From NCBI GenBank assembly GCA_041651015.1, contig JBAZKA010000005.1, positions 1,326-65,325 on the forward strand: DNA of 64,000 nucleotides, given 5' to 3'. A program made the translations under genes and the position numbers. Source of the DNA: Patescibacteria group bacterium. Its GTDB lineage: Bacteria; Patescibacteriota; Patescibacteriia; Magasanikbacterales; GWA2-37-8. Under the pieces are notes generated by a model. That model had not been told where the DNA came from. It saw only the letters and a program-made list of their open reading frames with translations, and did not search any database. Shown here one piece after another: positions 1 to 64,000 of this stretch. The first letter of the stretch is position 1. Each line of letters opens with the position of its first letter.

Positions 1-96
1 TAAACCGCTCGCAACTACCTGTTGGCAAAATACCTGGTGGCGTCGAACAAGTTTTGTGAGTTTTAACCCCTCCCGGCATCTGCCGCGTGAGGGGTT

Positions 97-1278
97 TTAT
101 TTTAAGATATTTAGCCACTCCCTCCCCGCTTTGTCCCAAGAATATTTTTTCACTTGTTCCAATCCTTTTTGGATATGCCAGTCGCGCAAATTTTTATTAT
201 TCAAAAGTTCATTCATGGCCAAGGCGAGTTGTTCGGGCCGAGTCGGGTCAATCAGATACGCGGCCGAGCCCGTGACCTCGGGTAAAGATGAACGATTGGA
301 AGTAATGACGGGCGTGCCTAGGGACATGGCCTCCAACACCGGAAAACCAAAACCTTCATACAAACTCGGATAGACAAATAAATCCGCAGAGGCGTAAAGC
401 GCGTCTTTGTCTTCGGGCGCGACAAAATTTATAAAATGAATTTTGTCGGCCAAATTGGAATTTTTCGCGCGTGCGTAAATTTCTTCATTTTTCCAACCCG
501 GCGCGCCGGCGATAACCAAGTGTTCAACTGATTGATTTTTCGCGCGGTATGTTTCAAAGGCTTCAATCAAGCCGATGATGTTTTTGCGTGGTTCAATCGT
601 GCCAAGGAATAAAATAAATTTTTCCGGAAGATTGTATTTTTGTTTGATGTCTGTGTTGCGTTTTGGCGTGTCATTCCCGACCTGATCGGGAATCCAGTCG
701 CACCGTCCTGGATCCCCGCCTTCGCGGGGATGACAAATACCAACCCCCGGATAAATCACTTTAATTTTTTCCGGACTGATTTTGTAATAATTCACAATAT
801 CGCGCTTGGTGTTTTCCGATGGGGTGATAATCACATTGGCGCGTTCACATTGATTTTTCGGACGAATGGCTTTGTGCCAAAAAAATTGTTTGCGTGTGGA
901 AAATTTCGGAAACAAGTCAAAAGAAATATCATGAATGGTCAAAATGTATTTTATTTCCCGCGACAGGGCGGTAAAGTTCAGGTTGGGGGAGAACCATAAA
1001 TCAATTTTTTCGGGGAAAACCTTATCCAATTTAGGATATTTGAAAACACCGAGGCCAAAGTTAAAAAATTTATTCGGGATATGCGAGTCAATAATTTTCA
1101 CGTTGGGAAAATCCCATTTTGGAATGTTGGCGGACACATCTCGGCTGGAATTGTAAAACAAAAAATATTGATTGTTTTTATCAAGATTAAAAATCGCATT
1201 CAGAAGTTCATAAGTGTATTCGCCGACTCCCGTGCGCGGGGCGGTCATGAGCGGGCGGATATCAATGCCGATGTTCAT
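97..1278 (-). CDS. Glycosyltransferase family 1 (GT4-type) with an in-frame GC-rich insertion
   Basis: C-terminal GT1/GT4 motif EGFGFPVLEAMSLGTPVITSNRSSLPEV and Rossmann-like layout. The conserved ...IKVIYPGV-//-KYNLPEKFILFLG segment is interrupted by about 27 aa (ICHPREGGDPGRCDWIPDQVGNDTPKR) encoded by a GC-rich palindromic element. Confidence 0.8.
   Translation of the reverse strand: MNIGIDIRPLMTAPRTGVGEYTYELLNAIFNLDKNNQYFLFYNSSRDVSANIPKWDFPNVKIIDSHIPNKFFNFGLGVFKYPKLDKVFPEKIDLWFSPNLNFTALSREIKYILTIHDISFDLFPKFSTRKQFFWHKAIRPKNQCERANVIITPSENTKRDIVNYYKISPEKIKVIYPGVGICHPREGGDPGRCDWIPDQVGNDTPKRNTDIKQKYNLPEKFILFLGTIEPRKNIIGLIEAFETYRAKNQSVEHLVIAGAPGWKNEEIYARAKNSNLADKIHFINFVAPEDKDALYASADLFVYPSLYEGFGFPVLEAMSLGTPVITSNRSSLPEVTGSAAYLIDPTRPEQLALAMNELLNNKNLRDWHIQKGLEQVKKYSWDKAGREWLNILK
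688..770. repeat. GC-rich palindromic element copy A, in-frame inside the GT4 gene
   Basis: Hairpins attcccga-cctga-tcgggaat and tccccgc-cttc-gcgggga. GC composition contrasts with the AT-rich host gene. Related to copies at 8494, 20193 and 24008. Confidence 0.5.
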
Positions 1279-1304
1279 ACCCCGTAGAAGAATTTTGAAT
1301 AAAT

Positions 1305-2426
1305 TTATCCTATCAAACTCGTTTGGTTCATTTTATTTTGGAAATCATCCCAATAATCATTGACCGCGCGCGTCATTTTTTCCTGGAACACGGCCGTGTC
1401 AAATTTTTTCGCGTGTTCGCGGATGGCCGCTGCGTCCCAATTGGCATGATTGAATTTCAATATCGTATCCAAAAGCGATTCCCAATTTTGTTTTTTAAAA
1501 AACACTCCGGTCTGGTTTTCCAAAATCGTTTCGGTCGCGCCACCGCTCTCGTAAGCGATGACCGGCCGGCCCGAAGCCATGGCCTCCACCGCGGTAATGC
1601 CAAAGTCCTCAATCTGCGGATTGATAAAAGCGCGGGCGCGGGACAGTAATTTTATTTTTTCTTCTTCGGAGATAACGCCGAGAAATTCAATATTCGGCCG
1701 GGCAATGTTTTTTAATTTTGTCAGCTCCGGTCCGTCGCCGAAAATTTTAAGCGGTTCTCGTAAACGGTTAAAAGCGGCGATTAGCAAATCAAATTTTTTG
1801 TAAGGCACCATGCGTCCACCCGAGACAAAATAATCCTCGATGTTGCTTGAAGTCATGAATTTATTAATTTCAATCGGCGGATGTATGATTGTGGACTCAC
1901 GGCGATAATATTTGCGGATTCTTTGTTCCACAGTTTTGGAATTGGCGATAAAATGGTCCACGCGGTCCGCGCTCATTTTGTCCCACAGGCGCAACCTGTG
2001 TAATATATTTGGTAAAAATGCCTTTACCGCCGGCGACTGATTTAGCTCGGTGATATATTCATTGGAATCAGCCCAGAGATAGCGGGGCGGGGTGTGGCAA
2101 TAAGAAATGTGCAAGGTGCCGGGCGGGGTAATGACGCCTTTGGCAAACGCGCTGGTGGAGGATAAGACCACGTCAAAATCGCGCAGGTCATGATGCTCGG
2201 TCGCGGATGGCATCCAGGGCAAATACCATTGAAAAGCCGAGCGGACAAATGGCATCTTGGCCAAAAACGATTCTTTGATTTTTTCTTGGTCAAAATAATT
2301 TATTTTTTTCTTATCATGAAACAAAACAAAAATTGGCGCCTCGGGCCAAGTTTCGTGGAGGGCTTTGAGTACTCGTTCGGCCCCTCCGTCTTGTGATAAA
2401 TAATCGTGGACTAATGCTAAACGCAT
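1305..2426 (-). CDS. Glycosyltransferase family 1 (GT4-type)
   Basis: Start chosen at internal MRLALVHDY (ATG at 2426). Shows the N-terminal GT4 substrate-domain pattern and C-terminal GRPVIAYESGGATETI motif. The longer ORF to 2507 would run into a repeat. Confidence 0.8.
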   Translation of the reverse strand: MRLALVHDYLSQDGGAERVLKALHETWPEAPIFVLFHDKKKINYFDQEKIKESFLAKMPFVRSAFQWYLPWMPSATEHHDLRDFDVVLSSTSAFAKGVITPPGTLHISYCHTPPRYLWADSNEYITELNQSPAVKAFLPNILHRLRLWDKMSADRVDHFIANSKTVEQRIRKYYRRESTIIHPPIEINKFMTSSNIEDYFVSGGRMVPYKKFDLLIAAFNRLREPLKIFGDGPELTKLKNIARPNIEFLGVISEEEKIKLLSRARAFINPQIEDFGITAVEAMASGRPVIAYESGGATETILENQTGVFFKKQNWESLLDTILKFNHANWDAAAIREHAKKFDTAVFQEKMTRAVNDYWDDFQNKMNQTSLIG

Positions 2427-2475
2427 ATAATCGATGCAAATATACGAATTTATTCGAATAATACGAATGTGCGAA
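2411..2475. repeat. Distal half of the 85-bp AT-rich promoter-region repeat
   Basis: rc(2411-2475) contains gtattattcgaataaattcgtatatttgcatcgattat, identical to 6461-6500. It abuts the GT4 start codon. Confidence 0.7.
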
Positions 2476-2859
2476 TCATTCAAAATTAGTTTTGTTTTTT
2501 GTTTCAATTTTTATTATTCTCATGGGTTTGAGAAAACGGCTCCTAAAATTTATCAGCATTCCAAGTTTGTAATTATTTAGTTGTAAATATTTTTGTAGCT
2601 GGTAGTAATCATTTTTGATAATGAATGGTTTTGCTTTTAATTCCAGAACAATTTTTTCATCGACCACGAAATCCATAATATTACCGTATTCTGTTTGTCT
2701 CGCTTCTCTTTTGAAAGCAATATTATTTTCTTTAAATTTCATTTCAAGTAGATCCCCGTATTGTTTTTCTCTACAGAAACGGCCGAGTTCGTTATGAACG
2801 GCATAACAAATTCCGTTTATTTTGTATGACAACTCCGGATAAATAATTTTCCCCTCCAT
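2476..2859 (-). CDS. GxxExxY-family protein (PD-(D/E)XK-like small protein often found in IVS or mobile insertions)
   Basis: ELSYKINGICYAVHNELGRFCREKQYGDLLEMKFKE matches the GxxExxY signature. The 127-aa ORF sits exactly inside an interrupted copy of an 85-bp repeat. Confidence 0.75.
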   Translation of the reverse strand: MEGKIIYPELSYKINGICYAVHNELGRFCREKQYGDLLEMKFKENNIAFKREARQTEYGNIMDFVVDEKIVLELKAKPFIIKNDYYQLQKYLQLNNYKLGMLINFRSRFLKPMRIIKIETKNKTNFE

Positions 2860-2860
2860 A

Positions 2861-2912
2861 GAATATTATTCGTATAATTCGCATGCATTCGTATATTAGT
2901 ATCGCGTTTCTA
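2861..2912. repeat. Proximal half of the 85-bp repeat
   Basis: rc(2861-2912) = aacgcgatactaatatacgaatgcatgcgaattatacgaataatattc, versus 6423-6460 gacgcgatgctaatatacgaacgcatgcgaattatac (2 mismatches). Confidence 0.7.
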
Positions 2913-4328
2913 CCAGGCTCCTTTTCTTCGGATTACCACAAACGGCGTCTTTATTAAAATAATCAAATCAATCAGTAGGCTCCAATTTTCAATATAAAAA
3001 GCGTCCAATTTTACTTCGTCTTCAAAACTCAAATCACTGCGCCCGGAAATTTGCGCCATGCCGGTGACGCCCGGCTTAATCGCCAAAACGATTTTGTGGT
3101 GTTTGGCGTATTGGGCCACCTCGCGCGGTTGATGCGGGCGCGGGCCGACCAAACTCATTTGCCCGATGAACACATTCCAAAATTGCGGGATTTCATCAAG
3201 GCTCCACTGGCGGATAAACCGTCCGAATTTCGTCACCCGCGGGTCGCCTGCGATTTTGTAAACCGGCCCCTCTTTAATGTTTTTCTTGGCAATCAATTCA
3301 GCTTCTTTTTTCAAGGCTTCGTCGCCGGACGCGCCAAATTGCAGGCCGGTGCAATCCTTTTGAAACATGGAACGGAATTTGTAAGTAAAGAATTTTTTGC
3401 CATAAGCGCCGACCCGTTCGTTTTTGTAAAACACCGGCCGTCCGGTTTCGCATAAAATAATAATGGAAACCACTAGATACACGGGCGATAAAATTATCAG
3501 CAAAATTAAACTGCCAATAATGTCAGATGCGCGTTTAAAAATCCTACCCCAGCCGGTCAAGCGCGTCCGGCGTAATTCAATAATCGGCACACCGGCGATG
3601 GTGGTGACAGTCATGTTGGTGGAGATTGAAGCAAACAAGTCGGCTGAATATTTGAAAGAAATGTTTTGGTCATTGGCAAAATCCACTGCTTGCAAGGCCC
3701 CGTCCTCATTGGCTTTTGGGTCGGTAAAAATAATTTCGTCCGGCTTGAGCGCGAGGATTTGTGTTTGGGTATTGGCGTCAAAACGGGAAAATGTGCCCAC
3801 TAATTTAAAACCGGAATTGGCGTGGCGTTTCAAGGAATTGGCAATCACTTCGGCCACGGCTTGCGAGCCGACCACAACGGTCCGGCGCAGTCCCACGCCA
3901 AATTTATAAAATAATTTTTTTAGCCCGAGCACGAGCATCCGGCCGATGAAAACATAAAGGATGGATAATAACCAGCCGGCGAGTACGAGGAATCGGGAAT
4001 CAAATTTTTGCAAAGTAAAAAATACGTAAATGGTGATGCCGGCAAATCCCGTGGAGCAGGCGAAAATTATTTTCGGCAAATCGCGCGCCATTTTTCTTTG
4101 TCCCGAGGTATTGTAGAGTCCGGCTAAAGCAAAAATTAAAACCCAAACTCCGGCCACGAACATTACAATCGGCCAGAATTTGTCCCAAGAAATATTAAAA
4201 AGCACGGGCCTGATGGCGCGCATGGATTCGGTGAAGCGGAGCGCGTAGGCGGTAAATCCGGCCAGCATTACGGCCGTGAAATCAATCGGTACTTGCGCCA
4301 CGGCAAAAGTTAGTTCAAATTTTTTCAT
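2910..4328 (-). CDS. Polyprenyl-phosphate sugar phosphotransferase (bacterial sugar transferase, WbaP/CpsE-like)
   Basis: Multiple N-terminal TM helices. C-terminal bacterial sugar transferase domain [44 protein letters not shown]. Confidence 0.85.
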
Positions 4329-4336
4329 ATTGAAAA

Positions 4337-5125
4337 TTATTTCCGGTTTTCGTTTAATGCTTGAACGAGCTTTTCGCGAAGAAAATTTATTTTTTCCTTG
4401 TTGATGACGCTGTGTTTCTCTGTACGTTCGGTGTGATTGTCTAATTGAGATAAAATTTCTTCAATGATTTTATTTCTGAGTGGATGGCTATCTATATCTC
4501 CCTCCATTTGTTTTATGTTGGATTCGTCAGTTTCTTTTGAGAATCCTTTATTTTTGAAAGTTATCAGATCGTTAACCATAACGATAAGTTCGTTTGCGTC
4601 TTCTTTGGAAAAATTCACAGTAGCGAGCGCGGTATCAATAGCACAATGTTTTTCCGGATCAATCGGCGATTGATAATATTTAATACTCAGCGGTTCGTTC
4701 GCTCGCGTCAACGGCTTGTCGTTCGCTGAATCCACAATTAAATTTAATGCGAGTGGTATCTCCTCGCCATCGTCATAGACGATAACCAAATCCACTCCGT
4801 TTAATTTCTGGTCGTACTTGCTTGTTTGTCCGGTGTTGGCATCTTTGCCAAACCAATTAAATTTTTGGCCAAGCAAAAATACCGTTTCTCTCAATGTATC
4901 TTTCAAGATGTCATTGTATTTTTTTGCCTCGGCTTCCGATCTCTCCATATCAGTGACGACTTCACCTTTGTCATAATATGCGCCGATAAATTTACGCATA
5001 TTGACTTGTTCGGCTTCGTTTTCGGAGGTGAGATTATCAAAAATATGACGCAAAGTGGCAGCATTGCGTACCTCGTTCTTAATTGATCCATTTTCGTCCG
5101 ATGTTTGGAAACGACTCTCGTTCAT
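4337..5125 (-). CDS. Hypothetical acidic protein
   Basis: 262-aa ORF in line with flanking genes. No motif recognised. Confidence 0.5.
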   Translation of the reverse strand: MNESRFQTSDENGSIKNEVRNAATLRHIFDNLTSENEAEQVNMRKFIGAYYDKGEVVTDMERSEAEAKKYNDILKDTLRETVFLLGQKFNWFGKDANTGQTSKYDQKLNGVDLVIVYDDGEEIPLALNLIVDSANDKPLTRANEPLSIKYYQSPIDPEKHCAIDTALATVNFSKEDANELIVMVNDLITFKNKGFSKETDESNIKQMEGDIDSHPLRNKIIEEILSQLDNHTERTEKHSVINKEKINFLREKLVQALNENRK

Positions 5126-5206
5126 ATTTTTATGATAATTTAGCGTGATTTGCGCGTAAGATAATTTTAGGTTATTTTTGAGGCAAAGTCAATATAAAAT
5201 AAAAAG

Positions 5207-5248
5207 CCCCCCACCACTTTTTCCACGAGGCAAAAGTGGTGGGGGACG
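5207..5248. terminator. Rho-independent terminator hairpin (bidirectional)
   Basis: aaagccccccaccacttttccacgaggcaaaagtggtggggga with flanking A/T tracts, just after the 3' end of the minus-strand HD gene. Confidence 0.6.
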
Positions 5249-5252
5249 GGGG

Positions 5253-6341
5253 TTACCAATTTAGACCGGGGTCGGTCATGTCAATCGGGGTGTTTTTTAA
5301 GAACTCAATCAGCTTGGGGTCAAAAGATCCTCTGGCGATCGGTATCCACTGCTGTTTGTATCTCGGGGCGAGAATTCTTTCCAAGTCGCGTTCAGTGGAA
5401 AGAGCGATGAGCATGGACGGATCAACCTCGGGAATAGCGTCTTGCAAACGCGCGTAGATCTTTTCTATTATCTTCCAAAGCTCGTCTTCGCGATTGATGA
5501 CGTGGTAAATGTCGTCGTACATGATTTTGTACATCGCGAGGAAATTTTTTGCCGCTTCGGAACACTCAAAACTGGCGTAACCTTTTTTCGCCGATTCCAA
5601 GACAAGCGCGTTGATGCAGTTTTCTATCATGGCCTCGGCTGAACCACCAAACCAGCGGTAAAGACGAAAAAGATTTTTGTTTTTCGTTGGCAGGCTAATT
5701 CCTTTGGCCAAGAAGTAAGCAATGTCTTTGGCCACAAATTCTATTTTGTCGGCGAACATCACGATTGTCCACTCGGGCGGGCCGGTCCTTGCGACGAGCG
5801 GACCGCCGTTGCTGGTGTGGGCCAAGATGCCGCCAAAAGTCAGGTTGGTGAGCGGGATGCCGCGCCCATTGTTGTCTATCTTTTGCAGGACAATTGGGCC
5901 GTTAGTACTATGATGAAATTTGCGTCCGAATTTTTCCGAGAATGTCTTTTCGGTGCTGTGTGCGTATGGAACATGGCCGGAATCGTGGCAGATGGCGACT
6001 ACTTCGGCGAGCATCTCGTTCAAGCCGAGCAACTGAGCGATCCTTTTGGCGATGTAAGCGACTCCGATGGTGTGGTCGGCGCGAGTGCGGACGTCTCCCG
6101 TAAGAAAATATGCCGGTATCACTTGCGTTTTATCCACGAGACGCCGGAAGGCCGCGCTCAAGGTGATAATCAGCAAGTAGTCAAGCGCGAACGGCGAGAT
6201 GTTGCGCGGAAAGTTTGTGAGCGTCGCGTCGGCATTGGGATGACGACGAGCTTTGCTTTCATCGGTGCGTAAACTTTTTAAACACCCGATAACATTATCA
6301 AGTGGTTGTGGGTTGTAACGAGCGGCTGTTTGCTTTCCCAT
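5253..6341 (-). CDS. dGTP triphosphohydrolase-like HD-domain phosphohydrolase
   Basis: SAAFRRLVDKTQV ... RTRADHTIGVAYIAKRIAQLLG ... AICHDSGHVPYAHSTE matches the dGTPase family (H...HD, HDxGHxPFxH). Confidence 0.75.
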   Translation of the reverse strand: MGKQTAARYNPQPLDNVIGCLKSLRTDESKARRHPNADATLTNFPRNISPFALDYLLIITLSAAFRRLVDKTQVIPAYFLTGDVRTRADHTIGVAYIAKRIAQLLGLNEMLAEVVAICHDSGHVPYAHSTEKTFSEKFGRKFHHSTNGPIVLQKIDNNGRGIPLTNLTFGGILAHTSNGGPLVARTGPPEWTIVMFADKIEFVAKDIAYFLAKGISLPTKNKNLFRLYRWFGGSAEAMIENCINALVLESAKKGYASFECSEAAKNFLAMYKIMYDDIYHVINREDELWKIIEKIYARLQDAIPEVDPSMLIALSTERDLERILAPRYKQQWIPIARGSFDPKLIEFLKNTPIDMTDPGLNW

Positions 6342-6422
6342 TGTATCTTCCTCCTTTTGAGGTGAATGAACGTTTTGTTTGCTTAAACCCTATCAAAAAT
6401 ACAGTAAATGTCAAGTGTTTGA

Positions 6423-6503
6423 CGCGATGCTAATATACGAACGCATGCGAATTATACAAATATTTGTATTATTCGAATAAATTCGTATATTTGCATCGAT
6501 TAT
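6423..6503. repeat. Intact copy of the 85-bp AT-rich repeat
   Basis: gacgcgatgctaatatacgaacgcatgcgaattatacaaatatttgtattattcgaataaattcgtatatttgcatcgattat. Both halves match the split copy at 2411-2912 in inverted orientation. Confidence 0.7.
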
Positions 6504-6505
6504 GA

Positions 6506-6534
6506 TTGACAAAAACCCCAAAATGTGCTATAGT
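6506..6534 (+). promoter_or_regulatory. Sigma70-like promoter for rnpB
   Basis: TTGACA (6506-6511), 17-nt spacer, TATAGT (6529-6534), immediately upstream of the RNase P RNA. Confidence 0.6.
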
Positions 6535-6540
6535 AGTATG

Positions 6541-7048
6541 GTTCATTAAAAAGCAATCGCTCGTCTTCGTCCTACGGACTACGCCGAGCAAGCCTTCTTT
6601 TCTAAGTGGGGCTTGCCCGCCGAAGCCCGAAGGGCGAAGGCGGGAGGAAAGTCCGAACACGCGACGTTAAATCGTAAAGGTAGCGGGTAACGCCCGTCCG
6701 TCCGCCCTAGGCGGACGAGAGGTGCGAGCAGAGACGTCTTTGGTTGAAAAGCCAAAGAGAGCAAACCCCAAGTTTGTGTTAATCATAAATGAGCTTAGCT
6801 TCAATCAAGGGGATAAAAGATTGAAGGTGAAACGGCAAAATCCTTACCTGCGTGCAAGAGCAGAGTTCCGTCCGCCTAGGCGGACTGGATAAAAAGTTCG
6901 CTCGCTTGATCGTGTAGAGCAATTTATGCGACAGAGAAATGATTGCCCCGGCTTCGTCCTGCGGACTACGCACGGGCAAGTGTCTTGAAAAAGATGAACT
7001 TGTCCGGCGAAGCGCAGCGGAGTCGGACAAAATTCGGCTTATTATAAT
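6541..7048 (+). ncRNA. rnpB: RNase P RNA (bacterial type A), unusually long (about 500 nt)
   Basis: Universal motifs GGAGGAAAGTCCGAACAC (P4 5' strand), GGGTAACGCCCG, AGAGAGCAAACCCC, AAGGTGAAACGG, and 3' GACAAAATTCGGCTTAT (compare ACAGAACCCGGCTTATCG). Ends before the 7057 terminator. Confidence 0.8.
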
Positions 7049-7056
7049 GAACAAAA

Positions 7057-7084
7057 AACAACTCCCGCAAGGGAGTTGTTTTGA
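7057..7084 (+). terminator. Rho-independent terminator of rnpB
   Basis: aacaactcccgcaagggagttgtt followed by ttgatttg. Confidence 0.7.
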
Positions 7085-7140
7085 TTTGATAAAAATTCGG
7101 CGTATCGTCTCAAAGTGAGACGATAATTTTTTGCCAAAGT

Positions 7141-7959
7141 TTATCGCATTTGTTTTCGCCGTGTAAGCGATAAATAATTATTTTTACTGACAATTTTTTT
7201 TCCTGTTTCTTGTTCCATTTTTCGTCTGGCCAATCCTGACACACCGCCGCCACGCTTCGCGGTTTTTTTGTTTTCCGTAAGCCCAATGGGATTTTCCACT
7301 TTTGTAATTTCTGTTGTCGCCGCTTCACCGAGCATGGAAAATATCAATTCCAAATCATTCATGTGATCGCGTAAATTTTCTCGTTTCAATCCTTTGAGTT
7401 TTTTATGCTGGCTTGGAGTCAAACCAAACGCGGCTTTGGCGATTTCCGCGGTTAAAATCTCATATTCTTTTTTTTCTTTGACGCCGTGTTTGTTCCACTC
7501 GTCGGTTAAAGTTTCGCGAATTTCAATTCCGCGCATTCGTTTTTCAATCCAGCTATCGGGGTAGCCCTTTAATTTGTAAAGCATACGAGTGCGTTTGGCG
7601 CCGAGCTCGGGATTTTCAATTTCTTGAACGCGTTCATAACCGACTTTGGCCAGCCAGCGTTTGAACGGCTCGGCTTTGGGCGAGGGGATTGATTGGATGA
7701 TACGAAAAATACCTTCGGTGTTGGCACAGTTCATTTGTTGCCGTCCGCCGGCTGTGGCCACCCCAAGGGTATGGACAAATTGTCCATACCCTTTGGACAG
7801 TTCTTCGTCTCTGAGTCGTAGTTTGTTAATATAATCCTTTGGGTTTGGCGTGTCTGTTAACGCCGAGATAATATCTTCCACAACAAACCACCATTCCTTT
7901 TCAAATAACGTTTTGCGAATTTCCTTTTTTTGGAAAAGCGCGATTTTTGTGTCCTCCAT
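7141..7959 (-). CDS. DinD-like DNA-damage-inducible protein (Bro-N/KilA-N-type N-terminal domain)
   Basis: C-terminal KKLKGLKRENLRDHMNDLELIFSMLGEAATTEI...GGGVSGLARRKMEQETGKKIVSKNNYL parallels E. coli DinD (RKGLKKNQKILDHMGSTELAANLF...GRKVRQTIQELGGTMPEEL). Confidence 0.6.
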   Translation of the reverse strand: MEDTKIALFQKKEIRKTLFEKEWWFVVEDIISALTDTPNPKDYINKLRLRDEELSKGYGQFVHTLGVATAGGRQQMNCANTEGIFRIIQSIPSPKAEPFKRWLAKVGYERVQEIENPELGAKRTRMLYKLKGYPDSWIEKRMRGIEIRETLTDEWNKHGVKEKKEYEILTAEIAKAAFGLTPSQHKKLKGLKRENLRDHMNDLELIFSMLGEAATTEITKVENPIGLTENKKTAKRGGGVSGLARRKMEQETGKKIVSKNNYLSLTRRKQMR

Positions 7960-8118
7960 AGCTATGTTAGTTATTGTTAAATAAATACGATGAACGTTTG
8001 TTCACCTAAACATTATACGCCAAAAAATGGAGATGGTAAATTGTGGAGTGTGGACAATAATTTGACGAAAAGTTAATGGGGGGGGGTAGAATATAGGGGT
8101 TATAATATATACATTAAC

Positions 8119-8415
8119 ATGAAAAAAATTATTGCAGGCATCGTCGTATTATTTGTTGTAGTATATTTTTGGCAATATTATATTCCATATTCTATTCCGC
8201 GAGTTGACGAGAGGGATTTTCCAACGGGTTCTTCTACTATGGTATGCAAATCAATATATTCCGGACGATTAATTTATTCGAATAATCCTATTAATCCGAC
8301 GGTTGATCAGAAATTTTACGATAGTCGTGGAAATTTATTAACTTCAGAACCGAAGTTTATCAGGTGTATTTTTACTACAGTGGAGCATTATAACTCGATT
8401 GTAACGTCAAGATAA
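8119..8415 (+). CDS. Hypothetical small membrane-anchored protein
   Basis: N-terminal TM helix. Preceded by TTGACG...TAGAAT. No homology recognised. Confidence 0.3.
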   Translation: MKKIIAGIVVLFVVVYFWQYYIPYSIPRVDERDFPTGSSTMVCKSIYSGRLIYSNNPINPTVDQKFYDSRGNLLTSEPKFIRCIFTTVEHYNSIVTSR

Positions 8416-8440
8416 GATTGTTGGGTAGTATAATAATTCC

Positions 8441-8472
8441 AAAATCCCCACCGCGCGCGCGGTGGGGATTTT
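8441..8472. terminator. GC hairpin terminator
   Basis: aaaatccccaccgcgcgcgcggtggggatttt. Confidence 0.6.
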
Positions 8473-8493
8473 GTATCTAATTTTTTTTTGCGA

Positions 8494-8534
8494 CAAGGGA
8501 TTCCTCCCCGCCCAAGGCGGGTCGGAATGACAAG
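8494..8534. repeat. GC-rich palindromic element copy B (intergenic)
   Basis: caagggattcctccccgcccaaggcgggtcggaatgacaag. This is the reverse-orientation homologue of 20193-20247 and shares the CCGCCCAAGGCGG core. Confidence 0.65.
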
Positions 8535-8589
8535 TTGACATATCGTGTCATCATTTTCATCAAGCAACGCGATTCATCAATTTCATCAT

Positions 8590-10413
8590 CTACACCTCTA
8601 TAACTACGGGGAGGACCATTGGTCTCTTCTCTGTTTTGGTAAACAGAAATTGCCCGACATAATCGCGGATTTTGTTTTTGATTTCATTGGTATCGGCCCA
8701 GGAAAGCGGGTCCGAATCGTGAATGATTTTTTTCACGCGATGGCGCAAGTCTTCAATCAATTCTTTGTTTTCTTTGAGAAAGACAAAACCACGTGAGATA
8801 ATATCCGGATTTTGGATCAATTGTCCGGTCTTGGAATCAACCGTGGCGATCACCACAATCATGCCATCCTCGGACAATACTTGGCGATCGCGAAGCACGA
8901 CATTAGTTTCGTCAGACACGCCCAGGCCGTCCACGAACACATAATCAGCTGGAATTTTCTCTTTGCTCAAGGTGCCCTTGCCTCGGGAAAATTCCATCAC
9001 CTGTCCGTTGTCGGCAATAAAAATATTTTCTTTCGGCACGCCGACTGATTCGGCCACGCGGGCGTTGTAGTGCAAGAGGAAGTGGTTGCCTTCAATCGGC
9101 ACAAAATATTTGGGATTGAGCAAACGTATCATCAACTTCACATCATCAGCTTTGGCGTGACCGCCGGCGTGCACGTCCATCATTTGATAATGAATGACCT
9201 CGGCGCCTTTGCGGAACAAAGTATCTTTGAGGCGCTGGACCGTGCGCTCATTGCCCGGGATGACCGAGGACGAAAACACCACCGTGTCGCCAGGCACGAG
9301 CCTGACCGAACGATGTTCGCCGTTGGCAATGCGCATGAGCGAAGCGTTTTTCTCGCCTTGAGCGCCGGTGCAGATTACCACCACTTTATTATTTGGAAAA
9401 TCGTTAATGCGTTTCATGTCCACAATAGTCTTTGGGTTGAATTTCATGTAGCCGAGTTCTTTGGCGATTTCAATATTGCTTTTCATGGAAAAGCCGTCAA
9501 TCGCCACCACCTTGCCGTTTTTTTCGCAAATCTCAATTATTTGTTTGATGCGGGAGAGCAAGGAAGCGAATGTGCCGATGATGAGGCGCCCCGGGGCTTT
9601 AGTGACAATGTCCACCAGATTGGTGGAAATTTCTGATTCGGAAAGCTGATGTCCCGGTTGAGAAGCATTTGTGGAATCGGACATGAGCGCGAGCACGCCT
9701 TGAGAACCGATTTGCGCGATGCGTTGTAAATCAGCGGGCGCTTCGCCGGCCGGCTGGTAATCAAATTTCCAGTCGCCTGAATGGATAATCGTTCCTTCCG
9801 GCGTATGAACGACAATACCCATAGTGTCCGGGATGTTATGGTTCAAATGGAAAAATTCCAATTCAAACGAACCGAGGCGGAGTTTGTCGTTTAAAGCCAC
9901 ATTGTGAATGTTGAGTGGCCGGACATTTTTAAAATCCTCCTGGCGTTTTTTGATAATTGCATTGGTGAGGGGCAATCCGTAAATCGGCGGATAGCCGATA
10001 AGTGGAATGAGGTGGGGGATGCCGCCGATATGGTCGTAGTGCGCGTGCGTGATAATCACGCCGCGGATATTTTTTTCTTTGCCTTTCAGATAATTCATGT
10101 TCGGGATGATGTAATCAATACCGGGCATGTCTTCTTCGGGGAATTGCAAACCCATATCAATGAGAATGATGTCGTTCTCATATTCAATCATGGTGCAGTT
10201 GCGTCCGACTTCCTCCAGACCACCAATAACGGCCACGCGGAGTTTGGATTCCAAATTGCGGAAACGCGAAAACGACGGCCGATTATTTTGCGGCGCGTTT
10301 TGGCGCGTATCGCGCCGGCGAAATTCTTGAGCGCCCTTGGGGCGCGTCTCATAAGTCCGGCGCGGGCGATGAGCCTCGCCTGACGGCTTATTGGGTGAAT
10401 AACGTGAGTTCAT
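8590..10413 (-). CDS. rnj: Ribonuclease J (metallo-beta-lactamase/beta-CASP) with Arg-rich N-terminal extension
   Basis: ITHAHYDHIGGIP zinc motif, beta-CASP and C-terminal domain. Carries an about 55-aa basic N-terminal tail. Confidence 0.9.
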   Translation of the reverse strand: MNSRYSPNKPSGEAHRPRRTYETRPKGAQEFRRRDTRQNAPQNNRPSFSRFRNLESKLRVAVIGGLEEVGRNCTMIEYENDIILIDMGLQFPEEDMPGIDYIIPNMNYLKGKEKNIRGVIITHAHYDHIGGIPHLIPLIGYPPIYGLPLTNAIIKKRQEDFKNVRPLNIHNVALNDKLRLGSFELEFFHLNHNIPDTMGIVVHTPEGTIIHSGDWKFDYQPAGEAPADLQRIAQIGSQGVLALMSDSTNASQPGHQLSESEISTNLVDIVTKAPGRLIIGTFASLLSRIKQIIEICEKNGKVVAIDGFSMKSNIEIAKELGYMKFNPKTIVDMKRINDFPNNKVVVICTGAQGEKNASLMRIANGEHRSVRLVPGDTVVFSSSVIPGNERTVQRLKDTLFRKGAEVIHYQMMDVHAGGHAKADDVKLMIRLLNPKYFVPIEGNHFLLHYNARVAESVGVPKENIFIADNGQVMEFSRGKGTLSKEKIPADYVFVDGLGVSDETNVVLRDRQVLSEDGMIVVIATVDSKTGQLIQNPDIISRGFVFLKENKELIEDLRHRVKKIIHDSDPLSWADTNEIKNKIRDYVGQFLFTKTEKRPMVLPVVIEV

Positions 10414-10573
10414 AAATATAAGTTGTCATGCTGAACTTGTTTCAGCATCTTTTGTCAGATCCTGAAACGAGTTCAGGATGACAGAATAATAAAATTAAAT
10501 GAATAAAACATAAGAAGAAGTATAATTCCGATTCGACTCGCGGAATTAAATAATTTTTGTTAGATCAGTGTCG

Positions 10574-10655
10574 TGCGGACGGAGGGACTCGAACCCTCAA
10601 GGATTGCTCCATACGCTTCTGAGACGTACGCGTATACCAGTTCCGCCACGTCCGC
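10574..10655 (-). tRNA. tRNA-Leu (anticodon CAG)
   Basis: rc = GCGGACGTGGCGGAACTGGTATACGCGTACGTCTCAGAAGCGTATGGAGCAATCCTTGAGGGTTCGAGTCCCTCCGTCCGCA. Acceptor 7 bp, anticodon loop CTCAGAA, long variable arm, T-loop TTCGAGT. No encoded CCA. Confidence 0.8.
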
Positions 10656-10834
10656 GATTTAGTTTATAAAGTTGAAAGTTTGAAAGTTATAAAGTTTGCC
10701 GTTGATACGGCTTGGGTGCGGGAAGTAAATAATCAAGTAATTATAGCATAAAATAGGTGCCTTGTCAATAGCTGGGGAGATTTTTTTGCTGTGGCGGGGC
10801 GTTGCGACTTTATAACTTTATGAACTTTTTAACT

Positions 10835-12784
10835 TTAAAAACTCTTACCCAGCCACCAGCTGGTTTTAGTGTACCAAGAATTTATGTTGTTAAAGCGGTC
10901 GGCTGGAGAATAAATTCTTCCAACGTCAACACCTTGAACTTTTTTGTCTATTAGATATTCATACGTCGGAGAATACAGAAATATCGCCGGAATATCCTTG
11001 GCCAAAATGTCTTGGAATTTTTTGTAATAATCGGCGCGCGCCTCGGTGCTTGAGGCCACGCGGGCGTTTTCAATTAACGCATCAGCGTCTTTGTCCGAAA
11101 ACATCGCCAAGTTTAAGCCAGGGTATTCGGTTTGCGAAGAGTGCCAGAACGGAAATAAATCCGGGTCATCGCCCAAGATTTCGCTGAAGAGTAAAACATC
11201 ATAGGCGCGGCCTTTGAGCGCTTCACGGCTGATTTGTGAACTCGGGATGATAACGACATTGGTTTGTACGCCGACAGCGCGCCAGGCCAAAGCAATGGCT
11301 TCGGCCGCGGTTTCATATTCGGCCGTATCCACGGTCGTCAAATTGACGGAAAGAATTTCATTTTTGGAATTTTTGCGGTAGTAGGTTTGGTCCGGACGCA
11401 TACCGGAGCGCACCAAGTCCTCAGCCTGCTTTTGCAAATCGGCGAGCAAAGTGGTGGAGTTGGTGGCAAAATCCGGTTGAGTTTTCACGTCTGTTTCTTT
11501 TTCTTTTATCATGGCGTCGCGTTTCAAGGCGAAATATTCTTCGGGTGTGAGCCGAGTCCAATTTTTATCTAAAAGGGCGGCTGCCTCGTCAACATTGTAA
11601 GCAATTTTGGCGATATCAGGATGATAGCCAATAAAGTTGGACGGAATGGGAGCGTCTATTACTTCGCCCAGATCGCCCAAAGCCGCGTTCATTATGGTTT
11701 CTTTGTCTATAGCTTTGGCTAGAGCCGTGCGCACCTCCAAATTTTTGAGTGACGCCTTCGCACTTTGGTTAAAAAATATGGCGGTGTATTGGGGCAGGTG
11801 CAATTCGTAACTGTTAAAATTTTTACCGCCGTATGCCTCACTCAGATTGCGTGGTAAAAATGCCAAACCCATAACAACACGGCTTTTAAGTTCATCGGCC
11901 GCCGAAGCCTGGTCGTTATAAAATTTGAAAGAAAGTTTTTTCAAATATGTTTGTTCGCCAAAATAACGAGTGTTGCGTTCCAAAGTATATGTCTCCACAC
12001 CCTCTTCGTTTTTGGTCATTTTGGAAAATTTCCACGGGCCGGAAGTGACTGCCGGCTGTAAATTTTCTTTGGCCAAACGCAAATTGGCGGCCGTGGTCAT
12101 ACTAAATACATGTTCGGGCAAAATACCAACCGAGAGATTGGAGGTGAATGGCGCGAAAGCGTCTTTCAGAGTAAAAGTAATTTCATAGTCGTTGGTTTTT
12201 TCCACAATGACGCCGTTGAAAGCGGTGAAGAGGGGGCTGTTGGTTTCCGGATTTTGGATATATTCAAAAGTGAAGGCCACGTCATCGGCATTAATTTTTT
12301 CGCCGTCAGTCCAATACGCATCTTCGCGTAATTTGACGGTATAAATTTTACCGTCTTCGCTCACGGTATAGCCGGCGGCCAATTCGGGAATTAATTTTTG
12401 GTTCGCGCCGATTTTGAAAAGCCGGGCGTAAAGCAGGGGAGTGATATCCGCGTCAACATCATTGGCTGCGGCGAAAATCGGATTGATAAGTTTGGGTTGC
12501 CCGATCAAAGCCTCGCTGTATTCACCACCGATTTTCGGCGTTGACGATAAATGTTTGGGAACGAAAACAATTCCCCAGACAATCGAGGTCGCGGCGATGA
12601 CGAGGGCGCAAGCGAGAATGGCTATTTTTTCACCCCGGCCGAGAAATCTGCCAAGATAAGATAATTGCCGAAGAGATGGCCAAAAACGCCGGCGCAAGCT
12701 TTTGACCAGTTTTTTATCAAAATCACGAACCAGCGGCCTTGGCTCTTGCCGCAAAATCGGTCGGAAAAATTTTTTCCAATCCAT
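10835..12784 (-). CDS. ABC transporter substrate-binding protein, family 5 (OppA/DppA-like), membrane anchored
   Basis: N-terminal TM. SBP_bac_5 architecture (...DVDADITPLLYARLF..., ...GPWKFSKM...). Confidence 0.8.
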   Translation of the reverse strand: MDWKKFFRPILRQEPRPLVRDFDKKLVKSLRRRFWPSLRQLSYLGRFLGRGEKIAILACALVIAATSIVWGIVFVPKHLSSTPKIGGEYSEALIGQPKLINPIFAAANDVDADITPLLYARLFKIGANQKLIPELAAGYTVSEDGKIYTVKLREDAYWTDGEKINADDVAFTFEYIQNPETNSPLFTAFNGVIVEKTNDYEITFTLKDAFAPFTSNLSVGILPEHVFSMTTAANLRLAKENLQPAVTSGPWKFSKMTKNEEGVETYTLERNTRYFGEQTYLKKLSFKFYNDQASAADELKSRVVMGLAFLPRNLSEAYGGKNFNSYELHLPQYTAIFFNQSAKASLKNLEVRTALAKAIDKETIMNAALGDLGEVIDAPIPSNFIGYHPDIAKIAYNVDEAAALLDKNWTRLTPEEYFALKRDAMIKEKETDVKTQPDFATNSTTLLADLQKQAEDLVRSGMRPDQTYYRKNSKNEILSVNLTTVDTAEYETAAEAIALAWRAVGVQTNVVIIPSSQISREALKGRAYDVLLFSEILGDDPDLFPFWHSSQTEYPGLNLAMFSDKDADALIENARVASSTEARADYYKKFQDILAKDIPAIFLYSPTYEYLIDKKVQGVDVGRIYSPADRFNNINSWYTKTSWWLGKSF

Positions 12785-12802
12785 GGAATGATTTTATTAA
12801 TC

Positions 12803-13024
12803 TTAGAAGAACAAACGCGCCAACGTAAAGCCAAAAAACAGAACGCCCAGCACGATTGTGGCGTAAAAAAGAATTTTATCCAAGCCGCGTTTGGTGCTGT
12901 AAACATTGGAACTGCCGCCAAACACACCGCCCACGCCACCGCCTTTTTGTTGGAGCAAGACCACGATGATAATAAGTACGGACAGGACAATTTGTATGAT
13001 GTTGAACAGGGTGTTCATAACCAA
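12803..13024 (-). CDS. secG: Preprotein translocase subunit SecG
   Basis: LLQQKGGGVGGVFGGSS motif between two TM helices. Confidence 0.85.
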   Translation of the reverse strand: MVMNTLFNIIQIVLSVLIIIVVLLQQKGGGVGGVFGGSSNVYSTKRGLDKILFYATIVLGVLFFGFTLARLFF

Positions 13025-13219
13025 AATAGATAAATAAAGTATGAAAAAAGTATATCATTATTTATGTTTAGTGTCAATGGAGACGAATGGTGAAGAATGA
13101 CAAATATCCAATATCCAATGTCAAATGAATGACAAAGTTCAAATGACAAAATGCCGTAAATTTGACATTTGATATTAATAATTGTGGATATTATTTCGTA
13201 AATATGATAAAATATTTAT

Positions 13220-14002
13220 ATGGCATTTTATCTTCCCAAGGCAAAGCATTGGTATTCCACTTGGTGGGGTGTGACGATTTTGGCCATGTCAGTCCTCATC
13301 GCCGCGGCGCTTATTGCGTTTGGTCTTTTGATTTTTAATTATTGGCATGCGGTCAAGTCCGGACAGGGCGAAGCTTTGCAAAATAATTTCTACGGGCAAA
13401 TTCAGACAACCGAGGATCCGGCGATAATGGCTTTGCGCAAAACTTTGGAAACAACCGATGACCCGTCCGTGGGCAATGCCGCTGCTCCGATTGTGATTGT
13501 GGAATTTGTGGATTTGAAATGCCCGTATTGCAAACAAGAAGACTCGGTGTTGCAACAAATTATTTCCAAATATGGTTATAATGTAAAAATTATTACGCGC
13601 GATTTTCCGATGGAATCGGTACACGAAGGTACGACGCAATTCGCGGCCATTGCTTCTTGCGCCAATGAGCAGGGCGGGTATTCTTTGGTGGCGAATTTCT
13701 TTTACTCCAATCAAGATATTTTGCCGACCGAATTATCATCTGATGAAATCGGCAACATGTCGGACAGTTTTGGATTGGACAGGACAAAAATGCTTGAATG
13801 TGTAAATTCCGGCCGTGGCAAGACCGAGGCTATGCAAGATTATTCTGATTTGGTCAAAAGCGCGAAGAGCTCGGCCATTGCCGGCACCCCGATATTTTTT
13901 GTAAACGGCGTGATGTTCGCGGATGCTAACGGCACAAACAAGGGATATATTCCACTGGCCACATGGGAACAGTTATTTCAAAAAATCGGACTGACTAAAT
14001 AA
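13220..14002 (+). CDS. DsbA-like thiol:disulfide oxidoreductase (thioredoxin fold), membrane anchored
   Basis: N-terminal TM. CPYC active site (FVDLKCPYCKQ). Confidence 0.7.
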   Translation: MAFYLPKAKHWYSTWWGVTILAMSVLIAAALIAFGLLIFNYWHAVKSGQGEALQNNFYGQIQTTEDPAIMALRKTLETTDDPSVGNAAAPIVIVEFVDLKCPYCKQEDSVLQQIISKYGYNVKIITRDFPMESVHEGTTQFAAIASCANEQGGYSLVANFFYSNQDILPTELSSDEIGNMSDSFGLDRTKMLECVNSGRGKTEAMQDYSDLVKSAKSSAIAGTPIFFVNGVMFADANGTNKGYIPLATWEQLFQKIGLTK

Positions 14003-14004
14003 TT

Positions 14005-15471
14005 ATGCGCAAAATAAATTTCGGAAAAATTTTATCAGCCATCACACTTAGTATTTTATTTTTATTGCCGAATACGGTTTTGGCCGCGGAAATTAAAACG
14101 GAATTTAATCCCATGTGCTGGACCGAGCAGGAATGCAAAGACAAGAGAACAGAGTTGTGGGGCGCCGAGCGCGCGAATGGCGGTTGGTTGGAAAAAGAAG
14201 GCAAGGAATGTAATAAAATCGGTTGGGGTAAATGTTTGGCCGGCAATGTCACTGAGACGCAAATTTCATTCGGCGGGACGAAATCTTTTTCCAACCTCGG
14301 CGAATATATAAAAACGATTTATAATTATGGTTTAGTGGTAATTGGAATTTTGGCCGTGATAATGATAGTGATGGCCGGCGCTCAATGGATAACTTCGGCC
14401 GGCAGTTCCGAGCGCATCACCCAATCCAAGAAAAGAATCTCAGGCGCGATTATCGGACTTTTTATCGCCTACATGTCATATATTATTTTGAAAAGCATCA
14501 ATCCCGCGACCGTCAATTTGCGTTTGCCGCAAGTTTATCTCATCAAATCACAAGTGTTGCCGTCCAAATGGTGCAAGGATGTGCCAAAAAACGGTGGCCA
14601 GGACACGAAGTTTGCTTTAGCTGCTGATAAGAATAATCAAAAGAGCAAAGTTGAGGCCACGGGTAGCGAATCGCCTTGGCTTGTTTACTCCAACGATAAT
14701 CCGTATTCAGTGGATTTTTGGTGCGGCAAAAGATATTTCGTCAGTGGCGCAGATGCGGATACAACTTGTTTGGGGGATAGGTGCGATTTTGGGTATGTCT
14801 GTTCTAATTTTGAACCGCCTGACTCAAATAATCCTTACCATTGCATCGTGGGAACGATCACCGGGGAGGTAAAAAATTTAAACAGCGGGACATTTGAAGG
14901 CCTTGTGTCGGATAATTGGGAAGATGTTGATGGAGAAGAATTGTATCTTGTTTGTCTTGGCACGGGTGAGTCGGTGGAAGTTGACGCTGAAACCAGTGAG
15001 TCGGGCGTGATAAGCAACAAACAACAATATACAATCTCGGCCTCAGCCGAAGATTTGAAAGACGCGGTTGCAGAATGTGGTGGTGAGACAAAGGTCAGGG
15101 GCGGATTTATGAAGTTGGATTTTACACCCAGCGTGTCGGGAAATATTCTCTCCGAAGAGAGTCATTTGATTGGAAAAGACGGGAAAGATATTGCCGGCGG
15201 TTTACTGGTTGATGCCGTGGTGGATTATCCCGCCATCATCAAAACTGAGGCATTGATACCGTACGCGTTAATGAAGGCCGGAACCACGGTTGATGTTGAT
15301 GCCAAAAGTATAAAGATGTGGGAAAAGATGACGGAATCATTTTTGCAAACGTGGAGCGTAATTTTCACTGATGATACGGTTATTTCCGCGATGAAAGACA
15401 AATTAAAAGATGTATTTGGTTATTATAAGGATTACATCGTAGTTCAATATTCTGATAAAGTCTCAAAATAA
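14005..15471 (+). CDS. Secreted Cys-rich protein with internal VirB2/TrbC pilin-like two-helix hydrophobic module
   Basis: Signal peptide. The segment IKTIYNYGLVVIGILAVIMIVMAGAQWITSAGSSERITQSKKRISGAIIGLFIAYMSYIIL resembles the T4SS pilin hairpin. Cys-rich flanks. Confidence 0.5.
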   Translation: MRKINFGKILSAITLSILFLLPNTVLAAEIKTEFNPMCWTEQECKDKRTELWGAERANGGWLEKEGKECNKIGWGKCLAGNVTETQISFGGTKSFSNLGEYIKTIYNYGLVVIGILAVIMIVMAGAQWITSAGSSERITQSKKRISGAIIGLFIAYMSYIILKSINPATVNLRLPQVYLIKSQVLPSKWCKDVPKNGGQDTKFALAADKNNQKSKVEATGSESPWLVYSNDNPYSVDFWCGKRYFVSGADADTTCLGDRCDFGYVCSNFEPPDSNNPYHCIVGTITGEVKNLNSGTFEGLVSDNWEDVDGEELYLVCLGTGESVEVDAETSESGVISNKQQYTISASAEDLKDAVAECGGETKVRGGFMKLDFTPSVSGNILSEESHLIGKDGKDIAGGLLVDAVVDYPAIIKTEALIPYALMKAGTTVDVDAKSIKMWEKMTESFLQTWSVIFTDDTVISAMKDKLKDVFGYYKDYIVVQYSDKVSK

Positions 15472-15606
15472 TACCTGTTTTGAATCAATACCGTGTAAGT
15501 TATACCACTGTCCTTGACACCCCCTTGAAAACATGTTAAGATTGGACATCAAAAAATTTCACCCAAAACGTTTGATTTTCGGTGAAAAATGTCTTCTTAA
15601 CAAAAT

Positions 15607-18435
15607 ATGCCGGACAAAAATAACGCCAAAGATAAAATTATTATCAAAGGCGCCAGAGTGCACAACCTCAAAAACATCAACATTGAAATTCCGAAAAATA
15701 AATTTGTCGTCATCACCGGCTTGTCCGGTTCGGGCAAATCTTCGCTCGCTTTTGACACCATTTACGCCGAAGGCCAGCGCCGTTACGCCGAATCATTATC
15801 TTCTTTTGCGCGCCAATTCATGGAAGTGCGCGACAAACCCGATGTGGATTCCATTGAAGGGTTGTCGCCGACTATTGCCATTGACCAGCGCGTTTCCACG
15901 CAAAATCCTCGTTCCACCGTTGGTACGGTGACCGAGATTTATGATTATTTGCGTTTGCTTTTTGCCCGCGCCGGCGATCAATTTTGTCCGGACTGCGGGG
16001 TAAAAGTAAATGTTTTTACAGCCGGAGGAATCGCGGAAAAAGTCCGCAACCTCGCTCGCAAGGGCGAAGTTTTTATTTTATCGCCCTTGGCGCGAGACGA
16101 ATTTGTGGATGCCAAAATGTTGATTGAAAAAATTGAACAGTCGGGTATGGACACGGTTTGGATTGATGGCGAAGTTTTGAAAATCAATGACATTGCCGAT
16201 TTTGATTTTGAACCCAAGACCAAATACCGCGTCGGTCTGGTGGTGGATAAAATTGAAGATATTAGAAAACAAGACCCGATGAAACCGGTGGAGATTGCTC
16301 TGGATTTATCCAACGGCCTGGTGGAAATTGTCTACAACGGAAAAATTGAAACTTATTCCACTTTTGGACTTTGTCCGTCTTGCGGCAAGATGACGCCGGA
16401 ACCGGATATCAGAAATTTTTCGTTTAACAGCCCGATCGGCGCCTGCCCGCGTTGTACCGGCCTCGGCATTACCATGGAAGTGGACCCGGATTTGGTCGTG
16501 CCCAATCCGCGCCTGACTTTGGCCGAGGGTGCCATTCAGCCATGGACCCGCATTACCGGCAATCAGGCTTGGTATCAAAAAATGCTTTCCGCCGTGGCTG
16601 ACAGGCATAATTTTTCTTTGGATATTGCCATTGGCGATTTGCCCAAGACTGCCTTGGAAATAATTTTAAAAGGTACTGGCAACGAGCCGTATGAAGTGGA
16701 AAATAAAAAAGTTAATTTTCCGGGTGTGATGGAAGATCTGCGCGCGCGCCATTTGGCCACTGATTCCGAATATGTGCGCAAGGAAATTGAACAATACATG
16801 CGCGAACAATTGTGCAGTGTCTGCCATGGTAAACGCTTGAAAACAGAATCGCTCGCGGTCAAAGTCAATGGCTTAAATATCGCCGAAGTGGCGGGTTTGA
16901 ATATTGATGAAGGCTTGGCATTTTTCAAGTCAATCAATACCGGCAATGGGAAAAAAGATAAGACTGACGGCCGGTCTATGGTGGTCGCGCCGGTGGTTAA
17001 AGAAATTATTATTAGATTGGAAAATTTATCCCGAGTTGGTTTGGGTTATTTGAGCATTGACCGGGCCATGAACACGCTCTCCGGCGGTGAGGTGACGCGC
17101 GTGCGTTTGTCCACTCAGCTCTCGTCCGGCCTGACCGGCGTGGTATATATCCTGGATGAGCCGTCGGTTGGTTTGCATCCCCGCGATATCAAAAAATTGG
17201 TAGACACTCTGAAGTATTTGCGCGATCTCGGCAACAGTGTGATTGTGGTAGAGCATGATGCTTCCATTATGAACGCGGCCGACTATATCATTGATGTTGG
17301 TCCGGGCGCCGGTCTTTATGGTGGAGAAATTTTGGCCAAAGGCACACTCGCGGAAATTAAAAAATCCAAAAAATCATTGACTGGAGATTATTTGTCCGGC
17401 CGGGTAAAAATAAAAAGAGTTTTACCGCGCCAAAAAGCCGACAAAGTGACAAAAAAAATTCGCGTGGTCGGCGCCAAGGCGTTTAATTTGAAAAATGTCA
17501 CCGTGGATTTTCCTTTGGAAAAATTGGTTTGCGTCACCGGCGTGTCCGGATCGGGCAAATCAACTCTAGTGGTGGAAATTTTGTCCAAAGCCTTGTCCAA
17601 ACATTTTTATCGGGCCAAAGACGAACCGGGCGCGCACAAATCCATTGAAGGCATGGATAATGTGGACAAAGTAATCGCCATTGATCAAACGCCGATTGGA
17701 CGCACTCCGCGTTCCAATCCCGCGACTTACACCGGCGTGTTCACTCTCATTCGCGATTTGTATGCCGCTTTGCCCGAAGCCAAGATGCGCCGTTTTGACG
17801 CCGGTAAATTCAGTTTCAATGTGAAAGGCGGGGGACGCTGTGAGGCCTGCTCGGGCGATGGTTATGTCCGCATTCCCATGCAATTTTTGGCTGATGTGTT
17901 TGTCACCTGCAATGAGTGTAATGGTTCGCGCTATAACCGCGACGCCATGGAAATTCATTATCAGGGTAAAAATATTTCCGATGTTCTGAACATGACCGTG
18001 GAAGAAGCGTTTAAATTTTTTGTCAGCGACCGCCAGATTTCGCAAAAGTTAAATGTCTTGCGCGACGTCGGCCTCGGCTATGTCCGTTTGGGCCAGCCGG
18101 CCACCACGCTTTCGGGCGGTGAAGCGCAACGCATCAAGCTGGCGACCGAACTGGCGCGCGCCTCCACCGGTTCCACTTTGTATATTTTGGATGAGCCGAC
18201 CACGGGTTTGCATTTTGAAGATATCGGCCGCTTGCTCATGGTCTTGGAACAATTAGTCGCCAAGGGCAACACCGTTTTGATTATTGAACACAACATTGAC
18301 GTGATAAAAAATTGTGATTGGATAATTGAGATGGGTCCGGATGGCGGTAAGAACGGCGGTGAACTAATTGCCGAAGGGCCGTTGGAAAAACTCGCGAAAA
18401 ATAAAAAATCTTGGACCGCGAAATATCTTAAATAA
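15607..18435 (+). CDS. uvrA: Excinuclease ABC subunit A
   Basis: Two ABC ATPase modules ([18 protein letters not shown]), zinc fingers [24 protein letters not shown] signatures. Confidence 0.95.
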
Positions 18436-18444
18436 TAAAAATAA

Positions 18445-18473
18445 AAAAGCTCCGATTTACATCGGAGCTTTTT
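18445..18473. terminator. Bidirectional terminator between uvrA and rplS
   Basis: aaaaagctccgatttacatcggagcttttt. Confidence 0.7.
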
Positions 18474-18475
18474 AG

Positions 18476-18805
18476 TTATTTCTTTTTTTCTGTCATCTTG
18501 CGTTTGAACTTTGGGTCGCGCAAGAAGTGCAATTTGGCTCGGCGAGTTTCAAACTCGCGGACGATTTCAATCTGAGCCACAACCGGCGATTTGATGGGAA
18601 AGATTTTTTCCACACCCACGCCGTCCGAGATTTTGCGCACCGTGATGGTGGCGCCTTCTTCGGCGCCGTGCTTCACGGCGATAATCGTGCCTTCATAAAT
18701 CTGAATACGCTCTTTTTCTTCGCCTTTGGTGTTAAGTTCTTTGACTTTTTGGTGAACTTTCACGACCATACCGGGCTTGTACACAACAGCTTTTTCTTCG
18801 GTCAT
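18476..18805 (-). CDS. rplS: 50S ribosomal protein L19
   Basis: Full-length L19 signature ([12 protein letters not shown]...[11 protein letters not shown]...[19 protein letters not shown]). Confidence 0.9.
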
Positions 18806-18857
18806 ATTTTTATAAAAGAATATAGAATAAGGGATAAGTGCCGATATATTAGCCTAT

Positions 18858-19436
18858 TTATTGATTTGTGTCAAGACCGAGGCGCTCGTTGATAATTTCC
18901 TCGGCTTTTTCAATTGTTTCCGCCAGTTTATCCTGATAATTCACGATTTTATAATCATAAATTTTTGACTCGGCCACTTCACTAATTGCCGTCTCCAACC
19001 GCTGTTTGATTTTTTCCGGTGTGAGCCCGCCACGAGTTTCAATGCGTATTTTTAACACTTCTTCACTTTCCGGCATCAAAAAAATGGATAAATTGTTCCA
19101 GCCGGCCGCGTCAAGGTTTTTTTTACCGTTGACCTCAATATTGGAAAAAACGATATTATGCTTATCCAGTAAATCGGTGAGTCGCTGTCTTTCTGTGCCA
19201 TAGTAATTTTCCGCGTAAAAGTTATACTCAATCATTTTTCCGTCACGGAGCATTTTTTCAAACTCGTCGCGCGTCACGAAATTGTAATCAACGCCATTTT
19301 GTTCTCCCGGGCGCGGTGGGCGGGTAGTCGTGGTCATTAATTTGACGGCATCGGGCAATTTGTGGATTAATCCGCGGATGACCGCGTCTTTGCCGCCGCC
19401 GGAAGGGGATGAAATGATTATGAGATGTCCTGACAT
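18858..19436 (-). CDS. gmk: Guanylate kinase
   Basis: P-loop SSPSGGGKD, TTTRPPRPGEQNGVDYNFV. Confidence 0.9.
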   Translation of the reverse strand: MSGHLIIISSPSGGGKDAVIRGLIHKLPDAVKLMTTTTRPPRPGEQNGVDYNFVTRDEFEKMLRDGKMIEYNFYAENYYGTERQRLTDLLDKHNIVFSNIEVNGKKNLDAAGWNNLSIFLMPESEEVLKIRIETRGGLTPEKIKQRLETAISEVAESKIYDYKIVNYQDKLAETIEKAEEIINERLGLDTNQ

Positions 19437-19439
19437 ATT

Positions 19440-20492
19440 TTATGCTAATTTTTCAAGAAAATTTTGTAATTCACTCGGCAGGGGAGATTCAAATTCCATT
19501 TGTTTGCCGTCCAAATCAGTAAATCCCAATTTGGCTGAATGTAAGAATAATCGTCCGCATTTTTCATCCCAGACGCGTTTTTGTTTTTTTTGAAAATACA
19601 TTGGGTCGCCAACCACAGGATGGTTGTAGGCAAACATGTGCACGCGGATTTGATGTGTTCGTCCGGTGTGGATTTTGACGCGGAGCAAGGTAAAATTGAC
19701 AAAATGTTTCTCCACCCAAAATTCTGTTTTCGCTTCTTTTCCCCGCACACCAAGCTCGCCCGGCGAGTTGGTGTGGGGCCCGGCCATTAAATTTTGCGGT
19801 TGGCCTCTAAAAGTCAAAGGGATAGCCGCCATTTTGTCGGCCGTGTCTGAACGGCCAATGGGGAAATCAATCACGCCTTCCTCGCGTTCCACTTTGCCAT
19901 GCACCAAAACCAGGTATTCTTTGTTGATTGAACGGTTTTGAAATTGTTCCTTCAGGTGTTCAAACATTTTTTGTGTGCGCGCGACAACCATTAGTCCGGA
20001 TGCTTCTTTGTCCAAGCGGTGGACAATGCCCGGGCGCATTTTGTCTTCGCCGACTTTTTTAATTTCGGTATATTTTTTTACGAGCCAGGCCGATAACGAT
20101 TCTTTTTCATTGGCCATGGTCGGGTGGGTGAGCAGGCCGGTTGGTTTGTTGACCACAATGTAATCCGGTGTTTCGGCGATGATGTATATTTTTGTCATTC
20201 CGACCGAGTCCGCCTTGGGCGGACGAGCGGAGGAATCCCTTGACGTCTTCGCAACAAGGGATCTCTCGGCTTCGCCCTGCTCCGTTCGAGATGACACGAC
20301 GACAATTTTATCCCCGTCCTTAACTTTTTCGCCATACTTTTTTGGGGCTTTCCCGTTGATTTCAATCCTATTTTCGTCAATCATTTTTTGGACTTGGGAG
20401 CGGGTGATTTTTAATTCAGACGCCAAAAAAACATCCAATCGGGCGTCGCCTGTTTTGTTGATTATGGTTTTGTCTTTCATAGGCCTAATCAT
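19440..20492 (-). CDS. RluA-family 23S rRNA pseudouridine synthase (RluD-like) with S4 domain and in-frame repeat insertion
   Basis: S4 domain at N-terminus. Catalytic HRLDKEASGLMVVA. An about 36-aa insert (SSRTEQGEAERSLVAKTSRDSSARPPKADSVGMTK) lies in the S4-catalytic linker and is encoded by the GC-rich palindromic element. Confidence 0.85.
   Translation of the reverse strand: MIRPMKDKTIINKTGDARLDVFLASELKITRSQVQKMIDENRIEINGKAPKKYGEKVKDGDKIVVVSSRTEQGEAERSLVAKTSRDSSARPPKADSVGMTKIYIIAETPDYIVVNKPTGLLTHPTMANEKESLSAWLVKKYTEIKKVGEDKMRPGIVHRLDKEASGLMVVARTQKMFEHLKEQFQNRSINKEYLVLVHGKVEREEGVIDFPIGRSDTADKMAAIPLTFRGQPQNLMAGPHTNSPGELGVRGKEAKTEFWVEKHFVNFTLLRVKIHTGRTHQIRVHMFAYNHPVVGDPMYFQKKQKRVWDEKCGRLFLHSAKLGFTDLDGKQMEFESPLPSELQNFLEKLA
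20193..20300. repeat. GC-rich palindromic element copy C (tandem pair), in-frame in the RluD-like gene
   Basis: ttgtcattccgaccgagtccgccttgggcggacgagcggaggaatcccttg plus a degenerate second unit gcaacaagggatctctcggcttcgccctgctccgttcgagatgac. 108 nt keeps the reading frame. Confidence 0.65.
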
Positions 20493-20572
20493 AGCAAATA
20501 AATCTTTTTACGGCAAATAAAAATCCCCGACAGCGATTGGCCATCGGGGTTTGTCCTCCTTGTAATCGCGCG

Positions 20573-20896
20573 TTAATATCTTCGGCAACGGACGGCGAAC
20601 TTATTTAAGTAAGTGTGTACGTCACTCGGGGCAAGCGCGAATTCAATCTCGTCGCTGACTTTTAGCGCGTCGGTGATGTTTTTGGCGCCGTCAACTAATG
20701 TCGCTTTATAAAAGTTCACTCCGCCTTCGTTGTGTCTGCGCGGAGACATTTTGCGGACATCGTGGGGAATTTTTGCAATAATTCCCGAATTGAAAAAGAA
20801 CTTGTGCGGTGAACCCGGCCGCATACCGACAATAAACTCCTTACTCCCAATCGGTTCTCTGGTTTCATCACAGAGCAGAATTTCTTTTTTTATCAT
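20573..20896 (-). CDS. Hypothetical protein (107 aa)
   Basis: Start at MIKKEILL (ATG 20896) preceded by GAGGAGGGG. The longer listed ORF would overlap the tRNA at 21011. Confidence 0.5.
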   Translation of the reverse strand: MIKKEILLCDETREPIGSKEFIVGMRPGSPHKFFFNSGIIAKIPHDVRKMSPRRHNEGGVNFYKATLVDGAKNITDALKVSDEIEFALAPSDVHTYLNKFAVRCRRY

Positions 20897-21010
20897 CGAA
20901 ACCCCTCCTCGCGGTTTGTTACGCCTCAGTAGATGATTGCCGGAATTAATGATAACACAAATAAATAAAAAACAATGTGGATAACTAAAAAAGACCATGA
21001 TGCGGTCTTT

Positions 21011-21085
21011 TGGTGCGCCTGGATGGATTCGGACCATCGACTTACACCTTATAAGGGTGCCACTCTACCGCTGAGTTACAGGCGC
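21011..21085 (-). tRNA. tRNA-Ile with apparent UAU anticodon (encoded CCA)
   Basis: rc = GCGCCTGTAACTCAGCGGTAGAGTGGCACCCTTATAAGGTGTAAGTCGATGGTCCGAATCCATCCAGGCGCACCA. Anticodon loop CTTATAA. Good cloverleaf. Confidence 0.6.
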
Positions 21086-21187
21086 TTAAGTTGCGAATAC
21101 TTTATCATTTTAATAAAAAATAATCAAGATAAAAAATTCAAGCGCGCTCCCGAGAGAACGCGCTTGCCGTAAAGAGCCTTGTTCCCA

Positions 21188-21313
21188 CTACATGTGGGAC
21201 AAAAACAGTGAGATCACGACTGCCACGGCGACTGTGGCGATCGCGACCACGACCCCGATGTCGAATTTGGACATTCTCCTCTTCGCGTCAAAATCTTTCG
21301 TTATCATAGCCAT
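21188..21313 (-). CDS. Hypothetical 41-aa small membrane protein
   Basis: MAMITKDFDAKRRMSKFDIGVVVAIATVAVAVVISLFLSHM preceded by AGGAGAT. Followed by hairpin caagcgcgctcccgagagaacgcgcttg (21141-21168). Confidence 0.35.
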   Translation of the reverse strand: MAMITKDFDAKRRMSKFDIGVVVAIATVAVAVVISLFLSHM

Positions 21314-21405
21314 TTTCGATCTCCTTTTTGGGTTAGCTAGCCCTACATCATAGCACAAAATAGCCATCTTGTCAAGACCCTGGTTTTCTAGTAAAATATC
21401 AACAC

Positions 21406-21933
21406 ATGAAAGACTACAACCGCCTAATTTTTGATAAAATCAACTCCTGGCAAGGCCGTAATCCTTGGCTGGATGCTTTTGGCCGGGCCGGCGCAGAATG
21501 GGTGATTGTGGCCATGCTCGGCTGGTATGCGGCGGCAACTTTTCTCGCCTGCTGGCCGGATTGGAAATCCGCGTTTGGTCCAATTATTATCTTGGCCGGT
21601 GTTTGGGTTTTGACATGGTGTGTTGATGTCGCTATTGGTTATTTTGTGCATGAAATGCGTCCTCACATTACCGAGCCGGCCACTCGTCAATTATTTAAGC
21701 CCATGATGGGTTGGAAATCATTTCCTTCCGACCATACCATGACCGCGTTTTTGATATTTTTCACAGCTTGCGTTTTTGGTTTGGCCGGCACGCCTGCGTT
21801 GTTTGTGTTGGCGCTCTGGGCCGCTTTCGGCCGGATGTTTTCCGGCGTGCATTATCCGATTGATATTATCGGCGGAATTTCCACGGCCGGTGTCGCGGCC
21901 ATTTGGTTAAAATTTATTTTGATTTTAATATGA
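21406..21933 (+). CDS. PAP2-family phosphatase (undecaprenyl-diphosphatase-like)
   Basis: PAP2 motifs HEMRP, SFPSDHT, SGVHYPIDIIGG. Multi-TM. Confidence 0.8.
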   Translation: MKDYNRLIFDKINSWQGRNPWLDAFGRAGAEWVIVAMLGWYAAATFLACWPDWKSAFGPIIILAGVWVLTWCVDVAIGYFVHEMRPHITEPATRQLFKPMMGWKSFPSDHTMTAFLIFFTACVFGLAGTPALFVLALWAAFGRMFSGVHYPIDIIGGISTAGVAAIWLKFILILI

Positions 21934-22628
21934 AAGCAATAATTCTCGCCGGAGGATTGGGCACGCGTCTGCGTCCACTAACCAACGACACGCCAAAACC
22001 GCTTCTGCCAATTCAAGGGCGCCCGATTATGGAGCATGCGATTTTGAATTTAAAAAGGCATGGCATTGAAGATGTTATTTTGTCCATCGGCTATTTATCC
22101 GAAAAAATCAAAAATTATTTTGGCGCCGGAGAAAAATTGGGCGTAAATTTATCATATTTTGTGGAGACTGAACCCCTCGGCACGGGCGGGGCGATCAAAT
22201 CGGCTGCAGCCGGTATTGACGAGCCGGTTTTTGTTATTTGGGGCGATAATTTGATGGATGTAAATTATACCGAATTAATGGAAGTTTTTTTAAAATATCA
22301 AAAAACTTTGGCCATGGTTTTAACACCGCGCGAAGATGTGGAACATTTTGGTGTGGCGAAATTGGAAGGAGATAGAGTTGTGGCTTTTGTGGAAAAGCCG
22401 GCGCGTGAATCCGCGCCATCAAACCTGATCAACGCGGGCGCGATTGTTTTGAATACGGCGAGACTGGCGATTTTGCCCGAAGGCAAATCGTCCATTGAAT
22501 ATGATTTTTACGAAAAACTTGAACCCGGAGAAATAGTCGCTCACATTCATCGCGGACAGTGGTATCCGACCGATACAATGGAAAAATACAGACATGCCGA
22601 TGATAATTTCCGACCGCCGGAATTATGA
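21930..22628 (+). CDS. Sugar-1-phosphate nucleotidyltransferase (NTP_transferase domain)
   Basis: MKAIILAGGLGTRLRPLTNDTPKPLLPI signature. Start moved to internal ATG 21930. Confidence 0.8.
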   Translation: MKAIILAGGLGTRLRPLTNDTPKPLLPIQGRPIMEHAILNLKRHGIEDVILSIGYLSEKIKNYFGAGEKLGVNLSYFVETEPLGTGGAIKSAAAGIDEPVFVIWGDNLMDVNYTELMEVFLKYQKTLAMVLTPREDVEHFGVAKLEGDRVVAFVEKPARESAPSNLINAGAIVLNTARLAILPEGKSSIEYDFYEKLEPGEIVAHIHRGQWYPTDTMEKYRHADDNFRPPEL

Positions 22629-23488
22629 AAAATTTTTTGTTGAATTTATTTCTATTGTTTTTTATCGCGGGCATTTCGGCCGCGGGTTTTTTTTATTATA
22701 AACATACGCACGCGCCAAAAATCGCGAATATAATTATCCCGAGAAAAGAAATTGACATCACAATTATTCCGGGCTGGAATTTGCGCGACATTGCCGATGA
22801 TTGGGTGAAGAAGGGGATTGTCTCATCCACCGAAGATGTCTATGTCTTACTTGGGAAACCGGCCTATAATTACAAGGCTCACGGCGAGACCGCGCCCGTG
22901 CTTGCCCTCGCGAATAATCCGGAATGGGCCGAACTTTTTGCCGACAAGCCGAATAATGTTTCGTACGAGGGTTATCTGATGCCGGATACTTATCGCGTTT
23001 ATGCCGATGCCACGCCCGAAGATGTTCTTAAAAAAATATTTACGAATTTGAATGATAAAATTACGTCCGAGATGCGCGCGGAAATTAAAAAGAAAAATAA
23101 GACGTTTTATGAAATTTTGACCATGGCTTCGGTGGTGCAAAAAGAAGCGCCAACCAAAGAAGAAATGGCGATGGTAGCCGACATCTTCTGGCGCCGGTAT
23201 GATAAAAATTGGGCTTTGCAATCCTGCGCCACGGTTAATTACATCACCGGCAAAAATGACCCGGGTGTTAGCTCGGGCGACAAAGACATTAACTCTCTAT
23301 TTAATACTTATAAATATCCAGGCTTGCCTCTGGGCGCCATCAGCAACCCTGGTCGTGGCGCGATTGAAGCGACTATTAATCCGCAAAATAATTCCTATTG
23401 GTATTTTATGAGCGACGCGGACGGCGTCACTCATTGGGCGAGGACCTTGGATGAGCACAATTATAATGTGGCGAAATATCTAAGATAA
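22625..23488 (+). CDS. mltG: Endolytic murein transglycosylase MltG (YceG family)
   Basis: N-terminal TM, YceG domain (ALQSCATVNYITGK...). Confidence 0.85.
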   Translation: MKNFLLNLFLLFFIAGISAAGFFYYKHTHAPKIANIIIPRKEIDITIIPGWNLRDIADDWVKKGIVSSTEDVYVLLGKPAYNYKAHGETAPVLALANNPEWAELFADKPNNVSYEGYLMPDTYRVYADATPEDVLKKIFTNLNDKITSEMRAEIKKKNKTFYEILTMASVVQKEAPTKEEMAMVADIFWRRYDKNWALQSCATVNYITGKNDPGVSSGDKDINSLFNTYKYPGLPLGAISNPGRGAIEATINPQNNSYWYFMSDADGVTHWARTLDEHNYNVAKYLR

Positions 23489-23489
23489 C

Positions 23490-24641
23490 ATGCTTACTTC
23501 AGACTTTGATTACAATTTACCCAAAGAATTGATCGCCCAGACGCCGGCCGAACCGCGCGATAGCGCCCGCCTCATGGTGATTGATAAAAACAAAAAAAGT
23601 TTGGAGCACAAACACTTTTATGATTTGCCGGATTATTTATGTACCGGTGATTTACTTGTTTGGAACAACACCAAGGTATTTAAAGCGCGTCTGCGCGGCA
23701 CAGTTTGTTTGGATGAAAAAGTAATAAAGAACGCGCCGAAAAATAATTCCGAAGTCATTTTGAATGAACCGAAAGTGGAAATATTTTTACTTCGGCCGAT
23801 GGAGAATCGTTTTGTTTGGAAGGTGCTGGCCAAACCGGGTAAGAAATTACAATTAGGCATGAAAATTATTTTTGCCGAAGATTTTTCTTGCGAGGTGATG
23901 TTGAAAGAATCGGACGGCACCGTGCTGGTGCAGTTTGAAGATGACGATATGATCGTGCGAGAAAAAGCCAATCGTTACGGCGAAGTGCCGACCCCGCCTT
24001 ATATTCACCCTGTTAAATCCCCGCAAAGCGGGGTGGCCGCCCAAGGCGGCCAATTTAACAGGGTAAAAAAGTTAGGTGATAATGAGCGATTGGTACTGGA
24101 TTATCAAACGGTTTACGCGAAGAACGAAGGCTCGGTGGCCGCGCCGACTGCCGGTTTTCATTTTACGCCCGAACTCATTGAAAAATTGAAATCACGCGGT
24201 GTGGAGTTTGCCGAGGTGACTTTGCACGTCGGACTCGGAACTTTTCAGCCGGTCAAAGAAGAAAAGTTGGAACAACACAAAATGCACGAGGAATGGGTGG
24301 AATTGACCGATAAAAATGCAGGTTTGATTAATCAGGCCAAGTCCGAAGGCCGGCGGGTGGTCGCGGTTGGCACCACCACGACGCGCGCTTTGGAAGCGAT
24401 TGCCGATGACCAAGGTTTTGTCCGCCCGTTTTCCGGTGATATAAATATTTTTATTTATCCCGGATACAAATTTAAAATTATTGACGCGCTCATCACCAAT
24501 TTTCATTTGCCCAAGTCCACCCTGCTCATGCTCGTCTCGGCTTTTGTGGATGATCGTAAATTTATTTTGGATTGCTATGGTGAAGCCGTTGAAAATAAAT
24601 ATAGATTTTTTTCTTTCGGCGATGCCATGCTGATAAAATAA
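23490..24641 (+). CDS. queA: S-adenosylmethionine:tRNA ribosyltransferase-isomerase with in-frame repeat insertion
   Basis: MLTSDFDYNLPKELIAQTP..., DRERYQTVYA and GSVAAPTAGFHFT motifs. About 20 aa (HPVKSPQSGVAAQGGQFNRV) are inserted between PPYI and the conserved ERL..YQTVYA block. Confidence 0.9.
   Translation: MLTSDFDYNLPKELIAQTPAEPRDSARLMVIDKNKKSLEHKHFYDLPDYLCTGDLLVWNNTKVFKARLRGTVCLDEKVIKNAPKNNSEVILNEPKVEIFLLRPMENRFVWKVLAKPGKKLQLGMKIIFAEDFSCEVMLKESDGTVLVQFEDDDMIVREKANRYGEVPTPPYIHPVKSPQSGVAAQGGQFNRVKKLGDNERLVLDYQTVYAKNEGSVAAPTAGFHFTPELIEKLKSRGVEFAEVTLHVGLGTFQPVKEEKLEQHKMHEEWVELTDKNAGLINQAKSEGRRVVAVGTTTTRALEAIADDQGFVRPFSGDINIFIYPGYKFKIIDALITNFHLPKSTLLMLVSAFVDDRKFILDCYGEAVENKYRFFSFGDAMLIK
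24008..24063. repeat. GC-rich palindromic element copy D, in-frame in queA
   Basis: ccctgttaaat-ccccgcaaagcgggg-tggccgcccaaggcggcca-atttaacaggg. Perfect outer 11-bp inverted repeat, two GC hairpins, CCGCCCAAGGCGG core. Confidence 0.7.
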
Positions 24642-24707
24642 TTCGACACCCTCAGGTAGAGAGTGTCGCAAGTAAAGATCGTCGCTGTCTTCCGTAATTC
24701 GCCTCCA

Positions 24708-24902
24708 TTATTCCGGGTCGTCTTCGTGCCCGACCACGCAACCGCCCAGACCGCACCGTCGAGGATGGCCGACGAGCACTCCGTCCAAGCCGCTGTAATC
24801 TTCTTCCCCATTAACCACGCGGTCCAAAATTTTTTGCCACCCCTCACTGATTTTTTTCCGAAGTGCCTGGTTATTTCTGTAGTCCTTAAGTTTGATGGTC
24901 AT
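24708..24902 (-). CDS. Hypothetical 64-aa protein (third gene of the GC-rich small-protein operon)
   Basis: GAGAGGAGGAAGA-ATG. MTIKLKDYRNNQALRKKISEGWQKILDRVVNGEEDYSGLDGVLVGHPRRCGLGGCVVGHEDDPE. Local GC far above the genome average. Confidence 0.45.
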   Translation of the reverse strand: MTIKLKDYRNNQALRKKISEGWQKILDRVVNGEEDYSGLDGVLVGHPRRCGLGGCVVGHEDDPE

Positions 24903-24913
24903 TCTTCCTCCTC

Positions 24914-25057
24914 TCAATGTGCCGGGCAAGAACGCATGAACACAGCGAACGCCAGCACGATCCACAGGACGGCGAAAGCGATATTCCGCAGTCGCATTTC
25001 CTTTCCGAAGTATTTTTCCAACCAAGTTATTTGCCGCATCATGGCCTTTTTCTCCAT
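24914..25057 (-). CDS. Hypothetical small membrane peptide (about 42-47 aa; second gene of operon)
   Basis: MEKKAMMRQITWLEKYFGKEMRLRNIAFAVLWIVLAFAVFMRSCPAH, one TM. ATGATG overlaps the TGA of the upstream peptide (translational coupling). Confidence 0.45.
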   Translation of the reverse strand: MEKKAMMRQITWLEKYFGKEMRLRNIAFAVLWIVLAFAVFMRSCPAH

Positions 25058-25176
25058 CTGGGAATCGGGAGCGACTCCGCGATTATCTCCGTGGTCACAC
25101 ATACGACCGTGACGGCTGCGAAGAAAATCGCGACAGCATATGCACCCGCGCTCATGTTCCAAGTTTTGTTACCCAT
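25039..25176 (-). CDS. Hypothetical 45-aa small membrane peptide (first gene of operon)
   Basis: CAGAGGAGGTCCC-ATG. MGNKTWNMSAGAYAVAIFFAAVTVVCVTTEIIAESLPIPRWRKRP. Upstream TTGACA-17-TAGGAT promoter-like sequence. Confidence 0.45.
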   Translation of the reverse strand: MGNKTWNMSAGAYAVAIFFAAVTVVCVTTEIIAESLPIPRWRKRP

Positions 25177-25243
25177 GGGACCTCCTCTGTGAAATGTGCC
25201 GTGGCGGCATTGTTTGTTTGTATCCTACTTTATCATCAAAATC

Positions 25244-25319
25244 ATGTCAAACCCCTCACTCAGAAATTTGAGTGAGGGGTCAACAAAAAAATCGCTCCAT
25301 AGAAATGAAGCGATTTTTG
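25244..25319. terminator. Tandem hairpins downstream of rplK (minus strand)
   Basis: cccctcactcagaaatttgagtgagggg and aaatcgctccatagaaatgaagcgattttt with A/T runs on both sides. Confidence 0.6.
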
Positions 25320-25329
25320 ATAGTAGATT

Positions 25330-25752
25330 TTATTCAACAGTCAAACCCATGTTTTTGGCCGTGCCTTCCACCATTTTCATCGCTGATTCAATATTGGTGG
25401 TATTCATATCTTGGATTTTGGCAGTGGCGATTTCACGGATTTGCGCTTTTGTGATTTTGCCAACCTTGTCTTGCAAAGGTTTGGCCGAACCCTTCGGGAG
25501 TTTCAAAACTTTTTTGATCATGTCCGCGACCGGCGCGGCTTTCATAATAAAGCTGAAACTGCGGTCATCGTAAACAGTGATAATCACCGGTACGACTTCG
25601 CCTTTTTTGTCCTGGGTTTTGTCATTGAACTCTTTGCAGAAGCCGGCGATATTCACACCGTGCTGGCCGAGAGCCGGACCGACCGGCGGGGCCGGGTTGG
25701 CGGCGCCACCGATAATTTGCAATTTGATTTGCGTAAGTACTTTCTTAGCCAT
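25330..25752 (-). CDS. rplK: 50S ribosomal protein L11
   Basis: [35 protein letters not shown]. Confidence 0.9.
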
Positions 25753-25820
25753 AGAAATATTATTTAATTCGTTTTATCTGTTGAGAAGCCCCTGCGTAAA
25801 CAGGGCAACAGGTTGAATGA

Positions 25821-26366
25821 TTATATCTTTTTTACCTGCAAGGCGTCAAGTTCCACCGGTGTTTCGCGTCCGAACATAGTCACCATGACTTTGATCTTTC
25901 CGCGTTCTTGGTCAACCGCGCTGACCTTGCCTTCAAAGTTTTTGAACGGACCATCGCTGATGCGAATGACATCGTTGACTTCCAAATCAATGGTGTGCTG
26001 TGGTTCGGCAGCCGAGACGCGCTTCATCAGACTCTCAACTTCTTTGGCGTCAATCGGAGTTGGTGTGGTGCCCGAGCCGATAAAGCCGGTAACGTTCGGG
26101 GTGTTGCGCACCACATACCAGGAATCATCAGTGACAACCATTTCCACCAGCACATAGCCTGGGAAGATTTTTTCTTCAATGGTGGTGCGTTTGCCGTTTT
26201 TGATTTTAATTCTTTTTTCTTTCGGGACGAGTACACCGAAAATTTTGTCCTTCATGTCAAAAGATTCAATGCGTTGTTCCAAAGAGCTTTTGACGTTTTC
26301 TTCGTATCCGCTGTAAGTGTGAAGCACATACCAACGGCGCCCCAAGTTTAGTGTTTGTTTAGCCAT
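25821..26366 (-). CDS. nusG: Transcription termination/antitermination factor NusG
   Basis: NGN domain (WYVLHTYSGYE) plus C-terminal KOW (GPFKNFEGKVSAVD). Confidence 0.9.
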   Translation of the reverse strand: MAKQTLNLGRRWYVLHTYSGYEENVKSSLEQRIESFDMKDKIFGVLVPKEKRIKIKNGKRTTIEEKIFPGYVLVEMVVTDDSWYVVRNTPNVTGFIGSGTTPTPIDAKEVESLMKRVSAAEPQHTIDLEVNDVIRISDGPFKNFEGKVSAVDQERGKIKVMVTMFGRETPVELDALQVKKI

Positions 26367-26376
26367 ATAGGTTGGT

Positions 26377-26562
26377 TTAACGTGCGATTAATTTCTCCAA
26401 CCCAAGGTTGAAAATATAATCCAGCGCCACAAAAAATAAAGCAAATCCGACTGATAACGCGATGACCAACACCGAATAATTCAGTGTTTGCTTTTTGGTC
26501 GGCCAGGAAACTTTTTTGGCTTCGTTCCACGCACTCGTAAAATAGTTGATGATTTTGCTCAT
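26377..26562 (-). CDS. secE: Preprotein translocase subunit SecE
   Basis: 61 aa, single TM, W-P motif (KVSWPTKKQT). Canonical secE-nusG-rplK order. Confidence 0.8.
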   Translation of the reverse strand: MSKIINYFTSAWNEAKKVSWPTKKQTLNYSVLVIALSVGFALFFVALDYIFNLGLEKLIAR

Positions 26563-26703
26563 AGCAAATTAATAATTAATATTTAGCATTTTGCCAAATA
26601 TGAGAAGTATTTATTATTTAAGAGGGCTTGCCCGGCGTAGCACAGCGAAGCCGGGGACTTAAAAACGGCCTGTGGCCGGTATGGGGATACTATACATTAT
26701 ATA

Positions 26704-26717
26704 GGGGGATTTGTCAA
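26704..26717 (+). promoter_or_regulatory. Third copy of the conserved GGGGATTTGTCAAG promoter-core motif
   Basis: Same 14-mer as at 47382 and 49252. No + strand CDS follows here. Followed by a bidirectional hairpin (26740-26766) that also terminates gyrB. Confidence 0.4.
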
Positions 26718-26791
26718 GGGGGCGTGTTAACAAAAAAATCGCCCCGTTTCCGGAGCGATTTTTCTATATTCAGTATTCTAGATTCATCATT

Positions 26792-29011
<2,220 letters not shown>

Positions 29012-29231
29012 CTAAATATACAGAATTTATGTGATTATTTTATCATTATATATGACTATTGGCAAGGCGCAAGTTGTGGGTGGAATGCGATTGTTGATTA
29101 GTCATGGCAATAACGAACCAGCCGTTAGACATGCGGTAAATCAATATTTTATATTTCAAATTTACGGCCGATATGTTATTATAAATTAATATAGAATTAT
29201 TATGGCACAATACAGCTAAAGTCAAATAATT

Positions 29232-29711
29232 ATGATTACTTTTCGTCCTCATATTAGAGCAGATATACCTTTTCGCGTTAAGTGGCTCAATAACAAGAAT
29301 GCCTCTGTTTACGCCGTGGATGATCCCGGCAAGACTACAGACATTCCGCAACAAACAAAATGGTTTGATGATTATGAACAAAACCCCGCCAAGAGTTTTT
29401 TGACTATTTGTGATGATATAACCCCAATCGGTTTTATGGGTTTGACAGAGATTGATAATATCAAAAAAACAGCAAGCATTTTTATTTTAATTGGGGAGGA
29501 CGAATACCGTGGTAAAGGGATTGGTAAAACCGCTTTGCAGCATTTAATTGATGTTGCTGTTAAGCAAGAGCATCTTGTTTTTTTGAATTTAGGAGTAGAC
29601 AAGCGCAATATTGTGGCAATTAAGTTGTACCAGTCATTAAATTTTTTTACAGTGGCTGAGAATGATAAAGAAATTTTTATGCGTTTGGACAATGGTGGCC
29701 ATCTTGACTAA
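29232..29711 (+). CDS. GNAT-family N-acetyltransferase
   Basis: Acetyl-CoA binding motif EYRGKGIGKTALQHLID, 159 aa. Confidence 0.75.
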   Translation: MITFRPHIRADIPFRVKWLNNKNASVYAVDDPGKTTDIPQQTKWFDDYEQNPAKSFLTICDDITPIGFMGLTEIDNIKKTASIFILIGEDEYRGKGIGKTALQHLIDVAVKQEHLVFLNLGVDKRNIVAIKLYQSLNFFTVAENDKEIFMRLDNGGHLD

Positions 29712-29780
29712 AATCGTTTTATTGGTGTATTATTTTATCGATAAACCTCAATCTCGGGGTTTACAAAGGAGGGTTGGGTC

Positions 29781-29900
29781 ATGAAGAAGACTCCGCAGAA
29801 AGTCTCGACCAATGTTGTTCATGTATGCTTCAAGGGCAACCGAAAGGTGGTGCGCGCCACGCGCGAATCGATCGGTGCCATGAAGTACAAGGGCGAATAG
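29781..29900 (+). CDS. Candidate RiPP precursor-like peptide (39 aa)
   Basis: AAAGGAGGG-7 nt-ATG. MKKTPQKVSTNVVHVCFKGNRKVVRATRESIGAMKYKGE. Followed by hairpin agtggcggagaggactgaaaaccctccgccactttt and then the radical-SAM gene. Confidence 0.45.
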   Translation: MKKTPQKVSTNVVHVCFKGNRKVVRATRESIGAMKYKGE

Positions 29901-29981
29901 TCGCCCGGACAGCTCAACCAGTGGCGGAGAGGACTGAAAACCCTCCGCCACTTTTCTTAACAAGAGGAAAAAGGAGAGAGA

Positions 29982-31340
29982 ATGCACGTTTATGAACGGG
30001 AGGGAAGATTTCTTGTTGTTATTGGCCACATTCCTCAGTGGTTTGTGGTAGACGGGTTTGGTTTGGCGATCGCGCGTGGAATTGAACACGGCTATTCGTT
30101 ACAACAAATTTTGTTAAGGCACGGCAAGGACGTACATTGTGAAGCGGAGGCGGTGTACGCAGATCTCGCGCCGTTAATCAATCAACAAGTAAATCGGACG
30201 ACTGCCATTGTAGAAAACGTTCTTACCTCCAAGACGACGGTCGCCATGATCAGCGTCACCCGGGGCTGCAATTTAAAGAGCATTTGTCCTCACTGCTATG
30301 TGGACGCTAATGGTTCGCGTGGTATAGAACTTACTGTCGTTGAACATCGGAACATTGCCAAGCAACTCCGTGAGTGCATGGCCGCGGACGATCATCATGA
30401 ATATAAGGTGAACCTGACCGGAGGCGAGCCTTTTATTCGCAAGGATATTCTGGACATCATCCAGGCCTACAGCGACGCGGGGTTTTTAGTCAGCATGAGC
30501 ACTAACGCCTTGCTGATTCACCGCAAGTATATGGAATCCTTGAAACGAATGAATGTCACACTGTCCGTTTCGCTTGATGGTTCCAATGCATGCACGCACG
30601 ACCGCATTCGTGGCGCCGGTTCGTGGGAACGTGTGGTCAAGAAAATTCGCATACTGACCAAAGTGGGCGTGCGTGTGGGGATTAACTATCTGGTCAACAA
30701 CGAGAATTTTCTTGACATGGAAAAAACCATCGCACTCGCGCATCAACTGGGTTGCACTGGGTTCAACCCCATCAATCTCGTTCAACTTGGGCGGGCGTGC
30801 ACCGGCACCTTGCACAGGGTTCCCGAAGTGGATATTTTTGGCCACTTAGCCAAACACCTGATCAACAATCCCAGTCACCAACACCTCTTTGCCGCCTCGT
30901 CATTGTTTTCTTCGCTAGGCGCCGCCTTGCTGGCCGGTATCACCTGCGAGAGTTGCGGTGTCGGAAACAGGCCGTGCGTCTATATTGATGAAACTGGCGC
31001 TGTCTATCCTTGCCCCAACACCCAGCGCGCAGAGTTTCTCCTGGGTAATTTACGCACACAGTCGCTACATGATTGCGTTTATCTAGATCATCCGGTTTTG
31101 AGCAATTTACGTAATCTTGAGATCGCTTCTCTTAACCCTATTTGTGGAGATTGTGATGTGCGCTATTTCTGTGGCGGTGACTGTCGCGGCGAGACATATA
31201 ATGTCACTGGAGACCTTCGAGCTCCTTATGTGGCTTGCCAAGATCGTCACGATTCTCTCATAGAACTAATGTGGGTAGTCGCCGATAATCCGCAGCTGTT
31301 CGAAACAAGAGCCGACGAGTATGCTTCGAACCTCCACTGA
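29982..31340 (+). CDS. Radical SAM/SPASM-domain peptide-modifying enzyme with N-terminal PqqD-like RRE
   Basis: N-terminal about 90-aa RRE-like region. Cys triad CNLKSICPHC (Cx5Cx2C), GGEP SAM motif, SVSLDG. C-terminal SPASM Cys clusters (CESCGVGNRPC...YPC, CGDCDVRYFCGGDC). Confidence 0.85.
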   Translation: MHVYEREGRFLVVIGHIPQWFVVDGFGLAIARGIEHGYSLQQILLRHGKDVHCEAEAVYADLAPLINQQVNRTTAIVENVLTSKTTVAMISVTRGCNLKSICPHCYVDANGSRGIELTVVEHRNIAKQLRECMAADDHHEYKVNLTGGEPFIRKDILDIIQAYSDAGFLVSMSTNALLIHRKYMESLKRMNVTLSVSLDGSNACTHDRIRGAGSWERVVKKIRILTKVGVRVGINYLVNNENFLDMEKTIALAHQLGCTGFNPINLVQLGRACTGTLHRVPEVDIFGHLAKHLINNPSHQHLFAASSLFSSLGAALLAGITCESCGVGNRPCVYIDETGAVYPCPNTQRAEFLLGNLRTQSLHDCVYLDHPVLSNLRNLEIASLNPICGDCDVRYFCGGDCRGETYNVTGDLRAPYVACQDRHDSLIELMWVVADNPQLFETRADEYASNLH

Positions 31341-31363
31341 TCTTTGCTTGTAATTTCAACTTT

Positions 31364-31400
31364 GGGCAGTCTGCATATATGCGCGGGCTGCCTTTTTTAT
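31364..31400 (+). terminator. Terminator after the radical-SAM gene
   Basis: gggcagtctgcatatatgcgcgggctgcc followed by tttttt. Confidence 0.6.
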
Positions 31401-31636
31401 ATTATTTGTTTGGAATATACGTATTTAAAACAACATTCGCCGCATGAGTATTGTTTTAATTTAAGTTCGTCGTTTAGAGTTGATTTTGATAATAACGCAT
31501 ATCAAATTTACGAATACGCATTTGAGAGTATTAATGACAAATTGTTCATACGGCATGTGGAATACAACTTTGAAGGCGCAAGTTGCGGGTTGTCCGCATT
31601 TTGTTTATATGATGATTTTGATGTATAATATATATA

Positions 31637-32620
31637 ATGATATTTTTCTATCATTATATTATGGTCAATTTTTACTCACAGCAAAATCGTAATGGCGACG
31701 GAAATATCATCCCTGAATCGCCGGCCAAGAAAACAACCAAGTCAAAAGTCAATATTGGAAAATATGTTGACCCGACCGGCGAGTTTGGTTCCGAACAATA
31801 CAAACGATCATTTTGGTTTGTAAAAAATAAATTATTACTCTATCGTTTGCTGGTCTCTTTTTTGGTTGCTTTCAGCGTCATCACTGTCGGTTATTCTTTG
31901 TGGAAGGGTTTTGAACTTTTAATTTTTGAACTGACGGCTAATGATACAATGGAACAGCAATTGGCTCACTCCACCAATTATGGAGCGTTAAACACGGCTT
32001 ATACGCCATCGCCAATAGATATTTTATCCACGCAAATTTATACCGGTGGAACAGATAAAATTGATTTGGTTTCGGAAGCGGTTAACGTCAATGAGCGTTA
32101 CGTGGCGCGTTTTACCTATTATTATGATTTTAATGGATTAAAAACCGCACCGCAATCAGCGATTTTGCTTCCGACCGAAAGCCGCCCGTTGGCGACACTG
32201 GGATTGGATACAAGTGAATTTTCCGGTTCGGCCAATTTGGTTTTGACCAACGTGAGTTTCACGCGCGTGGACAATCATATTATTCCGGATTTATCCGCTT
32301 GGATGGCGGAACGTTTAAATTTTAGCGTGGACAATTTTGTTTATACGCCGGCCGATTCCGATCTGAACGCCAATTCCATAAAATTTACTTTGGTAAATAA
32401 TTCTCCTTATGGTTATCGCGCGCCGAATTTTTATCTTGGTCTATTCCAAAACGGGGGACTGGTTGGATTGATGAAATTTGATACCACTGATTTGCAATCG
32501 CAAGAATCAAGAGAAATTGATTTGCGTAATTTTGTTCAGAATCTGTCTGTATCCGAAGTGAAGCTATATCCGCTCATTGACCTTTTTGATGATAGCGTGT
32601 ATCTTGCTCCAAAGAGGTAG
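31637..32620 (+). CDS. Hypothetical membrane-anchored protein
   Basis: One TM (LLLYRLLVSFLVAFSVITVGY) followed by an about 240-aa extracytoplasmic domain. Start could be the internal ATG at 31661. Confidence 0.5.
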   Translation: MIFFYHYIMVNFYSQQNRNGDGNIIPESPAKKTTKSKVNIGKYVDPTGEFGSEQYKRSFWFVKNKLLLYRLLVSFLVAFSVITVGYSLWKGFELLIFELTANDTMEQQLAHSTNYGALNTAYTPSPIDILSTQIYTGGTDKIDLVSEAVNVNERYVARFTYYYDFNGLKTAPQSAILLPTESRPLATLGLDTSEFSGSANLVLTNVSFTRVDNHIIPDLSAWMAERLNFSVDNFVYTPADSDLNANSIKFTLVNNSPYGYRAPNFYLGLFQNGGLVGLMKFDTTDLQSQESREIDLRNFVQNLSVSEVKLYPLIDLFDDSVYLAPKR

Positions 32621-32634
32621 GCAAAAGTAAATTT

Positions 32635-33729
32635 ATGCTTGGTTTTGACCGATTATCCTGGCGCGGTTTTGATTGGCCGCTTATTGCGGCTGTTTTTTTG
32701 CTGTGCGCGATCGGCTTTGCCGCCATTTACAGTGTGGACTTATCGCGCGGTGCCGATTTGCTATATACCAGAAAACAATTCATGTCTTTTGGCATCGGGT
32801 TAGTTTTCATGTTTGGTTGCGCCGCGACCGCGCCGACATTTTTTAGAAATTATTCCAAATGGTTTTATTTCGCGGCCATGATTTTATTGGTCGCGGTTTT
32901 AATTTTTGGGCGCACCATCCGCGGCACGACCGGTTGGTTTAATTTTTTTGGATTTTCTTTGCAACCGGTGGAAATAGCCAAGGCCGCCCTCATCTTAATG
33001 CTCGGATACGTGGCCGCCAATTTTGGCCGGCGTTTTGAAAAACCGTTATTTTTTTTCGGCACGGGAGTGCTCGCGCTTATTCCCATTGGCCTAACTTTGA
33101 AGCAGCCGGATTTGGGTTCGGCGATTTTGCTCGGAGCGATTTGGTTTGGCATTATGTGGCTGGCCGGAGCGCGTAAATTATATTTGGTACTGCTCGCGCT
33201 TATTATGCTGATCGTGTCTGTTTTTTCTTGGCATTATCTTTTGGCGGATTACCAGCGAGAGCGCGTTTTGACTTTTATGTATCCGGACAGAGACCCTCTC
33301 GGTTCGGGCTATAATACCATCCAATCAACCATTGCCGTGGGTTCGGGCGGCGTGATTGGCCGGGGCCTTGGTTTCGGTTCGCAAAGTCAATTGAGATTTT
33401 TGCCGGAAACGCAAACTGATTTTATTTTTTCCGTCATCGGCGAAGAATTGGGATTGGCCGGCGTGATTGTGGTATTATTTTTATTTTTTATTATATTTTG
33501 GCGGCTGACGCGCATTGCTCGGCTGGTTAGCGATGACTTTGCGGCATTTGTCGCGCTTGGCGCCGCCGTCTTGTTTTTTACACAATTTTTTATTAATATT
33601 GGAGCTAATATCGGCATTTTGCCGGTAACCGGCGTTACTTTGCCTTTTGTCAGTTATGGCGGTTCATCGCTTATTGTTAATATGGCGTTGGTGGGTACGG
33701 TGGTTAGCTTGAGTAAGAGATATTTATAA
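32635..33729 (+). CDS. SEDS-family peptidoglycan glycosyltransferase (FtsW/RodA)
   Basis: 10-TM SEDS architecture, PETQTDFIFSVIGEELG motif. Confidence 0.85.
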   Translation: MLGFDRLSWRGFDWPLIAAVFLLCAIGFAAIYSVDLSRGADLLYTRKQFMSFGIGLVFMFGCAATAPTFFRNYSKWFYFAAMILLVAVLIFGRTIRGTTGWFNFFGFSLQPVEIAKAALILMLGYVAANFGRRFEKPLFFFGTGVLALIPIGLTLKQPDLGSAILLGAIWFGIMWLAGARKLYLVLLALIMLIVSVFSWHYLLADYQRERVLTFMYPDRDPLGSGYNTIQSTIAVGSGGVIGRGLGFGSQSQLRFLPETQTDFIFSVIGEELGLAGVIVVLFLFFIIFWRLTRIARLVSDDFAAFVALGAAVLFFTQFFINIGANIGILPVTGVTLPFVSYGGSSLIVNMALVGTVVSLSKRYL

Positions 33730-33773
33730 GTTTATAAAGTTTGTAAAGTCCATAAAGTTATAAAGTTAAAAAA

Positions 33774-34850
33774 ATGATTTCCGATAAATTAAAAAATTTA
33801 AAAGAAAAAATTATTTCAACCACAGAGTTGCTTCATTTTGGCGACCTCAAAAGCAAGGCCGAACAGCTGTCGCAAGAAATGAACGCGCCGGATTTTTGGT
33901 CTGATCAAGAAAACGCGCAGAGCGTATCCGCTGATTACACCGACTTACGCAAGGAAATTGAAAAATGGGAACTAATCCTAAAAGAAGTTAATGACCTGCT
34001 TGATTTATCCGATGAGGGTGACGCGAGCATGGCCGGGGAAATTGACAAGCAAACCGATGAACTGGAAAAACAATTTGGCGATTATGAATTTTATCTATTG
34101 CTGAATGGTCCATATGATGCGAGCAACGCGGTTATTACTTTACACGCCGGTTCGGGCGGAACCGAGGCCCAGGATTGGACCGAGATGCTGACGCGCATGA
34201 TTTTGCGCTTTTGCGAAAAAATGAATTGGCGCACGCGAGTGGTTGACGAATCGCGCGGAGCCGAGGCTGGTTATAAATCCATCACCATGGAAATCAAAGG
34301 ACGTTATGCTTACGGTTATTTAAAATCCGAACACGGCGTACATCGCCTGGTGCGCATCTCGCCGTTTGACGCGGAAAAAATGCGCCACACTTCGTTCGCG
34401 CTGGTGGAAGTTTTGCCAGAGATTCCGGAAAAAGAAGAGGTTGAAATTGACCCCAAGGATTTGCGCATTGATACATTTATGTCCGGCGGTAAAGGCGGTC
34501 AGAGCGTGAACACGACTTATTCGGCTGTGCGCATCGTCCATATTCCGACCAACATTTCCGTGCAATGCCAGAATGAACGTTCGCAACAACAAAACAAAGA
34601 ATTGGCCATGAAAATTTTGAAGGCCAAATTATTTCGCTTGGAAATGGAGCGCAAAGCCAAAGAGCGCGAAGACTTGCGCGGTGAATACAAATCCGCCGAA
34701 TGGGGCAACCAAATTCGTTCGTATGTTTTGCATCCGTATCACATGGTCAAAGACCATCGGACTGATTACGAATCTGCTGATCCTGAAAGCGTGTTGGAAG
34801 GGGACTTGTTGCCTTTGTGCGAGGCGTATTTGAAGTGGATAAAAAAATAA
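33774..34850 (+). CDS. prfB: Peptide chain release factor 2 (contiguous ORF, no frameshift site)
   Basis: SPF tripeptide motif (RISPFDA) and GGQ (SGGKGGQSVNTT). Confidence 0.9.
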   Translation: MISDKLKNLKEKIISTTELLHFGDLKSKAEQLSQEMNAPDFWSDQENAQSVSADYTDLRKEIEKWELILKEVNDLLDLSDEGDASMAGEIDKQTDELEKQFGDYEFYLLLNGPYDASNAVITLHAGSGGTEAQDWTEMLTRMILRFCEKMNWRTRVVDESRGAEAGYKSITMEIKGRYAYGYLKSEHGVHRLVRISPFDAEKMRHTSFALVEVLPEIPEKEEVEIDPKDLRIDTFMSGGKGGQSVNTTYSAVRIVHIPTNISVQCQNERSQQQNKELAMKILKAKLFRLEMERKAKEREDLRGEYKSAEWGNQIRSYVLHPYHMVKDHRTDYESADPESVLEGDLLPLCEAYLKWIKK

Positions 34851-34851
34851 T

Positions 34852-36624
34852 ATGCGCGTTTTCAAGAAAGAAAATATCTCCGAAATTGCCGCTGAATTTT
34901 TTGGCGGCAATGTTGTTATTTTCCCCACCGAGACATCCTACGGCCTGGGTTGTGATGCGACCAATCAAACGGCGGTGGATAAAATTTATCAGATAAAGAA
35001 TCGGCCGGCGAGCAAATCGCTTCTAATTGTTGCGCCGAATATTGCGGAAGCGAAGAAATATTTAGTTTGGAATAGAACCATAGATAAACTCGCGAATAAA
35101 TTTTGGTCCGGCTCCGCTCACGCTACGCCGGATAAAATTAAAAAAATAGCGCCTCTGACTATCGTGGGAAAATGCGCGAGCAAAGATTTGGCGCGCGGGG
35201 TGGTATCAAAAGAAAATACAGTGGCTGTCCGCGTCACCTATGACCTGTGGCTCAAAGAATTGGGCGAGCAAACCGGCCTGCCGATCATTGCCACCTCGGC
35301 CAATCTTTCGGGCGCCGGCGATATATATAATGTAGAGGAGGCGATTAATCAATTCAAAGATACACAGTTCGAGCCCGATGCCATCGTGGACGCGGGCGTT
35401 TTGCCTCATAATTTACCATCCACGATCGTGGATGCATCGGAGAATAAAATTAAAATTTTGCGTCAGGGCGCTTTGAAAATTTCCGATTCGTTCGGACAAG
35501 CATTTATTTCCATAATTTTGATTGGCACGGCAGTGATTCTCGGCGCGCTGGCCATTGTTTACGCCTGGCAAACGGCGTTAGTTGGTATGAATATTAATTT
35601 GCTTTTTACGTCAGCCTACGATGGAGAAAAATATCCGGCCGGAGAGAAACATTATCTCAAGACCGTTAAAGGACTTTATCTTACGGCTTATTCGGCCGGC
35701 AGTGAGAAAAAGATTGATGCCATAATAAATTTGATTGATAAAACCGAGCTCAATGCCGTAGTTATAGATATCAAGGATTATAGCGGTTTGGTTTTGTACG
35801 ACAGTCAGCTCGCGACAGTAAACGAGTTAAATACAGAAGATAACAGACTGGGCGATGTGCCCGCCTTGATTGAGAAATTGCATGAACACAAAATTTACGT
35901 CATCGCTCGCCAGACGATTTTTCAAGATCCGGTCTTGGCCGAAGCCAAATCCGATTGGGCGATAAAGAAAAAGTCCGGCGGTGTTTGGCGTGATAAAAAG
36001 GGTTTGGCTTGGGTGGATCCGACGCGTAAAGAAGTTTGGGAATATAATTTGGCCATTGCCAAAGAGGCGATTAAATTTGGTTTTGATGAAATAAATTTTG
36101 ACTATGTCCGCTTTCCGTCCGACGGCAATATGAGCGATGTGGTCTATACGGTCGGCGACAAAAAGAAATATGAAGTGATGAATGAATTTTATAGATATAT
36201 GAGCGCGCATTTGCGCGATGAACCGGCTTGGCTATCTTTGGATATGTTTGGCTTGGTGATGGAGACGGCGCCCGAGAATGATATGAATATTGGCCAGCGT
36301 TTGGCGGACGCGGTGGATTACGCGGATTTTATTTGTCCGATGATGTATCCCTCGCATTATCCGTCCGGACATTTGGGTTTGAAAAATCCGGCCGATTACC
36401 CGACTTTGGTTTTTGAAAACGGCCTGCAAAAAGGTTTGCCAAAATTTGTGGATAAACGCGCCATACTTCGCCCTTGGCTCCAGGCATTCAATCTGGGCGC
36501 GGTCTATGGTGCGGATAAAATTCGCGCGCAAATTGACGCCACGGAAAAATATACCGACGCCGGATGGTTGCTTTGGAATGCGAGCAATAATTATACGGAT
36601 AAAGGTTTGAAATATGAACGATAA
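34852..36624 (+). CDS. Fusion protein: TsaC/YrdC/Sua5-like threonylcarbamoyl-AMP synthase domain, a TM helix, and a C-terminal putative glycoside-hydrolase-like (GHL10/DUF4015-type) domain
   Basis: N-terminal VVIFPTETSYGLGCDATN...KNRPASKSLLIV (YrdC fold). TM AFISIILIGTAVILGALAIVYAW. C-terminal LNAVVIDIKDYSG...GFDEINFDYVRFPSDGN. Confidence 0.7.
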   Translation: MRVFKKENISEIAAEFFGGNVVIFPTETSYGLGCDATNQTAVDKIYQIKNRPASKSLLIVAPNIAEAKKYLVWNRTIDKLANKFWSGSAHATPDKIKKIAPLTIVGKCASKDLARGVVSKENTVAVRVTYDLWLKELGEQTGLPIIATSANLSGAGDIYNVEEAINQFKDTQFEPDAIVDAGVLPHNLPSTIVDASENKIKILRQGALKISDSFGQAFISIILIGTAVILGALAIVYAWQTALVGMNINLLFTSAYDGEKYPAGEKHYLKTVKGLYLTAYSAGSEKKIDAIINLIDKTELNAVVIDIKDYSGLVLYDSQLATVNELNTEDNRLGDVPALIEKLHEHKIYVIARQTIFQDPVLAEAKSDWAIKKKSGGVWRDKKGLAWVDPTRKEVWEYNLAIAKEAIKFGFDEINFDYVRFPSDGNMSDVVYTVGDKKKYEVMNEFYRYMSAHLRDEPAWLSLDMFGLVMETAPENDMNIGQRLADAVDYADFICPMMYPSHYPSGHLGLKNPADYPTLVFENGLQKGLPKFVDKRAILRPWLQAFNLGAVYGADKIRAQIDATEKYTDAGWLLWNASNNYTDKGLKYER

Positions 36625-37459
36625 ATTATTCAATCCCGACTATTTGTATTCGCTTTGTAAAAATTGCGGTCTTCAGCCATCCAAAAATTACGGTCAGAAT
36701 TATTTAATCAATCCGGAAGTGATTGAGAAAATGATTGAGGCGGCCGATGTCAAAAAAACAGATAAGATTGTGGAAGTCGGGCCCGGTTTTGGCGTGCTCA
36801 CGTTTGCCCTTGCGGAGAAAGCCAAAGAGGTTTTTGCTTATGAGATTGAAAAAAAGTTAATGCCGTATTGGGAAGCGCGCGCGCTAAAAAATTTACATAT
36901 ATTTTGGGGCAATGTTTTGAAAACAGCCGAAAATTTACCAAACGGGAAATATAAAGTAGTGGCGAACCTGCCTTATCAAATTACTTCGGCCGTTATCAGA
37001 TTTTTTTTGGAAAATGAAAACCCACCCGAATCAATGACCCTAATGGTGCAAAAGGAAGTAGCTGAACGCATTTGCGCGAAAGCGGGGGATATGTCCTTGC
37101 TTTCAGTCGCGGTGCAATATTATGCCGATGCCGAAATAGTCGGGATTGTGCCCGGAGATAATTATTGGCCCGTACCAAAAGTGGATTCGGCGATAATAGT
37201 TCTTAAAGTTCATAAAGTTAAAAAGTTTATAAAGTCCGCCGACTTCTTTAATTTAGTCAAAGCCGGATTTGCCAACCGCCGGAAATTATTGATCAAAAAT
37301 ATATTACCTATTGTCGGCAAGCAAAACAAAGAAAAATTGAAATCAGTTCTTGCCGAACTGGGTTTGTCGGAAAACGCGCGGGCGCAGGAGTTGGGAGTGG
37401 AGGATTGGAAAAAACTTCTTGCCGCCATTTCATCCACACCGCCAACTATTTTATTATAG
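36614..37459 (+). CDS. rsmA: 16S rRNA (adenine1518-N6/adenine1519-N6)-dimethyltransferase
   Basis: GQNYLINPEV, VEVGPGFGVLT SAM motif, NLPYQITS. Contains an in-frame AT-rich ATAAAGTT-type repeat (KVHKVKKFIKS). Confidence 0.9.
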   Translation: MNDKLFNPDYLYSLCKNCGLQPSKNYGQNYLINPEVIEKMIEAADVKKTDKIVEVGPGFGVLTFALAEKAKEVFAYEIEKKLMPYWEARALKNLHIFWGNVLKTAENLPNGKYKVVANLPYQITSAVIRFFLENENPPESMTLMVQKEVAERICAKAGDMSLLSVAVQYYADAEIVGIVPGDNYWPVPKVDSAIIVLKVHKVKKFIKSADFFNLVKAGFANRRKLLIKNILPIVGKQNKEKLKSVLAELGLSENARAQELGVEDWKKLLAAISSTPPTILL

Positions 37460-37496
37460 TTTAAATATTGCTATAATATAGAGGTAATAAACGTTT

Positions 37497-38171
37497 ATGG
37501 ACGAACCGCAAAACCGTTTTAGCAAAGAGCAGAAAATCGGCTTGGTTTTGCTGTCTTCTTTTGTCGTACTGGCGGTGACGCTCGGGTTGATTGAAATGCG
37601 TAATACCTTGTATAGTCCGTTTGCTTTGAATAATTCCATTCCGGCTATGATTGGGAGTGATGTGGATACGACCGACGCGTTGCGTTATCGTGATACCGAT
37701 GCTGACGGCCTGAATGATTTTGACGAATTATATGTTTATTCCACCAGCCCGTATTTGGCTGATACTGATTCGGACGGCTTGACCGACAAGCAAGAAGTTG
37801 AAGGTGGTAAAAATCCCAATTGCGCCGAAGGCAAAGATTGCAATGCGTCAATCGCGGAAAACGGTTCGGCCATAATCGCCACCAGTTCCACTGATGTGGC
37901 CGATACCAACACACTGTTTTCAAATTATGATGTGACATCAACCTTGGAAGCCATGCTCACTTCGCCGGATCAGATGAGAACTCTTTTGCTTGAATCCGGT
38001 TTGGCGCAATCAGTGGTGGATAAAATTTCCGATGATGATCTGACCAAAATGGCGTTGGAGATAATGTCTTCATCTACCATCTTGGATAGTATGGAAACCA
38101 CTTCCACTACAGTATCTGATGTGACGACCACGGCGAAATTTATCAATCAACTAATGAATGCTTCGCAATAA
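37497..38171 (+). CDS. Membrane-anchored protein with thrombospondin-type-3-like Ca-binding repeats
   Basis: N-terminal TM. DTDADGLNDFDE / DTDSDGLTDKQE repeats. Its 3' end overlaps the start of the giant gene. Confidence 0.55.
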   Translation: MDEPQNRFSKEQKIGLVLLSSFVVLAVTLGLIEMRNTLYSPFALNNSIPAMIGSDVDTTDALRYRDTDADGLNDFDELYVYSTSPYLADTDSDGLTDKQEVEGGKNPNCAEGKDCNASIAENGSAIIATSSTDVADTNTLFSNYDVTSTLEAMLTSPDQMRTLLLESGLAQSVVDKISDDDLTKMALEIMSSSTILDSMETTSTTVSDVTTTAKFINQLMNASQ

Positions 38172-41100
38172 TCAGCGCTTTATGTTTTTTAACACAAAAA
38201 AATTTGGTTTGAGCGCGATACTTTCAATCTTTGTATTTGTGACCATTTTCGGTTCATTATTTTTTGCGCCGCGTCCGGCGCGAGCACAAATGGACGCAAA
38301 TATTACAAATGCATTCAGGGCATGGCAAGTCAAAGGTACGGTTCAAGAAGTCAAACAAACTCTCAAAGAGAAAGCCCAGTTCATGTTTATGACCGCGCTC
38401 ATGAACGGCTTAAATTATTTTGCCAATAAAATCGCTTATGATATGGGCGTTTGGCTGGCCTCGGGTGATTGGGGTCAAGGGCCGTTTTCCAGCGGAAAAA
38501 GTTTTGGCAGTTATATGGCTCAAGTAGCCGGCGATTCGCTCGGTGAAATGCTTGGCTCACTCAGCGAAGATTTGGGTTTGAATCTCTGCGACTTGCCGGA
38601 TTTGCGTTTGGATTTGGCTCTGCAACTCGGTTTTCATTTTGCGTATAATGAACCAAAGCCGAAATGTTCATGGCAACAACTCCGTGCGGCCTATAATCCG
38701 GAAAATGTTTACAGCAAATATGCTAGTCGCGAGGGCTTGGCCGATAGAATCGGTTTGGGTGTGAATGTCAAAGACACTGATATGGGTATTTGGTTTAAAT
38801 CCAAAGAAACAATTGACGCTTATACCGAAGAACAAGTGGCCGGCGCTTCGGGCGAGGATGCGCGCGGCGAGGGTATCAGCGCCATGACGGAAATTATTTC
38901 CGGCAAACAAGTTACTCCGGCCGCTGCCATGAAACAAGAAATGCTGGCACAAACTCCATCCAAACAGCAAGAAGGGCGCGCGGCTGATACTCGTTCCATG
39001 ACCAATGCCGCTTTGCAAAAAGGCGCGACCACGGTGGCGCTCAACGCAGTCAGTACTTTTGTAAATACTTTACTGGGCACGGTGGTAAATAATTTTGTTA
39101 CCAAAGGCATGTTGCCGGGCGGAAAAACAATTTGCAACCCGGGACTCAGTATTACCGGCGTGGGTTGGAACCAATGCGCTGATTCTGATTCCTCCGACAC
39201 GCTTGCCGCAAATTATTACACCTCTGGTTCGGAAACGGACAACCGCCGGGCGGCTCAAGAATTATTTTCAGAATTGCTCGCGCCGAAAATTACTACTTTG
39301 GAAAATTATGATTTGGCCACCAATATGGCCGAGTGTTCCGAGGATAATAAATCTCCGGACGCCTGCGTGATTGATCAGTCATTCATGCAAATTTTACAGC
39401 AGGCTGATTTGGGTGACGCACTCACCATCAAGCAAGCGATGGAACGCGGACTTTTGCACGGCGATTGGAAATTAATATCCCCGAACAATGCCGAGGAAAC
39501 CGATAAATGGACTTGCGCCGAAGAAGCTTATTGTTATCGCAACATTAAATTTTTACGCCAAGCCAGAATTTTGCCGGTCGGATTTGAAATGGCCGCTTAT
39601 ATCGCCAATGCGTCCACTCCGCCGAGTTTGTCCGATGTGGTGAATGGTTTTTATGATGAATCAAGCGCGTATTATCATTTGATCAATCCACAGTGGGTAA
39701 TCAAAATGCCCAAAATGCGTTGCGCTTCGTATGCTTACGGCGCCGTGGCCCAAGACGGTGTGCGCGTGCAGGAATGTGTGGATTTGCAACATTGCGTCGG
39801 CTACAACAAAGACGGCACCTGCCAATCATGGGGTTATTGTATGAAAGAAAAACCGGTTTGGAAATTTGATGCCGGTTATTGCGATTCAATTTATAGTACT
39901 TGCAAAGCTTTCACCGGCGCAGACGGCGACGCTTCATACCTTACTCGCACATTGGACACCACTGAATGCAATTCAGATAATGTTGGTTGCGCCAGATATT
40001 CGCGCGACAAATATTATGTAAATTCATCAACCGTGGATTGGTATTCGCAGTTGGCCGTATATAATGCCACTGATGAAACTTTTACCAACACCGGAATTCA
40101 TTTTAATAAATCAGTTTCCACTTGCTCGGCCGAAAATGACGGGTGCAGCGCGTTCAAATTAGCGAGTGACAACTCCACTTTATTGTATCTCAAAAAGGCG
40201 CCGGATTATCTGGGTTGCTATGATGCCGACCCGTCAACCGCCGCCAATTCTTTAGCCTTGCTCAACAAAAAAATCTCCAACGGCGTCCAGTGGCCGATGA
40301 CTTTATCCGGCTTGAATTTGATTCAACCGCAAGACAAAAAAGCCTGCGCCAATTACGCGCAAGTTTGTTTGCCCGAAGAAGTAAATTGTAATTATTACAC
40401 GGCTTCATACACCGGCGAGAAAATTCCGGCCAAGTTTACTCCGGCAGTCGTGAGCGACGGCCTGGTGACTTGGAATGATCAATGCGACGCAGTCTGCAAC
40501 GGTTATGCCGCCTACCAAGAAATGCCGAGTAATTATTCCAGCGGGCAAAATTTATCATATATAATACCTTCGTCTGGAAATTCTTGCATTGCTTCGCAAT
40601 CCGGCTGTACCGCTTTTACCAATTTGAATGCCAACTCGGGCGGGATGGAACAAAAAGAATATTTTTCTTATCTGCGCCTCTGCGCTTTGCCTGATCAGAC
40701 CAAGCAAAAAAATTATACTGTTTACGAAAGTTCGGAATCCGGCGGTTATTCCATCAAGACTTACACCCTGGTAAAAAATGACAGCAACAACGGACCCAAA
40801 CAAATTTTCCGCGATGCCGACGAGTATGCCGAGTTAGCCCCGTTATGTTCTCAAACGGCTTATGAAGCCGGCACGGCTGATCCGGATTGTCATCAATTTA
40901 TCGGCGATGATGCCTCCAAATATTACGCGTTTTTATCCAAGACAATTATCGCGACCGACCAATGCACGCCATATCGTCTAAGTTCCCCGGAGCTAATAGC
41001 GTTAACCTCAACCGATTTGCGTTGCGCTTATGATTACGATTATTACGGCGTTGATCGCCGTGCCGGTTCTTCCACCGTGGAATTCAAGAGCAATGCCTGT

Positions 41101-44100
41101 TATTACATGGGCACGACCGTCGGTACCAATGGCGCGGGCGATACGCGCACCTGCAATTCTAATGTTGAATCCTGTCGCGCTTACAAAGGCAATGCCGGCA
41201 ACAACGTCAGATTATTATTAAATGAAGATTTTGAAAATGCCGATTTGACGAATTGGGGTGTGTCGGCCAGTTCCGCGTCCACTGTCACTATTGCCACTTC
41301 CACCGAGTCCACGCAAATTGATGGGCATTCTTTACGCGTGAATGTGAAGACGAATTCTAGTGCAGCCACGGCTTACGCGCAATTAAACGGCCTTCCCGTG
41401 ACCAAAGGTAAAGCTTACACCATATCATTTTGGGCCAAAGGCAGTGCGGCTCTGAAAAGTGTTAGTTTGGCGAGCGCGGATTTTGAAGGTTCGTTTACCG
41501 ACAGCGAAATTAATTCGTCCGATGTTTGGAAATATTATTCCTTCGGTCCGCTAAATTACAACGGCAGCGCGACTACTTCGATTTTATATTTACCTTTGAG
41601 TGCGACCGGCGGCGCGACCCAACAATTATTTATAGACAACATCCGCTTGACCGAGGTGGCTGATTATATATATTTGGTAAAAAATTCTTTGAGCGTCAAT
41701 GCGCTGTGCGACAGTGATACCTCGGATAATTTGCCGGGCGAGGCACTGGGTTGCACGGCTTATTCTGATCCGCTCAAAAATATGTTTTATCTCACCGGCT
41801 TTAATTATCTTTGCCGTGAAGCCGCAGTTGGCTGTACGGCCGTGCTGGACACCTACAACACGCCGGATGATCCCAATGCGCAAGCTTATAATGTTTGGAT
41901 TGCCGGCGCCTCAGGCGGTACCGCATCTGCTACTGTGGGCGGGGAAACATTTACTTGCCAAGTACCGACCGGCGAGACCGGATGTTATACCGATATAATG
42001 GGTTATACGGCGGCACAATTGGTGGCGGCCGGTAATGTTCACTTGACCAGTTCCACAATTTATATTCCGCCGGACACCACCACCTCCACCCCGATTTATT
42101 TGGTAGCCAATCAAAGCGCGACATGCAAAGCGGAAAATTTAGGTTGCGAAGTTTTGGGCAAATCAACGGTGAGTGCCAGCGGATTATCCTATAAGGTGGA
42201 TGGCATTCTGGTAGTCCATTACGAAACATTTGAAGAGACGGCCGTATTAAATAATCCCGCGCTTTATAGCGATACATTGTGTAAAAACGAAGAAGCCGGT
42301 TGCAGCGCGTGGACCTCGGGCGACAGCTCATATTATTTCAAAAAACCAAACGCCACCTGCACATACAAAACAGATAAATTTATTTCCATTGAGCCTCCGG
42401 CCGCCGGCGTGGAAATTAAATCAGTAAATCTAAAAGCCAATTCCATTGGCTGGGTGATGCAGGACACGGGCATTTGCGTGCGAAACGAACTTTCTTCTTA
42501 TGGAATTGTTGGTAGTTCCATCTTTGGTATTGGCGGTTTTATACTTAATTCAGGGTCCCATTACATGGGCCGATACTGCGCTACTGATGCCGATTGTGTT
42601 ATCGGCACCTCTACCGGTACCTGCAAATATGTCAATCAAGTGCCGTGTTATCCGGCTTCAAGAAAACCGAGCGGGGAATATCAATTATGGTCATCGGGTA
42701 ATCCTGTCAAATACTATAATTACGTCGGCACATGTCCACAAGAGCAATCCGGTTGCACCGAGTATGTTGATCATAGTTCATCTGATAATAACGTCTGCGC
42801 CATGACCGGCGAAGTCTGCACTGATGATAGCGATTGTGAGACAGAGGGTGATACTTGCGTGGCAAATGAGGATAGCGCGTATTATTTAATTGATAATGAA
42901 AAACTTCAAGCGCAAGAAGCGGCCTGTAATGGCCAGGTCAGCCAAGCCGAAGGTTGCGCCCTGTTGGACAATACCAATAATCCCAATAAATATTGGAACA
43001 CAACTTCATCATATGCGTTATCAACAAGCAATGATGAAAATTTGGTGACCCCGGTTGATAAAGGCAATGCCAATGATGCTAACACAATTTTAAAAGTCAA
43101 ACACGATCGCGAATGCGCCGAGTGGGCGTATTGTGATTTTAAACAAACATATGTTGATTCGGAAACCAATGAAACCGCTTCGCGCTGTTATCATTTGGGC
43201 GTATGCCAGCAAGCAAGCTCGGCGGTTGGAGTTAGCGGCCGATGCGCGGAAGGTGGCGTAGTGACTGGTAGTTGGCTTGGTAAAGACAAAGTGCTTGATA
43301 AAAATTACTATCAATCCCTTTATTCATCGTGGGATTCAATTGATTTGTCCGGATATTCCATACCTTTTACGTATCAAATACCTGATTTAAGAGTGCGTAA
43401 TGTTGATGATACTAATCGTTTGGTTTATGTGACCACGACCGCATTATGCACTGACGAGACTGATAACGGCAGTGCATGCGGCTCGGGTGGTGCTTGTTAT
43501 AACGGAGAATGCTTATTTAATTATATAGGTCCGGGAAATTCCGTCACTTCGTCACGAAGTATATCTTGTCGCAGCTATCCTGAAGACTCCAGTCCGTTTT
43601 CCACCAGCGTATTGAGTGACAATACGGTTTGGGGCGATGGCGGATCGTCTGGCGGACATTTAATGTCAGCAATATACAAAACCGGTTTTGAAAACACGAA
43701 TTTGTGTTATGATGATTCGGGCGAACTCACCAACAATAAATGTGATTGTAGCTATGATAAATTTCAAACATCGGGTGGGGATATCTTTACTCAGGTCGGA
43801 CGCTCCACCGCTTCGGGCTATGTTTGCTCGGGCGGATCATATAATGGCAAAGATTGCGACGGTTCGGATGATATAGATACCTGTGGCACTGGTGGGACGT
43901 GTTCAAAAGTAAATTCCGTATCAGTCATGACCGGTTGGCAAGGATATTGCATGGAAAAAGATTTACGTCAGACTATAAATGGTACAAGCAATCATCGTTG
44001 TCTTACATGGTGGCCGCTTGAGCTTGCTCCGGGAACTTCAGATATTTGGGCGACTGATCCGAGCGCCGGTTATGAAGTGGGTGAGACCGACGATCGGTAT

Positions 44101-46341
44101 ATGTGTTTGATTAATGCGCCGACCAACAGAAAGCGCTCCACTGCTTATCCTACTTTTAATATGGGAGGTGCCTCAATGCAGGCGGACTGGGGAAATTCCA
44201 CGGGTAGTCTTCAAGGTCCGAATGGTGAGGCGATTCTTTATTCCGGCTCAGCGACTGTTGTTTATAATTCTTTGGAAAATAGCATCGTCACCGGATGTTG
44301 GGACACGAGTGCTAATGCGTTTGATGCTATTTGGGGGTTGTCTATGTCAGATGGAGACGATTCGCAAGGTAAATATTGTCCAATAAATAAAAATACATTG
44401 AAAGAAGCCGGGTCAAATCTCGCTCGGATCAGTTTGCCGGTCGGGCAGACATATTTGCAGAGGAATGATATTGAGAGAATAGATGTTTATCTTGATAAAC
44501 GGTACTCTGGCGACGGTGGTGATGGTGCTGGTTGTAGTGACGGTTGGGTGAGTTTTTACAATGATTTACTTGACGAGAACGAGGATCAATCTTTTATCGT
44601 TAAAGAATGGTTTAGACCGGGTTGTACAAATTCAAGCTGGAGAAAAAAGAGTTTTGGTAGTACCCCTTATTCATTATTAACCGACTGGTATTCGTGGCAA
44701 TGGGAAGGGGGCAATCTCGACGGAGATGGTAATTGGGTTAAAGATAGCAGTATTGTGTACAATCTACAAAACGATACCTATGCGTCCATAACACAAAACA
44801 ATGATTCAGGCAATGGCACTGGTATTCGGATTATATTTGATTCCAAAAATAATTTCAGAGGTATCTGGGTTGATGGCGAAGATAACGCGTCTGGTAGTAC
44901 CGATATGGGATTTTTCTTTGTCATTACTCTACGTGATGGTCGTTGCGCGGAACAATTGCAAATTTCCGATGAAGATGATGAATATTTTGGTTTTAAACCA
45001 TTTACCGGAAGACTAGCACTTGGAGACTTATCTGTCGGTGGAGACTGGGCGGAGTTTGGATTGTCTGCCACTCGCACCAAAGAGATGGATAACCCAAATT
45101 ATGGTTTAAATAGTGATAGCTCACCGCGCACTCTTATCAATCCATTTGTTACGTTATTGGGCAAGTATGGTGCTAACGCCCACAGTCCGCAGGGTATCTC
45201 CGATCCAGATACGGCCATGACAATTCACGCTTCAGATTATGACGCCGGTGTGCCGTTGAGCGTAATGAGGGTGCAAGATGCACCAGCAAGCGAGTACGCG
45301 AGATTTTATGTTGAAAAAGTTAGTGACTGTGCGGCGAACCCGGGTGCACCATATTGTCAGATGCTTAAGCGAATGTTTGCTCGAGTTTATTCGGATAGAT
45401 TGCTGGTGCGCGTGTCGGACGGTGTTTACGCGTTCAAAGATGATCCGACGACATCCGATGGTACAATAGTGGTAAAAAACGGGACATCGGTAGATGACTT
45501 TGACTCTACTGCCGACGCTGCCAATCCGGCAACCGCAAAGACATTAAAATTAATTCTTTATCCGCCACGTGTGGCGGCTCCAACATCTGCCGGTTACGAG
45601 ATAGATGCAGTTGCAGTTAACGGACAAACATCCGGCAATGTGTACTTGGCATCTGGTGCGACTGCGGCGATTCAATTTTACGCGTGGGCTTCACCCAACC
45701 AAATGCCACTGCGCCGTGTCGCGGTCAGAAAAGGCGATGGCACGGATCCAGTAGCGGTTGAGAGCGAAAGTTTAAGTAATAAAAAACCGTCATGCAATAC
45801 AAAATTTTGTGATTGCAATCGCAATACGGGTACAGGTGGAGATGAATTTTGTATTCAGGACCTTAGTGAATTGATGCCTTGTAGTAATGATAGTGATTGC
45901 GACGGATTAACGAACAACACCGTATGCTCAGGCTCTTCCGCCTCCGGTTATACGACCTTTGGCTCGACTTCGGACACCGGCTGCAAAGCCGAACCCTATG
46001 ATTTCATTGTGGATTATTCTTGCCCAATGGGTGGCAGTGAAGGAGCAAAAGTTTATCCATCATCCGCCTCCACCTACGGCATAAATTGGAACACAGACAT
46101 TGTCGCCAATTTCGGTGATGTTCCTTACGTTTGCGCCTTCCAACCCAAAGTTCAGGTGTTGGATAATTGGGGTTGGTGCACTAGTCGAGCGCCAGGTACA
46201 AACGGTGGATGTAATTATTCTTCAAATGAATATGTGAATGGATACGGGTGTTATGCGGAGGATGTATATGATTATTGCGCTTTAAGTAAATCACAACCGT
46301 GGGTACTATATGGTGGTTACGTGGTCGTAGTGCCAATGTAA
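38158..46341 (+). CDS. Giant (2727 aa) Cys-rich extracellular/surface protein with polymorphic C-terminal module
   Basis: Uninterrupted 8.2-kb ORF. N-terminal signal/anchor (FGLSAILSIFVFVTIFGSLFFAP). Hundreds of Cys spaced as in disulfide-rich repeats. The C-terminal 125 aa are homologous to the downstream orphan ORF 47885-48259. Confidence 0.85.
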   Translation: MLRNNQRFMFFNTKKFGLSAILSIFVFVTIFGSLFFAPRPARAQMDANITNAFRAWQVKGTVQEVKQTLKEKAQFMFMTALMNGLNYFANKIAYDMGVWLASGDWGQGPFSSGKSFGSYMAQVAGDSLGEMLGSLSEDLGLNLCDLPDLRLDLALQLGFHFAYNEPKPKCSWQQLRAAYNPENVYSKYASREGLADRIGLGVNVKDTDMGIWFKSKETIDAYTEEQVAGASGEDARGEGISAMTEIISGKQVTPAAAMKQEMLAQTPSKQQEGRAADTRSMTNAALQKGATTVALNAVSTFVNTLLGTVVNNFVTKGMLPGGKTICNPGLSITGVGWNQCADSDSSDTLAANYYTSGSETDNRRAAQELFSELLAPKITTLENYDLATNMAECSEDNKSPDACVIDQSFMQILQQADLGDALTIKQAMERGLLHGDWKLISPNNAEETDKWTCAEEAYCYRNIKFLRQARILPVGFEMAAYIANASTPPSLSDVVNGFYDESSAYYHLINPQWVIKMPKMRCASYAYGAVAQDGVRVQECVDLQHCVGYNKDGTCQSWGYCMKEKPVWKFDAGYCDSIYSTCKAFTGADGDASYLTRTLDTTECNSDNVGCARYSRDKYYVNSSTVDWYSQLAVYNATDETFTNTGIHFNKSVSTCSAENDGCSAFKLASDNSTLLYLKKAPDYLGCYDADPSTAANSLALLNKKISNGVQWPMTLSGLNLIQPQDKKACANYAQVCLPEEVNCNYYTASYTGEKIPAKFTPAVVSDGLVTWNDQCDAVCNGYAAYQEMPSNYSSGQNLSYIIPSSGNSCIASQSGCTAFTNLNANSGGMEQKEYFSYLRLCALPDQTKQKNYTVYESSESGGYSIKTYTLVKNDSNNGPKQIFRDADEYAELAPLCSQTAYEAGTADPDCHQFIGDDASKYYAFLSKTIIATDQCTPYRLSSPELIALTSTDLRCAYDYDYYGVDRRAGSSTVEFKSNACYYMGTTVGTNGAGDTRTCNSNVESCRAYKGNAGNNVRLLLNEDFENADLTNWGVSASSASTVTIATSTESTQIDGHSLRVNVKTNSSAATAYAQLNGLPVTKGKAYTISFWAKGSAALKSVSLASADFEGSFTDSEINSSDVWKYYSFGPLNYNGSATTSILYLPLSATGGATQQLFIDNIRLTEVADYIYLVKNSLSVNALCDSDTSDNLPGEALGCTAYSDPLKNMFYLTGFNYLCREAAVGCTAVLDTYNTPDDPNAQAYNVWIAGASGGTASATVGGETFTCQVPTGETGCYTDIMGYTAAQLVAAGNVHLTSSTIYIPPDTTTSTPIYLVANQSATCKAENLGCEVLGKSTVSASGLSYKVDGILVVHYETFEETAVLNNPALYSDTLCKNEEAGCSAWTSGDSSYYFKKPNATCTYKTDKFISIEPPAAGVEIKSVNLKANSIGWVMQDTGICVRNELSSYGIVGSSIFGIGGFILNSGSHYMGRYCATDADCVIGTSTGTCKYVNQVPCYPASRKPSGEYQLWSSGNPVKYYNYVGTCPQEQSGCTEYVDHSSSDNNVCAMTGEVCTDDSDCETEGDTCVANEDSAYYLIDNEKLQAQEAACNGQVSQAEGCALLDNTNNPNKYWNTTSSYALSTSNDENLVTPVDKGNANDANTILKVKHDRECAEWAYCDFKQTYVDSETNETASRCYHLGVCQQASSAVGVSGRCAEGGVVTGSWLGKDKVLDKNYYQSLYSSWDSIDLSGYSIPFTYQIPDLRVRNVDDTNRLVYVTTTALCTDETDNGSACGSGGACYNGECLFNYIGPGNSVTSSRSISCRSYPEDSSPFSTSVLSDNTVWGDGGSSGGHLMSAIYKTGFENTNLCYDDSGELTNNKCDCSYDKFQTSGGDIFTQVGRSTASGYVCSGGSYNGKDCDGSDDIDTCGTGGTCSKVNSVSVMTGWQGYCMEKDLRQTINGTSNHRCLTWWPLELAPGTSDIWATDPSAGYEVGETDDRYMCLINAPTNRKRSTAYPTFNMGGASMQADWGNSTGSLQGPNGEAILYSGSATVVYNSLENSIVTGCWDTSANAFDAIWGLSMSDGDDSQGKYCPINKNTLKEAGSNLARISLPVGQTYLQRNDIERIDVYLDKRYSGDGGDGAGCSDGWVSFYNDLLDENEDQSFIVKEWFRPGCTNSSWRKKSFGSTPYSLLTDWYSWQWEGGNLDGDGNWVKDSSIVYNLQNDTYASITQNNDSGNGTGIRIIFDSKNNFRGIWVDGEDNASGSTDMGFFFVITLRDGRCAEQLQISDEDDEYFGFKPFTGRLALGDLSVGGDWAEFGLSATRTKEMDNPNYGLNSDSSPRTLINPFVTLLGKYGANAHSPQGISDPDTAMTIHASDYDAGVPLSVMRVQDAPASEYARFYVEKVSDCAANPGAPYCQMLKRMFARVYSDRLLVRVSDGVYAFKDDPTTSDGTIVVKNGTSVDDFDSTADAANPATAKTLKLILYPPRVAAPTSAGYEIDAVAVNGQTSGNVYLASGATAAIQFYAWASPNQMPLRRVAVRKGDGTDPVAVESESLSNKKPSCNTKFCDCNRNTGTGGDEFCIQDLSELMPCSNDSDCDGLTNNTVCSGSSASGYTTFGSTSDTGCKAEPYDFIVDYSCPMGGSEGAKVYPSSASTYGINWNTDIVANFGDVPYVCAFQPKVQVLDNWGWCTSRAPGTNGGCNYSSNEYVNGYGCYAEDVYDYCALSKSQPWVLYGGYVVVVPM

Positions 46342-46378
46342 ACAAATGATCAATGATTGAGGTAAAAAACGAATTAAC

Positions 46379-46410
46379 CCACGCAAGAAATTGCGTGGGT
46401 TTGGTTTTTG
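46379..46410. terminator. Terminator (member of a repeated terminator family)
   Basis: cccacgcaagaaattgcgtgggtttggttttt. Near-identical unit at 48291-48323. Confidence 0.7.
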
Positions 46411-46460
46411 TGGAGCTGTGCACTCCTTAGGTAGGACCGATCGCTTTGCGCGGTCGGCGG

Positions 46461-47003
46461 TTATGGCTGGTAACGAATGAGCGAATCTGCAATATCGTCA
46501 TTCACAACGATGTCAATTGAGTCTGAAGCCGCGTGGTAGATGATGCAAATCGTAGAGGTACTGCTAGAATAACAGACAGACGTACCAGTACCGACGAAAA
46601 CGACTTCCGAATTGATTGGGCAGCTGTCCTCTTCCCACGGTAGATCAGCGTGATCGGTTTCACATTGATCGTCCGGAAATTCCGTGGTAAAAACACAACC
46701 CAAGGAGGTGTTGTCTTGTCCAACCCACGTATCCGCAAAGAAGTCGCCGGTCTGGTTGCACGCTTCCTCGGCCTCGGTATCCGTCTCCGTATCCGCGTCG
46801 GTGTCGGAGTCGCTGTCGGAATCACTGTCGGAATCGGTATCCGTATCCGTATCGGAATCCGAGTCGGAATCACTGTCGGAATCGGTATCCGTATCCGTAT
46901 CGGAATCCGAATCCGCGGAACCGCCGTCATCACCACAGGCGGTGATGAACGAGAACAAGGAAATGATGGTGATGAGAATCGCGAACCGATAAAATTTTTC
47001 CAT
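46461..47003 (-). CDS. Lipoprotein with (DS/DT)n acidic repeat linker and Cys-containing C-terminal domain
   Basis: GGAGGGTACC-ATG. Lipobox FITAC. SADSDSDTDTDTDSDSDSDSD... repeat. Paralogue of 48384-48947. Candidate immunity partner of the upstream C-terminal module (inference). Confidence 0.6.
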   Translation of the reverse strand: MEKFYRFAILITIISLFSFITACGDDGGSADSDSDTDTDTDSDSDSDSDSDTDTDTDSDSDSDSDSDTDADTETDTEAEEACNQTGDFFADTWVGQDNTSLGCVFTTEFPDDQCETDHADLPWEEDSCPINSEVVFVGTGTSVCYSSSTSTICIIYHAASDSIDIVVNDDIADSLIRYQP

Positions 47004-47295
47004 GGTACCCTCCCCATTGCCAACCCATCGGGCCGGCGTCAATCCGCGAGCTGACCGAAGTCAAAGCGCGGACTTTGTTGCGAACCTTTTTTGTTTCGCC
47101 CCCTCATGGGGCAGAGAAGCGCGGCCTAACGAAATGACAAATTTCCAATTTCCAATGTCAAATCAATGCCAAAATCCAAACGTCAAATTTTTAAATTTTG
47201 AGCTTTGGATTTGATTGAATATTTGTCATTGGATATTTGACATTAAGCAACACTTTTCTACCTCATAAGAAAGGCGTCTAATCCTACCTGTATTG

Positions 47296-47420
47296 TAAAG
47301 AGCGGTTTTTGGCCGACATTCGGCCTCTATTTCTATTTTAACCCATTTTCGTGGGTAAAACAAGATATAATAGCACGTTTTGGGGGATTTGTCAAGAGGG
47401 GGCGGGTGTGATAGTATAAT
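47296..47420 (+). promoter_or_regulatory. About 120-bp conserved promoter repeat (copy 1) driving hicBA
   Basis: ctattttaacccattttcgtgggtaaaacaagatataatagcacgttttgggggatttgtcaag is almost identical to 49195-49262. TTGTCA -35-like, TAGTATAAT -10-like. Confidence 0.6.
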
Positions 47421-47446
47421 GATAGCTAAATAATAATTTTATATCT

Positions 47447-47704
47447 ATGCGTCGGAATAAACTAAATTACAACCTAATTTTTCGTCCTGAACCGGAGGGT
47501 GGTTTTACCGTAGTTGTTCCATCATTACCTGGCTGCATTACCTATGGTAAAAGCCTTGAAGAAGCGCGCAAAGCGGCGGCAGACGCTATTCGTGGATATG
47601 TCGCCAGCCTAAAAAAACATCATGAATACCTCCCGACTGACGAAGCTAATTTTATATCCTCTTTTGATTTAGAAATATCCAAGCCATATGCCGCGCGCGC
47701 CTAG
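47447..47704 (+). CDS. hicB: HicB-family antitoxin
   Basis: IFRPEPEGGFTVVVPSLPGCITYGKSLEEARKAAADAI matches the HicB/UPF0150 fold. Confidence 0.8.
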   Translation: MRRNKLNYNLIFRPEPEGGFTVVVPSLPGCITYGKSLEEARKAAADAIRGYVASLKKHHEYLPTDEANFISSFDLEISKPYAARA

Positions 47705-47888
47705 GCTAACGGCCAAACAAATTATTAAAATGTTAAAAGAAAATGGTTTTGTATTAGACCATGCTTCCGGTAGTCATTATATTTTTTATCATCCGGTATC
47801 TCACAAACGAGTGACAGTGCCATATCATTCTAGGACACTCCCGATGGGCACACTAAAAAGTATTTTGCGAGCGGCAGAGTTGAATTGA
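47688..47888 (+). CDS. hicA: HicA-family mRNA interferase toxin
   Basis: KQIIKMLKENGFVLDHASGSHYIFYHP...RVTVPYHSRTLPMGTLKSILRAAEL. Overlaps hicB. Confidence 0.8.
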   Translation: MPRAPRLTAKQIIKMLKENGFVLDHASGSHYIFYHPVSHKRVTVPYHSRTLPMGTLKSILRAAELN

Positions 47889-48259
47889 ATTTTTCCCAAC
47901 TTTCCTTCGGCTCCACCGCCGACACCGGCTGTAAGAGTAGGCCGTTGGAATTTATCACTGATTACAACTGTCCGTCGGCCGCGGCAAATATAGTTGGTTG
48001 GGACACTTCAGGTTATGGTATTGATTGGAATTATATCGCCGCCAATTACGGTCATCCGACTTATGTTTGCGCCTTCAAACCAAAAGTTCAAGTGTTGGAT
48101 AATTGGGGTTGGTGCACGGGGAGTTGTACCAATGATGACGACGTGGTGAAGGGGAATGGGTGTTATTCAGAATCAGACACTGGAGACCAATGTAAAACAT
48201 CCTATACTAAACCATGGGTCAATTACGATGGATATATCGTTGTAGTGCCAGTGTTGTAA
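47885..48259 (+). other. Orphan C-terminal module (no ATG; TTG at the junction) homologous to the giant protein's C-terminus
   Basis: (TTG)NFSQLSFGSTADTGCKSRPLEFITDYNCP...YVCAFKPKVQVLDNWGWCTG...YIVVVPVL versus giant C-terminus FGSTSDTGCKAEPYDFIVDYSCP...YVCAFQPKVQVLDNWGWCTS...YVVVVPM. About 90% nucleotide identity across tatgtttgcgccttcaaaccaaaagttcaagtgttggataattggggttggtgcac. Confidence 0.75.
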
Positions 48260-48290
48260 AATATAAATTACGTAGATAATAAAAAATAAA

Positions 48291-48323
48291 CCCTCGCAAG
48301 AAATTGCGGGGGTTTGGTTTTTT
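48291..48323. terminator. Terminator (second copy of repeated terminator)
   Basis: ccctcgcaagaaattgcgggggtttggtttttt. Confidence 0.7.
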
Positions 48324-48383
48324 GTGGAGCAAAGGCTCCGAGGTAGGATTGTTGTGCCGGCCAAGAGTTGGCCGACAGCGGGG

Positions 48384-48947
48384 TTAACAGCCGCAACGGA
48401 CGTAGGTCGTGCCATCAGTTTCTCCGTCATCCACGGAGTACTGTTGACGGAAACCACCGTCACTGTCAACGTAAAATTCCATTGTGGTTGATGTGTTAGC
48501 GTCGTACTCGCTATACGGCAATGCAGTCATATCTACTGTTCCGGTTGCGACAGCACCGTCACCGGAAAAAGTCACTTGACACGTGGTCACCGCGTATGTT
48601 AGGACGGTGTTGAGAATGTAGTCGGAGTCGCAACAATGATTTTCAGCGTACATATCGCCCTCAATGTCCACGCATCCCTCGGCATCCGATGTGCCGTTGA
48701 GGCAATCGCACGAAGTGTCGGCATCCGTGTCCGTGTCGGTATCCGAGTCGCTGTCCGAATCGGTATCGGTATCCGTATCCGAGTCGCTGTCGGAATCCGA
48801 ATCCGTGTCACTGTCGCTGTCCGAATCGGCATCGGTGTCCGAATCCGCAGAGGAACCGCCGTCGTCACCACAAGCGGTGACAAACGTGGAGAGGGAGGCC
48901 ATCATGACGATGGCCATGATCGCGAACAAATTCGCCAGCTTCGTCAT
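48384..48947 (-). CDS. Lipoprotein paralogue with (DS/DT)n acidic repeat linker and divergent Cys-rich C-terminal domain
   Basis: AAGGAAG-ATG. Lipobox FVTAC. SSADSDTDADSDSDSDTDSDSD... repeat. C-terminal domain differs from 46461-47003. Confidence 0.6.
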   Translation of the reverse strand: MTKLANLFAIMAIVMMASLSTFVTACGDDGGSSADSDTDADSDSDSDTDSDSDSDSDTDTDTDSDSDSDTDTDTDADTSCDCLNGTSDAEGCVDIEGDMYAENHCCDSDYILNTVLTYAVTTCQVTFSGDGAVATGTVDMTALPYSEYDANTSTTMEFYVDSDGGFRQQYSVDDGETDGTTYVRCGC

Positions 48948-49129
48948 GGCTTTCTTCCTTTTTTACCTCAAACGCGTTCGCGAGTGAGGTTTGGTTGTAT
49001 CTGCTCGTTGCCCCTTTCGGGGACGACCCGTATAACCCGGGAATCTGACAACATTGATTAAGACAGATTAAAACTGATTTAAACTGACGCGACAATGCCG
49101 ACAAATTTCCGGATCATACTTTTAATCCT

Positions 49130-49286
49130 ACCTGCCCCGACCTAAATGCGTCGGGGCCTATATTGTAAAGAGCAGGTTTTGCCATTAAATGGCCTATATT
49201 TCTATTTTAACCCATTTTCGTGGGTAAAACAAGATATATTAGCACGTTTTGGGGGATTTGTCAAGCCCCCTGCTGTGTGATATGAT
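49130..49286 (+). promoter_or_regulatory. About 120-bp conserved promoter repeat (copy 2) driving mnt-hepT
   Basis: Same repeat as 47296-47420. TTGTCA (49258-49263), 17-nt spacer, TATGAT (49281-49286), then GGGAGGG SD and ATG 49313. Confidence 0.65.
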
Positions 49287-49312
49287 GGGAGGGTAAAAAT
49301 GATGCAATTTAT

Positions 49313-49600
49313 ATGACTGCTACGCAAAAACAAATTAAAAGTGCTGTCTTACCCATATTAAAAAAATACGGTGTTTTAAAGTCTGCGCTTTTCGGATCGT
49401 TTGCCTCCGGTGAACAAAATAAAAAAAGTGATGTGGATATTTTAGTAAAGATGCCTCGCGGCAGTAGCTTGTTTGAATTGGTGGATTTACGTGTTGAGTT
49501 AAAAGATAAATTAAAACGTGATGTGGATCTTGTCACATATGAGTCAGTGCACCCTCGGCTTAAAGATAAAATTGCGGCATCATCCACCAGTATCTTATGA
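49313..49600 (+). CDS. Nucleotidyltransferase-family antitoxin (MntA-like)
   Basis: ALFGSFASGEQNKKSDVDILV minimal NTase motif (GS...DxD). Confidence 0.8.
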   Translation: MTATQKQIKSAVLPILKKYGVLKSALFGSFASGEQNKKSDVDILVKMPRGSSLFELVDLRVELKDKLKRDVDLVTYESVHPRLKDKIAASSTSIL

Positions 49601-49962
49601 AGAAAGATAAAGACACACAAGTATTTATTGAACATATTTTAGATTCCATTGAAGCGATTGAAAAATATATCGCCAATATGCCGTTTGAAGACTTTGCTAA
49701 AAATGGTTTAACTCAAGACGGCGTTTTCCGACGGCTGGAAATCATCGGTGAAGCGGTCAAAAATATACCCATAAGTTTTAGAAAAAATTATCCGGATATT
49801 CCTTGGCGAAAAATTGCCGGCATGCGCGATTTTTTAATTCATGAATATTTTGGGGTAGATATTAGATTGGTTTTTGAAACGGCAAGCGGGCGTTTACCAA
49901 AATTTAAACAACAAATTTTGGAAATTAAGTTTTCCGAACCGGCCTTGAAACTAAGGAAGTGA
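49597..49962 (+). CDS. HepT-like HEPN toxin (DUF86)
   Basis: R-x4-HxY motif (MRDFLIHEY). Overlaps mnt by 4 nt. Confidence 0.8.
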   Translation: MKKDKDTQVFIEHILDSIEAIEKYIANMPFEDFAKNGLTQDGVFRRLEIIGEAVKNIPISFRKNYPDIPWRKIAGMRDFLIHEYFGVDIRLVFETASGRLPKFKQQILEIKFSEPALKLRK

Positions 49963-50264
49963 ATATTCGGTCATTATTAAGTTATTTTTCCTTCGGTTCC
50001 ACCGCCGACACCGGCTGTAAGGAAGAACCACTGAGCGAAATTGCTGGACTTGAATTAGATGAAAATACGTTAGATGATTTGGATAAAATTAATGAATTTA
50101 ATATTCGCGCCAGATACCCGGATTATAAAAATGAATTTTATAAAAAATGCGATAAGAAATATGCGAATAAATATTTGGTAATCATCAAAAAAATTTATTT
50201 AAATTTATGTCAAGGCTTGAAGCAAAAAAATAGTCAAAAAATACGCGGAAGTATTGAAAGATAA
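49959..50264 (+). other. Orphan C-terminal module 3: conserved junction (SFGSTADTGCKEEP) fused to a HEPN-like fragment; GTG start overlapping the hepT stop
   Basis: Nucleotides tccttcggttccaccgccgacaccggctgtaag are identical to the 47903-47935 junction. The downstream part (NEFNIRARYPDYKNEFYKKCDKKYANKYLVIIKKIYLNL) carries a HEPN-type (A)RYPD signature. Confidence 0.6.
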
Positions 50265-50520
50265 CAAATTTCCTTTTTTCGCGATTTATCTTTTCGGTTC
50301 GCACGCCAAAAATCACGCGAGTCGTTGGAGCGATATTGATGTGGCGGTAATCACCGATCGTTTAAACAGAGATAATGATACGGCGAGATTTGACTTAAGA
50401 AAATATCGCCGTGCTGTTGATGTGCGCATTGAGCCGCATGGTTTTAACGTAAAAGATTTTGCGGTTGCCGCTGATCCGTTGGTGCATGAGATTAAGAAGA
50501 CGGGGATACGCATTGTTTAA
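50254..50520 (+). CDS. Nucleotidyltransferase-domain protein (MNT-like), TTG start, possibly N-terminally truncated
   Basis: IYLFGSHAKNHASRWSDIDVAV (GS..DxD). No in-frame ATG after the upstream stop. Partner of the HEPN-like orphan. Confidence 0.5.
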   Translation: MKDNKFPFFAIYLFGSHAKNHASRWSDIDVAVITDRLNRDNDTARFDLRKYRRAVDVRIEPHGFNVKDFAVAADPLVHEIKKTGIRIV

Positions 50521-50533
50521 ATTAAATATTTAT

Positions 50534-50562
50534 AAACGCGTCCAAATACGGCGCGTTTTTTG
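50534..50562 (+). terminator. Terminator ending the cassette array
   Basis: aacgcgtccaaatacggcgcgtttttt. Confidence 0.6.
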
Positions 50563-50656
50563 TTTGCCGCCGACCGTGGTAAAAAATATGCAAATGTAAA
50601 TATAACCGCCTTGTTTTTGAAGACAAGGCGGTACGGATAAACAAAGAGCAATTTTT

Positions 50657-51187
50657 TTACCATGAGATGTGGATTATGGCAAGATCAGGGTCATGACCTA
50701 TTATTTCATTCTGATAATAGGAGTCACTAGCGGGACAAAACTTTATTTCCACCCCCAGCCCCCTTGATTTGATATCAGAAATCACGAGATTGAGTTCATT
50801 ACTGGCTACAAGTGTACGTCCGCCCCAGAGACGTTCTTCCACGCTGTACCACGGTAGCCGATAATTGCTCTCAAAATGAGCTATGGAGAAAATCTCGCTG
50901 TGCGTGAACACTTTAATATCATTATTTTCATAACTTTTTTTACGAACCGGGTCGCTTCTATCCATAATGACAAATGAATTTTTATCTTCCTTGGCAACTT
51001 TTGTAGCTATTTCCATAATTGCCGCGACATATTTATCCGCTTGTCTTTTGATAAATTCCGGCGAGCTTGTAATGCGGCGTAATTCATCAGCCGCTTTTTC
51101 CTCTAGAAATTTACGTTGCTCATTTTCTTGCCGTGCTTGGCGCATCAGATCGTGGAGCTGCGTGGCTGTTTTGATTTTTTCATTCAT
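50657..51187 (-). CDS. Hypothetical protein (176 aa)
   Basis: Start at MNEKIKTATQ (GGAGG-ATG at 51187). Confidence 0.5.
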   Translation of the reverse strand: MNEKIKTATQLHDLMRQARQENEQRKFLEEKAADELRRITSSPEFIKRQADKYVAAIMEIATKVAKEDKNSFVIMDRSDPVRKKSYENNDIKVFTHSEIFSIAHFESNYRLPWYSVEERLWGGRTLVASNELNLVISDIKSRGLGVEIKFCPASDSYYQNEIIGHDPDLAIIHISW

Positions 51188-51434
51188 GGGAGCCTCCTCA
51201 TGCAAATAGATGCTGTTTTGATACAAAAAATTGTCAAAGAAGTTAACTATATCAATTGAGTATATTGAAGCATAAAACAGTAGTGCGGTCAAGTATAATA
51301 AGGGGAAAAGTTCGGTGGCATTATTAGTTAAAACGCCTTTACCTATTGTGGATAAATCCCAATACTTTTAAACTTTGTCTTGCCGCGTCCTTTGTGCTAT
51401 AATAACATCATAAACGTAAGCCCGATTCGGCTTT

Positions 51435-54400
51435 ATGAATAATTCCCTCCTGAACAAGGGGAGATGGTTGTGGCAGAAAATTAAACCGCGAAGGCGGCTT
51501 GGTTTTGTTTCCATATTTTTGCTAATGTCGGTCTTTTTGTTCGCGATGTTTGTGGTGGGAATCCATCCGGCGTATGCCGATTTTGGCAGTACGCTTTCCG
51601 AGTGGTTAGGAAATTTAGTTTTGGGATTGGCGGCGACTTTCATGTCCATTACGGTTTTTATTTTGAAATTCGTCATTGAAATCGCCAGCTATAATCATTA
51701 TATCAACGCGCCGGCCGTCACTCTCGGCTGGGTGTTGGTGCGCGACGTCACCAACATGTTTTTTGTTTTGATTTTAATGGTGATCGCGTTTGGCACAGTT
51801 CTCGGCATAGAGCAATACGAATGGAAAAAATTATTGGTCAAGTTTGTCATGGCCGCCATACTGGTTAATTTTTCTCGTTTGATTTGCGGCGTCATCATTG
51901 ATGCGGCCCAAGTGTTTATGATGACTTTTATTTCCGGCGCGGCCGCGACCGCTGGCGGAAATTTGGTCAATGCTTTGCACATGAATGATATTTTAGCTTT
52001 TGCCACCGATGCCGACCCGAGCGCGTTGAGTACTGATATAAATGTTCTTGTTTCAGCAATAGTCGCTTGTATTTTTGCCTTTACCGCCATGGTGGTGATT
52101 GGCGCGTATCTACTCATGCTGATTGCACGCGTCATCGCGCTTTGGATTTGCATTATTTTGTCGCCGTTGGCTTTTGTGCTTGGCGTAATTCCCAAATTTC
52201 AATCTTACGCCAGCCAGTGGTGGACTGAATTTACCAACAATGTTTTGTCCGGGCCGGTGTTGGCATTTTTTTTATGGTTGGCTTTTGCCGTGGCCGGAGG
52301 CGCTAACATCCACGATGAATTCACCGGCGCCAATTCCGGCTATCCAATTACAGATGCGGAAACCGCCATGCAAGAGGCATCGACAGCCACCGGCGGCGAG
52401 CCGAGCATGAACCTTAACAAAGTTTTGCAATGGGAAAATTTAGCGAATTTTATTTTAGCGGCGGCATTGTTGCTGGCCGGCGTGAAAACCACGCAAAAAT
52501 TATCCGCGGCCGGAGCTGGTATGCTTGGCGCCGCGGCCGGCGCAGCCACTAAGTTTGCTTATGCGGCGTCCGGCGCCGCGGCCGGTTTGGCCGCCGCCAA
52601 GTGGACGGGGAAGACGGCAAAGGCCGTGGGAAAAGGTATTGCCATGAATGTGCCGTTAGTGGGAGGAAATGCATGGAAAGAACGGGGAGAAAATTTAGCG
52701 TTGAACGCGAAACTTGGGATGCAAGCAGGGAAGGATTTTTATAATAGACAAATACTTGAACGTGGGTCGCATGCCTTTGCTCGAACAAAGCCCGGCAAAT
52801 TCTTGGCAGCTGCTGGGGGTGTCGTTGGCCTGAATAAAGGAGATATTTCTAGTCAGTTTATGATTGGTACTAGGGCGGCGCAAATTAAAACGAAGAAAGA
52901 TATGCTGGAAAATCGTATTAAGCTTGCTGAAACATCTGTAAAGGAACCGGAAGATCTAAAACAAAAACAGGCTGATCTCAAGGCCAACGTTGAGCTCGGA
53001 AAACTAATAAAAGCCGGTGTTATTGCAAAACGTGATGAGCAGGCGTGGAAAAATCTTGAGGAGAAAATTGCGCCTGATAGTAAAGGTAGGGGTGAAAAAT
53101 TAGTTGACATGGCTGCCAGCATGCAAGCAAAGGCTGATTTGTTTGAATCTAAACACAAACAAGAACAACAAGTAAGGTTGTTATCCGCGAAAGAAGATGT
53201 TTTGCGGAAAAAAGCCGGTGAAACCGGCATTGGAGGCTACACGGTGGAAGCTGATAAAGCCAAAGCTGAACGCTTGGGGATTGAAAATGAAAAAATGGTG
53301 AAGGAGGCCGGCGGTATTGATAATTTAACTGATCAACAAAAATTAGAATTTCAAAAAAATAAACAATTTATTGATATTTCCGCGGCGCAAACAAAATTAA
53401 TTGAAGAACAAACTCAGGTCGCCGGTGAGCAAGCTAAACAGGTGTTGTTGACCGGTGCTGGCGAGGAATCCGGGCGCTTAGAAGGCATTCAAGGGCGCCA
53501 AGCTGAGTTGATGAAAGAAAAGGAGTTGATTACCCAAGATAATCGCGCGATTGAAGAAATTAGACAGCTAAAGCGTATAGAGGAGCTATTGCGGACAAGC
53601 GGAAGAATGCAAGATTTAAACAGCAGTTTGCATGGAAATAAAATTGAACTGGATGACGCGAAAATAGAAACCGATCGGGCGACTTCGGAACTAAACGCCA
53701 AAAGCTATGAGGGTAAAGGCCGAGATGATTTGGCGCGTTTGGAACACGCAAAATTTGCGAACAGTTATTTTAAGAAAATGCAGGAAAATTTTGCCGATTA
53801 TAGTTATAATGATTTTGCAACTGAAGCCCCGGCGCAATTTAAACGTGTTCAGGATGCCGCGGCAGCATATGATGGCGTGAAGGGGACAGGTAGTCCAGAC
53901 GAAGCCGAAAAAACGAAAGCGTACCAAAAAGAGGCGGCCAAAACCGCGAGCTTTGTAGCTCTGAGCATGCGTGACGCCTCAACTTACAAAGCAGTTGAAG
54001 ACGCGGCAACAAAGGTGATCCCTTACACCGGCGACAGGTCACCGGAAAACAGGCAAAATATTCTCGCCTCAATGATTAGCGGACGAGACATGAAAGGTAA
54101 GAATAGTGTTGAGCTTAATAGCGAATTAAGCGGTCTTAATAGAAATAATCAGCACCAAGTTAATGCCATGTTGAAAATTTTGCAAGACAACGCCAAGACA
54201 TTGGCCTCTAAGTCTGGCTATGCTTCAGTGGTATCTGGTGTCAAATATGATACGGTGAAGGGAAACTATTCTCTTGGTTATAATAAAGAAGATGCTGATT
54301 ATTATTCTACCCATGCCAATATGCGTGAGGCAACGAATGCCTACCACATAATCTATCAAGACAAGACAGGTGATCTCAACATCGACGTGCACAATGAAAA

Positions 54401-54659
54401 TGCTTTTATAAGTCAAGTTAAGAACGCGGATCAAAATAATGTGGGTCGCGTGTTCCTTCCCGCGTTAATGGCTGACTTGAATGAAAAAATGGAAGCCCTT
54501 GATCCTGCTAAGCTGGATGGATTCCTAAAACATGTAGCCGAAGGCATGACAGACGACAAAGCACTTAAAATTTTAATCAAACGCATGGAGAAAATTTTGA
54601 AAAAATCCGGTAAAACAGAGGCGGAAATTTTAAAGTATTGGAAAGATTCGCATAAGTAA
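51435..54659 (+). CDS. VirB6/TrbL-like polytopic membrane protein with about 700-aa C-terminal coiled-coil/charged extension
   Basis: About 330-aa N-terminal region with 6-7 TM helices in TrbL/VirB6-like spacing, Gly/Ala-rich hinge, then long Lys/Glu/Ala-rich alpha-helical tail. Confidence 0.6.
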   Translation: MNNSLLNKGRWLWQKIKPRRRLGFVSIFLLMSVFLFAMFVVGIHPAYADFGSTLSEWLGNLVLGLAATFMSITVFILKFVIEIASYNHYINAPAVTLGWVLVRDVTNMFFVLILMVIAFGTVLGIEQYEWKKLLVKFVMAAILVNFSRLICGVIIDAAQVFMMTFISGAAATAGGNLVNALHMNDILAFATDADPSALSTDINVLVSAIVACIFAFTAMVVIGAYLLMLIARVIALWICIILSPLAFVLGVIPKFQSYASQWWTEFTNNVLSGPVLAFFLWLAFAVAGGANIHDEFTGANSGYPITDAETAMQEASTATGGEPSMNLNKVLQWENLANFILAAALLLAGVKTTQKLSAAGAGMLGAAAGAATKFAYAASGAAAGLAAAKWTGKTAKAVGKGIAMNVPLVGGNAWKERGENLALNAKLGMQAGKDFYNRQILERGSHAFARTKPGKFLAAAGGVVGLNKGDISSQFMIGTRAAQIKTKKDMLENRIKLAETSVKEPEDLKQKQADLKANVELGKLIKAGVIAKRDEQAWKNLEEKIAPDSKGRGEKLVDMAASMQAKADLFESKHKQEQQVRLLSAKEDVLRKKAGETGIGGYTVEADKAKAERLGIENEKMVKEAGGIDNLTDQQKLEFQKNKQFIDISAAQTKLIEEQTQVAGEQAKQVLLTGAGEESGRLEGIQGRQAELMKEKELITQDNRAIEEIRQLKRIEELLRTSGRMQDLNSSLHGNKIELDDAKIETDRATSELNAKSYEGKGRDDLARLEHAKFANSYFKKMQENFADYSYNDFATEAPAQFKRVQDAAAAYDGVKGTGSPDEAEKTKAYQKEAAKTASFVALSMRDASTYKAVEDAATKVIPYTGDRSPENRQNILASMISGRDMKGKNSVELNSELSGLNRNNQHQVNAMLKILQDNAKTLASKSGYASVVSGVKYDTVKGNYSLGYNKEDADYYSTHANMREATNAYHIIYQDKTGDLNIDVHNENAFISQVKNADQNNVGRVFLPALMADLNEKMEALDPAKLDGFLKHVAEGMTDDKALKILIKRMEKILKKSGKTEAEILKYWKDSHK

Positions 54660-54667
54660 AACATATT

Positions 54668-55663
54668 ATGCAATCATTTCATCCAAAATTAATCGGTTCA
54701 AAAACATTTGAAGAATTGTTCAAGGATTTTTTTGAAACCGCGCGATATGATTCTGTGCAAATGGAGGTGACGAGATTGGAATTATTCAGTTTGTTTGGCG
54801 AGATGAGCATAACTGAGATTCAGGAGTATCGCCGGACTTATTGGCCATTTTATGTTTATGCCATTTGGTCAAATCCTTTGGATGTTCGCCCGGAAGTAAT
54901 GATAAAGAATATTGCGATTCAATTGCCCGATGCTGTGCGGCTGGGTTTTGATATTTTAGATAAAATTCTTTCATACGCGAATTTTCGTTTGACATTGGAG
55001 CCGGACATTCAATCATTTTTTGCCAAGACGCGCGACGCTTTGGAGAGATCCGACTGGCCGATCGGCGTATTGCCAAATGGTAAAATTTATACAATTGCCG
55101 ATTGCGTCAAAGAGGTTATGATGAATGAAAGTAGAGCGAGCAACAGTATGGAATATGCCGAGCTGTATCAGAAATTATCAAAGCTGATATTTCCAAACGG
55201 TTTAAATGATGAGTTGTATAAAAAAGAATATATTTATATTACGACTCACGAGGCTGTTGATAATTTGATCAAAATAATTACCGTGTTAACACAAAATTCA
55301 CCAGAGACCCTTACTCAATTAGTTGATCAATATGCACATCCGGAGATTTATGACCCTGATTATGGCATGAATATAAATATTAAAACTGAACCTGTGATGT
55401 CAAGTCAAGATGGCAAGCCTTCATCACCCATAACCCCACCCGCAAACCCTATGCCCCCAACTCCACCCCTCGTCAAACCCGCGCCCGCGGAAATCCGCGC
55501 GAAAATTGATGCCGCGTTTGAAAAAGACGCGCAAGGAAATTACAAAGATTTAGATGGTGTGTTTATTGTTTTGGGACGTGCGGCCGCTAAATACAACGAC
55601 CCAAAGATCGCCGAATTATATTATTTTGATGACAATGCCGGTGAGTTTAAATGGAATGTTTAA
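54668..55663 (+). CDS. Hypothetical protein with Pro-rich C-terminus (T4SS-cluster associated)
   Basis: 331 aa. PITPPANPMPPTPPLVKPAPA linker. Confidence 0.5.
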   Translation: MQSFHPKLIGSKTFEELFKDFFETARYDSVQMEVTRLELFSLFGEMSITEIQEYRRTYWPFYVYAIWSNPLDVRPEVMIKNIAIQLPDAVRLGFDILDKILSYANFRLTLEPDIQSFFAKTRDALERSDWPIGVLPNGKIYTIADCVKEVMMNESRASNSMEYAELYQKLSKLIFPNGLNDELYKKEYIYITTHEAVDNLIKIITVLTQNSPETLTQLVDQYAHPEIYDPDYGMNINIKTEPVMSSQDGKPSSPITPPANPMPPTPPLVKPAPAEIRAKIDAAFEKDAQGNYKDLDGVFIVLGRAAAKYNDPKIAELYYFDDNAGEFKWNV

Positions 55664-55664
55664 T

Positions 55665-56780
55665 ATGACAGATGAAGTTTTAATCCCAGTCAAAAAATTA
55701 GACGGCACGGTGGAAAAAATCACCATGGCCGAATTTCAGACTCGGCAAAAAAATAAACAGCGTGCCAAGACGGCCGTGGTAATTACGCAAAAACCAATTT
55801 CGCCGGCACAAACTGTCGTCATTCCCGCACCCACGACGCCAAAGACGGTTATCAATGAAAAAATTAAAGAAGAACCGGCGTTGGAAGAATTACCCAAGAC
55901 AACCGCTAATGCCCCGCGAGTCAGTCCGGATAGAAAAGCCGAGGCTGGGGAGATCGTTCGCAAATTAAATTTACAAATTTCATCTGATGCCAAAAATCGT
56001 TTGCTTGGTTTGGTTCAACTGCGCCTCAAAGATGTGCGCGGCGAGGAAGAAGTAAAAGAATGGCTCGTCCGTTCGGAAAATCAATATGGCATTGGTTTAG
56101 ATGCCGTGGCCGCGGATAAAGTTATCATGGCGGTTAATGATTTTATCAAAAAAAATATTCCCCAATCCGCTGAAGTTCCGGTTTTAAAAAAACCTCTCGG
56201 TGTGCCTAAAGCGCTTTTGAAAGAAGACCAAGAACCGTTCCCGGCCACATCATCCCCGATAAATTCGTTTGTGCATCGTAGCACGCCAGAGCCCCAAAGG
56301 GGCGAAGGTGGCCTTGGCTCGCCGAAGCAAAAAAGCGAAGGTGGCCGTAAATCTTTGGATGATTTGGTACGCGCCGAGTCCGTTAATATGGGTAATGATA
56401 TTTCCGGCCTGGTGGCGAAAAGAGAAATGCCGGCGCGGACAATGGTGCAAGATATTACGCCGGCCAAACCGGCCAATCTCGGGCCGGTGGAAGAAATTCG
56501 TTATTTCACGCTGACTGATTTTCGCCGGCTGTCCACCAACCCAAATGAAGCCGCCTCGCGTCTGGCGCAAAAATTTACGAATCTGCGGGACGAGTCGTAT
56601 ATTTTATTTATGAATGCTTTGGAAGCGTGGCGTTTGAGCCCGTTGTTTAATGATTATATTGGCGCTTCGGCCGCATCATTGAATATGAAAAAGAAAGTGG
56701 CGGAAAATATGGCTGATAAAAATAAAATTCAGATGAACGAAATTAAGGCCTTGATACAAATGGAGAAAGATTTGCTATAA
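55665..56780 (+). CDS. Hypothetical Lys/Pro-rich protein (T4SS-cluster associated)
   Basis: Start at MTDEVLIP (ATG 55665). Contains a GC-rich internal direct repeat (56290-56345; GEGGLGSPKQKSEGG). Confidence 0.5.
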   Translation: MTDEVLIPVKKLDGTVEKITMAEFQTRQKNKQRAKTAVVITQKPISPAQTVVIPAPTTPKTVINEKIKEEPALEELPKTTANAPRVSPDRKAEAGEIVRKLNLQISSDAKNRLLGLVQLRLKDVRGEEEVKEWLVRSENQYGIGLDAVAADKVIMAVNDFIKKNIPQSAEVPVLKKPLGVPKALLKEDQEPFPATSSPINSFVHRSTPEPQRGEGGLGSPKQKSEGGRKSLDDLVRAESVNMGNDISGLVAKREMPARTMVQDITPAKPANLGPVEEIRYFTLTDFRRLSTNPNEAASRLAQKFTNLRDESYILFMNALEAWRLSPLFNDYIGASAASLNMKKKVAENMADKNKIQMNEIKALIQMEKDLL

Positions 56781-56784
56781 TACT

Positions 56785-57222
56785 ATGGCGATGCAAACAC
56801 AATTTGTCGTGCCGCAATTCATTGATGTGGAAGACAAGATTTTTGGACCGGTGACGGCACGCCAGTTTGTGATTTTGTTGGTGTCCGGCTTGCTCATTGT
56901 ACTTGCTTATAAGTTGGCGGATTTTGCTTTATTTGTTTTTATCTTGGTGATATTGGGCGGCGGATCGCTGGTCATCGCTTTTGTCAAAGTCAACGGCCAA
57001 CCATTTCATTATGTAATTTTGAACATTATTCAGACATTGCGTCGTCCATCGCTCAGAATTTGGAATAAAGTTTTTGACACGGCGGATTTGAAACGCATAC
57101 GCGAAGAGGCGAAAGTAGTGGTGCCGGAAGCGGCTAAACCGATTCAGCGAATATCTTACAGCCGTTTGCGTGATTTATCCTTGACGGTCAATACCGGCGG
57201 ATATTATAAATCAGAAGACTAA
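56785..57222 (+). CDS. Small two-TM membrane protein, VirB3/PrgI-like by position and topology
   Basis: FGPVTARQFVILLVSGLLIVLAYKL...FVFILVILGGGSLVIAFV. Immediately precedes the VirB4 ORFs, as VirB3-type genes do. Confidence 0.4.
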   Translation: MAMQTQFVVPQFIDVEDKIFGPVTARQFVILLVSGLLIVLAYKLADFALFVFILVILGGGSLVIAFVKVNGQPFHYVILNIIQTLRRPSLRIWNKVFDTADLKRIREEAKVVVPEAAKPIQRISYSRLRDLSLTVNTGGYYKSED

Positions 57223-57224
57223 CT

Positions 57225-57911
57225 ATGAAAAATAATAATGCGGTCAAAAAACGCGCGGCCATCCCATCTTCACAAAAGAATTTGGCTTTGGCGGAAATTA
57301 AAAATGACACCATCTTGATGAAAGATGGGACTTTGCGCGCCGCTTTGGTCGTGTCCAGTATTAATTTTGCCCTCAAGAACGAGGATGAACAGCAGGCTAT
57401 TGTTAGCGCCTATGTTTCATTTTTGAACGGCTTGGACCATCCTTTACAAATTGTCATCCAATCTCGGCAACTAAATATTAAACCATATTTAGAAAAGTTG
57501 GCGCAAAAAGAACGCGAACAGCCCAACGAATTATTGCGCATGCAAATTGCCGACTATAGGTCCTTTGTCGGCGAGCTGGTCAGCCTGGGAAAAATTATGA
57601 GCAAAAATTTTTACGTGATTGTGCCATATGATCCGCTCTCAAATAAGAAACGCGGTTTTTGGGCGCGCGCGTCCGAAGTTTTAAACCCCGCCATCACCGT
57701 GCACCTGAAAGAAGAAAGATTTTTGAAACGAAAATATGATTTAGATATGCGCGTCCGCCAAATTGAATCTGGCCTCACCAGCATGGGTTTGGAAGTGGTG
57801 CGCTTGGATACGCAATCGTTGATTGAATTATTTTATTCAACTTACAACCCGGACATTTCATTGTCCGAGCCGCTCGCGCCAATCGGGGATTTTAATATAG
57901 AAAACGCCTGA
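57225..57911 (+). CDS. VirB4/TrbE-family ATPase, N-terminal domain encoded as a separate ORF
   Basis: ILMKDGTLRAALVVSSINFALKNEDEQQAIVSAYVSFLNGLDHPLQIVIQSRQLNIKPYL, ...NFYVIVPYDP..., ...EVVRLDTQSLIELFYSTYNPD. This matches the canonical N-terminus of Gram-positive-type VirB4 (PrgJ/TcpF class). Confidence 0.7.
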   Translation: MKNNNAVKKRAAIPSSQKNLALAEIKNDTILMKDGTLRAALVVSSINFALKNEDEQQAIVSAYVSFLNGLDHPLQIVIQSRQLNIKPYLEKLAQKEREQPNELLRMQIADYRSFVGELVSLGKIMSKNFYVIVPYDPLSNKKRGFWARASEVLNPAITVHLKEERFLKRKYDLDMRVRQIESGLTSMGLEVVRLDTQSLIELFYSTYNPDISLSEPLAPIGDFNIENA

Positions 57912-57916
57912 TTAAT

Positions 57917-59797
57917 ATGGCCTTCAAACCATCATCAATAAATAAAAAAGAAGAAAAAAAATCAACCGGGCGTTTAGCCATGGAAACTTCGGCCATCAAA
58001 CAGAGTACGGCCGAAGAAATGGCCACGCTGGAAGAGGAGCGGATTTATCGCGAGGGCGTAATTTCCATTCGTGATTTAGTGGCGCCGTCCGCGTTTCGCG
58101 TGGAATCAAGTTTTGTTCAGCTCGGCGATGTTTTTTGCCGTACGCTTTTCATCACCGCGTATCCGCGCTACATCTCCATCGGTTGGGCCTCGCCGATTAT
58201 CAACATGTCGGCCACGATGGATGTGGGCATGTTTTTCTATCCGATTAAATCCGCGATAATTTTGAAACAATTAAAAAATAAAGTCGGCGCCTTGGAGGCG
58301 CAAATAAATTCCGATACTGAAAAGGGCGCCCCGCGCGACCCGATTCGCGAAACGGCTTTGCGCGATATAGAACAATTGCGCGACAACCTGACTCAAGGAA
58401 CCGAACACTTTTTCCAATTTTGTTTTTATGCCACGGTTTATGCTAAGAGCAAGGAAGAATTGGACCGGACATCCGAAGATATAGAAAATATTTTTGGCGG
58501 CAAACTAATAATTACGCGTAAGGTTTTGTATCAAGCCGAGCAAGGCTTTAATTCCACTTTGCCGATTGCGAACGACGAACTTTTTATTTCTTTCAACATG
58601 AATTCGTCGCCGATTGCCGCCTCGTTCCCGTTTATCTCGGCCGAGCTGACTTCGGATGATGGTATTTTGTACGGTATCAATCGCCACAACAATAGTTTGA
58701 TTTTGTTTGATAGATTTTCCCTGCAAAACGCCAATATGGTGGTCTTTGCCACCTCGGGCGCGGGCAAAAGTTATACTATTAAATTGGAAATTCTGCGCAC
58801 GATGATGATGGGTGTGGACGTGATTGTCATTGACCCGGAAATGGAATACAAACATTTGAGCGACGCGGTTGGGGGGACGTATATCAATATTTCGCTTTCA
58901 TCCGAAGCTAAGATCAATCCTTTTGATTTGCCTCGTCCGATGGGGATGGAAATTTCCACCGAGGATGTCATCCGGAGCGCGGTGATTACCGTTAAAGGTT
59001 TACTCCGCATCATGCTTGGCGGTTTATCCGTGGAGCAGGACGCGATTATTGATCGGGCTTTGATTGAAGCGTTTGCCAAAAAAGATATTACGCCGGATGC
59101 GGATTTGGCCACCGTTCGTCCGCCGATTATGCAGGATTTGGTGGAAGTTTTGGAAGGCATGCAAGGTTCGGGCGAGTTGGTGCTCAAATTGCAAAAATAC
59201 ACTGATGGCACATTTGCCGGCTTGTTTAATTCGCCGACCAATGTGGATATGAAAAATCAATTGGTGGTATTTTCAGTCCGAGATTTGGAAGAAGAACTTC
59301 GTCCGATTGCCATCTATACCATTATCAACTACATTTGGAACGTGGTGCGGTCCGAACGCAAAAAAAGAATTCTGGTGATTGATGAGGCTTGGTGGCTGAT
59401 GATGCATGAGGACTCGGCGAAATTTATTTTTTCTCTGGTCAAACGCGCGCGTAAATATTATTTGGGCGTCACCACCATCACTCAGGATGTAAACGACTTT
59501 TTGAAGTCTCAATACGGACAAGCGATCGTCACGAACTCGGCTTTACAGTTATTACTTCGCCAGTCGCCGGCTTCCATTGATTTGATTCAAAAAGTATTTG
59601 TCTTGACCGACAGTGAAAAATATCTATTATTGGAATCGGGTGTGGGCGAAGGGATTTTCTTTGCCGGACTAAAGCATGCGGCTATCAAAGTGGTGGCGTC
59701 ATACACCGAAGACCAAATTGTCACCACCAATCCTGAACAGCTTTTGGCCATAGAAAAAGCCAAAAAAGAATTTTCCGCCCAAGGCGGATCAGCTTAG
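57917..59797 (+). CDS. VirB4/TrbE-family conjugal transfer ATPase, central and C-terminal ATPase part
   Basis: RTLFITAYPRYISIGWASPIINMSATMD. Walker A FATSGAGKSYTIK. Walker B ILVIDEAWWLM. Different frame from 57225-57911, separated by TGA + 5 nt. Confidence 0.85.
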   Translation: MAFKPSSINKKEEKKSTGRLAMETSAIKQSTAEEMATLEEERIYREGVISIRDLVAPSAFRVESSFVQLGDVFCRTLFITAYPRYISIGWASPIINMSATMDVGMFFYPIKSAIILKQLKNKVGALEAQINSDTEKGAPRDPIRETALRDIEQLRDNLTQGTEHFFQFCFYATVYAKSKEELDRTSEDIENIFGGKLIITRKVLYQAEQGFNSTLPIANDELFISFNMNSSPIAASFPFISAELTSDDGILYGINRHNNSLILFDRFSLQNANMVVFATSGAGKSYTIKLEILRTMMMGVDVIVIDPEMEYKHLSDAVGGTYINISLSSEAKINPFDLPRPMGMEISTEDVIRSAVITVKGLLRIMLGGLSVEQDAIIDRALIEAFAKKDITPDADLATVRPPIMQDLVEVLEGMQGSGELVLKLQKYTDGTFAGLFNSPTNVDMKNQLVVFSVRDLEEELRPIAIYTIINYIWNVVRSERKKRILVIDEAWWLMMHEDSAKFIFSLVKRARKYYLGVTTITQDVNDFLKSQYGQAIVTNSALQLLLRQSPASIDLIQKVFVLTDSEKYLLLESGVGEGIFFAGLKHAAIKVVASYTEDQIVTTNPEQLLAIEKAKKEFSAQGGSA

Positions 59798-59827
59798 GAC
59801 TGAAATGTATATAAAATAAATTTTAAT

Positions 59828-60421
59828 ATGACCACACTTCGTTCCCGAATATTTATTCTCATCAGTTTGATTGTTCTCATAATATTGGCCATCAGCATTG
59901 GCTTGATTGTGATTTCCAAGAAAAAACAGGCCGCTACTGTGGCCGAGACAACTCCAACCACGACTGCCGGCACGATTGATTCCACGAATTTTCCGGCGCA
60001 AATTACCACGCCGGCCACGGTTATTCCTTCCGGCACGACCGTAAAGCCGGCCACCACTGAAGAAACCATGAAAAATGCGGCTAAACAATTGGCTAAAATT
60101 TTTGTGGAGCGGTATGGCTCATATTCATCGGACGCAAGCGGTGAAAATATCCGTTCGGTGGAACCATTGGTGACGAAAGATTTGTGGGCAATCTTGAGCC
60201 AGCGCTTGAACGTAAAATACAACGGTGATTTTATCGGCGTCACCACCAAGGTTATCGCAACCAATGTGACGGATTTTTCAGCGTCCAGCGCAACAGTTGA
60301 ACTTAATTCCCAGAGGACGACCACCAAGGGTGCTACCGTGGCCGAGAGCACTCAAGCGGCGACGGTTAAACTGGTTAAATCCGGTGATAACTGGCTGGTG
60401 GATGATATCAAGTGGAAGTAA
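59828..60421 (+). CDS. Thr-rich membrane-anchored protein (possible VirB8-like periplasmic-domain protein; weak)
   Basis: N-terminal TM, Thr/Ala-rich linker, about 110-aa globular C-terminal domain. Confidence 0.45.
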   Translation: MTTLRSRIFILISLIVLIILAISIGLIVISKKKQAATVAETTPTTTAGTIDSTNFPAQITTPATVIPSGTTVKPATTEETMKNAAKQLAKIFVERYGSYSSDASGENIRSVEPLVTKDLWAILSQRLNVKYNGDFIGVTTKVIATNVTDFSASSATVELNSQRTTTKGATVAESTQAATVKLVKSGDNWLVDDIKWK

Positions 60422-60535
60422 TTTTTATTATTCAATTTTCCTCCCCCTATTAGGGGGAGGACAGAGGAGGGGGTATGTTTTGTTGACCTCACCCTCTGTC
60501 CCTCTCCTAAAAGGAGAGGGATTTAATTAGTTTAT

Positions 60536-61054
60536 ATGAGGAAAAAATTATTGGTCGCAATTCTAATTATCGCGTTGCTCGTGTTGGTCGGCCTAATTAC
60601 CTGGCAATTTTACGGTCGTTCGTGGTGGGAAATAAAAAAAGAAAAGATTTCTATTGGTTTGTCTGAGCCAAATTTTCCTTGGCGCGATAGAACTCAAGAT
60701 GAATTAAATACACTATATCCACAAATTAAAAACGCCGATGTGGCGACTCGGACCACGCCCGAGCAAACGTATGCCAAATTTAGAGAAGGTTTGAAAAATA
60801 ATGATTTGCCAACTGTATTGGATCAATTATTCAAAGATTCTTCGCGCTATGAATCAAATGTCGCGGCTATCTCTAAGGCGTATAATGAAAATAAATTTAC
60901 TTCAATTTATGAAAAATATCCGGAGGTGATAACAAGTACTCTACAGGGTGATTCGCTGGCGCAGTATGTATTTATATATAACAACGGGGCATCTTCGCAT
61001 CATGTTGATTTCAATAAAAATAGCAGCGGAGATTGGAAAATAACGCAATATTAA
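60536..61054 (+). CDS. Membrane-anchored hypothetical protein
   Basis: N-terminal TM plus about 140-aa domain. Preceded by a cluster of GC hairpins (60440-60517). Confidence 0.5.
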   Translation: MRKKLLVAILIIALLVLVGLITWQFYGRSWWEIKKEKISIGLSEPNFPWRDRTQDELNTLYPQIKNADVATRTTPEQTYAKFREGLKNNDLPTVLDQLFKDSSRYESNVAAISKAYNENKFTSIYEKYPEVITSTLQGDSLAQYVFIYNNGASSHHVDFNKNSSGDWKITQY

Positions 61055-61065
61055 TAATATATTAT

Positions 61066-63666
61066 ATGAGGAGGGTAATTTTCTTTGCCGTATTGATTGT
61101 TATAATTGTATCCATAGCAACTATATCTAAACAGGCAAGTTCCTTTGATACTTATGTGGCGCACCCGCATTTGACCGAGGCGGCAATAAATTTATTTAAT
61201 CAAAAAGCGGGCAATAAAATAAACGATGAAGAAAAACAAAATATTATTCAAGGGTCAATTGATGAGGATACACCGGCTCGTTGGATGAATCATTTTTATA
61301 ACCCGAATACGAACAAGGGGTTATATGGTTTTTCCTCAGCTAAAAAATGGGTCAATTATCCAGACTCGCAAGAAATGTACGCTGTCGGCGACCAATCATG
61401 GGACGCGGCTTTATATGCCTATGCGGATAACGATTATAATACGGCCTTTTTGGCTTTGGGGCATGTTTTGCATTTGATTGAAGATATGGCGGTGCCGGCC
61501 CACACACGTCTTGATTCGCATCCCGAGGGCGACCCGTTGGAATCATGGGCCGAAAAATATAATCCAGGTTTTGCAAGAGAAGATATAGAATATTACGATA
61601 ATTTAGATGCATATTTTTATAATTTAGCCAGTATTTCAAATAATAATTTTTTTAGTGAAGATACGATAGATAAGAAAGATATAAATCTAAATAATATTAA
61701 AGGAGTAATATATAGTGGCGTTCCGCTAAATTGTGTCCAAGAATTATATGATAATAAGAAATATTGTAAAATAGCCGTTGAAGAAGATCTCGTTGACTCA
61801 AATAATAATAAATATTTTATAACAGATAAAATTAACTCCGACTACTATTCCATTCTCGCGCCAAAAGCCGTATCATACGCGGCCGGAGTAATCCAATTAT
61901 TTTTTGAACAAGGCGAGGCAACACGCGCTAAACATGATGCAATTAGAGCCAAGTATAACGCGTATACAAATGCCTTAACAAAATTATTTATTAATCAAAA
62001 CGGGAAACTTGTTTCCGCAGTTGACCTTTTGAAAAATCCGCAAACCTCGCAAAAGGTCGCTGATGTAATTATCCAATCGGTCAATAAAACTCAGGCGGAA
62101 ACCACCAAAGAAATTATCAAGATCTTAACTCCGGCCACCACGACAAAAACTGCCGATGTATTGGGTGAAAAAATTATTCCGCCTTTGGAAAATGATGTAT
62201 CTTCAGCTACCTCAACCACAGATGATTCCGTCAAAACAATATATTTATTTACCGGTTCGCCCGCTTATGTTTTTGAACCATGGCCGGCTTTGATTTTTGA
62301 TTCAATATTTTCTTCAACGCTTTATACTTCGTCAACATTGGTCTCGGTATTTGGCGAGTGCGCCAGCGGGACACAATCAATTTTTGTATATCGCTCGGCC
62401 GAGTCATCGTCAACTCCTGACTATATGGCGAACGCCACTACCACGATAAATAATATTAACTGGTCGTCAGAACTAATTCCGCAATACGGCATCAATTTAT
62501 ATTATTTTTCCGCGCTCGGCGATGATGGACGTCCGACTTCGTCGGCCGTTGGGCCGGCGCAAATCATTTTAGATTACTTTGCTCCGTCGTCCACCGCGCT
62601 CGCGGCCGAAATAATTTCCACGTCCACCACTTCCACTGTAATTCATTTAAATCTTTCGGCCGAAGAAAATATCTCTGTTCCAGTTGCGTATGATTTGGAT
62701 TTTTCGGCCAGCGGCACTGAATGGGCTAACCTTCTATCAGTATCCACTAGTACATTTTATGATTTTACGGCGACCAGTTCGGGCGATTATGTGTTTCGTT
62801 TGCGGGCAAGCGACGCGCTTGGCAACGTGTCTGACTATGTATTCGCGACGACCACTGTGGAATTAGGACCGATTGAATATGAGTACATCCATCTGAGCGG
62901 GGAACAAATTGATGATGAATTAATTTTAACCGCGACCGGCAGTCCGTATATTTTGGAGCATTATATTGTCCCGGCTGGTAAAATTTTACGGCTTCAACCC
63001 GGCACAATAGTCAAAGGATTAAACCGCGCTTCGTATATGGAAATATATGGTTCAATGTATGTTGAAGGGGCGGGGAGCGGCCGCGTTGCGTTTACGTCAG
63101 TCCAAGATAGAAGTTTTGGCGATGATAGAACCAACACGATGACTCTTGGCACAAACAATGAACCAGCAGCGTGGGATTGGGGTGGCCTGATATTCTATGG
63201 CGGTAGTTATGGCGAGATAAACTACGCAGATTTTCGTTATAGCGGTTCAGACCCGTTCCTGTGCCTAACCGCGCGGGCTACCTGTGGTTTCTATAGTAAA
63301 ACAATTTATGCCGGCGATGGCGTCATCTTGTCAATTGATAATTCCACCTTTTCATACGGCGGCAACTTGTATATTAAAGCGGAATTTTATCAATCAATTC
63401 CGGAAGCGAACTCAATTTCCATAACCAATACTATTTTTGATGGCGCTAATTCCTATAGTAATTACGGTTCCGGAATTGGCGGAATATATATTGTACGCGG
63501 TGCGTTGCATTTAGATAATGTGCAATTTTTAAATTTAGAATATGGAATATATTCCGACTCGCGTGATTGGAATTGGCCGGCGATCACAATAAACAATGTT
63601 TCATCGGCGAATTTCATTAACGTGACAACGCCGGTTTATCCGGAGGGAATATTGACGCTTGAGTGA
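61066..63666 (+). CDS. Membrane-anchored zinc-dependent phospholipase C (PLC/nuclease P1 fold)-like protein with C-terminal beta-helix region
   Basis: YVAHPHLTEAAI..., HFYNPNTNKG (compare B. cereus PLC HFYDPDNGKTY), ALGHVLHLIEDMAVPAHT (compare LGLSLHYLGDVNQPMHA). C-terminal Gly/Asn/Ser-rich repeats typical of parallel beta-helix. Start at internal ATG 61066. Confidence 0.65.
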   Translation: MRRVIFFAVLIVIIVSIATISKQASSFDTYVAHPHLTEAAINLFNQKAGNKINDEEKQNIIQGSIDEDTPARWMNHFYNPNTNKGLYGFSSAKKWVNYPDSQEMYAVGDQSWDAALYAYADNDYNTAFLALGHVLHLIEDMAVPAHTRLDSHPEGDPLESWAEKYNPGFAREDIEYYDNLDAYFYNLASISNNNFFSEDTIDKKDINLNNIKGVIYSGVPLNCVQELYDNKKYCKIAVEEDLVDSNNNKYFITDKINSDYYSILAPKAVSYAAGVIQLFFEQGEATRAKHDAIRAKYNAYTNALTKLFINQNGKLVSAVDLLKNPQTSQKVADVIIQSVNKTQAETTKEIIKILTPATTTKTADVLGEKIIPPLENDVSSATSTTDDSVKTIYLFTGSPAYVFEPWPALIFDSIFSSTLYTSSTLVSVFGECASGTQSIFVYRSAESSSTPDYMANATTTINNINWSSELIPQYGINLYYFSALGDDGRPTSSAVGPAQIILDYFAPSSTALAAEIISTSTTSTVIHLNLSAEENISVPVAYDLDFSASGTEWANLLSVSTSTFYDFTATSSGDYVFRLRASDALGNVSDYVFATTTVELGPIEYEYIHLSGEQIDDELILTATGSPYILEHYIVPAGKILRLQPGTIVKGLNRASYMEIYGSMYVEGAGSGRVAFTSVQDRSFGDDRTNTMTLGTNNEPAAWDWGGLIFYGGSYGEINYADFRYSGSDPFLCLTARATCGFYSKTIYAGDGVILSIDNSTFSYGGNLYIKAEFYQSIPEANSISITNTIFDGANSYSNYGSGIGGIYIVRGALHLDNVQFLNLEYGIYSDSRDWNWPAITINNVSSANFINVTTPVYPEGILTLE

Positions 63667-63667
63667 T

Positions 63668-64000
63668 GTGTTTAAACAATTTTTACTCTTAATCAAAGCC
63701 ACACTTTTTCCAATCTATTGCGTGGAATGCGGCGCGGAAGGCGAGTGGTGGTGCAAAAAATGTTTAGCCCGACAGGAAAAATGTTTTGGCGAGTTTGAGG
63801 CCAGTGCGTCATCGTTGGATGGCGCTTTTGCCTTTTTACCATACTTGGAGCAGGTGCCAGCTGGTAAATTAATCCGCGCGTTTAAATATAATTTCGCCTC
63901 GGATATTGAGAATGTTTGGCATAAGGTAATTGTTCACAGCGAAAAATTTGATAATTTTGCCAAACAAATATCAACGGAAAATTGTATGATTGTGCCAGTC
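63668..64000 (+). CDS. ComF-family protein (partial, continues beyond window); GTG/TTG start
   Basis: Double CxxC (PIYCVECGAEGEWWCKKC) as in ComFC/amidophosphoribosyltransferase-like proteins. No stop before the window end. Confidence 0.5.
   Translation, partial: MFKQFLLLIKATLFPIYCVECGAEGEWWCKKCLARQEKCFGEFEASASSLDGAFAFLPYLEQVPAGKLIRAFKYNFASDIENVWHKVIVHSEKFDNFAKQISTENCMIVPV

Follow-up and report, generated by a model that had tools for sequence, protein, structure and literature searches.

In the 64,000-nucleotide stretch of DNA that was analysed (the window), which comes from an ultrasmall Patescibacteria member dependent on a host, an uninterrupted open reading frame was found on the plus strand, ending at 63666 and open from both a TTG codon at 61033 and an ATG codon at 61066. 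ATG 61066 was taken as the start because the orthologues begin with MRR. The TTG codon was rejected, since it would overlap the preceding gene and the MRR starts of the orthologues match the ATG. The product is a multidomain protein resembling phospholipase C (PLC) in its N-terminal part, and its gene follows a smaller partner gene whose stop codon lies 11 nt ahead of the enzyme's ATG. The features of the locus are collected in Table 1. The RNA fold of the three stem-loops preceding the partner gene was -54.5 kcal/mol, with z = -5.66 in comparison with shuffles. No Rfam family reached the threshold, the search resulting just in chance sub-threshold matches to miRNA models, and no second copy of the element was detected within the window. 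The stem-loops probably mark a transcription-unit boundary, where they would act as a terminator or an insulator.

Table 1. Coordinates of the two genes, the protein segments and the intergenic element in the window.
Feature	Coordinates	Strand	Description
Three consecutive GC-rich stem-loops	60439..60521	+	Within the spacer of 114 nt that follows the T4SS-side ORF (stop 60421) and precedes the partner gene
Partner gene	60536..61054	+	172 aa; N-terminal transmembrane helix and ~130-aa extracytoplasmic domain, probably NTF2-like (DUF4878-like)
Whole gene, PLC-like multidomain protein	61066..63666	+	866 aa plus stop codon
Predicted Sec signal peptide, residues 1-26	61066..61143	+	MRRVIFFAVLIVIIVSIATISKQASS; predicted cleavage before Phe27
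Domain of the zinc PLC / P1 superfamily fold, residues 27-290	61144..61935	+	AlphaFold2, Foldseek, profiles
Linker, residues ~291-408	61936..62289	+	Last long helix running on, followed by low-complexity sequence rich in Thr, Ser and Lys
Beta-sandwich domain 1, FN3/Ig-like, residues ~409-502	62290..62571	+	AlphaFold2 strand pattern, Foldseek
Beta-sandwich domain 2, FN3-like, residues ~509-598	62590..62859	+	AlphaFold2, Foldseek
Right-handed beta-helix-type domain, residues ~608-866	62887..63663	+	AlphaFold2, homology to relatives

The preliminary description of this sequence had taken the protein to be membrane-anchored. The N-terminal hydrophobic segment reads instead as a cleavable Sec signal peptide, and the n/h/c organisation and the -3/-1 rule of such peptides were kept in 107-110 of 110 relatives with a complete N-terminus. 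Position -1 was A, S, G or C in 107 of them, position -3 was small or aliphatic in all 110, and the median length of the presequence was 27 aa. Position +1 was Tyr in 102 and Phe in 8 relatives, and a signal-peptidase I pattern was predicted ahead of this residue in 110/110. In the 150 best library matches, one excepted, the domain profile began immediately behind the presequence, at about residue 9-46. The predicted mature N-terminus of the window protein is Phe27 (Tyr in most relatives), the putative counterpart of PLC Trp1. The protein looks like an enzyme exported via Sec, with a signal peptide predicted to be cleaved.

The single-sequence search of the PDB with the whole protein resulted in a weak FN3 match only, and the NCBIfam search gave nothing meaningful. 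The AlphaFold2 model of the N-terminal domain had a pLDDT of 95.4 and a pTM of 0.92, and contained a beta-sheet insertion at about residues 211-251. The best Foldseek match of this model was Bacillus cereus PC-PLC (1AH7; E 2.7e-6, TM 0.60/0.66), followed by Listeria PlcB (8CQM) and alpha-toxin (1CA1), the PLC matches spanning E values from 2.7e-6 to 7e-5. The S1/P1 nucleases were found at E>=1.1 and TM 0.2-0.39, tomato TBN1 at E 1.1 and TM 0.37/0.39. The PLCs were reached in the PDB by the family profile at E ~1e-4, and the hhalign probability of the alignment to PLC was 94.9%. With Pfam Zn_dep_PLPC (PF00882) the full protein scored 22.0 bits and the mature domain 25.8 bits, the gathering cut-off being 26.8. 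The N-domains of 26 of 36 family members matched the same model (E<=1, best 1.6e-7). None of the 36 matched Pfam S1-P1_nuclease (PF02265), and no S1/P1 chain was found in the PDB by the family profile. Its sequence matches mark the family as a divergent outlier of PF00882. Sequence profile and structure both place the N-terminal domain nearest to the bacterial zinc PLCs (1AH7, 8CQM, alpha-toxin). The PLC/P1 fold originally proposed was thus upheld; between 1AH7 and the P1 nuclease 1AK0, the best match fell inside the PLC fold and nucleases appeared only at E>1.

The His/Asp/Glu pattern of the putative metal site was also kept in the part that the alignments covered. Nine zinc ligands of PLC were used as the reference: the N-terminal residue, His14, Asp55, His69, His118, Asp122, His128, His142 and Glu146. 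H76, H136, D140, H146 and E159 of the window protein align to His69, His118, Asp122, His128 and Glu146, respectively. All five are invariant in 120 relatives, and the same holds for H33, D68 and H152. Taken together, H33, E67, D68, H76, H136, D140, H146, D150, H152 and E159 were invariant or nearly so in this set. H33 and D68 stand in the order expected for PLC ligands, though the sequence tools left them unaligned. At the position of PLC His142 the alignment has a Gly; from the sequence, H152, which is invariant, is presumed to substitute for this His. Arg72, four residues past Asp68, is invariant as well. The His-rich motifs pointed out in the preliminary description were located at residues 76-85 (HFYNPNTNKG) and 133-147 (HVLHLIEDMAVPAHT), and their conservation, as judged from the aligned sequences, is far beyond chance. 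The 120 relatives that share the ligand-type residues are otherwise just 30-50% identical; the invariant pattern indicates a putative metal site under selection.

The beta-helix, to which the C-terminal 500 aa had been assigned as a whole, does exist, at residues ~608-866 (~260 aa). The part at ~409-598 is formed by two FN3/Ig-like sandwiches, and ~291-408 is linker. The last helix of the catalytic-type domain extends to the end of the N-terminal model. The C-terminal model had a pLDDT of 88.5, with its first ~20 residues at low pLDDT, and its Foldseek matches were dominated by tandem FN3/Ig pairs (E 3e-6 to 1e-4). Weak sequence matches of the second sandwich to FN3con and to the Y_Y_Y domain were obtained in addition. 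In the modelled beta-helix domain, short strands are predicted to recur at intervals of about 20-25 residues, and the pLDDT is >90 for the most part. The segment gave no direct Pfam or PDB sequence match, nor did its profile find a sequence relative in the PDB. It is homologous to segments of the relatives (phmmer E 1e-12 to 1e-24), and of 22 such segments 11 matched Pfam Beta_helix (PF13229; best 7e-12) and 3 matched NosD. Recurrent coils in the model and, through the relatives, Beta_helix/NosD-like profile matches, the marks of a right-handed parallel beta-helix, were both found. The beta-helix forms the C-terminus of the protein (...PVYPEGILTLE), and no translocator barrel, transmembrane segment or LPXTG motif is present there. 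An autotransporter passenger or a classical beta-helix adhesin was rejected, as the C-terminus carries neither a barrel nor a cell-wall anchor motif.

The family comprised 1167 clusters at E<=1e-30 and was present in 440 species-representative genomes. All of the 80 genomes listed out of these 440 were assembled from metagenomes, and most of them carry the label of a Patescibacteria lineage. This is a large family, detected in assemblies of the Patescibacteria type only. The C-terminal modules of the 120 relatives are freely swapped and include the lamin tail domain (LTD), beta-propeller, LamG and staphylococcal-nuclease (SNase) domains. As counted from the domain table, the LTD is present in 104/120 relatives, mostly in the middle of the protein, and an SNase domain adjoins the PLC-like domain in 5/120 (P0016, P0073, P0076, P0086, P0105). 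The window protein has neither, and its four closest orthologues are also without the LTD; these five proteins lost this domain or never had it. Wzy_C/O-antigen-ligase-like and glycosyltransferase genes adjoin some of the relatives. Literature searches on zinc PLCs of these bacteria (Patescibacteria, Candidate Phyla Radiation) brought up no publication about the family.

The gene directly upstream, overlooked in the preliminary description, is conserved. It was found in this position and on the same strand in 77 of the 81 testable loci with an iterated HMM and in 78/84 loci by BLAST clustering, the next commonest neighbour being present in just 19/84. The window copy is 44-61% identical to the gene at the same position in three differently placed loci. 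An IS200-like transposase, a TPR protein and ribosomal L7/L12 were rejected as parts of the system, being generic and present in at most 19/84 loci. DUF4878 was weakly matched by 18 of 43 partner members (best E 2.9e-4). Weak PDB matches were obtained to the NTF2-like N-terminal domains of PBP5/PBP2a and to de novo NTF2 designs (E 0.06-0.13). From these weak matches the extracytoplasmic domain is probably NTF2-like. The partner was also considered as a VirB8-like part of a type IV secretion system (T4SS) and rejected, as it travels with the PLC-like gene in loci without T4SS genes.

The best explanation as a whole, to which we assign about an even chance, is that the locus is a two-gene cassette conserved across Patescibacteria and independent of the neighbouring T4SS-like genes. 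In this explanation, the cassette would encode an exported PLC-fold enzyme and a membrane partner acting on a phosphodiester, likeliest that of phospholipid head groups. The analysis itself shows the reading frame, the fold, which residues are invariant, the pattern of a signal peptide, the order of the domains, the conservation of the gene pair and the absence of T4SS linkage. We infer metal binding, signal-peptide cleavage, catalytic activity, substrate and partner role as follows. After cleavage by signal peptidase behind Ser26, Phe27 would become the first residue. Its free amino group would then act like that of Trp1 in the B. cereus enzyme and complete, together with H33, D68, H76, H136, D140, H146, H152 and E159, a centre of three zinc ions. 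This centre would hydrolyse the phosphodiester bond. The linker, the two FN3/Ig-like domains and the beta-helix may keep the enzyme at a surface or determine what it acts on. The partner may act together with the enzyme on the outer side of the cytoplasmic membrane, be it as a tether, as an inhibitor for self-protection or as a receiver of the product. The substrate would be the head-group ester of phospholipids in the membrane of a neighbouring or host cell, and the products diacylglycerol and a phospho-head-group. Phospholipid is the most likely substrate, with nucleic acid and wall phosphodiester polymers as rivals. The cleavage of phospholipids fits because the organisms cannot make their own lipids. 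Patescibacteria without lipid synthesis were reported to recycle host lipids, and in Vampirococcus a secreted phospholipase was proposed to have this role (PMC8080830). In a speculative and quite improbable extension, the cassette would serve a Patescibacteria-wide lipid harvest in which the module-aimed enzyme cuts the phospholipids of neighbours and the NTF2-like partner captures diacylglycerol for the cell's own membrane. Proteins of the NTF2-like fold class often form hydrophobic ligand pockets.

An unlikely alternative to phospholipid cleavage is a secreted nuclease or 3'-nucleotidase. Its zinc centre would cleave nucleic-acid phosphodiesters or 3'-phosphomonoesters, as in S1/P1 enzymes, and supply nucleosides to a cell unable to produce nucleotides, with the partner as an inhibitor comparable to B. 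subtilis Nin, the inhibitor of NucA. Fold and metal site are common to the PLC and P1 nuclease families. With the first His at +7 from the predicted mature aromatic N-terminus, the spacing is nearer to P1 nuclease (Trp1/His6) than to PLC (Trp1/His14), and Arg72 after Asp68 presumably recalls Asp45/Arg48 of P1 nuclease. The LTD and the SNase domain of the relatives favour a nucleic-acid substrate as well, the bacterial LTD travelling mainly with membrane-associated phosphoesterases and with extracellular nucleases such as ExeM (PMC6085458). This reading is opposed by the 0/36 matches to S1-P1_nuclease, by the lack of S1/P1 chains among the PDB matches of the family profile and by the Foldseek values, which were far weaker for the nucleases than for the PLCs; the window protein itself, moreover, carries neither of the two domains. 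A phosphodiesterase acting on an envelope polymer (teichoic acid, phosphoglycan or lipid-linked glycan) of the host or of the cell itself is rather improbable. The beta-helix would in that case bind glycan like phage tailspike depolymerases, and beta-helix and FN3 domains are typical of surface proteins that bind or cleave carbohydrates. The glycan-related genes beside some relatives and the widely varying C-terminal modules, as expected for the recognition of surface glycans, would agree with it. However, these glycan-related neighbours are not conserved, none but the partner being present in more than 19/84 loci, and we know of no PLC-fold enzyme acting on teichoic acid or glycan-type envelope polymers.

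A role as a membrane-attacking effector or adhesin is plausible and competes with the nuclease and wall-polymer readings. The original proposal, in which a membrane-anchored effector or adhesin is linked in function to the adjacent T4SS-like machinery or is exported by it, is highly improbable. The T4SS-like genes are indeed nearby: PrgI-, TraC- and VirB4-like genes lie upstream at 56785-59797, the VirB4-like gene 1.3 kb from the enzyme gene and on the same strand. T4SS genes are also widespread in Patescibacteria and essential for epibiotic growth in one species (10.1101/2025.01.22.634366). Within 6-10 kb of the other family loci, though, no VirB4, PrgI, TraC-N or VirB6-like homologues were found, the only copies being those of this contig, and orthologues at 45-52% identity occupy unrelated gene contexts. 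The strong triple hairpin separates the T4SS-like and the cassette genes, and the Sec-type signal peptide with its conserved cleavage site points to Sec export rather than to T4SS delivery. Judged from these sequence contexts, the adjacency is incidental and the enzyme is no part of that secretion system. A non-catalytic surface structural protein or adhesin, with the PLC fold as a binding module only, would agree with the large multidomain extracellular architecture and with the sub-threshold Pfam score. This is very doubtful, as the ligand-type His/Asp/Glu residues are all invariant among the divergent relatives and a structural role would not be expected to preserve them.

The Patescibacteria constitute a large share of bacterial diversity and are without lipid and nucleotide pathways; how they take lipids and nucleotides from other cells is largely unknown (PMC8080830; PMC10633639). 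The cassette is a testable candidate for the uptake of a phosphate-ester nutrient, e.g. lipid, from neighbouring cells. It lends itself to practical study through its predicted export, its conserved putative metal-hydrolase centre, its wide spread, its fixed partner and targeting modules that are rapidly exchanged; the enzyme can therefore be expressed and assayed. The result would point to one way in which nutrients are acquired, whether the substrate turned out to be lipid, nucleic acid or wall polymer. If the lipid harvest were true, it would give a concrete mechanism of membrane building in bacteria unable to synthesise lipids. The analysis also corrects the tempting but wrong inference of a T4SS effector.

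In comparison with B. cereus PC-PLC (1AH7) and Listeria monocytogenes PlcB (8CQM), the N-domain of the window protein has the same all-helical fold, and His69, His118, Asp122, His128 and Glu146 have invariant equivalents in its family. Export and an aromatic mature N-terminus, both predicted for the window protein, are likewise shared. The identity to these enzymes is only ~15%, the Pfam score is just under the gathering cut-off, and His142 is unaligned, with the invariant H152 as its presumed substitute. The two enzymes are without the beta-sheet insertion (~211-251) and have an N-terminal Trp with the first His at +14, whereas the window family has Phe or Tyr and the first His at +7. The window enzyme also adds ~570 aa of linker, FN3-like and beta-helix modules. 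To our knowledge, no membrane-anchored partner gene is known for the classical PLCs, whereas the window family is nearly always paired with one. In Clostridium perfringens alpha-toxin (1CA1; Foldseek E 7e-5), as in the window protein, a beta-rich C-terminal part for targeting comes after the zinc PLC domain. In alpha-toxin this part is a single PLAT-like, calcium-dependent membrane-binding sandwich, whereas the window protein has two FN3/Ig-like domains and a beta-helix after a linker of ~115 aa.

The S1/P1 nucleases (Penicillium P1, 1AK0; tomato TBN1, 4DJ4) belong to the same superfamily, with a trinuclear zinc chemistry that is predicted for the window protein. The short spacing from the N-terminal aromatic residue to the first His is similar in both, and SNase and LTD fusions occur in the relatives of the window protein. 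In contrast, there is no profile match of these nucleases to the window family, and the structural likeness is weaker (E>=1.1; TM 0.37/0.39 with TBN1). The nucleases of the ExeM/NucH type with a lamin tail domain are secreted multidomain phosphoesterases which share the LTD with most relatives of the window protein (PMC6085458), but their catalytic domain has the EEP fold and that of the window family the PLC fold. Among Patescibacteria, the protein SEML1_0504 of the Saccharibacterium Southlakia epibionticum ML1 was assigned the 'Phospholipase C/P1 nuclease' fold by structure only (PMC10633639, Tables S1 and S2), the fold also found in the window N-domain. By these annotation tables, SEML1_0504 is a single domain of 268 aa with the fold starting from residue 13, and its entries name neither a signal peptide nor any further domain of FN3-like, beta-helix or other type, whereas the window protein is multidomain with 866 aa; the gene neighbours of the two differ (PMC10633639). 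SEML1_0504 was called essential at all three Tn-seq time points (PMC10633639).

The gene of the phospholipase C (PLC)-like protein is a real feature. Its ORF was uninterrupted on the + strand from 61033 (TTG) or 61066 (ATG) to 63666. Since the four closest orthologues (40-75% identity) start with MRR..., which corresponds to ATG 61066, the enzyme was determined to be 866 aa long. The two motifs quoted in the preliminary description were both found, HFYNPNTNKG at residues 76-85 and HVLHLIEDMAVPAHT at residues 133-147. The features of the region are collected in the table.

Features of the window and of the PLC-like protein
Feature	Position	Strand	Remarks
Giant ORF, 2727 aa	38158-46341	+	sole Pfam match CBM_4_9 carbohydrate-binding domain (residues 1019-1145); probably a further surface protein of large size
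Multi-pass membrane protein, 1074 aa	51435-54659	+	long coiled, charged C-terminal half; no Pfam match
PrgI/VirB3-like gene	56785-57222	+	
TraC-N-like gene, 228 aa	57225-57911	+	
VirB4-type ATPase, 626 aa	57917-59797	+	
Thr-rich protein, 197 aa	59828-60421	+	N-terminal transmembrane helix; directly after VirB4-like gene
Three back-to-back GC-rich stem-loops	60439-60521	+	
Partner, 172 aa	60536-61054	+	directly upstream of enzyme gene
PLC-like enzyme, 866 aa	61066-63666	+	multidomain
Enzyme, linker	residues ~291-408		helical extension, then low-complexity stretch
Enzyme, beta-sandwich domain 1	residues ~409-502		AlphaFold2 model
Enzyme, beta-sandwich domain 2	residues ~509-598		AlphaFold2 model

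Within the PLC/P1 superfamily the N-terminal domain is divergent, and it lies at the margin of Pfam PF00882. The full-length enzyme matched Zn_dep_PLPC with an E value of 1.7e-4 (22 bits), and the mature domain reached 25.8 bits, slightly below the 26.8-bit cut-off. This Pfam model was matched by 26 of 36 family members, and S1-P1_nuclease by 0 of 36. A family profile built from 36 mature domains and searched against the PDB detected Listeria PlcB (8CQM, E 7.5e-5) and B. cereus PC-PLC (1AH7, E 1.3e-4) but none of the S1/P1 nuclease chains; hhalign resulted in 94.9% for the family domain against PLC. The AlphaFold2 model of residues 27-300 was very confident (pLDDT 95.4, pTM 0.92). Its top Foldseek match in the PDB was 1AH7 (E 2.7e-6, TM 0.60/0.66), followed by PlcB and clostridial alpha-toxins, and plant S1/P1-type nucleases were no better than E>=1.1 with TM 0.2-0.39. 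In contrast to PLC, the model has a beta-sheet insertion at mature residues 185-225. The profile, alignment, model, Foldseek and Pfam evidence therefore supports the fold proposed in the preliminary description, with the pattern of ligand-type His/Asp/Glu residues retained and the best structural match within the PLC/P1 fold.

Among 5.8 billion proteins searched, 212 relatives were detected, and in all 120 of those listed the domain was located at the extreme N-terminus. Despite an overall identity of just 30-50%, H33, E67, D68, R72, H76, W95, H133, H136, D140, H146, D150, H152 and E159 were invariant or nearly so in the alignment of these 120. According to the profile alignments and hhalign, H76, H136, D140, H146 and E159 correspond to His69, His118, Asp122, His128 and Glu146 of PLC, respectively. 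His142 of PLC aligned onto Gly, and the invariant H152, seven residues ahead of E159, is judged from the alignment to be its likely substitute.

The presequences of the 110 relatives with a complete N-terminus had a median length of 27 aa, with about two Lys/Arg and then a stretch of about 15 residues that carries no charge. Position -1 was A/S/G/C in 107, position -3 was small or aliphatic in all 110, and position +1 was Tyr in 102 and Phe in 8. With one exception, the best 150 matches of an exhaustive profile search placed profile position 1 at about residue 9-46. The pattern is that of a Sec signal peptide with predicted cleavage. Mature PLC and P1 enzymes begin with an aromatic residue whose free amino group serves as a zinc ligand, and the conserved aromatic at +1 fits this role. 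The enzyme is therefore read from its sequence as secreted, with the predicted mature N-terminus Phe27, rather than membrane-anchored as initially described.

The AlphaFold2 model of residues 385-866 had a mean pLDDT of 88.5. The best Foldseek matches were tandem FN3/Ig pairs of NCAM2 and titin (E ~3e-6), and weak sequence matches to FN3con and Y_Y_Y agree with FN3-type sandwiches. From residue ~608 to the C-terminus, short strands recurred every ~20-25 residues. This segment had no direct match in Pfam or the PDB; it is homologous to segments of the relatives (phmmer E 1e-12 to 1e-24), of which 11 of 22 matched Pfam Beta_helix (best 7e-12) and 3 of 22 NosD. The strand pattern and these Pfam matches confirm a beta-helix, but since two sandwiches precede it and the strands recur only from ~608, it spans ~260 aa instead of the 500 aa first assigned. 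Most relatives are ~1200 aa long with a lamin tail domain (LTD) inserted between the FN3-like part and the beta-helix; a second beta-helix copy is frequent, and others bear beta-propellers, LamG domains or a staphylococcal-nuclease (SNase) domain. As counted from the search table, LTD was present in 104 and SNase in 5 of the 120 relatives listed; neither occurs in the window protein or in the four orthologues close to it.

The partner gene, overlooked in the preliminary description, ends with its stop codon 11 nt ahead of the enzyme ATG. The orthologues P0003 and P0004 and the relative P0019 lie in three unrelated gene neighbourhoods, and all three carry a partner homologue in the same position (44-61% identity). 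With an iterated HMM, 77 of 81 testable loci were seen to carry the partner immediately upstream on the same strand; the search was specific, as only 91 matches were obtained over all ORFs of 84 loci. Independent BLAST clustering placed it in 78 of 84 loci (median -371 nt). The next commonest neighbours, in at most 19 loci, were generic (IS200-like transposase, TPR protein, ribosomal protein L7/L12). In the partner, a transmembrane helix at the N-terminus precedes a domain of ~130 aa, whose signature is ...TPEET..F..AL..GD...A..YF.....WKI. DUF4878 was weakly matched by 18 of 43 members, and the partner profile weakly matched NTF2-like N-terminal domains of PBP5/PBP2a and de novo NTF2 designs. 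With modest confidence, the partner is predicted to be a membrane-anchored NTF2-like protein.

Homologues of the window's T4SS proteins were found within 6-10 kb in none of the other family loci, and the earlier link between the enzyme and the T4SS-like genes is not supported. The VirB4 of the cluster (51435-59797, +) appears to be split into the TraC-N-like and ATPase genes; monoderm-type T4SSs of this kind are known from Patescibacteria (10.1101/2025.01.22.634366). Two further ORFs of the cluster (331 and ~353-408 aa) had no Pfam match. The Thr-rich protein also accompanies VirB4 in a second contig (L002) and is unrelated to the cassette in other loci. The T4SS-side ORF is separated from the partner gene by 114 nt that fold into three strong stem-loops (-54.5 kcal/mol, z = -5.66), with no Rfam family, no repeat elsewhere in the window and no T-run after the first stem.

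In the GTDB species set, 440 genomes encode a relative; the 80 listed were all metagenome-assembled and most were labelled Patescibacteria or one of its lineages, some automatic binning labels being clearly unreliable. Source names given for the 212 relatives were in every case a Patescibacteria lineage, an unclassified bacterium or no more than a protein name. When 1.84 billion cluster representatives were searched exhaustively, 1167 clusters matched at E<=1e-30 and 5196 at E<=1e-10. Public annotations of relatives were 'lamin tail domain-containing protein', 'thermonuclease family protein', 'serine-rich adhesin' and 'hypothetical protein'. In loci L011, L038, L040, L072 and L080, a second N-domain match 0.6-2.5 kb downstream of the first could represent tandem paralogues or frameshifted genes. 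An identical 877-aa gene call occurs in two assemblies, yet the downstream ORFs differ (120 aa in L001, 12954-13316; 229 aa overlapping the gene end in L002, 5120-5809), which points to variation between strains or assemblies at the 3' flank, close to or past the end of the window. Two loci (L003, 12767-14794; L005, 2615-8575) have large Wzy_C (O-antigen-ligase-like) plus TPR proteins and glycosyltransferases in the vicinity of the cassette, an arrangement not conserved family-wide.

The best-supported reading is a predicted Sec-exported three-zinc phosphodiesterase of the PLC branch, which would be held or aimed by exchangeable beta-rich modules and would function jointly with the membrane-anchored partner, a candidate tether, self-protecting inhibitor or receiver of the lipid product. 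Phospholipid head groups are the favoured candidate substrate because the sequence and the modelled structure clearly resemble PLC more than P1. The main rival substrate, a nucleic acid or 3'-nucleotide, draws on the SNase and LTD fusions among the relatives and on the N-terminal spacing of the enzyme, which resembles the Trp1/His6 spacing of P1 nuclease. LTDs mostly accompany membrane-associated phosphoesterases and extracellular nucleases (PMC6085458). As a third option, the beta-helix suggests a wall-polymer phosphodiesterase. Phospholipid head groups would also fit the biology, as Patescibacteria without lipid synthesis reportedly reuse host lipids and a secreted phospholipase has been proposed for this role in Vampirococcus (PMC8080830). 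Widespread and accessible to assay, the cassette is a candidate for nutrient acquisition by Patescibacteria.

A literature search for zinc PLC in Patescibacteria/Candidate Phyla Radiation found no paper describing the enzyme family. A related precedent is SEML1_0504 of Southlakia epibionticum (268 aa), which was given the 'Phospholipase C/P1 nuclease' fold on structural grounds alone and scored as essential at each of the three Tn-seq time points (PMC10633639, Tables S1 and S2); compared by its annotation-table description, its architecture and gene neighbours are unlike those of the enzyme. SEML1_0775 of the same species has two lamin tail domains, was flagged as Patescibacteria-enriched and was called essential at the two later time points (PMC10633639, Table S1); surface proteins with LTDs may therefore matter generally in Patescibacteria.
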